A stretch of 63,663 nt of DNA, counting the filler, from Octopus bimaculoides (lineage: Eukaryota): NCBI RefSeq assembly GCF_001194135.2. It is 5 parts of 4 records of this genome, joined end to end, with 100 filler letters (N's around TTAATTAATTAA, not from the genome) between each part and the next. Parts side by side here need not be neighbours in the genome. Positions count along the whole stretch, not along the records: positions 27,810 to 44,738 come from NC_068991.1; 4 more parts are not named here. One strand, 5' to 3'. Positions 1 through 63,663 of the stretch are shown here, one piece after another. Under the pieces are notes generated by a model. That model saw only the letters and a program-made list of their open reading frames with translations. It did no database searches and was not told the origin of the DNA. Positions within the stretch are counted from its first letter, which is position 1. Every line of letters begins with the position of its first letter. Made by a program: the position numbers and the translations under genes.

Positions 1-30
1 TATACACACGTACACAGCACACATCACATA

Positions 31-62
<32 letters not shown>

Positions 63-2359
63 GATGTGTTTTGATATGGATGCGGTACTATTTTGAATAA
101 ATGTAAGATTGCTTTTCAAGAATTCCTGTTATCTCTCAGTCTCTCTGACCCTTTTGTTTTCATCTAGACAAAAAAATTGCATATTATAGAAACAATGAGA
201 AAATTATTTGACTAGACTGAAAAATACAATGAATTGGTTTGGTATATGAAAGATAGAACGATAAAACATGACATAATTCTATAAATATGACAGCGAAATT
301 TTTGTTTCAGAAGAATATTAAAAATCGATTAATGATAATGATATAAGTAATTTAGACTAAAGGAAAGAATTATTCAGATTAATAGATTTAAAATTATACA
401 CAATATCAACTTTGGCATATTTCCTGTAGTAGTTATCCAATAAATAAGCAGAAAGATAACAATAAGATTTGTAATCTATTAAATAAAATACGATATGAGT
501 AGTAGACAAATGCAAATCATAACAAATATTAGAAACAAAGATAGCAAAAAAAAAAAATTATAATGGTGATCAGAAAATTCAAATATGCGTGATAAACAAA
601 GAAAAAATCAATAGAAAATTTGTAAGAACGTGGGTAAAGATATAGAAGTTATCTTTCTTTCGCATTGGCAACATTTGTTTTGCAAAGAAGCAACTAGTAT
701 GTTCCCCAATACTCGATAACGTCAAAGCGCATTAATACATTTAGGAAGATATGAATTATTTCACCGTTTTTCTTTTTTAACACTTTGCCAATTATGGAAT
801 ATTTCGCCAAACTTACAATCATTATCATTCCGTGAATTTATGATAATGTTAGGTTTTTTCAAGCAATACTCACAATTGATGCATCAACATTTTAAACTTG
901 AAAAAGATTTCGCAAAGAAAAAGTTAGCGAATAAAAAAAAAAAGGAAAATCAAAATCCGATTATTGGTTATATATTAGTTAAAACGAATATGCTGAAAGT
1001 TTTTAGCAAGCTTAAATGCACATTTGTACAGCTGTTTCAATATTTCTTACGCAATACTAAATATCAAAGAGAGTTAAAATTTATATAATTAGTTTTTTTA
1101 CTTATACAAGTCGTAGGAATAATATCATGAATAATCTGTTGAAATATGATTTACAAGAACTCGAAAGCCCTTAGAGAAGGAAAAATGAATAAAGAAAACG
1201 AAGAGAAAATAGGATATATATGTATGTAAGCGTTTGTGTATTTGCTGCATATAAGTCTATATGCATGAACAAAGACCAAAGAAATGCCTGTTAGTATAAG
1301 TCTTTAGGTGTTAGTGTGTTTAATAATTATAGAGATGATAAACCTTTTACTAACAACGACAGCGAAGTGAATGTTTATAATGATAACTCAATGATAATGA
1401 TGGCGATCGCTTTTATAGCAGCAAGTGTAATAATAACTAATAGTATTTTTGTTTTATTTTTCGATTTACTTTAGATATTATTTTCCTTTTGTTGGTTTGT
1501 TAGGACAAAATACAGAGACTTGAAATATAAAGGAATTTCTAACTGTAATTCTATCAAACTGCATTGATAAGGTAAGTGGGAGATACAATTTGTAGAGCTC
1601 TGAAGTTGAAAGAATGTCGTAAAATTATAGTGGTGGGAAACTGAAGATATGGAGAAAGCAACTAACGAATCAATGCCGTGACAAAAAGATCAAAGACCTC
1701 ATGCCAACAGATATAATGAGATAAATTTATATCTTCTGAACCAGAGTTGCAAAAAGACAATATCAATAATAGAAGGGATAATAGTGAAACATGAGATAAA
1801 GCAAGTGAGATAGAAAGAGGGAGAGAGAGAAGGAGGAAGAGAGAAATNNNNNNNNNNNNNNNNNNNNNNNNNNNNNNNNNNNNNNNNNNNNNNNNNNNNN
1901 NNNNNNNNNNNNNNNNNNNNNNNNNNNNNNNNNNNNNNNNNNNNNNNNNNNNNNNNNNNNNNNNNNNNNNNNNNNNNNNNNNNNNNNNNNNNNNNNNNNN
2001 NNNNNNNNNNNNNNNNNNNNNNNNNNNNNNNNNNNNNNNNNNNNNNNNNNNNNNNNNNNNNNNNNNNNNNNNNNNNNNNNNNNNNNNNNNNNNNNNNNNN
2101 NNNNNNNNNNNNNNNNNNNNNNNNNNNNNNNNNNNNNNNNNNNNNNNNNNNNNNNNNNNNNNNNNNNNNNNNNNNNNNNNNNNNNNNNNNNNNNNNNNNN
2201 NNNNNNNNNNNNNNNNNNNNNNNNNNNNNNNNNNNNNNNNNNNNNNNNNNNNNNNNNNNNNNNNNNNNNNNNNNNNNNNNNNNNNNNNNNNNNNNNNNNN
2301 NNNNNNNNNNNNNNNNNNNNNNNNNNNNNNNNNNNNNNNNNNNNNNNNNNNNNNNNNNN

Positions 2360-2407
<48 letters not shown>

Positions 2408-2954
2408 TATATCATATATCATATGAGGCATTTAGTAACAGACAGTCGTAAGCGCCACAACTGAAAAACCGAGAAAAACGCTGTGAAAGTTTCGCGACTA
2501 TCAGAATGCAAGATCTCGGCAAGGAGTGAAGTAATGAAGCTGGACTTGGTCTTACAAATGATCTTGAAAGCCTATGATTCCCCCCATGTTAAATTATTTA
2601 TTTATGTATGCGTCTTTCTTACTTTGTATAATATACGGGTACTACGAAACGGTGTATCACATTGCATATTTTAGTTATAATGCCCAGAAAAACATACGGA
2701 GAGTCGTTCAAAGTATTGCTTGTGTTTTAATATACCAAGGTAAGTATCCTTAAGAGGTAAGTAAGATAATAGCTCATTATCGTTACGATGGTAATGAGGA
2801 ATATTAGAAATTGAGCCATAACACATCGAAAAACGATACAGGGACCATACGAAATTTATTGATTGAGTGTGTGTAATTACGATGGTGTGTTACTAAACTC
2901 TCTAGTCTAAGTTTGTGTTTAGCGAGCGAGCGTCGTGTCAATAGTGTCGAATTT

Positions 2955-3660
2955 CAATTTTTTGCAGCTGATATCTCAGATAGAAACCTGTCCACACCTT
3001 CCTTGATAACTTTCATATCAACACCATGTAGATCTCTAAGGTTGCCTGGAAGGATGTTGAACAATTGCGGGGTCTTGAAACTCAGACTATTGCAGTAGTG
3101 TGTCCTTATTTTAGATGGGGAAGACAGGATCTTTGGTATGATGCAGTGCTGTCCAGTTTGAGGATTGGTATAGCTGTCAATTCCAAAATTGGAAGCTAAA
3201 CCCTCCAAGATCTTTCACATATATATCACTGTATATCTCTCTTGTCTTCTCTCCAGAGAATAGAACCTCAGCTCTTTTCGTCTCACTCAGTAGCCATCTT
3301 TTACATAAAGTAAATCTTCTTTGTGTATTGGCGCTGGATTGCTTCGAGTTCCACAGTTTGTTTCCCACTCCATGTGGACCATAGCGTAGTAATCTAAACA
3401 GCTGAGAACGAAAGTCTTCCTTAGGTGTAGCAGGGCCTACTTTTCCTGGTTCTGAATGTTTTCAGAATCCATCCAGCCACTCGCCTGCACAGTATTGCCA
3501 TCATGGTATTATGCACATGGAATGTTGCGTCATTGCTCATGTGAACCCCCAGGTCACGCACCGACCCTGACTCTGGGATGATATTGCATTCTGGTCCAGT
3601 GTATTCCGATTTTAGCCTTGTGTTGGATTGACAGTGGTGTGCCCGAACTTTCATAGCATT
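2955..3660 (-). mobile_element. CR1/L2-like LINE 3' fragment (degenerate RT C-terminus)
   Basis: Minus-strand frames give VRDLGVHMSNDATFHVH..RRVAGWILKTFRTR, QRRFT, and YCNSLSFKTPQLFNILPGNLRDL, which are typical CR1-clade RT C-terminal motifs. The fragment is frameshifted and 5'-truncated. Confidence 0.8.
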
Positions 3661-4409
3661 GAACTTTATGTTTTTGTTTCTCCCATTTGTAAATTTTGTT
3701 CATGTCTGCAATACATTTGTGTCGTCAGCATATAACTTCGGGCAGACAAACGTCTTGTTAGTAAATTTAGTAAATTTGGTATATGTGTGTGTGTGTGTGT
3801 NNNNNNNNNNNNNNNNNNNNNNNNNNNNNNNNNNNNNNNNNNNNNNNNNNNNNNNNNNNNNNNNNNNNNNNNNNNNNNNNNNNNNNNNNNNNNNNNNNNN
3901 NNNNNNNNNNNNNNNNNNNNNNNNNNNNNNNNNNNNNNNNNNNNNNNNNNNNNNNNNNNNNNNNNNNNNNNNNNNNNNNNNNNNNNNNNNNNNNNNNNNN
4001 NNNNNNNNNNNNNNNNNNNNNNNNNNNNNNNNNNNNNNNNNNNNNNNNNNNNNNNNNNNNNNNNNNNNNNNNNNNNNNNNNNNNNNNNNNNNNNNNNNNN
4101 NNNNNNNNNNNNNNNNNNNNNNNNNNNNNNNNNNNNNNNNNNNNNNNNNNNNNNNNNNNNNNNNNNNNNNNNNNNNNNNNNNNNNNNNNNNNNNNNNNNN
4201 NNNNNNNNNNNNNNNNNNNNNNNNNNNNNNNNNNNNNNNNNNNNNNNNNNNNNNNNNNNNNNNNNNNNNNNNNNNNNNNNNNNNNNNNNNNNNNNNNNNN
4301 NNNNNNNNNNNNNNNNNNNNNNNNNNNNNNNNNNNNNNNNNNNNNNNNNNNNNNNNNNNNNNNNNNNNNNNNNNNNNNNNNNNNNNNNNNNNNNNNNNNN
4401 NNNNNNNNN

Positions 4410-4498
<89 letters not shown>

Positions 4499-4529
4499 TC
4501 TCTGTGTGTGCGTTGCTTTGTTTTTGTGT

Positions 4530-4730
4530 TTGTTCCTCTACCACAGCTTTACAACCAATGTCAGTCCTTTATGTTCTCCTAACCTAGTGGTTCGACAAAC
4601 TAGACAGATGGAATAATATCACGTATTAAAAAAGGAGTACTGAGGTCGATTCGTTCAACTAAGAGTTTTCAAGTCAGTGCCCAAGCATGACCGCAGTTTA
4701 ATGGCTGAATCAATTAAAAGCATGAAAAAT
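4530..4730 (+). mobile_element. SINE family A, degenerate 3' half
   Basis: Similar to the 3' half of the full copies at 52957 and 59757 (GAGGTCGATTCGTTCAACTAAG...CAAGCATGACCGCAG...GCTGAA). Confidence 0.6.
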
Positions 4731-5377
4731 AAATAATTGTAACAACGTCATGGACTGCAAAATTATTCAATGCCACATATTTACAAGAAAATGAAATGTT
4801 TTGCGGCTATAGTTCTTTTTATTTTTATTTTTTATTAATTTTTTTTTTACTTTTGCTACTTTTCCCGGAATGTGAAACAAAATATTCTAAGAATGTTTCG
4901 GGAATATTGATAACGAGTGCCGCTCGCAACATAGGCTTTCGGCAATATGGCACATGAGTGGTATGCCACATGAATAGAATGCTTTCAGGAACAATTTTCT
5001 GTTAGCAAATTTTACTTTCAAGACACTGGTTAATCTGAAGATAGCACAATAAACACCGAAGGTGCCACGCAGAAATATCATTTCCTGAACTATGTTCTAA
5101 CAACAAAGGTTGTGTCGGTACCGAAAACACATCTCTGCTCTTGCCCGAACGCATCTGCCCGCAACCCTCACATCCACGCAAAGAATAAAAATAAAAACAC
5201 GCATGCAAAACGAACCTCTGACGCTGTGCAGGCATCGAAAACTTGACATATGATGTAATATAGTTTAGAAAAGAAATATGTTTACGTTCCGTACCCACTG
5301 TGTTTCGGGCTGCTGAACATTAATATCACACGAAATCAGGTATGGCCAACAGGTATCATGCATTTGAAAGAAGCGTT

Positions 5378-5435
<58 letters not shown>

Positions 5436-7903
5436 TGCTTTTTTTTTTCTAACACGGTGATTAATGCGATGTAATGCACAGCTGTTAGCTTAGAAATATT
5501 TAGAGATAATAAGCTGAAAATTTACTATCGCTATGTTTTCAAATTCTGTGTTTCACAAACAAGAAATGATTTCCATTTATACAAATATCCATTCAATCTC
5601 TCCCTATTCTCTTTCTCTCTCAGTCTTTCACATACTCAAACATGTAGCGACACACACGTACATATATACACGCAATATAATTCATGAACACAACAGTTTC
5701 CAATCTTTGGAATTCACACATATTTCGTGCGCTGTTGGTGGCTTATGTTTATTTGGCGATAAGAATAGTAAACAGCTCTAGTTTATACACACATGCAACA
5801 AAACAAAATCAAATTATGTAATAAGTCAATATGAATATATTTTATTTCAGCTGTTTAACGTAATGCTATAAAATAAAGAAATAATATTTCTCGATATCTG
5901 AATATAAAATTGGCGTTAAGTCTTCAGTTGATTAATTATGAATTCACTTACACAACTGGTTTCGTTAACTCGTAGATAGTCTCTAAGAGAAATTTACTTT
6001 GTCTTTCATAACCTTAACCCACCCTAGAAACAAGCATAGAATCTATTATATAAAATTAAAAGATTGTGAATTAGTAGATGTGGTAGAGCTGTTGGATAAC
6101 ACTGTGTTATCTTCGTTTCAAATGTCTCTGAGATGAACATTGCGTTTCATCTTCCATAATGGTTGATGTAAAAATACTAGAAAATTACTGAGTCACGTTC
6201 ATTGACTGCACCCTCCCACACCTACAAAGCGTCGTCTTAAGTCTTTATTAGAAACTATATACACATAAAGATTTTCGCGGTAATATGTTGAATACAGAGA
6301 CATCTCGTGTCACTAAAGAATAATCCAAGCAGCGTAAAAACTCAAATGACGGCTATACTTGTCACAGGCATAGGTGATTCTCGTATATTCGCTAAAAATA
6401 TATCGACCAAGAAAACAAACTTTATGTAGTTGCAAACTTGAAGACTGAGCTAACATATTTTCTGAAAATATCATGTTAGAATTACATATTGATCAATATA
6501 TATAGAATGCGTCAAGCGAGAGGGTCATGAATGGAAAGTCACTGAAAATATAGGTATAACATTGATCAATGTAAAATTCATTTTAAAACGCTTGTAAATA
6601 TAGGAGTAATGATAGTAATATTGATATTTTCGTTAGCATAATACGTTTCCCGATTCGGCCCTATTGCATAGCAACTTCGGCACATGTATTTTAGTAGAAC
6701 AGCCTACACACATACACGTCGCACGCGCATGCACACACACACACACACGCACGCACGCACATATGCATATATCAAAAGGAGCAAGATTTTTTGCTACCCA
6801 TCAACCCAACGACTGGTATCTCAGGTTGTGTGGCTAACGTACTCCTATGGTTGGATTACTCACTTTTTCTATCTGGGAGGAGTGGTATAACATAATCTGA
6901 AATGTTGTGCTCAAGAGCACAACGCATCATTCGATCCTGAAACCAAAACCATTTTATAACGATCATGAGTACNNNNNNNNNNNNNNNNNNNNNNNNNNNN
7001 NNNNNNNNNNNNNNNNNNNNNNNNNNNNNNNNNNNNNNNNNNNNNNNNNNNNNNNNNNNNNNNNNNNNNNNNNNNNNNNNNNNNNNNNNNNNNNNNNNNN
7101 NNNNNNNNNNNNNNNNNNNNNNNNNNNNNNNNNNNNNNNNNNNNNNNNNNNNNNNNNNNNNNNNNNNNNNNNNNNNNNNNNNNNNNNNNNNNNNNNNNNN
7201 NNNNNNNNNNNNNNNNNNNNNNNNNNNNNNNNNNNNNNNNNNNNNNNNNNNNNNNNNNNNNNNNNNNNNNNNNNNNNNNNNNNNNNNNNNNNNNNNNNNN
7301 NNNNNNNNNNNNNNNNNNNNNNNNNNNNNNNNNNNNNNNNNNNNNNNNNNNNNNNNNNNNNNNNNNNNNNNNNNNNNNNNNNNNNNNNNNNNNNNNNNNN
7401 NNNNNNNNNNNNNNNNNNNNNNNNNNNNNNNNNNNNNNNNNNNNNNNNNNNNNNNNNNNNNNNNNNNNNNNNNNNNNNNNNNNNNNNNNNNNNNNNNNNN
7501 NNNNNNNNNNNNNNNNNNNNNNNNNNNNNNNNNNNNNNNNNNNNNNNNNNNNNNNNNNNNNNNNNNNNNNNNNNNNNNNNNNNNNNNNNNNNNNNNNNNN
7601 NNNNNNNNNNNNNNNNNNNNNNNNNNNNNNNNNNNNNNNNNNNNNNNNNNNNNNNNNNNNNNNNNNNNNNNNNNNNNNNNNNNNNNNNNNNNNNNNNNNN
7701 NNNNNNNNNNNNNNNNNNNNNNNNNNNNNNNNNNNNNNNNNNNNNNNNNNNNNNNNNNNNNNNNNNNNNNNNNNNNNNNNNNNNNNNNNNNNNNNNNNNN
7801 NNNNNNNNNNNNNNNNNNNNNNNNNNNNNNNNNNNNNNNNNNNNNNNNNNNNNNNNNNNNNNNNNNNNNNNNNNNNNNNNNNNNNNNNNNNNNNNNNNNN
7901 NNN

Positions 7904-7935
<32 letters not shown>

Positions 7936-7936
<1 letters not shown>

Positions 7937-8125
7937 TTTTGTGTTTAGTTTGCAAGATTCTTTATGCGAATTCGTGTATTGAAGCCTATTCTATTGTGTC
8001 TAGGGGGAGTCATTCTCTTTTAGTGCCTTATTATTTAACACACTCACCGGTTCCATTTCTACTCATTTAGCTATTCATTTTTTCTACAATTTTCGTTGCA
8101 TTGTGCCACCTTTTCAATAGTCGTT
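7936..8125 (-). repeat. Interspersed repeat, probable Penelope-type terminal repeat (copy 1)
   Basis: Aligns by eye over about 190 bp with 35080-35275. Both copies abut (TA)n tracts and carry the same hammerhead-like motif. The Penelope assignment is inference. Confidence 0.6.
8083..8120 (-). ncRNA. Degenerate minimal hammerhead-like motif (U3-A8 core variant)
   Basis: Minus strand reads CTA-TTGAAAA-G-GTGGCA-CAAA-TGCAAC-GAAA-AT-T-G-TAG. The cleavage-position base is G and stem II has a mismatch, so this copy is probably dead. Confidence 0.3.
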
Positions 8126-8220
8126 CACTATATAATATATATATGATATATATACAATAATATATATAATATATATTACTTGTTTAAATCCGTAGACTGC
8201 GATACACACGCGCACATATG

Positions 8221-8368
8221 TATACAACGGGCTTCTTTCAGTTTCTCTTTACCAAATCCTTTGACAAGACTTTGATTAACACGGAGCTATAGAAGAATAC
8301 ACTTGCTCAATGTGTCAGACAGTGGTAATAAACACGGGACCACGTGGATGGGAAGCAAGCTTCTTACC
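8221..8368 (-). mobile_element. SINE family A, degenerate 5' head
   Basis: Reverse complement resembles the tRNA-derived head seen at 52957-53110. Confidence 0.7.
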
Positions 8369-9518
8369 CCGTGAGTAATTGAAGAGTGTTTGAACTCAGA
8401 TTGTAGAGAGAAGAAACCTCACCATAAAACATTATTTAACAAATATCTGTCACTCGAATGGCTGTTAAGTAGCCTATATGTACGTGTGTATTTATATGTT
8501 GATGTATATTTGTGTATGAGTGTGTACTGTGTTGTGTATAATTCGAATTGTTATGTTACTAAACATATACATTTCCCCATACAAATAATTACATGTATGT
8601 ATGAAAGTATATATGTACACACACACACACACACTCACAAACACACACANNNNNNNNNNNNNNNNNNNNNNNNNNNNNNNNNNNNNNNNNNNNNNNNNNN
8701 NNNNNNNNNNNNNNNNNNNNNNNNNNNNNNNNNNNNNNNNNNNNNNNNNNNNNNNNNNNNNNNNNNNNNNNNNNNNNNNNNNNNNNNNNNNNNNNNNNNN
8801 NNNNNNNNNNNNNNNNNNNNNNNNNNNNNNNNNNNNNNNNNNNNNNNNNNNNNNNNNNNNNNNNNNNNNNNNNNNNNNNNTTTTATATAATGACGTTCAA
8901 TGCAAACATAAGGTTATTGACAAAGACACAAGGCTACGTGTATAAATCATACTGAATTAAATTACAATGGCACCGTTGAAGCTACGCATCGTATACAGCC
9001 ACACAAGAACGCTTAGACCCAAACTTACATACATTCTGACTAAGAAATAGACGTTCAATAGGAGAAATATATACACATAAGTTCACAATTACATATACAG
9101 GAACACACATTTAGAGACACATGCGAACGCTCGGAGATTCAAACATACGCATATAACGGCATATACTCATAGAAATACATACAGAAAGACATATACAGAT
9201 AGCTTATAGTGTTAAGCTATCAATTTGCGTGTTTGCCAGAGCTGATGGTTAAAATTTAGATCTAATTAGATTCGATGAATCCCGCAGGGGTGAGTTAGCT
9301 GGCATAAGTGCATAATGATTGTGTTTACGCTCAAGTGACAACGACAGACCAGGTAAACCAATTATAAGTTGTCCAAATTTACTCATGAGGAACCAACACC
9401 GAGATTCCTTTCCTGCCAAACACCTTTTACTACTATTTCCTCCTTATTGGACTTTTATATTTGTTTGTGTGTGTTATTTCGTTATTTAGTGACTGTTAAT
9501 TTTCAGCCTACTAATACC

Positions 9519-10150
9519 ATCACTACTCCTACGATCAGGGTGACGACGACGACGACGACGACGACGACCACCACCACCACCACCACCAGCAGCAGCAGCA
9601 GCACCACCAGCACCACCCCTACTTCCATCTTCATGACGACGACGACAACAGCCACCGCCACCACCAACACCATCATTACCACCTACAACAACTACTCCTA
9701 CTACAACAACTACTACTGCCACGACGACGACAACCACGACCACCACCTAGTACAACTACACCTACAACAACAACAACGGCAACTACTGCTACAACCACTA
9801 TAGTAGCTGCACCTTTTCTTACCCCAACTCCTTTTACTATTTCGCGTAACGATCACTACGATCAACATTACTTTCATACTTCAACCACTAATGGATGGTG
9901 ATGACGGAAAGCTAGAACTACAACTAAAACCACGACCACCACTACAAATGATGCAACCACAAACACCACCACCACCACCACCACCACCATCGCTGCTACA
10001 AACAATACCACTACCACACACCACATCACTACCATTGCCTGAACCAAAATCACAACCTCTGTATGCCTTGCTATTACACCCGAACACCACAAGTGTCAAC
10101 GCTATCTGTATTAACCACATGAATGCCATTAACCACACTCCAACACCCAA
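9519..10150. repeat. Compound trinucleotide microsatellite (ACG/ACC/AGC/AAC/ACT)
   Basis: Successive in-register trinucleotide runs, which produce spurious poly-T/P/V ORFs. Confidence 0.9.
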
Positions 10151-10906
10151 ATATCACTGCCTACGAAATTTGAGGAATTTAATAATGAGCGATTCTAATA
10201 TTACCAAGTAAACAGATTAAAACTACATTTATTCTTCCTTGCTACTGATCTTAAATCAATTTTGTTGATTGCCATTGTAATTCATCTCTTTCTTCGGCGC
10301 AATAAATTGGATCCAATACATATATAACAGTTAAAGTACCGTGCCTTTGTTAAAACATACAGAGCCGTATAAACGACGTCATGATTTGGCCAACAATTAA
10401 ATGTATGATTTGCAGAGAGTAAGCTTTGGAAGTGTTTGCACACAATAGATATGGAATCAAGTATTTACGTGTACACATCTCCCCCACTCCCTCACAAACT
10501 CTCTCCCTCCCTCTCTCTCTGTCACGGATGAATATATATAAGATAAACTTGGAGATGGGTGCGTGGCATTCAATCATATATTGATATAATATATCTATCT
10601 AACTATCTATCTATCTATCTATCTCTCTATCGATATATATATATATATATGTATANNNNNNNNNNNNNNNNNNNNNNNNNNNNNNNNNNNNNNNNNNNNN
10701 NNNNNNNNNNNNNNNNNNNNNNNNNNNNNNNNNNNNNNNNNNNNNNNNNNNNNNNNNNNNNNNNNNNNNNNNNNNNNNNNNNNNNNNNNNNNNNNNNNNN
10801 NNNNNNNNNNNNNNNNNNNNNNNNNNNNNNNNNNNNNNNNNNNNNNNNNNNNNNNNNNNNNNNNNNNNNNNNNNNNNNNNNNNNNNNNNNNNNNNNNNNN
10901 NNNNNN

Positions 10907-10938
<32 letters not shown>

Positions 10939-11099
10939 GGGATACGTTTACGTTCATGCGTTGAAATAACAACACGGAGGGTTAAAATCGAGAATTTATT
11001 GATATCAGTTTCCGGGGTGTAGAAAGTACAATATTTTTCGATCAACGATTGAACTTACATTTTGATAATCTTTTCTCTTATCTTTTCTGTGAATATTTT

Positions 11100-11326
11100 C
11101 AATCATTAGACTGCGTCCATGCTGGAGACACCGCCCTGGATGAAATTTTAGTCGAATGAACCGACATTAGTTCTTTATTTTAGACCTGGTACATATTTAA
11201 TTTTATTTTATCGTTCTGTACTCGAAAACCACTATTTTTCGGATTGTAAACAAACCAACAATAGTTGTCAAACGGTAACGGAAGACAAACACAAACAGAG
11301 AGAGAGAGATAGAGAAAGAGAGAGAT

Positions 11327-11380
<54 letters not shown>

Positions 11381-11582
11381 GGGGGAAAAGAGAGAGGGGG
11401 GAAATAGAGAGACACACACACACAAATTGCACATTACACCACTCATTCGTGATGGCTTGTTTTTCATTTTCTCTCTACCAAATCTGTTCACAAGGATTTA
11501 ATCGGGCCGATGCTACGATGTGGGACTGAACTCGTAACCATGTGCTTCGGAAGCAAGCTTCTTATAGCACAGCCAAATCATG
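11100..11582 (-). mobile_element. SINE family A, degenerate copy interrupted by (GA)n
   Basis: Tail-like CCATGCTGGAGACACCGCC near 11118 and head-like GGGACTGAACTCGTAACCATGTG..CACAGCC at about 11520-11575, both on the minus strand. Confidence 0.6.
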
Positions 11583-12227
11583 TAGGCCTTACAATTAAGA
11601 CAGCCCTGAGTGTCGCACACAGTTGAACGTACGCGTGAAAATCCATATTTTCTCATATACTTAGAAACATATTCACGTACACACACAAACGCGCATACAA
11701 GCACGTACACGCACAAATTAACACAAGCCTGCTTCCAAGTGCATGAACACTTACACATTTTTCTTTATAAATCTCATACATTGTGACAATATAAAAAATA
11801 ATTACTATTCGATTGATGTTATAAATGTGGCTGAAATGGAAACATGTGCAGACGTGTTCAGTATAAGGTTGAGCATAGTTCGTGAGTAATTAGATAAAGT
11901 AATCACAGAGATTTAGGATAATATAATAATCCATATTCTTCTATGGAAGACGAAACAGTTTTAGTTAAATTATTGGGAACATTATTTTACTCAGCACAGA
12001 TTTACCTACTAATATATGTAAGACATCTAACAAAAGCCGTATACGTTATGTATATTAAATAGAATAGATAGAATAACTGATGGGAATACCAGTACCGCAT
12101 CTTCACCACGACTGCAACCTAAACAAAGAAGGAACATTCTATTCTAATTAAAAACAGAAGAGATCATAAATAGGCAGTTCATGTACTTCTATCTATCTAT
12201 CCATCTATCTGTCTATCTATCTCTCTC

Positions 12228-12260
<33 letters not shown>

Positions 12261-12470
12261 ATATATATATATATATATANNNNNNNNNNNNNNNNNNNNN
12301 NNATATCTACATATAAATACACACACACATATATATATAAGGTATATAATATATACAGACACAGACGACACAGGCGCAGAAAAGGAAAGAAACACAAACA
12401 CACACACACACACACACACACACGTACACTCACGCACGCCACACACATACATGCTTGCATACGCACATAC

Positions 12471-12530
<60 letters not shown>

Positions 12531-13316
12531 CTGTGTGTGTATTCAGTATTTAAATATGTGCTACTAATAATTTCAAGGTGTGGAACGATGTTATTTCTGA
12601 AGCTTTATGTATTATGTTTTGTTTTCGACAAGCAGTCCTTCAGATTCCAATACACACACAACACGGCTGATCTTATTACGAGAGACCGAAAAAGAATGCT
12701 GGTCCGTGAGATAGCACAAATAAAGGCGAGAGAAATGTGAATACAAAAGGTTGAATGAGGATAAGTGGATTAAGAAAATTAAAAGATAAATAATAGTGAG
12801 AAAAAAGGAAAAGAAACCCCAAGACTTCCGTTCACTTTGTCCCTCGAAACTATAATTCTGATAGCATGTGTAGAATAATTCTACGGATAGGAGACCAAAA
12901 TCCTTGAGGCAGCATGGTCACTCCAAAAGGGTTGTGTCTTTTAGTTCCGCAGAAGAAAATTTCCATTTGCTAAAGGTTTGTGATCCGAAATTAAGAAATG
13001 CGTTGGAATAGGTTGATCTAAAATTAAAGAGAGACCTTTTGGCTACACATAGCTTGCATCTTTCTCATTCATTCACACATGGTGCGGATTTCTTTACGAT
13101 GCTCATCTCGATTGCATGTAGTGTGTAATTGGTCTTCAGAACCCATTATATTACTAGTCATGTTTGGGACTTTATTCTAGTATCTGTGTTACAATCAAGA
13201 CTAGTGGTGTGCGTATCTATTTTTCAAGAAGCCTTCACATAAACCACCATATTTTTTTTCTTTTGTACACATAAACAGAGATACACGCATACACACACAC
13301 ATACATACACATATAT

Positions 13317-13692
13317 AGGTGCAGGCTTGGCTGTGTGGACAAAAGCTTGTTTTCCAATCACATTTGTTCCGGATGTATTTCCAGTGTCAGGTACCTTGTG
13401 CAAGTGTCTTCTCCTATAGGCTCGGATGACCAAATCAATGTGAGATTTGGTTGAGGGAAATTGAGAGAATCTCGTCGTTTATATACATATGTATGTGTAT
13501 TTTTATCTCTGTGTTTGACCCTCAATACCACTACTTGACAACAGTTTTTTTTAGTGTTTATGTCCTCGTACGTTAGTGGCACAATAAGAACTAGACTAAA
13601 GGAATTAGGCTTTATTCACTCGACTAGAATTTCTTTAAGGCGGTGGCCCAACATGGTCACAGTCTAATGAATGAAACAAGCAAACGATATAA
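13317..13692 (+). mobile_element. SINE family A, full-length, old
   Basis: Head GGCTTGGCTGTGTGG, body CAAGTGTCTTCTCCTATAGG, and tail AAGGCGGTGGCCCAACATGG..GAAACAAG are collinear with the young copies. Confidence 0.75.
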
Positions 13693-13693
13693 G

Positions 13694-13737
<44 letters not shown>

Positions 13738-14811
13738 ACATATATATATGGGTGTGTATACGATATATACGACGGGTTTTTTACAATTCCCTTCAACCAA
13801 ATCTCCTCAACCCGGATATATATTAGAAGACATTTGTTCAATGTTAGACGGTATCGGATTCCTACCGGAATCATATAAATGAACTTCCTATCACTCAGTC
13901 ATATATAAACACTCACACATGTATTACACACACACACACATGCACATACACATATGTATGTAAGTGTGTATGCATGTATGTATGTGTGTGTATGTATGTA
14001 TGTGTGTATGTACGTATTGAGTGATAGACATGTATGCATGCGCATGACAGAGAAACTGCAGGTATGATTTCTACACAATATATTTGCCACATTGTTTGTT
14101 GGCATTACATTTAGTTGCTATTAACCTTATGAACGATTAAGATATGATTTTGGTCGCACTGCAGTATGACTCATACAATATAAGAAATGAAATGTATGTG
14201 GATATTCTATGCATGTATATTCATCAATGTATACGTACGTGTATGCATTGTATGCTGGCATGTATGTATTCAGGCATATTTCACCAATGCATACTGGGAA
14301 GCAATATCATCATCCACGAGAAAACCGAATATTCTATATTTTCCTAACAGTGTATATTTCTTTGCCTTGTGTTCACTAGAATGTTAAACGTGCTCGGGTC
14401 ATATTCTGCCATCATAGTTGCAATGAAACGGCATAGCCACTTGGAAAACTTTCACCTACAACGCTGCTGCTTAACTATTTTGATATACTCTTTAACAAAT
14501 TCAATATAAAATATAGAAAAGATATCTAATTCATAGTCTCTTTGATGTTGAAAACTAAAGTATATTTGAAAATACTCCACCATCAAAATGTTCGCTAATT
14601 CATCATTAATTCACTAATTCAATAAATCATAACTTTCGGTCAATTGCTTCAAAAGAGGTTGATGACTTCCTTACACTAATCCAATGATCTGTGATCGATG
14701 AAATATAAACGATTCAACAAATGTCTTGAGTTTTCGGTCTATAATTTACCTGCCAATCATGTGTAAAGAAGAGCTGCACCATTTATATACGAAAGAGAGA
14801 GGTAGGTAGAT

Positions 14812-14865
<54 letters not shown>

Positions 14866-15328
14866 NNNNNNNNNNNNNNNNNNNNNNNNNNNNNNNNNNN
14901 NNNNNNNNNNNNNNNNNNNNNNNNNNNNNNNNNNNNNNNNNNNNNNNNNNNNNNNNNNNNNNNNNNNNNNNNNNNNNNNNNNNNNNNNNNNNNNNNNNNN
15001 NNNNNNNNNNNNNNNNNNNNNNNNNNNNNNNNNNNNNNNNNNNNNNNNNNNNNNNNNNNNNNNNNNNNNNNNNNNNNNNNNNNNNNNNNNNNNNNNNNNN
15101 NNNNNNNNNNNNNNNNNNNNNNNNNNNNNNNNNNNNNNNNNNNNNNNNNNNNNNNNNNNNNNNNNNNNNNNNNNNNNNNNNNNNNNNNNNNNNNNNNNNN
15201 NNNNNNNNNNNNNNNNNNNNNNNNNNNNNNNNNNNNNNNNNNNNNNNNNNNNNNNNNNNNNNNNNNNNNNNNNNNNNNNNNNNNNNNNNNNNNNNNNNNN
15301 NNNNNNNNNNNNNATATATGTGTGTATG

Positions 15329-15362
<34 letters not shown>

Positions 15363-15762
15363 CGTATGTATACACGTATGTGTGTGTGTGCAAACACATA
15401 AGCAAGATGCACTCAATGCATATAGATTTTACTTACAATTTTGTTTATTTCCCCCCAAAAATTTAGTATCTGCAATTTTTCCATGTCGTTCTCTCTTTCG
15501 TGCATAATTTCCTAACGAATTTCTCTCAACCTTTGCCTCCACATTCAATCGAATTCTCTGAAAGCGACCCTTCCAATACACACTAACTCTTCGAAACTGC
15601 AGAATTCTGCTCAGTTATATGCTCTGACTTCATGAAGCATACTCCAGCGTGTTTCTTTACACTGAACCACATATATTTTTTCTCTTACACCTTAATGTTC
15701 ACCCTTCTAACATAACCATGGTGATGAAGAAAAGCACTGACAATAACGGCCTTCATACACAC

Positions 15763-15920
15763 ATATATACGACGGGCTCCTTTTCAGTTTCCATCTACCA
15801 AATCCACTCACAAGGCTTTGGTCGGCCCGAGGGTATAGTAGAAGACACTTACCCAAGGTGCTACTGCACCCAGAACCGTGTGGTTTGTAAGCAAGCTACT
15901 TATCACACAGCCGCTCCAGC
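15763..15920 (-). mobile_element. SINE family A, 5' head
   Basis: Reverse complement closely matches 52957-53120. Confidence 0.85.
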
Positions 15921-18849
15921 GGTTGTGTGGCAGTATATATATATATATATNNNNNNNNNNNNNNNNNNNNNNNNNNNNNNNNNNNNNNNNNNNNNNNNNN
16001 NNNNNNNNNNNNNNNNNNNNNNNNNNNNNNNNNNNNNNNNNNNNNNNNNNNNNNNNNNNNNNNNNNNNNNNNNNNNNNNNNNNNNNNNNNNNNNNNNNNN
16101 NNNNNNNNNNNNNNNNNNNNNNNNNNNNNNNNNNNNNNNNNNNNNNNNNNNNNNNNNNNNNNNNNNNNNNNNNNNNNNNNNNNNNNNNNNNNNNNNNNNN
16201 NNNNNNNNNNNNNNNNNNNNNNNNNNNNNNNNNNNNNNNNNNNNNNNNNNNNNNNNNNNNNNNNNNNNNNNNNNNNNNNNNNNNNNNNNNNNNNNNNNNN
16301 NNNNNNNNNNNNNNNNNNNNNNNNNNNNNNNNNNNNNNNNNNNNNNNNNNNNNNNNNNNNNNNNNNNNNNNNNNNNNNNNNNNNNNNNNNNNNNNNNNNN
16401 NNNNNNNNNNNNNNNNNNNNNNNNNNNNNNNNNNNNNNNNNNNNNNNNNNNNNNNNNNNNNNNNNNNNNNNNNNNNNNNNNNNNNNNNNNNNNNNNNNNN
16501 NNNNNNNNNNNNNNNNNNNNNNNNNNNNNNNNNNNNNNNNNNNNNNNNNNNNNNNNNNNNNNNNNNNNNNNNNNNNNNNNNNNNNNNNNNNNNNNNNNNN
16601 NNNNNNNNNNNNNNNNNNNNNNNNNNNNNNNNNNNNNNNNNNNNNNNNNNNNNNNNNNNNNNNNNNNNNNNNNNNNNNNNNNNNNNNNNNNNNNNNNNNN
16701 NNNNNNNNNNNNNNNNNNNNNNNNNNNNNNNNNGGGGAAGCCAAAGGAGGGTAGAGAGTAGAAGATAGATAGAGAAAGGTTACTAAATTCTGTGAGGCAC
16801 TGAATAATAATAGAGAATGTAGTTGTGTCGGGTTAAGTTATTCCAGATTTCAAATACATTCCTTTTCCTGCAATCTTGTCTTTGCGATCACAATCCTACA
16901 AGTAATAAAATATACATGAATACATAGAGACCCACAGAAAACATGCCAACAAACACGAAATCACACTCATGTTTGTGTGAATGTATTTATATATGTATGT
17001 TTGCATGTACACACAAATATGTGTGATTGTGTGTATGCTTGCATGAATGTGCCTGTGTGTATGCTTATATACATGGTTAGTCAAAAGACAGCCAACTGTA
17101 AATTCAATTTTCATAAATACTATCTGTAATTCGGTATTGACTCGAATGGAAAAATGTGTCTCTCAAAAGGACTTTAGTTTGAATAATTTCCATGATGTTT
17201 CATATTTAGATGCTTTTATTAAATTCATTCAGTTATTAAACATAAATAAATTTTGGAATTAAATGGCTTTGATTTACTGTCAGGTGACTTTTGGCCAAAC
17301 CTGTATGTGTGTATGTGTGTGTGTGCACGCGTATATCTCAGTGTGTGTATTGTATATATGCATACAAAAACATGTATGCTTCGTGCATGTTTGTAGGTAT
17401 TTATGTGATCGTCATTGTGTTAGTAACTACTTCAAAAAGAACTAAGTCTTGACATGTGGATAAGTGCGAAACCACACAATGGAAGACACCCCGCACGACA
17501 GTTCACCGGATACAATTAGTAATCAGCATAGTGTGCGTGATCTCTAAACGCTTTAAGACAGTAGGGGATTATCTGACATTGATTCGACTGCTAATTTTAG
17601 CAGGTCAACTAACTACATGAAGTAACCTTACAGTGCATGTCAGAGTGTTCCTTTGAGTTTTTCAACAACCGGATGTATATGTATATGCGTTTGTAAATAG
17701 CCCCTGTTGGTTCGATAAAGGACATGCGCACGATTAATCTTTTACACGATCATGAATTACCTTGATTTCTATAACAAAAATTTCGGCTCGTATTACTTAC
17801 GGATAATGGAAAAAAAAAAATGAAATCTGACCAGAATTTATTAGGCATATTCTGATATAAGGTTTAATCAGTGGAGAGATGAAACAAATGATAGCGTTGT
17901 TGGAAATGGGCCCACAGTGGAACACTAATTTGGAAAACTCGTCATCCAGATACGAAATAGAATCCATAATTTCAAGTGTTGGGTTGCAGTTAAGAGCAAC
18001 AAATCTAATGATTCGTACACTTTACTTTCTTTTCAGAGTTGAAAATATACAGATGTGCAATTGTCTTAGGCATTGACTCTTAAATATAGCTAAACATATA
18101 AAGGACAGACTGAAATGAAACACGCGGTACGTTATTTGAACCCAGTTCAGCAATACAAGTGCAGGCATATAACTAATGTTCTACTAGTAACATATTCTGC
18201 TATGTTTACATAGATATGTAGTCGCGTGTTTACTTGATTCTGGTGAAAGATATTTTCATAAAAAGAAATATTACAAATGATACTGAACATAGACCAAAAG
18301 CAATACACCATATTATATGCAATGAGAAAAAAGGGAAATATAAACCATTAGCCAAAAGAATGACGTAGCTAGAAAATCATTCAAAAACATATAACTCATG
18401 CAAATATCAAGAAAATTTTATAACATGTTCAGATAAAAAATGATCCTGCACGATATGAATCGGAAACGTGAATATTAACAAAAGTCGAATTGATTACATC
18501 CCTAAGAACCAAGAATATCGAAGAGTGATCACAAAACCAATAATAAAAATTATAAATGTTGCAAATACTAATTATATGGTTTTATGTGCATAAATACGAA
18601 ATCATAAGCGTTTTGGACACTTCATTACTAATATGCGTGCAAGTATGTGAGTATGTGTATATGTTTCTCTTTGACAGAGCATGTATGTGGTAATATAAAG
18701 CACATTTTATGATTTAAATATTTCAAACATGAATACATAATGTGTAGTTTACTATTCTATTTGTATTATCTTAAGTGCATATCTATATTTCCATTAACAT
18801 ATAAGGGTTGCATCTTAATTTATGACATCTTTTTTTAATAATAGGTGTA

Positions 18850-19480
18850 AGATGTTCGAAATATCGGTGTTTTATTCTTCATGATCTTCAAAGCAGGTAC
18901 ATAATGAGATCCAAGGAGAAAGAACACACTGATTTGAAGAAGACAATTGCAGAAGTTGCTCAGTTTTGCCGGAATTGTTTGAAACCAATGAATGCACGTT
19001 CCTTTTTTATCGATCAGGAGAGAAAAAAAGGAACGAACTCTTCTTTTATGATTAAAAAACGAAAGCTCACTCCAAAACTAAAAAAAGATGTCCAAAGCCA
19101 GCTAACATTAGCGAAAATCCTTGTTCTTGATTCATTTATTTATTTCTTTTGGAGACAAAGAAACTATTCTCCTTGATTTTACGGAACGTGGTTGCAATGT
19201 GAATAGTAACTGTTACATTGAAACGTTTAGAACAACTTAAAGATGCCTTTAGGTGTTAGATATGGCAATGCGTTGTTACACACATCTTTGGCAACAAATC
19301 CGGTAGTCAGCAAATTCGACTGATCCGTGATATTTCATCCGTAGTGGCCATATCTTTGTCTCTCCGACTTCCAGCTGTTTGGTCCAATGAAAGACTGGAT
19401 GAAAAAGATGAGGGTATTGCAGCTGTGAAGAATTGCGTGCTTGAGTGCACACGTGAATTTTGACATACTAAATTCGAGAT
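18850..19480 (+). mobile_element. Mariner transposase remnant (catalytic/C-terminal part)
   Basis: Across frameshifts it reads FFWxxETILLDFTERGCNVNSNCYIET, an HGNAL motif (HDNA-like), and SDFQLFGPMKD (mariner YSPDLAPSDFHLF-like). Confidence 0.6.
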
Positions 19481-20639
19481 GTAAATGTATTAATTTTGAT
19501 GAGGAATATGGGAAGAAATACAGACAAACAGATGAAATATCACTTTCTGAAAATTTGAAATTTGAAGGACCTATGTCAGTTCATAAAAACATAATGTCCA
19601 CTTTTGTATAACTTTTGGGACACCACGGGAACAATATTATCAGGCTCTGAAATGTTATCACAAAGCGTTTTATATCTTAGCGGCCAGTAAATGATATACA
19701 CATAGAAACGGTATGAATAAATTCCTCATAGGTATAGAAACTCGTTAAATTAATCCCCTTATTACTCATCGGAGGTAGAGATGCATTGAGTTTTCACTTT
19801 TTTTAAAACTTTTCTTAGTGCTACTATATTGTATATTTATTTAGAATACTATTCAGAAGCATCACACTGTATATATACATATATATATATACAGACTAGG
19901 GATAGATTTTGGAAATCTGGTTGTTACGCTTAAGGTATAGAGTTGATGGTTTGTTAGGTCACTCTGATAGAAAAAAATAAAAACCCGGCATATATTGAAT
20001 CTACTATAGGAATTTAAACTAACACAAAACAAATACAATAATTATAAGTTCCTTTCCTATTTCAACATCAATTTAATTAAAATTGTAAGCAGACATCTGT
20101 CTAATTTGAAAAATTGATAATTAATAATTCATTAGGCGGATGCATCTGTATGCTAGAATATTGTTCGACACGTGCATACACTTATTTCTGAACCATATCT
20201 GTATTTCGTTGTTGGTATATGTATGAATATATGTGTGTTTATGTGCTTGGGTTCTTCTATAGGTGTTATACACTTGTGTATATATTCAAGATAACTAATA
20301 AATGGTTTAAGAGATAAAGGTTTTACCGCAAGATATATATCTTTCCCAAAGTAACAAAGGATATACGAGTTGTTCAATGTTTCAGTATATGTTCACATAT
20401 TTTATTTCTGATCTGCACATGTTTTCGGAAAATTTCCATATGAGTACGTGTGCTAGGACTAAAACATTTGTATCGTGGTTGGGGCAAACCGTACATTAGA
20501 AACACACACTCCATTATGGTCAAGTTTATTGTATTTTATAGCAAAGTATTATAAAGCAAGTACAAATCTTTCGTACTGCTATGTCGTCGACACCGATTAC
20601 TTTTTACACTGCCTGTCAATCATTATATATAATTTAGTT

Positions 20640-21000
20640 TGTCTTTGAAACATTGACCATGGCAGAGAAAGTTGTCATGGTGATAACTACTCAGAGGCCA
20701 GCACAATGTTGCAGAGCGTGTAAGGGGTTTTGTGTATGAGCCGCACACAAGTGTACGAGTCTTTCAGATGTTTCTAAGATGGCCGAAAAATTGTCGATAT
20801 TGATGAACGTTCTGGGACATACGCAACCAGTAGAACTGAGAAAATGATCGCAGATGAGCTGTCAGCTGTGAGGGGAAAATCATCGAATCACCATCTATGA
20901 ATTATCAGAAGTTGTCTAGATTAGTTACGGTTCAGTTCAGTCCATTATCAATGAAGATTTGGACATGAGTTGTGTGTCTGCCAAGATTGTGCCAAAACTG
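20640..21000 (+). mobile_element. Mariner transposase remnant (N-terminal HTH to WVPR-like motif)
   Basis: Reads MSRTQVYESFRCF*DGRKIVDIDERSG...HRITIYELSEVV*ISYGSVQSIINEDLDMSCVSAKIVPKL. Confidence 0.75.
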
Positions 21001-21039
21001 ACTTGAACTGCCAAAGAAGACACTCGGGTTTTAGTTGTA

Positions 21040-21310
21040 CAAATATCTCCTTTATTGTGTCGAGAAAAATGAAAAGTGTTGGAAACTTTGCCTAGGCCTT
21101 CGAGGAGGTAGCGCCAAGATTTTGACAAAATTTGACGCAGATTCTCTGCTTAGCCTTCTCTGGCATATTCAATGGGACGATCAAACGCTGTACACCTTCC
21201 TTCCAAGTACTGCTGTAAACGGCGAAATTGAGCTAGAACGTTAAAACTTAGTGCGTATGTACAGCAGTGTTCAAGGTCAATTCGTCCCACGCTACATTAC
21301 TCTGCATGCT
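21040..21310 (-). mobile_element. Mariner 5' remnant, inverted relative to the 20640 piece
   Basis: Minus strand reads MPEKAKQRICVKFCQNLG, resembling the mariner N-terminus EQRxxIKFC. Confidence 0.6.
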
Positions 21311-21318
21311 TAAGCTTC

Positions 21319-21332
21319 GTTACTATGGCAAC
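21319..21332. promoter_or_regulatory. RFX X-box-like motif
   Basis: GTTACTATGGCAAC matches the GTTRCYATGGYAAC consensus. It lies at the 5' edge of the mariner remnant, and function is unproven. Confidence 0.3.
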
Positions 21333-23614
21333 GGTGCGTATACTTATTGATCAGACTAAGTATACTTATAGATATAGAGGTGTGTGTGTGTATGTATCCA
21401 TGTATGTATTATGTATGTATGTACGTGCGTATGCAGGTATGTACGTACGTGCATACCTATGTACGTATGCATATGTGTCAGAGACAACCAAAACTATATT
21501 TATGAAAAGCATACTCCAAGAAAAATCCATTACCACTGCGAGGCACGTGCCAAATTAGCATATGGTGGTAGAGGTATCTATCCCAGAGCCAAATGAATAA
21601 GAATACTATAAGAACTTCTGAAAAATAAGAACAAGTTTATGGAGGTTGCATCACTTGACCCGAGAGTACGTGAAAATGTAATCACTACCAACAAATTTTA
21701 ACAATGATATTAAAACTTTCTAATTAAATCATATGTTCATCAATTGTGAAATTCTTAATCGATTGCATCGATTCCACTAATGGACTGGTACTTTTTATTA
21801 ACCAGAAAGGTTAAAAACAATTTGAACACAGAACGTAACGGGCAACAACAAAAACCTGAAAATATTTTCCAACACACAATCAAATTTACCGAAATCTAAA
21901 TAGAACTTTAGATAAATACGAACATCTTTTCATTCCTTTCAGTTTCACAGACTGGTTATCTATTTTGTTTCTATGTTTTTAATCGGTGACTTCTGTTTGT
22001 TGGATTATTATTTTCAAACCGTCTAAACATTCCTCTTTCTGATGTCTGTAATTTATTCTGATAATTCTGTCTATAGTTGAAAATTATGCATTTGTGGGAA
22101 ATCTAAGGACTGAAGGTATTTTAAAATGATTGCTTGCCTGCATTAGGCTTTGTATACATTACAGTAACGCCACTTCATAGACATTGTTTTTCATTCTGAG
22201 TCAAGTGTTTGTTCCCGATCCAACATTAAGTTATTTATCATTTTATGTTTCACCATATGCTATACCTGGAAAGAAATGAATCAGTTGAACTTTTAACAAT
22301 ATTTTTCGGCAACAATACATACATATGCCTTCATATACAACCCAATATATAAAATATGTATAAGTGTGGGATGTATATACTAATACCGTGTACATGTTTA
22401 TTTTAATTAGTTAATACAAGAGAGACTTTCGATTTTTGCAAAATTTACATTTCCCTAGTCGTTTATTCCATGTTAGAAAATACTCGAATACCAGTATAGG
22501 TTTTTATATTCTTTATCTCTATTTTAATTAGATTATTGTTTAGTGGGTTTCGTTACCGTTCAGTTAAGATGGCAATTGCAATTCTGTGTAATTTCAGTGG
22601 TCTAGTATATAATTTCGTTACTGTTTCTCAAGTTGTCACTTAACACACATTAATTCAACCTCGACTTACTTTTGATATCCAGCTAGAAAGCAGATGTTGC
22701 ATTGTGTTTTATTAATATCTCTACTGAGGTTTTTTTTCATTTCTAGCCTCTCGATTTTGTATGGATTTTATCAATACTGCACTCATTGCAAAAGCCAACC
22801 ACCTGAATAACGTGGTCCAAACATAATATATATTTTAGCTCTTCATCTGGTACTTACTAGATATATTTTTTATGCTTTTTCTATTGTTTCCACTATATTG
22901 GTTATTTATCCACCTTATTATATATATTTTCTTGCATTCTAAACAATGGCGACATATAGAATGTCCAAACTTTCACTTCTCTTTCTCTTGGCAACAAATT
23001 GATTTCTTTTCACGATTTGTATAATGCTGAACTCGATAAAATCGACTTGGCTTAAAGGCATTTTTTTTTCCTTTTACGATGGCTCTTTTGCGTAAGGATA
23101 GATTTTGAGAATTTAAATTGTTAAGTATTCTTCAGACGTGTATACAACAGTCGTAAATTTTAAGGTATTGTCTCTCTTTGCATACTTGTAATCTCGCGTT
23201 TGATCTTATTTCAGGTTTCAAAACCATTTCTTAATGTTCTCTGATTATTGATTCTCCAACTTGTTAACTTGGGTTCAGCTGTTGTTATAAAAGAAATCAT
23301 TTAGTTGAGATACCATATTTTACGACCCCTGAGGATTATATATATATATGTCTCTATGCACACGCTCACATATATGTATGAGGTGATGCATTCTCAAATA
23401 TTAATGTTTACTTCTTTTTTTCAGCATATCTATAAGTTAAGTTGTCTTTTACTGCATTCCTTTTCCTTTGGGTTTTGTTTTTAATTTATTCTTAGTGAGT
23501 GTCTTTCTAGAAAGTGTCTTTTGCTATTCCATCAATATTTGATAGTTTTTTACTTATTTCTTAAATAATTTCCTGTACGGCCACTTTAGGCATTTTAAAT
23601 TCTACCAGACTCAC

Positions 23615-23803
23615 ACTTCGAGCAATGCATTCCGAATGAAATCCAGAAGAAAGATCATAGACATCACTCGAATCCATTTGAGAGGATTGTTTCTATTCAT
23701 GCTTTCATCGATTTCACCTGTCACCCGGTTGTATTCAAGCGCTACAGTAATGTTTCCAGTTGGAAGAAAGCTTCTTCTCTGTCTTTTACAAATAACATAC
23801 GCT
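23615..23803 (-). other. Candidate internal exon (189 nt, phase 2-2), product unrecognised
   Basis: Minus-strand acceptor TCATCCTTTGTTCAG and donor GT|GTGAGT bracket an open frame AYVICKRQRRSFLPTG...IRNALLE. An alternative plus-strand exon at 23609-23825 is also open. Confidence 0.3.
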
Positions 23804-23989
23804 CTGAACAAAGGATGACTACATGGTGACCCTCACTAGTTACAAAGCAAATCTAAAGCAGACCTAAAGCAAATATTTATGGAATTTACGATCTTCTTTA
23901 ACTTATAGTTTATATTATTGCCTTATTCCCAAAGTTAAACTTTGGTGGCATTCTCTTAGCCTTTTTTTTTAATATCAACATATGTTACT

Positions 23990-24190
23990 ATTGAATTGTT
24001 CAGGCCGGAAGGGAAATGTAATGACATAAAATTACCACAACACAGTATTAGGATATTGTAGCTGTAACTTATAACTGGGACGGCTAACTTGTTAATGCCT
24101 ATTGTCTTGTTTTTAGCATTGATCTCTGTTTTTAGTATTGATCTAACTCGTCTATAATATTCTTTCTTTCTTTTCTCTTCCATTTGTGTG
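23990..24190 (-). mobile_element. R4/Dong-like LINE fragment
   Basis: KKEYYRRVRSILKTEINAKNKTIGINKLAVPVISYS is typical of the post-RT region of R4/Dong-like elements. Confidence 0.7.
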
Positions 24191-24386
24191 TGTTGTATCC
24201 TATCTAGTTCATTGATTCCTAAATATGTATGTCTAACTTTGGTCGAATTCTCTTATTTCATTGACTTTATCTATTGTGATGTTGCTACTCTTAACTAGTT
24301 TTCCTCTTTTCAGAGTTCCTTTGGCACATTTTTCTAATCCAAATTTCATATATATGTCCTTGGTAAATCCGTGTACTGCCTATAGT

Positions 24387-24389
<3 letters not shown>

Positions 24390-24469
<80 letters not shown>

Positions 24470-24545
24470 CATTATTGTTGTTGTTGTTGTTGTTGTTGTC
24501 GTCGTCGTCGTCGTCGCCGTTGTTGTTGTTGTTGTTGTTACTATT
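24390..24545. repeat. (TAT)n-(TGT)n-(CGT)n compound microsatellite
   Basis: Read directly from the sequence. Confidence 0.95.
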
Positions 24546-25221
24546 ATCATTGTTGAGTGAGAGAGCACTGCATGCTATGAAAGTGAAACTGCGATTAAAT
24601 ATACGAAGGCCAGTGTACCCGTATGATAAGTATACGCAAGGCACATGCATCACAAACATATGTGTATGACATTGTGATGCCATATCAAGATAAACAGCGA
24701 ATGACCTTGCAGTGGGGCCCAGTTAGAATTTTCTTCATTTCGAGTAACACATTCCTCTCAAAAGTTCCCTGAATCAGGGTTGTTTAAGGATATTGAACGA
24801 AACACCCATATTTCCAGAAGTGAATTATCCAAACCCAAAGAATTATTTTCAACACATACCTATGATGCTCCCAAATTACTTCTACTCGTGATCAGAGATC
24901 GTCAGCCAATATGGGACATGCTCAACCGGTTAAGGTCAAAAACTGACAAACAAATATGTGGTATTGAGCAGAATATTTGCTGTATCTCATCTTTTATACC
25001 AAGATAAAACAATGTACATGATAAAACTACCAATCAGTTAAGATCAGAAGCTATGAAAGCCACTCCCTGTTACTTCATTGGGGAATTTGTTATTATTATA
25101 ATGATTATTACTTTTAATCTGCATGTTTGTCACATTCACTTGCGGGGAGACAGCCAGCGTTCTAGGACGAGAGAAGGATAAATGATCTTAACGTATGACT
25201 GAAACCTCTGCTTTATTTCCA

Positions 25222-25242
25222 TTATTATTATTATTATTATTA

Positions 25243-25316
<74 letters not shown>
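25222..25316. repeat. (TAT)n microsatellite
   Basis: Read directly from the sequence. Confidence 0.95.
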
Positions 25317-25317
<1 letters not shown>

Positions 25318-25849
25318 TCTCTCCACGAGCATGTTTTTTTCGAAAGAGTGTTTCTGTTGATGTCAAATGGAAATCGAACAAATGTCATAGCATTCAATCA
25401 TAGAGCATTTATACGCACTCTGTCGTTAAACAAATTAATGATGCAAAAATAAACAGTGCTGCTAATATAGTGAAGGTTAACGACCCCTCTTTATGGAGCA
25501 CTATAGAGAGTTAAAAGCATGAAGCTGCGAGGAAAAAAATCCCAGTTCTATTTATATAACAGTTCCAAGCTTCCACACGACTGTATCTAAGCTGTTTCTT
25601 CCCAAAAAGTGATAAGGATTCAGCATAAACCTCAAATATAATCTTTCAAATAGGCAAAAGGAAAACAAAACACAGAAAAGTTTATCCCTATAAAACCTTA
25701 ATCATATCTGTTATTCCTTCAACAAAACATTATATTCCATCATGCATTTCACAAATACATATTGAAAATGTGAGAATTCTCCATTGGATTTAAAGCACAA
25801 ATGCGAACTGTCAAGGATTTAGAAAAATAACACAATCCTACCCTTGAAA

Positions 25850-26830
25850 TAATCTGAATCTTTTTGCATTTCACACTGGTTTCACAAATTAGTCATGTTC
25901 CGGTCCAAATTTGATTTTACCAAATTTACTTAATCCTAATTACAATTTGCTCACAACATTCATGTCATTTGGTATGGCTACATCAATGATCTGACAGTAT
26001 TTGTCTCTCTTATTTAATATGACATTATCCAGCAAGGCTGTCACATCCACTTACTAAGTGGGTCATATTTTCCACACTCTTTCCACAGATTCTGCATTTC
26101 TGGGTGTTAGCAGTTTATAAATGAAGTATAAATGTTATACTTCACTGAATTGGTAGAGAGAGCCTGGTCTTATACAGCAATGAACAGGCTTTCGGTGGTA
26201 CGCTTCAAATCATCTCGTTCAATCCATGCCCACGATACCGTATTGTCCTTAACATCTTGTGTATTCCTTTCAAACTGTCCATGCGTTCTCATTTTAAGAA
26301 GGTCTTCTTTTCTCTTCTCCTCACCTCTTTGGTTAAACTCTTCCTTGCCCATTACTTCATCTGCATTTACACCGTTACCTTTAGCTGCATATTGCAGCAG
26401 GCCTTCATCACTATTTATCAAATATTCGGCAAATGTTCTCCTTTCAATCCTTCTACAAGTCTCTTTCCGTTTGATTTAGGGTGTCGACCCACATGCAATG
26501 TCATCAACTTTCTTGTCCTTCTATCCAGTGTTGATATCTGACCACCGCAACTGCCCATATATTCATTGCGGTTATCAAATGTTTGGTGTTCAGTTTGAAA
26601 TTCGAAACCATCTTCACCCTCTATAAATACGCGTCGCTGGCCTTGACTTTCAGTTCTCTGTGTAAAATGTCATCGAGCTCCAAAATCCCTAAATGTCAAT
26701 AGCCACTACCGTCGGGTCACCCATTGTCTCTCCTGATGGTAACCGCAATCCTCTGCAGGCGGCTTCCTTCCCTCTTTTCATATTAAGTACTGAGCATTTG
26801 GTGATTCCATATTCCATACCGACGTCCTTA
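25850..26830 (-). mobile_element. R4/Dong-like LINE, degenerate 3' part
   Basis: Reads EYLINSDEGLLQYAAKG...LLKMRTHGQFERNTQDVKDNTVSWAWIERDDLKRTTESLFIAV, homologous to the equivalent region of the 37431-39705 copy. Confidence 0.75.
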
Positions 26831-26859
26831 TCACACATCTGGATTGTTGTTGTTGTTGT

Positions 26860-26904
26860 TATTTATTATTATTATTGTTGTTGTTGTTGTTGTTGTTGTT
26901 GCTG

Positions 26905-26987
<83 letters not shown>

Positions 26988-26990
26988 TAG
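26860..26990. repeat. (TGT)n/(TAT)n microsatellite
   Basis: Read directly from the sequence; sits at the 5' end of the minus-strand LINE. Confidence 0.95.
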
Positions 26991-27019
26991 GTGGGGAGAA
27001 AAATCATTAGCACTCCTGG

Positions 27020-27185
27020 TGACAGGCTTATCGATATATCATCTGCCTCTACATTATGAGTTCAAATTCCGCCGAGGTCGACTTTCATCCTTTCGGGGTC
27101 GATACATTAAGTACCAGTGAAACACTGGGTCAATGTAATCGATCAACCCACTCTCCCCATGTTTTAGGCCTTTAGTCGAAAGTGT
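27020..27185 (+). mobile_element. SINE family B fragment
   Basis: GAGTTCAAATTCCGCCGAGGTCGACTTTCATCCTTTCGGGGTCGATA..AAGTACCAG is shared with the other family B copies. Confidence 0.8.
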
Positions 27186-27753
27186 TTTTCTTATTATTAT
27201 TTTCATCATCATCAACATTACAAACTAAATGATTCATATGAATTATCTACCTCGGGGTATGATATACAAGGAATATCATGTTAATGTGGAAAACTAAGAT
27301 GAATTAACAATCAATTATTCACGTATCTGTCACATTGTTTATGTTCATTCTATATCTGAATGTCGCCAGCAGATTCAAGAATAAATCAAATAAAAATAAA
27401 ACAATTTGTATTCTGACAAATTTTGAGAAAATAGTGAAATATGATTTTAATAACTTTATTTAAAAAATATATATTGTAGATTATTTTCATTTTTATAACA
27501 CACAGATTCGCAGGCGAATAAGCATGCATGCGCAGAGATACACACATACATATAAAAACGTTGAATAATCTCGAGCGAGTGCGACAAGAGTGCTCAATAT
27601 ACCAGGGTGTATGGTTTATTGAAACTGTATAGTTATCTCACCATTTGAGGCTCATAACATTGCAACACTAAAGTTAGTTCTAGGCTGGAGGAAGTATATA
27701 TATATATATNNNNNNNNNNNNNNNNNNNNNNNNNNNNNNNNNNNNNNNNNNNN

Positions 27754-27765
27754 TTAATTAATTAA
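27754..27765. other. Artificial scaffold linker (six-frame stop) in a 100-bp gap
   Basis: TTAATTAATTAA flanked by exactly 44 N on each side. Confidence 0.95.
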
Positions 27766-27929
27766 NNNNNNNNNNNNNNNNNNNNNNNNNNNNNNNNNNN
27801 NNNNNNNNNAGTATGTATGTATGTCTCTTCTATTTTTCAATTATTATAAATCTTCCACTGAGGAGGGAGCCGGTTTCCAACAAAGAGACAAGCCTCCATC
27901 TTTGGGATGTAGTTAACACAGACAAATTC

Positions 27930-28960
27930 ACATTTGGAACTTGAGAAAAGTTTTGCCTATTTTTCTGTTCCACTCACAGATTGGACTTGTAATCAGCCGG
28001 TCAATTTCTCTTTCTGAAAATCCCAGTTTATCCATATTCTCCTTTAAGCATTTACTAACAAAACCTAGTACTCTAATTATTATTGGTATGAATATGAATT
28101 CATAGTCTGGATATAGAAGCTGGAGGTTTCAAAGCAGTTGTTCACAGATATCCTCTTTTTCTTTAATTTTCAAAGAGATATTTATATCGGCAGGGCAGCT
28201 AACCTCTATGATGGTACTTATTTTTGCCCCTCTGTCCCAAACAACAATATCCGGTCTATATCCATTTGCGATTGTCGTTCCGTACCTGATAGTATAATAG
28301 AAATGGTATGTTGTAATGTTCATGCTTTCCCAAGTAAATTAATAGCTTTTGTGAAACAAAACAGTCTTGACCGAAAATTGTAACCAGGCTGCGGACCAAA
28401 CGTGGTAAAGAGCTAGTCCTAATGCCGTCGTCATTTATAGCGTAAAACAATCAACGTTATCAATGTCTAAAAAATATAAAATCCAGAATCCAAGGTTCTT
28501 ACAGATAGCAACAGTGCTACCAAAAGGAATAAGTCTCTGACAATTTACTTTCTGCCACAACGAACAACTAATGCCAAAAATAAGCAAGCTGCGAATGTAT
28601 TTGAAACGTCCGTGGAAAGTAACGTCACCGAGTGTCCATTCCCACTGCGGCTCAAGGTTTTGAATTGTAAACCAGTAAAACATGCAATGATTGAATTAAT
28701 TATATGCTGTGTTGTATAATCTAAGCTACTAACGGGCGATTTAGGCAGCAACGTCATGTTAGATCAGGATTTCACCAGTGTTAATTAGCATGTAGCTGAA
28801 AGATATACGACCTAATCTAAACTGGTTTATAATGGATAAGTTTACTGCCTACCAGAGAATGCTTTTCATATTTCTGTAACGGAACCAGTAATTAGTGGCT
28901 CAGCTTGAAGAGAGTCAGTTTTAATAAGTTCTTTGTTCCTTCTTCAGATCATACATAAGT
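27930..28960 (-). mobile_element. RLE-endonuclease non-LTR retrotransposon 3' fragment
   Basis: YRPDIVVWDRGAKISTIIEVSCPADINISLKIKEK carries the PD..E restriction-like endonuclease motif. The upstream part is degenerate and its boundary approximate. Confidence 0.7.
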
Positions 28961-29264
28961 TGTTCACATCCTTTCTTATGCCCAATTTATCCTGTTTTTA
29001 GCTAGAGTGGTAACAAAATACATGAGCTGAGCCTAATGTTTTAAATATTTGCTCCGACTTTCATCCTAAAGCACCGTTCACTAATTACAAATTAAGTATA
29101 CAGTGTTATGTGTGCACTTATCAAATACACATTCACCTGTTATAAATGCATATAGAGTACACTAACATGTTTATTTGAAATACAATACACAACTCGTTTG
29201 ATAAAGACTCCGCGTCTCCAAATTCTCTCTTTACATGAATCTGTCTCAATATTCATAAACACTG

Positions 29265-29479
29265 TGAAGGCGGTGAGCTGGCAAAATTGTTAGCACTCCG
29301 GGGAAAATGCTTAGCGGCATTTCATTCGTCTTTACGTTCTGAATTTGAATTCCGCTGGGGTTGACTTTGCCCTTCATCATTCGGGATCGTTAAAATAAGT
29401 ACCAGCAGAACACTGGGATCGGTATAGCCGACGTTCCCCCCCCCCGAAATTGCTGGCCTTTTCCCAAAATTTGAAACCA
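29265..29479 (+). mobile_element. SINE family B, full-length
   Basis: Runs from AAGGCGGTGAGCTGGC to GCTGGCCTT..AAAATTTGAAACC. Possible 8-bp TSD TAAACACT at 29256-29263 and 29487-29494. Confidence 0.85.
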
Positions 29480-29499
29480 ATTTTTGTAAACACTTTACA

Positions 29500-31290
29500 G
29501 TATTTTACTCACTCCCCAGATATTCTCTCCGACCCAGCAAAGTATTACTCTATCGCTCTCACTTCCAACATCCCAAACCTGATGCAGACAGCCGGTACTG
29601 ATCACCTATTTGGCCATATTGAATGTTACTCTCCACAGTAAACTTGATTTCTTGTGTCACTCTCCAGTGCTCCAGTGCTCCGGCGCTTTGGAAATTTTCA
29701 ACAAAACGTTAGATTTGCGTTTAAGATTAGCAAATGTCTCGAGTAAGAAACCCCGAACTGAGTCGTTCGTTTATAGTATCTATCCATCTGACTTTTCTTA
29801 GAAAGTGCCTGTCAAACAGTATAATTGCAGCGTGTGCCAAGAAAGGTCACTCCAGCACACTTCCTGTCAGCTGTAGCGTACTCCAGGATTACGAATATTT
29901 CTCATATATTCTGTCCCCACTTCCGTGCGTTAGCTACATACTGTACAGTTTCTCTCAGAAGTCACATTTCAGTTTTGACACTTCAGATTTTTCTCTTCCT
30001 AAACTTCATTCCTCGTTACACTTCAAAGATTTCAAGTGATTGAAAGCTATTTCTGGTTCACTGCCTGGTTGTGTTAACTTATACTTAACTTCATGCTTTT
30101 GACACTGTTGATGCATTGTTGTTTGACTCTGGATCATCATGTCTGGAACTGTGTTATCTGATGAAGTCCTAATAATCATGGCGTAGAAGAGTCCTCTCTT
30201 TGAGGGAGTAGGGGGTGAATAGGACCATCACGCTGCTCAGCCTGTTTAATGCCACTTCAGACCCATGGGTGTCTTCAACAGAGTTCGCTCTATTACAAGA
30301 ATTCGAAACAGGTTCCCAGCCGGTGATTACTGTTATCATGATCTCATGGTACACCAATATTTTCTTCACTTCCTTAGATGCCAAGATTAACACTAAACCT
30401 ACTTGAAATTTCTCCTCTTCTCTAATTTCCGCGAACTCCGATCCGACATAAACCCCATACAGCGCACGTACTAACACACAACCCACACGTCCTGTTCCTC
30501 TCTGTTTACATATGTCTGTCATTCCCTATCTATAACCCATCTCTGCTGTACAGGATACACCCTATATATAAACTTCACTCTGAAAGGCGATGTCTGGGTA
30601 TACGTAGATTCCACTCACCCCACCACTCATCTCTTACACCTAAGTATCAGTAACGAATACCGCCAGTTATTCTGCTTCCAATACTCTTTTTCGATTCCTG
30701 TAATTGTCTGCCTCTTCTGCCATACTCCAAGCACTACTAACTCCTCAAAATAGTAACATCACTTTGACCAATTGTCTTCTAGAATAGACGTTACAACCGC
30801 TCCCTCTTTAAGGTCATCGTCCTCGCTAATTTCAGTACGTGCAATTCCTTATGGTTCTCACATACGTCTCAGACTGATGCTGCCTGGGCAGAAGCTGAAT
30901 CTTTTGTAATGTTCAATACGAATTTGTTTCGTCCCCTATACTCATCTTTTAGACATACAGACATTTTAAACACTTGAATTCTTTCTCGGCTCCAAATCCA
31001 GCCTCTACAAAACCATTGCTAACATGGCAACTATCTGGCCGCTTGACCATTGCCATATTACCACTACCCTTCCACATGTTACTCATTATCTCCTCATTTC
31101 TCAGATACCATGACACTTCCAGTCAGTTTGGTCGGATTTCTGCCAGTTTTATGTAAACTAGCCTTGGAAACACATGTGCTTCTCCTTCACCAATCGAACG
31201 TAGTTAGGTATGTGACTGAAGTCATCTTCTTGCACGAATGCCACCCCATTCCACGTGCAGCTAAAACTCAAATTCCAGTTTCTCCAGTTT
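29500..31290 (-). mobile_element. Heavily degenerate LINE-like remnant
   Basis: Higher-GC stretch with broken RT-like peptides on the minus strand. The clade cannot be assigned by eye. Confidence 0.35.
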
Positions 31291-31542
31291 CACTCATAAC
31301 TGCTACGTAGCAGGTTAGACAAAGAACGCCGCCATCAAGGCTTGCAGAAAGCCCCATCCCTACAAATTGTAAACTTATCAAATACCGTAGCGAAGTAATA
31401 AGAATTATATGGACGCAAAGTCTTTTGTTTTCTCCTTAATAAAGAGGAGGAGCAATGTTTATGAATCTTTTCAGGATTTCCGACACTGGTGGGAGGAAGG
31501 AGGATGTTATCCTCAGACATGAGGCATGGCACGAATACTTAC

Positions 31543-31706
31543 AACAAATTGGACACCGCTAGAAGCACTTAAGAGTCAAGTGGAAGTATTAAACCGAGTA
31601 CTAAATCCTCCAGACTACTATCCAAGAAAAACACAGCGTCTCCAATCGCACACGCAAATCCGACCAAAAATAGCGAATTTTTAAATTTTCAATTGCGCTG
31701 CGGAGT
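31543..31706 (-). other. Candidate non-coding exon, preceded by an 83-nt canonical intron (31707-31789)
   Basis: Minus strand shows TTG|GTAAGTAAG...ATGTTTTTCAG|ACTCC...GTT|GTAAGT. All three frames contain stops, and CpG is locally elevated. Confidence 0.3.
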
Positions 31707-32129
31707 CTGAAAAACATATTTAACCGCATAGTTCTTTATATACCTTTCTTTAAACTCTAGTTTGCAGCAAAATATCAATTCTTACTTACCAATTTCGAAA
31801 GTTGCATTTCTTGCTCCAGCCTAGTGTGCAGTACATGCTCTAGCTCTGTGCTCTGAGTTCAACTCTCGTAGAAGTAAACTTTACTTTCCATCCTTTTGGG
31901 GTCGATAAAAATGTACAAATCCAAGGCAATAGATTAGTAGAGATGTAAGTATTTGTTCTCAGATCAAATCCTGCATCAATTTGGCATCCTAATTTGACAG
32001 CTCCATAGTTAACAGAATCTGCTCTGCAAGAACTCAGGTTGGGTTTTTTAATGCCTTCCGCTTCGGACGTCCTGTAATATGTCATGGACGCCGCCTTTCT
32101 TCCTGACTAAAAAAAGTGTAGAGTAAAAG

Positions 32130-32460
32130 GTATAAGGCCAGCAATTTTGAGCGCAGAGTTAGTCGATTACATCACTCGTAGTATTTGATTGATACTTTAT
32201 TATGTTGACCCCAGAGGGATGAAAGGTAAAGTTGATCTCGCCAAATTTGAAGACAGAACAAATACGCAAGGCATTTTCCCGACGCTTTTACGATTCTGCT
32301 TATCCATCGCCAATATTCTGTCTTAATATAATGGAGTGTTATCTAGTCACAAGGCCAGCAATTTTATGGAGGCGAGGGTGGGGCTTTAGTTTATTATATC
32401 GATCTCGAATGTATGAAGAGAAAAGTTGATTTCGAAGGGTATTGAACTCAGAACATAAAG
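32130..32460 (-). mobile_element. Two tandem degenerate SINE family B copies
   Basis: AAGGCCAGCAATTTT occurs at about 32136 and 32350, each followed by the reverse complement of the family B body. Confidence 0.65.
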
Positions 32461-32480
32461 AGGGTGTCATTTTGTCTTAA

Positions 32481-32540
32481 TAACAACTATATGCACGGAA
32501 CAACAATTATATGCACGGAACAACAACTACATGCACGGAA
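32481..32540. repeat. 20-bp tandem repeat x3
   Basis: Unit (C/T)AACAA(C/T)TA(T/C)ATGCACGGAA, three copies. Confidence 0.95.
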
Positions 32541-33080
32541 ACATTCTTAAATAAACCAAGCCTTCCATGGACTGGTTTATTCCATTGATATAATGACTCT
32601 TGTATTTTTGGTAAATCCTGTTATTATGAAACTAGGCAGTTTAATGTGAACATGTGCAATGTGTGTGTGTATTAGTCTATAATATTAGAATTCGTAATAT
32701 TTCGTAATATAATATTAGATTAGCAAACTCACGAATTCGTTCGGGACTGAGTCCAATACATAATTATACTCTCAATGTTTCTGAAAATGGGAAATTGGTT
32801 GGTCATTTGTCAATCAAACAAAACAACTATACAGTGAGAAATTTTCGTTGTTAATGTAATAAGATTGCATGAAATAGAATCCTATTATATTTAAAGAATA
32901 CCTTAAAAATTTCAATGCAAATTAGTACAATTCATTGTTTTACTTTATTTTTAACTCAGTACTTAGCCTTTTTGTGTAGCGATTGACACAGTAACACGTG
33001 ATGTGAAAGTGGAAAACTGCGTTTATGTACTGGTACAAATGCTTTTCTTTCTTGCTAAAATTAGACTGTATGTGTGTGTG

Positions 33081-33131
<51 letters not shown>

Positions 33132-33190
33132 NNNNNNNNNNNNNNNNNNNNNNNNNNNNNNNNNNNNNNNNNNNNNNNNNNNNNNNNNNN

Positions 33191-33244
<54 letters not shown>

Positions 33245-33689
33245 CCTGAAATTGAATTGAATGTGTTACTATCTTGATACCAATATATACTTTTTAATCT
33301 TTTTTGCAAGCACTACACACTCACACACACATACACACGTATATATATATATGTATACGCACACACATATACATACATACAACATACATATATGTGTGTG
33401 TATGTATGTACGTATGCATGCGTGTATGTATGTTCTCTTCTGTTTTTAATTATTTTGAATTCTTCAAATGGGGAAGGAGCTGGTTTCTAACAAAGATACA
33501 AAGCTCTGTCATTGGAATGCAGAAAACAACGTCACATTTTAAACTTGAGGAAAATCTTGCATATTTTTACTGCTCCACTTACAGATTGTGTTTGTAATGT
33601 GCGAGCTGGTTGATTTTTGTTGCTGAAAAATCCAAGCTTATCCAGACTGTCAGTTAGGCATTTACTCACAAATCAAATGCGTCAATTAT

Positions 33690-34090
33690 TGTTGGTATAA
33701 ATGTAAATTTATAATCTGGATATAGAAGCTGAAGATTTCGAAGCAGTTTCCATAGTTATCCTATTTCTCTTTGATTTTTAAAGAGATATTCACATCACCA
33801 GGACGGCTGACTTCTATGTCAGTACATAATTTTACTTGTTTATCCCAAACAACATTATCCAACCTATTATGCTTCCACTTCACAAATGTTTTGATGGGAA
33901 TGTTCGACCAGTATTTCTTGTGTTGATGTTTGTGTACGTATTCAATAACAGGAGGATTCTCTATATTTATTCCAGGACAGTCTTTCTTTCGGATGACGTT
34001 GTATATTGCTTGTGCAACAACGTCTTGTCGCATAGGAAGATAGTACCTTGATGGCATTTTTGGGCCGCTGCTAATCACAGGTGTGATGTC
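33690..34090 (-). mobile_element. RLE-type LINE 3' fragment, same family as the 27930 copy
   Basis: Reads RQDVVAQAIY...HNRLDNVVWDKQVKLCTDIEVSRPGDVNISLKIKEK. Confidence 0.75.
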
Positions 34091-34126
34091 TTAACACAGA
34101 AATATGATATAATCTACATTTTTAGC

Positions 34127-34157
<31 letters not shown>

Positions 34158-35034
34158 TGTATGTAGGTAGGTAGGTAGGTAGGTAGGTAGGTACTGAGAA
34201 AGGGTTAAATTTTCATACGTATTCGTTTTATGTTGTTTAACTAAAATAAGGTTTAATTTTAACACAAATGGCAGATAGTTTTTTTTCTATTTATGTATTT
34301 ATATATTTGAAAATAGAAAATACATTTTCATATAACAATTTCTTTTCGTATAATAGTTTTATTGAAAATATATTAGTGCATATAATCACATATATAACAC
34401 AAATAAATGGTGTGTATATATATATATATTATTTAAGAGTTCCAGCTCTGTTTTTTTGTTTTATTTATATTATTNNNNNNNNNNNNNNNNNNNNNNNNNN
34501 NNNNNNNNNNNNNNNNNNNNNNNNNNNNNNNNNNNNNNNNNNNNNNNNNNNNNNNNNNNNNNNNNNNNNNNNNNNNNNNNNNNNNNNNNNNNNNNNNNNN
34601 NNNNNNNNNNNNNNNNNNNNNNNNNNNNNNNNNNNNNNNNNNNNNNNNNNNNNNNNNNNNNNNNNNNNNNNNNNNNNNNNNNNNNNNNNNNNNNNNNNNN
34701 NNNNNNNNNNNNNNNNNNNNNNNNNNNNNNNNNNNNNNNNNNNNNNNNNNNNNNNNNNNNNNNNNNNNNNNNNNNNNCTTTGTGACTTTTTCAACTTAGA
34801 GTAAAGCATAAAAAACAATTAAATTGTGGAAAAATTAGATGAAATGTTTTTAAAATTTTTTCCATAGTTTTCAAATGCAAGCGACATTTTCCTTTTTTCT
34901 GTCTGTCTCTCTTTTTTACTCTGGTGAGGGCTTGGTAGCAGGTAGCAGGTAGCAGGTAGTAGCAGTCCTAATATTTGATATGAGTTCTTGGTTTTGATTG
35001 TTTAAGCAGCAGCAGCAGCAGCAGCAGCAGTAGC

Positions 35035-35068
<34 letters not shown>

Positions 35069-35079
35069 TATATATATAT

Positions 35080-35275
35080 TTCGTTTTTGGATTCGCTTTG
35101 CAAGATTCTTTATGTGAGTTCGTGTGTTGAAGCATATTCTGTTGTGTCTGGGGAGAGTCATTCTCATTTGGTGCCTTATAATTTAATACACTCACCGGTA
35201 AAATCTCCACTTACTTCTTTTTTATTTTTCTAAAATTTTCGTTGCGTCTTGCAATCTTTTCAATAGTTTTGACTC
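35080..35275 (-). repeat. Interspersed repeat, probable Penelope-type terminal repeat (copy 2)
   Basis: Collinear with 7936-8125. Confidence 0.6.
35230..35266 (-). ncRNA. Minimal hammerhead-like motif with U3-A8 core
   Basis: Minus strand reads CTA-TTGAAAA-G-ATTGC-AAGAC-GCAAC-GAAA-AT-T-T-TAG, giving a 3-bp stem I, a stem II hairpin and a palindromic AAUU helix III. Confidence 0.4.
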
Positions 35276-35893
35276 TGTCCGTTACTCACACTGCGTTCCT
35301 TTTTGTTTGTTTGTGCGCATGTGTGTGGATCAGTGGGTGTGTGCCTATACATGCATGCAAGTATGTATGCATGTGTGTGTATCCATGTATGTATGTGAGT
35401 GTATATCTATATATTTATGTGTGTACATTTGTATGTATGTATTCTGCATGTTCATGTGTTTGCATGTTGGTGTTTGTGTGTTTTTTATGTATGTGCGTGT
35501 GTGTGTGTGTGTGTGTGTTTGTATATGGGTGTATGTGTACCTCTGTCACCTTATGTGTGCATGTCCAAGTGTGTGTATATGTGTGTGTGTGTGTGTGTAT
35601 GTGTGTGTGTTTTGCAACTATGGACCGTGTTTGTATGTATGGATGTGCATCTCTATATGTGTGGACGTGTGTCTACATATGTGTCCTTGTGTGAAGTAAA
35701 GTGTGTGTGTGTATATATGGTCATGTGTTTCGGTCTTCATTTGCGTATGTGTGCTTGTTTGTTCATATAAACTATGTAACTATTCGTTTGTATGTTGATC
35801 TGTTTACTTTCATATCCATATGCTTACATACATGTGCATATACATATATATATATTCATACACCCATCCACACACACATACATACATCTATCT

Positions 35894-35989
<96 letters not shown>

Positions 35990-36070
35990 CCCACACACAC
36001 ATACATACATTTATCTACATAACAGCCCACTAACTATTCTACTTTACCTGTGTAAACTGTGGGTATGGGG

Positions 36071-37250
36071 GGGTATGATATCTACTATATATATTTCCTA
36101 TTTAGTATTGAGGAAGTTTCATTTATGAGGACGTACTCCCGTATTTGTCTGAATGTTGAGTCCTTTGGGTGCTTGGATAAAATGCGGATGTCAAGTTGAC
36201 ACGGGTTACCTCTATGCTGGTCCTTAGCATGTTGGTAGAGTATGGAGGACTGTTTTTTTTTTGTCGTCATATTGTCTCAAATGATCTTTTAAGTCGTTCC
36301 GTAATGCTCCTAGATGTCTCCCCTATGTATGTCATGTTCATGTCTTTACAAGCACCTTCTATGCATCTTATGCTGTAAACTACATTTCGAGTTCTACAGT
36401 TAATGCCAGTTAATCCTACATGCCATGCAGTTATCATTGGTGCATATGGTATTCTCAAAGGGCTACGTCCTACATAGTTGTGATCTGACGAAGTTCCCTG
36501 GTTTGTCAACAATCTTAATGTTGAGTTTAGTCTCCTTCATAGCTTTCCTAAATCTACGGGCTAGTTTTTCATGGGCTGTAGCCTCTACAAACATCACTCC
36601 TTGATATTTGTTGGTTTTGCACCACGTGTTCGCCCTGTTTGCTTTGTCACAAGTTCTTTGTATCCTATTCCAGTCTTTGTTTCTATATCTAGGGCAGATA
36701 CCACTGGTATCATTACGTATAATGTTATCTAACATCTTTCTAGCACCCTGTATACTCGAACTCTATCTTTCTGATCATATCCAGAGAACTGCATTCGGTG
36801 CATGAAGTTCTGTATATGTTTTTTTTCATTTCATAGGGTTCGCATTGTGGGGACACGTTGTTCATTATCCTAACTAAGTCTGCCATCAGTATGTTAATTT
36901 TCATGTTGTGTGACAAAGCTGTGTTCTTGTGAACAACATATCTTGAAGCTATAGGTTTCATGTAATAGGAGTGAAGGAGCTGTACTCTATTGTTCACAGT
37001 CTCTCACCAAAGTTCAGTATCAAGTGCGGGAAGTCTATTGTTGGGGTGCTTAGTGGGGTAATCTATGGTTACCTTGGTACTTTGGTGGATGGAGTTAGCT
37101 ACTTGCTGGATGCTCTCCATTACGTTCCTCTCAGTTTCTACTCTACCGTTACTAGAGTTGGTCCTAACTATGATATTAATGTCATCTACACATCTACTGT
37201 AGAGTAGAAGAGTTGTGGACAGTTCTGCTAACATTTGCTTAAGGAAATAT
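36071..37250 (-). pseudogene. Penelope-like element, 5'-truncated (RT thumb + GIY-YIG endonuclease), frameshifted
   Basis: Contains YSRCVDD (YxDD-like), LPALDTELW, CRTRNVVYSIRC...YIGETSRSITERL, HAKDQH and [14 protein letters not shown]. Confidence 0.85.
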
Positions 37251-37324
37251 ACATACTCACAGTTTACACAGGTAGAGTAGAATAGTTAGTGGACTGTTAT
37301 GTAGATAAATGTATGCGTGTGGGG

Positions 37325-37388
<64 letters not shown>

Positions 37389-37430
37389 AGGGTATGATAT
37401 CTACTATATATATTTCCTATTTAGTATTGA

Positions 37431-39705
37431 ACATGAAAAACCTAATGCAGAAGAAGCAAGACAGTTTTGAAGTAATATTTGGGGTAAGCCAGTTAATCAT
37501 AATGGAGATGCAGTATGGTTAAAGAAAGCGAAGGAAGAAGTAATGAATGAGAAGCAGCTAGATCTAAGATTAACCAGTGCATTAATGAGTAAAGTGTTAG
37601 GAAAAATGCTGAATTGGAGGGGCCCAGGACCAGATGTAGTTCAAGGGTACTGGCTAAAGAAATTCAATAGTTTACATGGGAGGCTGAGGGAACAACTTCA
37701 GAATTGCCTTAATGGAGGAGTAATACCAGATTGGATGACTAGAGGGAGGACAATACACATTATGAAAGATAAGAGCAAGGGTAATACAGCCAGCAGCTAT
37801 AGACCAATCACTTGCTTACTATTAGTGTAGAAGCTGTTAACAAGAATGCTTTCAGAAAGTATTTACGACAATTTACTACCAGAAGAACAGAAAGGTTGCA
37901 GGAATAGGGCTAAAGGAACGCATGATCTATTATACATAGGCAAAACAGTTTTAAATGAAGTAAAAGCTAGAAAGAGAAATCTAACAATAACATGGATAGA
38001 TTACAGGAAAGCCTATTACATGATCCCACACTCACAGATAAGTGAATGCTTGGGTATATTCAGCATATCAGACAGCATAAGACAATTAATTAGCTGTAGT
38101 AATGAAGAAATGGAAAGTAGATCTCTACTCATGTGACACACTCTTAGGGAATGTTAATATCAAAAGAAGAATTTTCCAGGGGGACTCATTGTACCCTTTA
38201 ATATTTGTGTCATGTTTGTTCCTCCTCAGTTTAGCATTAAGGAAGACAAAGACAGGGTGTCAGAAATAGTAAGGGAAAAATTTACCATTTGCTCTACATG
38301 CATGATCTGAAGCTTTTTAGTAAGAATGAAAAAGAGATAGATTCCTTAATATAGACTGTAAGACTCTTCATCAAAGATACAGGTATGGAATTCGGCATAG
38401 ACAAGTGTGTAATATTAGTCATGAGAAGGGGACAGGTAGTCAACAGCAAAAGCATCCAATTATCAGATGGCCAGACATTAAAATCATTGAAAGGAGGAGA
38501 GAGTTATAAGTATCTAGGAGTATTAGAATCTAACAGAATACTAACTGTAGAAATGAAAACGAAAGTTGAGGAGTTCATCAGAAGGATGAAGAAGCTAATG
38601 AAGTCAAAGCTAAATGGTCCAAAGCTAGACAGAAGAACTAGGGAGGGATTCAATAGGAATAGAGGACTCTACTCAAGGGCAGGAGTAGCAAGATTATACC
38701 TACATAAACAGGAAGGCGGAAGAGAGTTAATATCAGTAGAAGACTGCACGGAGTTAGTTACAGCAGATATAGACTACAGCAGATATAGGTAATAGTGAAG
38801 AAAGTTTATTGAAAGCTGCTAGAGTCACAGCAAGACATAGGGAAACCAAAAACCCAAACGAAGTTAAAAAAACAGAAAAAAGAACAGAAATTATCTGACT
38901 GGCTGGAGAAGGCATTGCATGGTAGATTCCCAAAGACAGTTGCAGCAAATAATAGTAGTGAGACATGGTTATAGTTGCAGAAAGGAAAACTAAAGAGGGA
39001 GAAGAAAGTTTGTTAGTAGCTGCACACGATTAAGCATTAAGGACTAATTGGATAAAAGCCAAGTCAGACAAAAACCAAGAAGACTCCCAATGTACATTAT
39101 GCAAATCAAAAGAGAAAAGCATTACTCATATAATAAGTGAATGTAGCATGCTGGCACAAAGAATACAAGAAAAGACATGACAATCTAGGGAGAGCAATCC
39201 ACTGGGAGCTATGTAAAAAGCCAGGATTTGAACATACCGATAAATGGTATGAACATGAACCTAATAAAGTACTAGAAAGTAAGAAATACAAGTTGTTGTG
39301 GGACTTTAACATTCAAACTGACAGAGTAATAGAAGCTAGAAGGCCTGATTTGGTAGTAGATAAAGAGAATAGAAAGTGCTAAATAATTGACTTTACAGTA
39401 CCGAATTATGAAACGATTAATATGAGAGGTATAGAAAAATTAGCAAAGTACTAGGACCTAGCTATTGAATTACAGAGACTATGTATCCCAGTAGTTATAG
39501 GTGCATTGGTAACTGTCCTTAAAAATCTGAACAGATGGATAGAGGAAATAGGCATAAAAGCCAGTTTAGTACAACTCCAGAAAACAGTGTTATTAGGGAC
39601 AGCTAGGATACTGAGGAGGGTTCTTGGCGTCTAAGGCTATTTTTTATAGCCCGATGTTAGGATTCTTTTCTTTTCCAACAGTCTAATCTGTTGAGTGTAT
39701 ATGAA
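37431..39705 (+). pseudogene. R4/Dong-like non-LTR retrotransposon, 5'-truncated, degenerate RT + zinc knuckle + RLE
   Basis: Contains GPGPDVVQGYWLK, YRPITCL, EQKGC, WIDYRKAY, FQGDSL, LYMHDLK, YKYLG, a CxxC..HxxxEC knuckle, RHDNL and RRPDLVV..IID. It ends in an (AAT)n tract. Confidence 0.9.

Positions 39706-39783
<78 letters not shown>
39706..39783 (+). repeat. (AAT)n tract at the LINE 3' end
   Basis: Read directly from the sequence. Confidence 0.95.
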
Positions 39784-39799
39784 CATTTCTACTACAGGC

Positions 39800-39960
39800 A
39801 CAAAGCCTTACATTCTGAGTTTAAATTCCACCGATGTCAACTTTGCTTTTCATCCTTTCGGGCTCCATAAAATAAGTACCAGTTGAGCTCTGGAGTCGAT
39901 GTAATCGACTTATCCCCACACGCGAACATGCTGGCCTTATGCCAAAATGTGAAACCATCA
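39800..39960 (+). mobile_element. SINE family B, 5'-truncated
   Basis: Reads TTCTGAGTTTAAATTCC...ATAAGTACCAGTTGAG...GCTGGCCTTATGCCAAAATGTGAAACC followed by a (CAT)n tail. Confidence 0.85.
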
Positions 39961-40469
39961 TCATCATCATCATCATCATCATTATTCACACTGATAAAAT
40001 GAAAATTAGAAAGAAATATTTGCGTTACATACCTTTAATTATTTCACCTATCTCTTTTATTTACATTATTTTTGCTTGTGGGCCTCCAAAACTGAATTCC
40101 TGTCACGATACCACGCTCCGTTCAAGATAAGAGATTTCTTGGATGCAATTCTCTCCACATATTTCTTGTGTTTGAATAGAAAAGGAACTAAATATGATTT
40201 TTAACATCATTCAGCGTGTGAGAAAGAGAGGAGAAGGAAAAGCGAAGTGTGTGCGAAAGAAAGAACATTTAGAGATAAGAGGAATAGTTTGTACATGTAT
40301 GAGTATGTGCGTATATGTATGTGTATGCATGTATGCGTGTGTCAGTGCGCAGTGGTGGGGGGGGCGTGTGACAGCGTGCAATAGAGAGGAAACAGAAAGG
40401 GAGGGAAAGAGAGGGAAGCTGAAAGGAAAAAGGACTTCGTGAGTCTGAGAGCGAGAAAAAAAGGGAGAA

Positions 40470-40503
<34 letters not shown>

Positions 40504-40545
40504 GAGGGAGTGTGTTGCGCGCGTGCGCGTTTTTGCACGTACATG

Positions 40546-40553
40546 TATAAAAG
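40546..40553 (+). promoter_or_regulatory. Candidate TATA box
   Basis: TATAAAAG sits downstream of a (GA)n tract and a CGCG-rich patch. A donor-like AAG|GTGAGG follows at 40610. Confidence 0.25.
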
Positions 40554-40717
40554 AGCTGAAAGAGAAAATGAGAATGTAAGAGAAAGTGCAGCATAGTATT
40601 CGAGAGAAGGTGAGGAATAGACGAAAGGACTAGTTCCAAAAATGGCTGTAAAGAATTTATTAGAAGGTTAAACAAATGAAGGGGTTGCGGCAGTGTAAGC
40701 TTTGAATGCATTGTCTG

Positions 40718-40804
40718 ATATTGTTAATGGTTCGCTCAATATTGTTGACGGTTCGCTCAATATTGTTGATGGTTCGCTCAATATTGATGATGGTTCGCTC
40801 AATA
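40718..40804. repeat. 21-bp tandem repeat x4
   Basis: Unit ATATTGTTGATGGTTCGCTCA, with 0-1 substitutions per copy. Confidence 0.95.
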
Positions 40805-42536
40805 ATTGTAAACTCTGGACGCGTCATAACGGCCAAACAAGTTTGGTACATGTTTCAAGTCCTTTCGTTACAATTTTTGAAGACCTTCAAGGCTGATGAG
40901 ATTACTGCTGTAAATAAGGATTCAGCCTAGTCATTATGTACACTCACTGATTATACAACTTTCTTTAAAATACCACACAATATTTCATTGAAATATAATT
41001 TAGTTTCGTTAATAAATTTCATAATCTTTTTAACATGATTTAGTGCGAAGACGAATGGCAGCTACTTCATCTTTTCCAGGTCACCAAGACTGATAGGAGA
41101 AAGTTATCTCCCATACAAGAAACGTGATCCCGATATTTGTAGCAGAGTCCAAGAGCCATTTGATAGTGTTATACTGGGAAGGATTAAGTCTAGCACCCAA
41201 TAACAAGAACTGTGATTCCGACAGGTTTCAACAGTTTCCATCGACTAAATTTCACTTAAATTCTTGCGCACTGGGATCGGATCTTAAGCAATAGAGTCAT
41301 GAAACAAATTTCTTAACTACATGGCCATGTTTGCACCACATACAAACTAATAAAATATTCGAGAGACAGTCATAGTGTATTGTCGTCTTTACTACAGTAG
41401 TGAACTTTTATATTCACGTGGTACTTGTATATTCACAGTAAATTTAGCATGTATGTATTTGAAACTTGATGTTTGAAACTTCATTCGGTAGTATCGTATC
41501 GAATAAGGTTACTGCGAATGCTCATACCCACACAGAATACAGTTGTTAACTCAATAGGAAGGTAAAAACAGTCATAGTGTTTTAAAATGCGTGATCAATG
41601 AAGTAAGCGTTATTGCACAAAAAAAAAAAAAAAAAAAAAGGAAAGAAGGTATCGAAAACCTTCCAAATAATTACTAAAATGCTTTAAAAAAAACATTAGT
41701 ATTAGATGCAGAATAGTGTGAAGAAGAAACTCTCCGGAACCGAATCCCCATGACAAATTTGATTCCTAATACCAATTTCTTAACCTTGAGATATACATGA
41801 ATGTCATACCATCTGTTATGATTTGAGTCTAAAGTACAAAACTATTATCACAATGTCAATAAAAGAAGTAGAGTGTGGAATCCAAGCTAGTAACTGACTT
41901 TCTCCTAAAACTCTGCGTCTGTTTGTGTATCAGTAATTTTCATGGTGATTGTGGTAGTGGTAGTGGCGGTGGCGGCAGTGGTGGTGGTAGTGTTCATTCA
42001 GGCCAGCCTAGATCGAACAGGCCTATGATCAAAAGCATTTCAACCATGACCATTCTCCCTACCCACTTTTTCATGTATATGTAGAACATAACTATTCCAT
42101 GTATCCTTTCTCTCTTAAGATGATGCGGTGTAGTTTTAGGGTGTTTGGCAGTTACTTCTAGCAGGTAGAGTGACTGCTTTGCTCTAATATATCTATATTG
42201 TAGCTACTTAGAACTATTAGAAATATAAAATGGAACTCAACAATAAACAGGTATTGTATACATTTCAATCTCAAAACGACTGTTCTGGGATTTTAACAAG
42301 CTTTGCCGCTCTTTTTCGTATTTTTTAATCTTTTTATGTCTAGGCTTTCCGATATCTTGTGTTTAACAGTTATATATATGGTATGATTAAATTTTTGCAT
42401 TGGCGAATTTTGGTAATTTTATGTAGAAAAAGGAAATCAGTTACTATCCATTTTATTCGAAATCGAAGGGAAATATCTACAGTATTTCAACATTTTATTC
42501 GTTATATACTTGAAATATATACATTTTTTAACCGTT

Positions 42537-42823
42537 TAACTCATTTGGTTTGCTTTAGCTTCTGATCTTTTAAACAAAACCTCAGCTTGTTTGTTCGTCC
42601 ATAAGATGATGATATCAAGCGACGTCATGATTTGTGCGTTTAGGAGTGTATCAAGTGTGGGTGATGGAGAGTAGAGTTGTGTAACATTTGTTCCACGTTC
42701 TCCATTTAGACCTGCCATAATCTAGATACATCAAGAGAGGTGGAGGTAAATCTAGATGTTGGGATGATCAAAGCTTCTATAGCGTTTCGTCGTGGTTTTA
42801 ACATTCTACAACTGAAACTGCTA
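42537..42823 (-). mobile_element. Short retro-insertion with 11-bp TSD, possible Penelope-like 3' end
   Basis: TTTTAACCGTT occurs at 42526-42536 and 42824-42834. The minus frame RRNAIEALII..SLDVSRLW resembles GIY-YIG C-termini. Confidence 0.45.
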
Positions 42824-43244
42824 TTTTAACCGTTATTCTTGCGCACTCATTCCACTAGTGTCAACAATTTCACATGCTCAGTGACAGATGCCCGAGTTCA
42901 CCAAGGGTTCTCAAGTCTTTACCTTGTTCATTCCCCCTATCAAAGTAGTGAGCCGGGGTGTATTGACTGCGCTGCAGCTTGTTTGGGTTACAGGAGAGAG
43001 TTAGGTACCAAGCAGAGACTAAAGGGGAAAACTTTCTTTGAGAGAACACAGCAAATGTTGTGTTTCTTCAGAGGTGCTACCTCTCGTTGAACACTCCATG
43101 CATTCCTAAATAGCACCCATATCCATTTACAATTGCTGAGTATTTCAGGTAAAGACCTAGCTAAGATTCATTGTAGAAACTTGTACATTTCATATTTCTG
43201 ACATTAAATTCTTTCTGGAAATTTTATCTCTTTTGTCCTTTCAG

Positions 43245-43249
43245 ATTTG
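43245..43249 (+). other. Candidate 5-nt microexon ATTTG
   Basis: CTGAC branch-like site near 43198, no AG in between, tract CTCTTTTGTCCTTTCAG, and donor TTG|GTAATA. Confidence 0.2.
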
Positions 43250-43307
43250 GTAATATATGTATAGTACTATTTTGTCTGTCTTTACGTTCTGAGTTCATGT
43301 ATAGTAC

Positions 43308-43571
43308 AAGGCGGCGAGCTAACAGAATCGTGTATTGCTTCGGCATTACATATACTAAAATTGGAGCTAACAGAATCGTTAGCACGTCGAGAAAAAATGC
43401 TTAGCGGCATTTCACCTGTCTTTATGTTCTGAGTTCAAATTCCGCCTAAGGTCTACTTTGTCTTTCTTCCTTTCAGGGTCGATAAAATAAGTACCAGTTG
43501 AGTACTGGGGTTAATGTAATCGACTTACCCCTTCTCTTGAAATTGCTGGCCTTGTGCCAAAATTTGAAACG
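43308..43571 (+). mobile_element. SINE family B, full-length, carrying a nested U6 fragment
   Basis: Runs from AAGGCGGCGAGCT to AATTTGAAACG. Flanked by AATATATGTATAGT (43252-43265) and AATATATGAATAGT (43572-43585). Confidence 0.9.
43332..43365 (+). pseudogene. RNU6: 3'-truncated U6 snRNA retro-fragment (about nt 1-35)
   Basis: GTATTGCTTCGGCATTACATATACTAAAATTGGA retains the U6 5' stem-loop (TGC-TTCG-GCA) and the conserved ACATATACTAAAATTGGA. A perfect 16-bp TSD GAGCTAACAGAATCGT lies at 43316-43331 and 43364-43379. Confidence 0.85.
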
Positions 43572-44782
43572 AATATATGAATAGTGTTGCACTAAATTTT
43601 GATAAAAATTAACTATCCATTCTTTTATTTTCATAGTAAAATTAGAATTGTATTTTAACCTTGAAAATTCTTTAAAAAAATTTTAATGAAGAAATTTAAT
43701 CCCAATTATTTTCCGGGTAAGTGAAATCCTGGAGCTGACATAATATCGGTTAAAATATCATTCTATAATTTTCAATGAAAATAATTTTTCAATTAATCGT
43801 AATCTATCGTAGCTAATTTACCATATCTTAGATTCAACAGTTTGCCTTAGGAGAAACGTATAGTAAAATAGATGAAAAATATTTCCCTGGGAATAATCTG
43901 TAATAGACCTTCATTATGGTCTATTACAAATTATTCCCAGTATATTACAGTATTGTGATAGGCCAGCAGTAGATCAGTAATATGGTAGATCAGTATACGG
44001 TAGATCAGTATTATGGTAAATTTGCATAACAGGCCAACATAATGCCGCTCTAATACAGATTAACGTAACAATTATATAGCCTAGTACATTATTTCTGAGA
44101 AGCAATAACAAGTAGAGTTAGTTATTGGAACAAAAAAAGGTATTACATGTAATATTATTTAAATCTGTGATCAAATCTTGCGATTGGTTGTGTTTCGACG
44201 TAGTTACACGAACTGCTAAAAGTGACTGCCACATTTCTTTCAAATCAAATTCTACTTTCCTACAACTATAAGAATACACTAAATAATTTTGTCCAAGATA
44301 TTGTATGTAGGAATATAAATCAAAATGGTCACTAATGGAACGCTTTTGATCATAGTTCTCAATCAGTTGCATCCAAATGATTCAGTGACGTAAGAGGAGA
44401 AATAAACTTAATAGTTATGTTGTCAATAAAACTTGAAATTATTACTATTTGTCTCAAGCTCTGCTATTAATCACACTTCTACATTATCTCAGTACTTCAT
44501 CTTTGCTATACTGTATATAAACAGAGTGTAGTGTCATTTAAACATATATAACCAGAGATAGGTTTGAATTGTCTAATACTGTATACGTATTCGTATCTAA
44601 ATTTTTTGTATGTTTGGTGATAGTTTTCTTTTATTTGTGTGGTGTGTGTGTGTGTGCGTGTGTGTGTGTGTGTGTGTGCGTGCGTGTGTGTGTGTGCGTG
44701 TGTGCGTGCGTATGTGTGTGTGTATGTGTGTGTGTGTGNNNNNNNNNNNNNNNNNNNNNNNNNNNNNNNNNNNNNNNNNNNN

Positions 44783-44794
44783 TTAATTAATTAA
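44783..44794. other. Artificial scaffold linker
   Basis: 44 N + TTAATTAATTAA + 44 N. Confidence 0.95.
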
Positions 44795-44857
44795 NNNNNN
44801 NNNNNNNNNNNNNNNNNNNNNNNNNNNNNNNNNNNNNNTGGTTCGAAATTTCCCCAA

Positions 44858-44903
44858 GACACCTGATAAAGGCTGGAGGGTATATCAGCCGAAACGTTGT
44901 GTT
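44858..44903 (+). ncRNA. Minimal type-I hammerhead ribozyme motif (G8A variant) in a Penelope-type terminal repeat
   Basis: GACAC-CTGATAA-A-GGCTG-GAGGGTATAT-CAGCC-GAAA-CG-T-T-GTGTT gives a 5-bp stem I, a 5-bp stem II and a palindromic ACGU helix III. Confidence 0.65.
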
Positions 44904-44940
44904 AACAACAAACAAGATGAGGACAAATATCCGTCGAATG

Positions 44941-45212
44941 TGTGGTGTGTGCGTACGAGTAGATGTAATCGCCTTACCTCGGTTTTCCTTTCGTCGACTG
45001 CGAGTCTGTCTTGCGGTATCCAATCCTTGAAGCTTGCCCCGACCCAAAGAACACCAGGAATAGCAGCTGCTTCTCCCAAACCTAGACCGTCACTAGACAC
45101 GTCTTGTCCTATCCGCGACCCCGTTCGAAAAAGGGCACGAATCCCGATCGAGGCTCCCTCTGCCCTTTTTTCTCTTCCGGTCAGCCTCCCCAGACACTGA
45201 CGTCATACCACA
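44941..45212. mobile_element. Solo LTR (272 bp)
   Basis: TG...CA termini with an 8/9 inverted repeat (TGTGGTGTG/CATACCACA). 5-bp TSD GAATG at 44936-44940 and 45213-45217. GC-rich relative to the flanks. Confidence 0.7.
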
Positions 45213-45838
45213 GAATGTAAATAATGTACATAATGAAACAATGTTGTAATGACTCATACAAATATATGCAAATATATTAACCATCGCAACAAAGATTGAC
45301 ACAAAACTATGAAATTACAACCAAACATGATGTTTGACGAAAAACCAGGTTATATATCTCGTCTACCTGCCTGTGGTGTAATATATATCAGCTCTAAATT
45401 CTGTGCTAAATGTATTTAATCCTGCCCTATGCTCAACACTCCGCTGTCGCAACTATTGAGCTTATAGATGTTCGAAGCTGCCAACAAGCTCTCCCTCTTC
45501 GTCGTTCCAAGAGACGTTCAATGCATTATTGAACTTCAACAGTTTCCTTTGGCTGCAGAAGATAAAATATAGGGAACATAATGTAGGATCACAAAGAAAG
45601 ATTGGATGATAAACACGACAGACTTTGCACCGTGCTTTAAGCAAAACTATATCATTATCCAGTGAGTCAAAAACATAAAAGCTGTTGATATCTTTGTGTT
45701 AAAGTCTGTAGACCACCTCTCCGCATCAGATGAAACTGATTTGAATCTGGCTGAGTTTGAGGAATTTGAAGTAAACAGCCACGCTAAAAGACACGGCACA
45801 CTACCTCGTTATGAATTCGAACACATGCACTAATATGT

Positions 45839-46225
45839 TGTTGTTGTTGGCACCCTGTCGCTTACGACGTCGAGGGTTCCAGTTGATCCGATCAACGGAA
45901 CAGCCTGCACGTAAAATTAACGTGCAAGTGGCTGAGCACTCCAAGACACGTGTACCCTTAATGTAGTTCTCGGGGATATTCAGTGTGATACAGTGTGACA
46001 AGGCTGACCCTTTGAATTACAGGCACAACAGAAACAGGAAGTAAGAGCGAGAGAAAGTTGTGGTGAAAGAGTACAGCGGGGTTCGCCACCATCCCCTGCC
46101 GGAGCCTCGTGGAGCTTTAGGTGTTTTCGCTCAATAAACACTCACAACGCCCGGTCTGGGAATCGAAACCGCGATCCTATGACCGCGAGTCCGCTGCCCT
46201 AACCACTGGGCCAATGAGCCTCCAC
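45839..46225 (-). mobile_element. SINE family C, full-length with TSD
   Basis: tRNA-like A box TGGCCCAGTGG, B box GTTTCGATTCC, (CAA)n tail, and 13-bp TSD TGCACTAATATGT at 45826-45838 and 46226-46238. Confidence 0.9.
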
Positions 46226-46509
46226 TGCACTAATATGTACACAGACTAATAGATCATTAAGTCATAATCTCTTCGTATGATGCTATTCAAAATTCTTCAA
46301 AAATAGAAAAATACACGTATGTGTGATTTAACTGTTAATAGGTTATATTAAATAAATCTCATGAAAATCTGGAACATTATATTTGGAAAATAAATATGAA
46401 CAGAGCCATCAGGGGAGTCTACATGCCATGGCCAGAGAATTAAAGCAATTAAAGTCAGTTCTTTCTCTGATTATGTTTCTTGATTACACATCTTGATTAC
46501 ACTATTAAA

Positions 46510-46668
46510 TTCTTCTTCTTCTTCTTCTTCTTCTTCTTCTTCTTCTTCTTCTTCTTCTTCTTCTTCTTCTTCTTCTTCTTCTTCTTCTTCTTCTTCTTCT
46601 TCTTCTTCTTCTTCTTCTTCTTCTTCTTCTTCTTCTTCTTCTTCTTCTTCTTCTTCTTCTTCTTCTTC
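46510..46668. repeat. Pure (TTC)n, about 53 units
   Basis: Read directly from the sequence. Confidence 0.95.
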
Positions 46669-47229
46669 TAAGTTTACTGGCGTTGTCGATGCTTGACATC
46701 TACTGATGCAATTCCCATACAACTGTACCAGTCACTGAGTCGGTCATTTGATAGTCAGTTGTTAAGGCCATTGATTATTTCCTGTCGATCTATTTTATAT
46801 AGATTCTTCTTCATTTCAGTTTTCCACTCGTCAATCAAATATTGAAATCTTTGTCTTCTTTTATGTCCAATGAATTCCGGGTGTTGTTGCTTCACTAAAT
46901 TGTTTAAATATTTTCTTTTATTTCGATCCTCCAAACCCAAGCAGTCTTAAAATGCACCGATAAAATATCCCAATCGTAAAATACTTACATAAGTCTAATT
47001 TATTCACTCGGATTAAGTTATGTTGATGATTTCTAATAAGAATGAAATGGTGCCATTTGCTAACATCCATAGCTAGAAATTTCAAAATCTTTGTAATGAG
47101 TTTACAAATAATGGTGTTAATGAGGTTGGAACCAAATGGGATAGCTTTTAATCCGGAAGGTGCTCGGTGGTTGAGCAGTGCACACCCGGTCATCATCGAG
47201 AAGCAGAAAAGAAGGTGCGATAATGAAGC

Positions 47230-47830
47230 AATCGATAACTGAATGCTGAATCAGGAGTGAACCCAGCAGAAGTGGATTCCGACAACGAATGAAAGCAAAA
47301 TGGGATGAGATAGGACTCTTCGAAACAAGTGAACAACGGTTAGCCGACTAGGCAAGAGCAGTAAGAGCAAAAGGTTGGTTAACAGACACGGAAATAGAAG
47401 AAGTAAAAAGGAAAGTAGAGAATAGAAATAATACTTCACGAACAGATAACGTATCCAGTGAGGACAGAAAAATGAAAGGCCGCAGTGAAGACGTAGAGCA
47501 AAGGGTAAATGTAAATACATTCACAGCAAATGAAGCAGAAGTAATAGGAAGAGCTATATCACAAGAATACGATGATGACCAACAAGACATAGAAGACCAG
47601 GATCAAAAACCTCCCAGTCGGGGGCACATTGATTGATGCAAACTCAAAGTTGAAGCTGAAAAGATACATTCGGTTCTTGGGCTACTCCAGACAAGAAATA
47701 TAACTGAAACTAGCAACATTATTTGGGCTGCATTTATGGTTGCTGCGGATTGAGTTGGATATAAAAGAAAAGAACAAACAAAACGTAAAGAACCATACTG
47801 GCGTAGACGAATTTGTCAAACTTAGGAATA
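47230..47830 (+). mobile_element. R4/Dong-like LINE N-terminal region remnant
   Basis: Reads FETSEQRLAD*ARAVRAKGWLTDTEIEEVKRK...EPYWRRR, typical of the N-terminal region of these ORFs. Confidence 0.65.
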
Positions 47831-48394
47831 AGCAAGTTTCTGGAGGGTCAAACTTAGGAATAGGCAAGTTTCTCCGCTCTGATGCATCAACAGTAGAGTG
47901 GATGAAACCCTTGCCCATATCACGAACGAATGCCTCACCTGACCGCTATCAATGTCGCTGTTTCTTCGTATTTTCAGTTCTTTAAGCTAAATGATTGCGA
48001 CTTTGTTCTTACTCGTGTAGCACATTCAGTGTTATCATATATTTTCTCGGTGCTCTCAAATGGACAAAGCTGCTAAATGGAACCATGTATTATGTGACTA
48101 CTATTTCTTGCATAGCTTGCATATGTATTTTGATGGCACCGTTACATGTCGATTCCTGTCAAATCTTTCCTAACCACCTGTCCAAATTATGATAGAAAAC
48201 TATCTTCAGGACACGGCTCCACGTCGTTTGAAATTTCTCTTAGAGTCATACCAAATCTCGCTATACTGTCTCCCAAGCAAGTAAATAGATTTTATTGCCT
48301 GTAACATTGGCTATCCTCCCATATCCAAACCACCACATTATTTTGGTATAGCACTATCTCAATAAGGCAAATGTTTCTTCTTTTTTTCTTCCAG

Positions 48395-48401
48395 AACGCT
48401 G
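48395..48401 (+). other. Candidate 7-nt microexon AACGCTG
   Basis: CTCAAT branch-like site, a near-pure pyrimidine tract TTTCTTCTTTTTTTCTTCCAG, and a strong donor CTG|GTGAGC. Frame-compatible with the 60261 exon. Confidence 0.35.
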
Positions 48402-48751
48402 GTGAGCGGATTTTGGAATTCTATAATTTGATCTTTATATAACTTCATGATTTTATGATATCACCTGCGTTTTATTATAATCGTCACGACGAATTTAATA
48501 TTCAGCACCTTGTAATTTACATAACTTTGATGGTTGGTAATTAAAACCGTTCTATTTTTGCAATTTCTATCTTATAAACTATATTGAATGCAGTAATAAA
48601 AATACAATATTTATACTCTTGCGTTTCCTGCCTTCCTTTTTATGATAACCGTGCACATCAGTATATCGGTATATTTCACTTATTGAATCTGTGCGCATCA
48701 TTACTGCAGTAATGTTTGCATTCCTATATCAATAATGCATGCAGTAAATAG

Positions 48752-48885
48752 TTTGCTTCCTAACCACACGATTCCGGTTTAGTTTCGTTGCATGGCAACT
48801 TGGACAAGTGCATTTTATTAAAGACCTACGCAAACCAAAGACTTGTGAGTGGATTTGGTCGACGGAAACTGAAAAATCCCAAGAT
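48752..48885 (+). mobile_element. SINE family A, degenerate head
   Basis: Contains CTTGTGAGTGGATTTGGTCGACGGAAACTGAAA. Confidence 0.7.
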
Positions 48886-49144
48886 ATATATATATATATA
48901 TATATANNNNNNNNNNNNNNNNNNNNNNNNNNNNNNNNNNNNNNNNNNNNNNNNNNNNNNNNNNNNNNNNNNNNNNNNNNNNNNNNNNNNNNNNNNNNNN
49001 NNNNNNNNNNNNNNNNNNNNNNNNNNNNNNNNNNNNNNNNNNNNNNNNNNNNNNNNNNNNNNNNNNNNNNNNNNNNNNNNNNNNNNNNNNNNNNNNNNNN
49101 NNNNNNNNNNNNNNNNNNNNNNNNNNNNNNNNNNNNNNNNNNNN

Positions 49145-49228
<84 letters not shown>

Positions 49229-49541
49229 CGGGTTTTTGTATTGGTCTTTGTTTCGCATTAGCACTTCCACTTGATGATCGGAGTTGGTTTGTTTACGTCT
49301 TCGTAACTTACCGTTTCTTTAAACAATTTTCCATGATTAAAAAATAAATACTGGGGGTCCATTGGTTCGACTGAAAGAATATGCATACCTACACACAACC
49401 ACGCACATACACAGACATACACATGCACATGCGCGCAAACACACGTGCGCACATGTATATACATACATATATGTAGTTCAAGACATATATAAGAAAAGCA
49501 AGCAAGTGTATTAGTTTGGCGTTTGGGGAAAAATGGAAAAG

Positions 49542-49579
49542 TCTTCTACGTTTCGAGGCTATGCTCTTCGAGAGAAAGA
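49542..49579 (-). ncRNA. Hammerhead-like fold with aberrant core (CUCUCGA)
   Basis: Minus strand reads TCTTT-CTCTCGA-A-GAGC-ATAG-CCTC-GAAA-CG-T-A-GAAGA, the same architecture as the 44858 motif. Confidence 0.4.
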
Positions 49580-49886
49580 AATAAGAGTAAGTGAATAGAG
49601 AGAGAATTAAAAAAAACGTGCTGAGTCCTACATGGCGAATATATATATATATATATATATAATTCGTATATACACATTTCTATATTTCTTGTACTTCTCT
49701 ATTAGTATTTTTTTTTATCTTTGCTTGCATTCAATTCTCAGAATACTGTATTGTACAATTCCTCTATGTGTACATGTGGTAACAAAAACATTTGTATAAT
49801 GTCGCGATATTGCATCTTTCATTATACTGTTGCATAAAATGTATATGTAGTAGAGAGAGAGAGAGAGAGAGAAAGAAAGAGAGAGC

Positions 49887-49959
<73 letters not shown>

Positions 49960-51359
49960 GGAACAATCGACCAAAAACAAGATTAATAAACATATATACA
50001 TGGTGAAACTTCATTTGTAAGTGATGCTATGTATACAGAATTATATTGCAAAAATGTAGATATATATAACATTTACAGCTGCTTCAGAATTTGGCAACTG
50101 GTTGGTATTCTTATGCATATTATTTAAACAGGCGTACAAAATGAGGCAATAATTATACACAGAAAATAAGCAAAGTAATTGCCGACTCGCGTTGAGTATG
50201 TTCGGTTAACATTTTACAACCTTGAAAAGCTCGAAGGCTGATTGGCAAATGCGAATTTCATTGTAGCATTCCATCCATTTATGATAATACACACATATCA
50301 ATAAAAGGACGGAAGGAGAGGGGGTAATTTCTAATGAAGAGTGGAATACGAGGAAAGGGAGAATAAAATTTGAAATCAAGAGCATAAATATGTTACTAAA
50401 AAGCGAGCGTGGGGAAGGTGGGGAAATATTTGTATAGCGAAAAATGCCAAAGGAACAAAGAAAATGAAAAAGAAAGTAACGAATAAAAAAGAAAGGAAAG
50501 TGACATTCTGTCGGTCTGTGAAGCTTGATTTTCCAGGAAGGTCTTAAATCTAACATTGCCGAATGTAGAATAGAGAAGGAAGATCAAAGAGAATCTGTTG
50601 AAATAAAAGAGGAAATGACAAATGGAGAGCTCTACTGTGTAAAACAGGCCGAATAACTTCTTGGTGACCTGAATTAGTGGAAGTGTGCAAACCTGTAGAT
50701 GAAAACGGAGTCGGTAGAAATATATTAGGAATTACAAAATAAATATGTAATTACACAAGAACGCATTATGAAAACAAAGAATGAAAAACTTGAAAAGTTC
50801 CTTTCAAATTTTTGTATGATATCTAGGCCATGTAAATAGATATAAACAGAAAGAAGTGGAATACACTAACGGGAATGGGGCAATATGAGATCAGAATACA
50901 CGATTATAGTTATGGAAGTTAATTGAACCATATCCATCCAGATCACAAAGAAAACGTTTGGTAGCAGTTATGTTTGCCGAACGTTATATTTATGTTAGGG
51001 TATTTTATAAGAACATCCTTGCTCGCGTTATATTTGAAAAGATTTTCTGCTACACGAATTGTATGCAGTGAGTCTACCTTGATACGGTTTTCAATTCTTA
51101 ATAATAGAACAGGGACATGGTATGAAACATTTTATTGGACTTGACATGACGGATATAATTGCTAGGGGTGTAGAGAACGAACAAGCATGTGCCAAGCAGC
51201 GTCTCTTAAAATCACTACAAGTTCGTATGTGTCATTTGATCTAATTATATATATATAAAGTTTTAGTTCAAGGATTGCGGCCATGTTCGGTCACCGCTGT
51301 TTACTTTGCTAAACTTTCACTAAACCTCCACTTATATGTGACATTTGGTGGATGAGGGA

Positions 51360-51900
51360 TTTCGACGTTGCTGCCTTCATCTGTGATTCTTGCCTAGAGG
51401 TAGGTTCATCCGGAACTCTTGACAAGGGGATCTAGTTTCGAAAAAGCCTACATCCACGCCATACATATCTCGCCGGCTTTCTGGGTGGATATTAAAGAGC
51501 TGTGAGCGTTTGAAGCCAAAATTGTTGCAGTATCTGGTCCTATATCCTGATGGTAATGTTGAGACCCTGGGTAACATGTAGCACCCAGTCATACTGTTTG
51601 TGTAAATAAAAATGGCAAAATTTGGAACGGGATTTTCTAAGATTTTCCAGATGTATATTACTGCATGTCTTTCCAGTCTTCACCCCAGTAAGTAGTCTTA
51701 ACTTTTCAGTTTCTTCCCGTAGCTGATATGTCACATTGTATCGATCTTCCTTGTGTAGCTTCGCTGGATCGCCTCGAGTTCCGTCGTTGATATTACAGTG
51801 TCTGGTGATCACAGTTGGGAGCAGTAGTCCAATCGGCTGAGAACGAAAGTCCTCCAAAGGACCATCGTGGTTTCCTTTTCTTGTGTTTTGAAAGTTAGAA
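51360..51900 (-). mobile_element. CR1/L2-like LINE 3' fragment, same family as the 2955 copy
   Basis: TRYCNNFGFKRSQLFNIHPESRRDMYGVDV parallels THYCNSLSFKTPQLFNILPGNLRDLHGVDM. Confidence 0.7.
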
Positions 51901-63484: not shown

Positions 63485-63663
63485 GGTAATACTTACTTTG
63501 CCATTGGTTTCTTTAACTTTTTCTTTCTTTATACATACACACGCTAATACACGACCTATGTTATATTCCCCACTCATGTTGATACAACGACAGGGGCAAA
63601 ACTCGTCGGTATACAGCACTTACTCGGTATTACCTGTGTCTTTAGGGTTTGGTTGACTCCAAT

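What the first reader, a model, noticed from the sequence alone, without database searches (positions are those of the whole stretch)
43316..43379. 34-nt U6 snRNA 5' fragment retro-inserted into a SINE head with a perfect 16-bp target-site duplication
Seen: GAGCTAACAGAATCGT is duplicated exactly around GTATTGCTTCGGCATTACATATACTAAAATTG. The last two U6 bases (GA) double as the first two TSD bases, a 2-nt microhomology, and there is no A-tail. Established: 3'-truncated, tailless U6 retrocopies ending near nt 34-35 are known products of LINE machinery in mammals. Inference: an invertebrate LINE performs the same internal-priming capture of U6 here, and it landed inside the Pol III promoter region of a SINE. 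The SINE-U6 chimera could itself be transcribed or copied.
Basis: partly seen in the sequence, partly recalled or inferred. Interest (0 to 1): 0.7.

Follow-up and report, generated by a model that had tools for sequence, protein, structure and literature searches.

The report
Short U6 retrocopy inside a SINE
A 32-34-base copy of the start of the spliceosomal U6 RNA, flanked by a perfect 16-bp duplication, sits in the head of an older SINE repeat; it fits the "tailless retropseudogene" class known from mammals and is ordinary, except that the host looks like an invertebrate and the nick site is not L1-like.

Summary
GAGCTAACAGAATCGT occurs twice exactly (43316-43331 and 43364-43379) around a 32-nt spacer.

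- **Identity.** The spacer is U6 snRNA from nt 1. It matches a bona fide full-length U6 gene at 30/32, with blastn-short E of 3.5e-10 and 9e-11. Homology stops at U6 nt 34, whose last two bases (GA) overlap the repeat. There is no A-tail.
- **Host element.** It is a roughly 216-bp SINE, about 12% diverged, with its own imperfect target-site duplication (13/16). The two other head-bearing copies in the piece lack both the insert and the duplication.
- **Target site.** It is partly complementary to the U6 sequence just 3' of the truncation point (p about 0.004 to 0.03), as described for mammalian tailless retropseudogenes.
- **Best reading (about 0.6).** U6 RNA was reverse-transcribed from an internal priming site at a staggered nick in an already resident SINE.
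- **Caveats.** The nick site (C|GAGC) is unlike both L1 sites and this SINE family's own T|A-rich sites. The host genome, its U6 genes and an empty site could not be reached, and no other chimeric copy was found.
- **Extra.** A second micro-insertion lies 35 bp upstream: a 29-nt SINE-internal fragment between perfect 11-bp repeats.

This is a new member of a known kind, of modest interest.

The parts
43252..43267 (.). Upstream copy of the SINE's own target-site duplication (AATATATGTATAGTAC)
   Evidence: Matches 13/16 with AATATATGAATAGTGT at 43572-43587, directly after the SINE 3' end. The SINE ends were set by alignment to the other copies.
43257..43267 (.). First copy of a perfect 11-bp direct repeat, ATGTATAGTAC
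   Evidence: It flanks the 29-nt SINE-derived micro-insertion.
43268..43296 (+). 29-nt internal SINE fragment (about SINE nt 53-81), truncated at both ends, with no tail
   Evidence: blastn 21/22 to the SINE; nhmmer model positions 39-60. It differs at 5 of 29 sites from this SINE's own copy at 43404-43432 (read), so it was copied in trans.
43297..43307 (.). Second copy of the 11-bp repeat, abutting the SINE 5' end
43308..43571 (+). Host SINE copy (about 216 bp without the 48-bp insertion), with a tRNA-like head carrying A- and B-box-like motifs
   Evidence: Five other copies or fragments of the family lie in the piece. This copy differs from the majority of the others at 20 of 165 sites. ARAGORN does not call a tRNA at default settings.
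43316..43331 (.). Left copy of the 16-bp duplication (SINE nt 9-24, including the A-box-like TAACAGAATCG)
43332..43363 (+). U6 snRNA nt 1-32: 5' stem-loop with a UUCG loop, then ACAUAUACUAAAAUUG. Homology runs on through GA at 43364-43365.
   Evidence: Rfam U6 from model position 1. 30/32 identical to the full-length U6 gene L004:493-598. Predicted hairpin of -5.8 kcal/mol with one U.U mismatch.
43364..43379 (.). Right copy of the 16-bp duplication. Together with the next 7 nt it is partly complementary to the U6 sequence 3' of the truncation point.
   Evidence: In the alignment of GAGCTAACAGAATCGTTAGCA with GAACGATACAGAGAAGATTAGCA, only 0.37% of all 24-mers in the piece score as well.
43431..43443 (+). 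B-box-like motif GAGTTCAAATTCC of the SINE
   Evidence: Read directly. It falls in a stretch of largely conserved columns in alignment A1.
43572..43587 (.). Downstream copy of the SINE's own target-site duplication (AATATATGAATAGTGT)

Best explanation
A tailless (3'-truncated, internally primed) U6 retropseudogene that inserted into an already resident, decayed SINE copy.

Proposed steps:
1. The bottom strand of the SINE head was nicked between SINE nt 8 and 9.
2. The freed 3' end, which is the complement of GAGCTAACAGAATCGTTAGCA, annealed imperfectly to the single-stranded U6 region at nt 33-55, with its last two bases paired to U6 G33-A34.
3. A reverse transcriptase copied U6 nt 32 back to nt 1 and ran off the RNA 5' end.
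4. The top strand was cut 16 bp downstream, and fill-in produced the 16-bp target-site duplication.

Shown: the identity of the insert, its exact +1 start, the truncation point, the absence of a tail, the perfect duplication, the target-RNA complementarity, and the absence of the structure from other family members.

Inferred: that the enzyme was a LINE endonuclease/reverse transcriptase, that priming was internal rather than on a pre-cut RNA, and that the event post-dates the SINE insertion.
For: - The insert is U6 from position 1 and stops at nt 34. It is 30/32 identical to a full-length U6 gene with the same 32-nt 5' part.
- A start exactly at the transcription start points to an RNA template copied to its end.
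- The 16/16 duplication is of typical LINE target-site-duplication length, similar to this SINE family's own duplications of 10-16 bp.
- There is a 2-nt overlap plus extended target-U6 complementarity. Only 0.37% of all 24-mers in the piece score as well, or 2.8% of those starting with GA. This matches the 'integration site complementarity' described for tailless retropseudogenes (PMC5322556; PMC4476161).
- Human U6 tailless copies are mostly 30-41 nt long.
- The SINE is about 12% diverged and its own duplication is 13/16, yet the 16-bp repeat is perfect. The chance of that, if the repeat were as old as the SINE, is 0.02-0.07. So the event is probably younger than the SINE.
- The two other head-bearing copies lack both the insert and the duplication.
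- A second tailless-looking micro-insertion 35 bp upstream shows that this kind of event happens in this genome.
Against: - The inferred nick site GGC|GAGC is not TT|WAAAA, the site of mammalian tailless copies. It also differs from the T|A-rich sites of the three SINE insertions in the piece and of the upstream micro-insertion.
- No L1-clade element was identified. The only reverse-transcriptase remnant in the piece is unclassified.
- Noll et al. report tailless copies only where relaxed L1 is active.
- Two such micro-insertions within 35 bp are unlikely as independent events, unless the SINE 5' boundary is a preferred target.
- The host's own U6, an empty site and genome-wide counts could not be obtained.
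- The insert has a U.U mismatch in the 5' stem, so either it carries one or more mutations or the source U6 differs from what I assumed.
Confidence: 0.6

Rival explanations
1. LINE-independent, RNA-templated break repair. A staggered break, or a stalled or collapsed strand, in this region was repaired by a polymerase able to copy RNA (Pol-theta-like or a stray reverse transcriptase). Alternatively, end joining captured short cDNAs. One complex event may have produced both micro-insertions (the U6 fragment and the 29-nt SINE fragment), each time returning 11-16 nt behind the departure point.
For: - Two small insertions of RNA polymerase III transcripts lie 35 bp apart, both in the same orientation, both about 30 nt long, and both between perfect repeats.
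- The nick site is not like the family's endonuclease sites.
- The target-U6 complementarity would serve equally well for annealing during repair.
- Insertions at breaks templated from RNA are known in human cells (PMC5110952).
Against: - The class 2 templated insertions described there are repair patches. Target-site duplication is listed only as a class 1, LINE-1-type feature.
- Duplications of 16 and 11 bp are what staggered endonuclease nicks give, and they match this SINE family's own duplication lengths.
- Another SINE in the piece also has a later SINE insertion 4 bp from its 5' end, with a normal 13-bp duplication. So clustering at SINE 5' ends can arise from ordinary separate insertions.
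Confidence: 0.2
2. Template switching during the SINE's own retrotransposition. The reverse transcriptase copying SINE RNA jumped to U6 RNA at the region of partial homology, ran to the U6 5' end, then jumped back to SINE RNA 16 nt behind. On this view the '16-bp duplication' is not a target-site duplication.
For: - The homology between SINE head nt 9-29 and U6 nt 33-55 would favour such a jump.
- U6 is the classic partner in LINE template-switch chimeras across several LINE clades (PMC4476161).
Against: [quoted passage not shown]
- A return jump to an internal SINE position with no microhomology at the junction (CGT|GTATT) is ad hoc.
- The two 16-bp copies are identical, whereas the SINE is about 12% diverged and its own duplication is 13/16 (p about 0.02-0.07).
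Confidence: 0.1
3. The structure was already present in a master SINE and this locus is one member of an amplified SINE-U6 chimeric subfamily.
For: The second A-box-like copy keeps its normal spacing to the B box, so RNA polymerase III transcription of such an element is conceivable.
Against: - None of the five other SINE copies or fragments in the piece has it.
- The 22-mer GAGCTAACAGAATCGTTAGCAC has no near match elsewhere in the piece.
- The chimeric reading frame is absent from the protein collection, though this is weak evidence.
- If the structure were inherited, the two 16-bp copies would be as old as this diverged copy and should differ.
- The A-box-like motif here is degenerate (TAAC, against TGGC in one other copy and TAAGC in the other).
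Confidence: 0.05

Closest known systems
Tailless retropseudogenes, i.e. 3'-truncated snRNA pseudogenes (Schmitz et al. 2004; Noll et al. 2015, PMC5322556; Doucet et al. 2015, PMC4476161, their Group II)
   Same: The 5' end of the small RNA is intact. The copy is truncated in a single-stranded stretch and has no A-tail. It is flanked by a target-site duplication, and the target is complementary to the RNA at the 3' junction. U6 is a frequent source, with most human copies 30-41 nt long.
   Different: The nick site is GGC|GAGC rather than TT|WAAAA. The host is apparently not a therian or a lizard, and no L1-clade element was identified. The insert landed in a SINE head that itself resembles the U6 sequence 3' of the truncation point.
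U6/LINE-1 (and U6/L2, U6/SINE) chimeric retrocopies made by template switching (Doucet et al. 2015, Group IV)
   Same: U6 RNA is captured by a retrotransposon reverse transcriptase and ends up joined to retroelement sequence.
   Different: In those chimeras, U6 is fused head-to-tail to a 5'-truncated partner and the pair shares one target-site duplication. In the U6/L1 chimeras U6 is full-length; in platypus U6/L2 chimeras it is mostly 5'-truncated. Here U6 is 3'-truncated, has its own duplication, and interrupts an otherwise complete SINE.
Templated sequence insertions at DNA breaks (Onozawa and Aplan 2016, PMC5110952)
   Same: A short patch templated from RNA transcribed at a distant locus is inserted into the genome.
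   Different: Class 2 (repair-type) insertions are not described with target-site duplications. Class 1 insertions have duplications but also poly(A) and TTTT/A sites. This case has a duplication but neither a tail nor such a site.

Membership tests
Tailless retropseudogene / 3'-truncated snRNA pseudogene | Derived from a small cellular RNA, with the RNA's own 5' end intact | tested here: met
   The Rfam U6 alignment starts at model position 1 = 43332, the first base after the repeat. 30/32 identical to the U6 gene L004:493-598.
Tailless retropseudogene / 3'-truncated snRNA pseudogene | 3'-truncated, with no oligo(A) tail | tested here: met
   U6 homology ends at nt 34. The next bases are the repeat GAGCTAAC..., with no A-run.
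Tailless retropseudogene / 3'-truncated snRNA pseudogene | Flanked by a target-site duplication | tested here: met
   16/16 identical direct repeats immediately abut the insert. Shuffles rarely exceed 12 bp.
Tailless retropseudogene / 3'-truncated snRNA pseudogene | Target site complementary to the source RNA at the 3' junction | tested here: met
   A GA overlap, plus 16 of 23 matches to the U6 sequence 3' of the truncation point. Empirical p is 0.0037, or 0.028 when conditioned on a GA start.
Tailless retropseudogene / 3'-truncated snRNA pseudogene | L1-type first-strand nick site (TT/WAAAAWW) | tested here: not met
   The pre-insertion top strand reads GGCGGC|GAGCTAAC. The consensus is quoted.
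Tailless retropseudogene / 3'-truncated snRNA pseudogene | Made by a relaxed L1-clade LINE that is active in the host | not testable with these tools
The only reverse-transcriptase remnant in the piece (37846-38136) gives a weak RVT_1 hit and no clade assignment.
Tailless retropseudogene / 3'-truncated snRNA pseudogene | Presence/absence: an empty site exists in relatives or other alleles | not testable with these tools
   Four exact look-ups of neighbouring ORFs found nothing, and the homologue search found nothing.
U6 spliceosomal RNA gene (RF00026) | Full-length match at or above the gathering score | tested here: not met
   12.9 bits against a gathering score of 44, covering model positions 1-43 only. 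It is a fragment, not a gene, and there is no U6 gene elsewhere in the piece.
U6/LINE template-switch chimera | U6 (full-length in U6/L1 chimeras) joined at its 3' end to a 5'-truncated retroelement, with one target-site duplication around both | tested here: not met
   U6 stops at nt 34. SINE sequence lies on both sides, and the duplication is internal to the SINE.
tRNA-derived SINE (the host element) | Short, dispersed in multiple copies, with target-site duplications | tested here: met
   Six copies or fragments in 17 kb. Duplications of 10-16 bp flank three of them.
tRNA-derived SINE (the host element) | Head recognisably derived from a tRNA | tested here: inconclusive
   A- and B-box-like motifs are present. 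ARAGORN finds no tRNA at default settings and only a poor fold at relaxed settings.

The most novel reading that the evidence does not exclude
In this (probably invertebrate) genome, a non-L1 retrotransposon machinery, or an RNA-templated repair route, routinely makes copies of about 30 nt from RNA polymerase III transcripts. Because the SINE head is complementary to the U6 sequence just 3' of the truncation point, it would act as a recurrent landing pad. Many independent U6-in-SINE insertions would then exist at the same SINE position. That would extend tailless retroposition beyond the L1-bearing vertebrates to which it has been assigned.
Probability: 0.15. Interest if true: 0.55.

Novelty: new member of a known kind. 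Interest (0 to 1): 0.3.

Why it matters
Tailless retropseudogenes have been treated as a signature of relaxed L1 activity. They were reported in therian mammals and the anole lizard, with only a few cases in maize (PMC5322556).

A clean example in a genome with a different repeat landscape, at a nick site that is not L1-like, hints that internal priming on small RNAs is not limited to L1. It also hints that RNA-target complementarity can select the site. A single locus cannot establish either point.

For annotation, this is a U6 fragment, not a U6 gene, and it interrupts a dead SINE. No function is expected.

Tried and rejected
- **Rfam over the whole piece.** No U6 at E<=1. The hits were microsatellite-driven false microRNA matches. 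The U6 fragment appears only when a short stretch is searched.
- **Host U6 or more SINE copies in public collections.** Exact-pattern scans of metagenome, viral and prokaryote-genome contigs all returned nothing.
- **Same or orthologous locus via neighbouring ORFs.** Four exact protein look-ups found nothing on record.
- **Host DNA via the reverse-transcriptase ORF.** The best homologues are only 43% identical, and their contigs lack this SINE, so they come from another organism.
- **Translated-U6 search.** This found real U6 genes in other organisms (L003, L004) but none with this insert's GCATTAC stem arm.
- **Search with the chimeric reading frame.** No candidates.
- **SINE consensus in the literature by sequence string.** Nothing found.
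- **Chance match.** Rejected on the E-values and the exact +1 boundary.
- **DNA-transposon excision footprint.** Rejected because, from my own knowledge of transposon families, 16-bp duplications are not typical of DNA transposons, and because the filler is an RNA-end-defined U6 piece.
- **Local duplication as the source of the 29-nt upstream fragment.** Rejected because it differs at 5 of 29 sites from this SINE's own sequence (read) while its flanking repeats are perfect.

Full report
**Observation.**
The sequence reads ...AAGGCGGC GAGCTAACAGAATCGT | GTATTGCTTCGGCATTACATATACTAAAATTG | GAGCTAACAGAATCGT TAGCACG.... The two 16-mers (43316-43331 and 43364-43379) are identical and the spacer is 32 nt. 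Among 16-mers repeated within 100 bp in the 17-kb piece, the only other non-microsatellite cases lie in two tandem arrays. Locally shuffled sequence gave repeats of 10-12 bp as a rule and 15 bp once in 30 trials.

**Identity of the spacer.**
Rfam's U6 model aligns from its first position at 43332, the first base after the repeat, and runs through the 5' hairpin with its UUCG loop and the invariant ACAUAUACUAAAAUUGGA. Because only a third of the model is covered, the score is 12.9 bits, far below the gathering score. The full-piece scan missed it. The 18-mer ACATATACTAAAATTGGA is present exactly, against 0.08 matches expected even with three mismatches allowed.

To get real genes for comparison, I translated the U6 reading frame and searched the protein collection. 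That returned spurious ORFs lying over U6 genes. Two were fetched and confirmed as full-length U6: L004:493-598 at 117.5 bits and L003:215-321 at 115.8 bits. L004 has the same architecture as the insert, with 32 nt before GGAAC and a 7-bp stem. It is 30/32 identical to the insert, and the two differences are the two partners of one stem pair. blastn-short gives E 3.5e-10 and 9e-11, with homology ending at U6 nt 34 = window 43365.

So the insert is U6 nt 1-32, or 1-34 if the GA shared with the repeat is counted. There is no A-tail. The insert folds into the expected hairpin with one U.U mismatch (-5.8 kcal/mol, against -11.3 for L004). That suggests one mutation since insertion, or a host variant that I could not see.

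**The host element.**
Blast, MAFFT and nhmmer find six copies or fragments of one SINE family in the piece:
- 43369-43570 (the focal copy)
- 29269-29477
- 39798-39955
- 32304-32129 (minus strand)
- 32461-32344 (minus strand)
- 31830-31920

They also pick up a 22-nt match at 43276-43297. The focal copy runs from 43308 (AAGGCGG..., the same start as copy 29267) to 43571. It is flanked by AATATATGTATAGTAC and AATATATGAATAGTGT, which match 13/16. The two other copies with heads have a single copy of the 16-mer region and no U6.

The head carries A- and B-box-like motifs, but ARAGORN does not recognise a tRNA. From memory only, the family resembles the abundant SINE of octopus genomes. No tool confirmed the organism.

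**Age.**
The focal SINE differs from the majority of the other copies at 20 of 165 sites, about 12%. Two 16-bp copies of that age would remain identical with probability 0.02-0.07. The duplication is therefore probably younger than the SINE insertion. This argues against it having been made during the SINE's own retrotransposition or inherited from a master copy.

**Target-RNA complementarity.**
The Rfam alignment ran on into the repeat. Anchored at the junction, GAGCTA-ACAGA-ATCGTTAGCA aligns with the U6 sequence that follows the truncation point, GAACGATACAGAGAAGATTAGCA. Only 0.37% of all 24-mers in the piece score as well, or 2.8% of those that begin with GA.

This is the feature that Noll et al. 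call integration-site complementarity and that Doucet et al. describe at the 3' junction of truncated snRNA pseudogenes. It fits a nicked bottom strand annealing to the single-stranded part of U6 and priming reverse transcription back to the RNA's 5' end.

**Comparison with the known class.**
Both papers describe 3'-truncated, tailless snRNA copies with target-site duplications. The copies are truncated in single-stranded segments and are attributed to L1 by internal priming. Noll et al. list 144 human U6 cases. Of the 29 I could read, 22 are 30-41 nt long, so a 32-34-nt copy belongs to the main class.

Two things differ here. The nick site is GGC|GAGC rather than TT|WAAAA. And the class was reported only from therians and the anole, with a few cases in maize, and was tied to relaxed L1. 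The family's own insertions in the piece have T|A-rich sites: T|AATA, A|TAAA and T|ATTA. So the U6 site is atypical for the local machinery as well. The only reverse-transcriptase remnant in the piece is unclassified.

**A second micro-insertion.**
Thirty-five bp upstream, ATGTATAGTAC occurs twice exactly (43257-43267 and 43297-43307) around a 29-nt piece, TATTTTGTCTGTCTTTACGTTCTGAGTTC. This piece corresponds to SINE nt 53-81 or so. It differs at five sites from the focal SINE's own sequence (read), so it was copied in trans. It has no tail and is truncated at both ends.

Its 5' end lies close to where two 5'-truncated family members begin. The proximal repeat abuts the SINE 5' end and overlaps the SINE's own target-site duplication.

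Elsewhere in the piece, a 5'-truncated SINE with a 13-bp duplication (ATTAAGACA[A/G]AAT) lies 4 bp upstream of another SINE's 5' end. SINE 5' boundaries may therefore be preferred targets, which would make two separate events at one spot less surprising. Alternatively, one complex RNA-templated repair event produced both insertions. I cannot separate these readings without an allele that has only one of the two.

**Mechanism and rivals.**
- **Best reading (0.6):** target-primed reverse transcription of U6, primed internally, at a staggered nick in a resident SINE.
- **LINE-independent RNA-templated repair or cDNA capture, possibly one event for both inserts (0.2).** The odd nick site and the clustering favour it. 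The target-site-duplication-like repeats weigh against it, because duplication is listed only for the LINE-1-type class of templated insertions.
- **Template switching SINE to U6 to SINE during the SINE's own insertion (0.1).** Against it are the perfect repeats, the absence of microhomology at the return junction, and the statement that internal initiation on U6 has not been seen in U6/L1 chimeras.
- **Inherited chimeric subfamily (0.05).** There is no second copy anywhere I could look, and the age argument is the same as above.

**What could not be done.**
No collection available here holds host DNA. The host's own U6, the empty site and genome-wide counts therefore remain open.

**Verdict.**
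The responsible enzyme and the suggestion of an active chimera are unproven. This is a new member of a known kind and of modest interest.

Noticed in passing
window 43257-43307: A second micro-insertion. Perfect 11-bp direct repeats (ATGTATAGTAC) flank a 29-nt internal fragment of the SINE family, copied in trans (5 differences from the local copy). It has no tail and directly abuts the SINE 5' end.
   Followed up: partly
window 32315-32481 (minus strand): A 5'-truncated SINE copy (32461-32344) with its own 13-bp duplication, ATTAAGACA[A/G]AAT (32481-32469 and 32327-32315). It lies 4 bp upstream of the 5' end of a full-length SINE (32310-32129). This is the same kind of adjacency as at the focal locus and hints that SINE 5' boundaries are preferred insertion sites.
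   Followed up: partly
window 39790-39800, 32455-32461, 43268: Two 5'-truncated SINE copies and the 29-nt fragment all begin near the same SINE position (about nt 53-60). This suggests either a recurrent reverse-transcription stop or a headless subfamily.
   Followed up: no
window 43364-43385 versus the U6 sequence 3' of nt 32: The SINE head (GAGCTAACAGAATCGTTAGCA) resembles the U6 stretch that holds the ACAGAGA box and the AGC triad. The focal copy's TAAC (TGGC in one other copy, TAAGC in the other) improves the match.
   Followed up: partly
window 36267-39382: Degraded retroelement remnants. Plus-strand ORFs at 37543-39382 include a weak RVT_1 hit (37846-38136). Minus-strand ORFs at 36267-37234 have no credible Pfam match (one weak sub-threshold hit only). 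The best database homologues of the 38385-38792 ORF are only 43% identical and come from another organism.
   Followed up: partly
window 33320-33430, 35351-36092, 37301-37390, 40289-40351: TG/TA-rich microsatellites give many sub-threshold Rfam microRNA hits (mir-297, mir-3149, mir-466 and others). These look like low-complexity artefacts.
   Followed up: no
window 40727-40790 and 32488-32540: Two short tandem arrays, with units of about 21 bp (GGTTCGCTCAATATTGTTGAT) and about 20 bp (TATATGCACGGAACAACAA).
   Followed up: no
window 33132-33190 and 34475-34777: Runs of N (assembly gaps) inside the piece.
   Followed up: no
L003:5-321: On a 547-bp ENA metagenome scaffold, a 5S rRNA gene (5-123) is followed about 90 bp later by a full-length U6 gene (215-321) on the same strand. 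This is a linked 5S-U6 unit in an unidentified eukaryote.
   Followed up: no
protein collection: The U6 gene is open in one reading frame (…[30 protein letters not shown]). At least 236 spurious 'proteins' in the collection are translations of U6 genes, one of them named as a hypothetical protein of Capra ibex.
   Followed up: no
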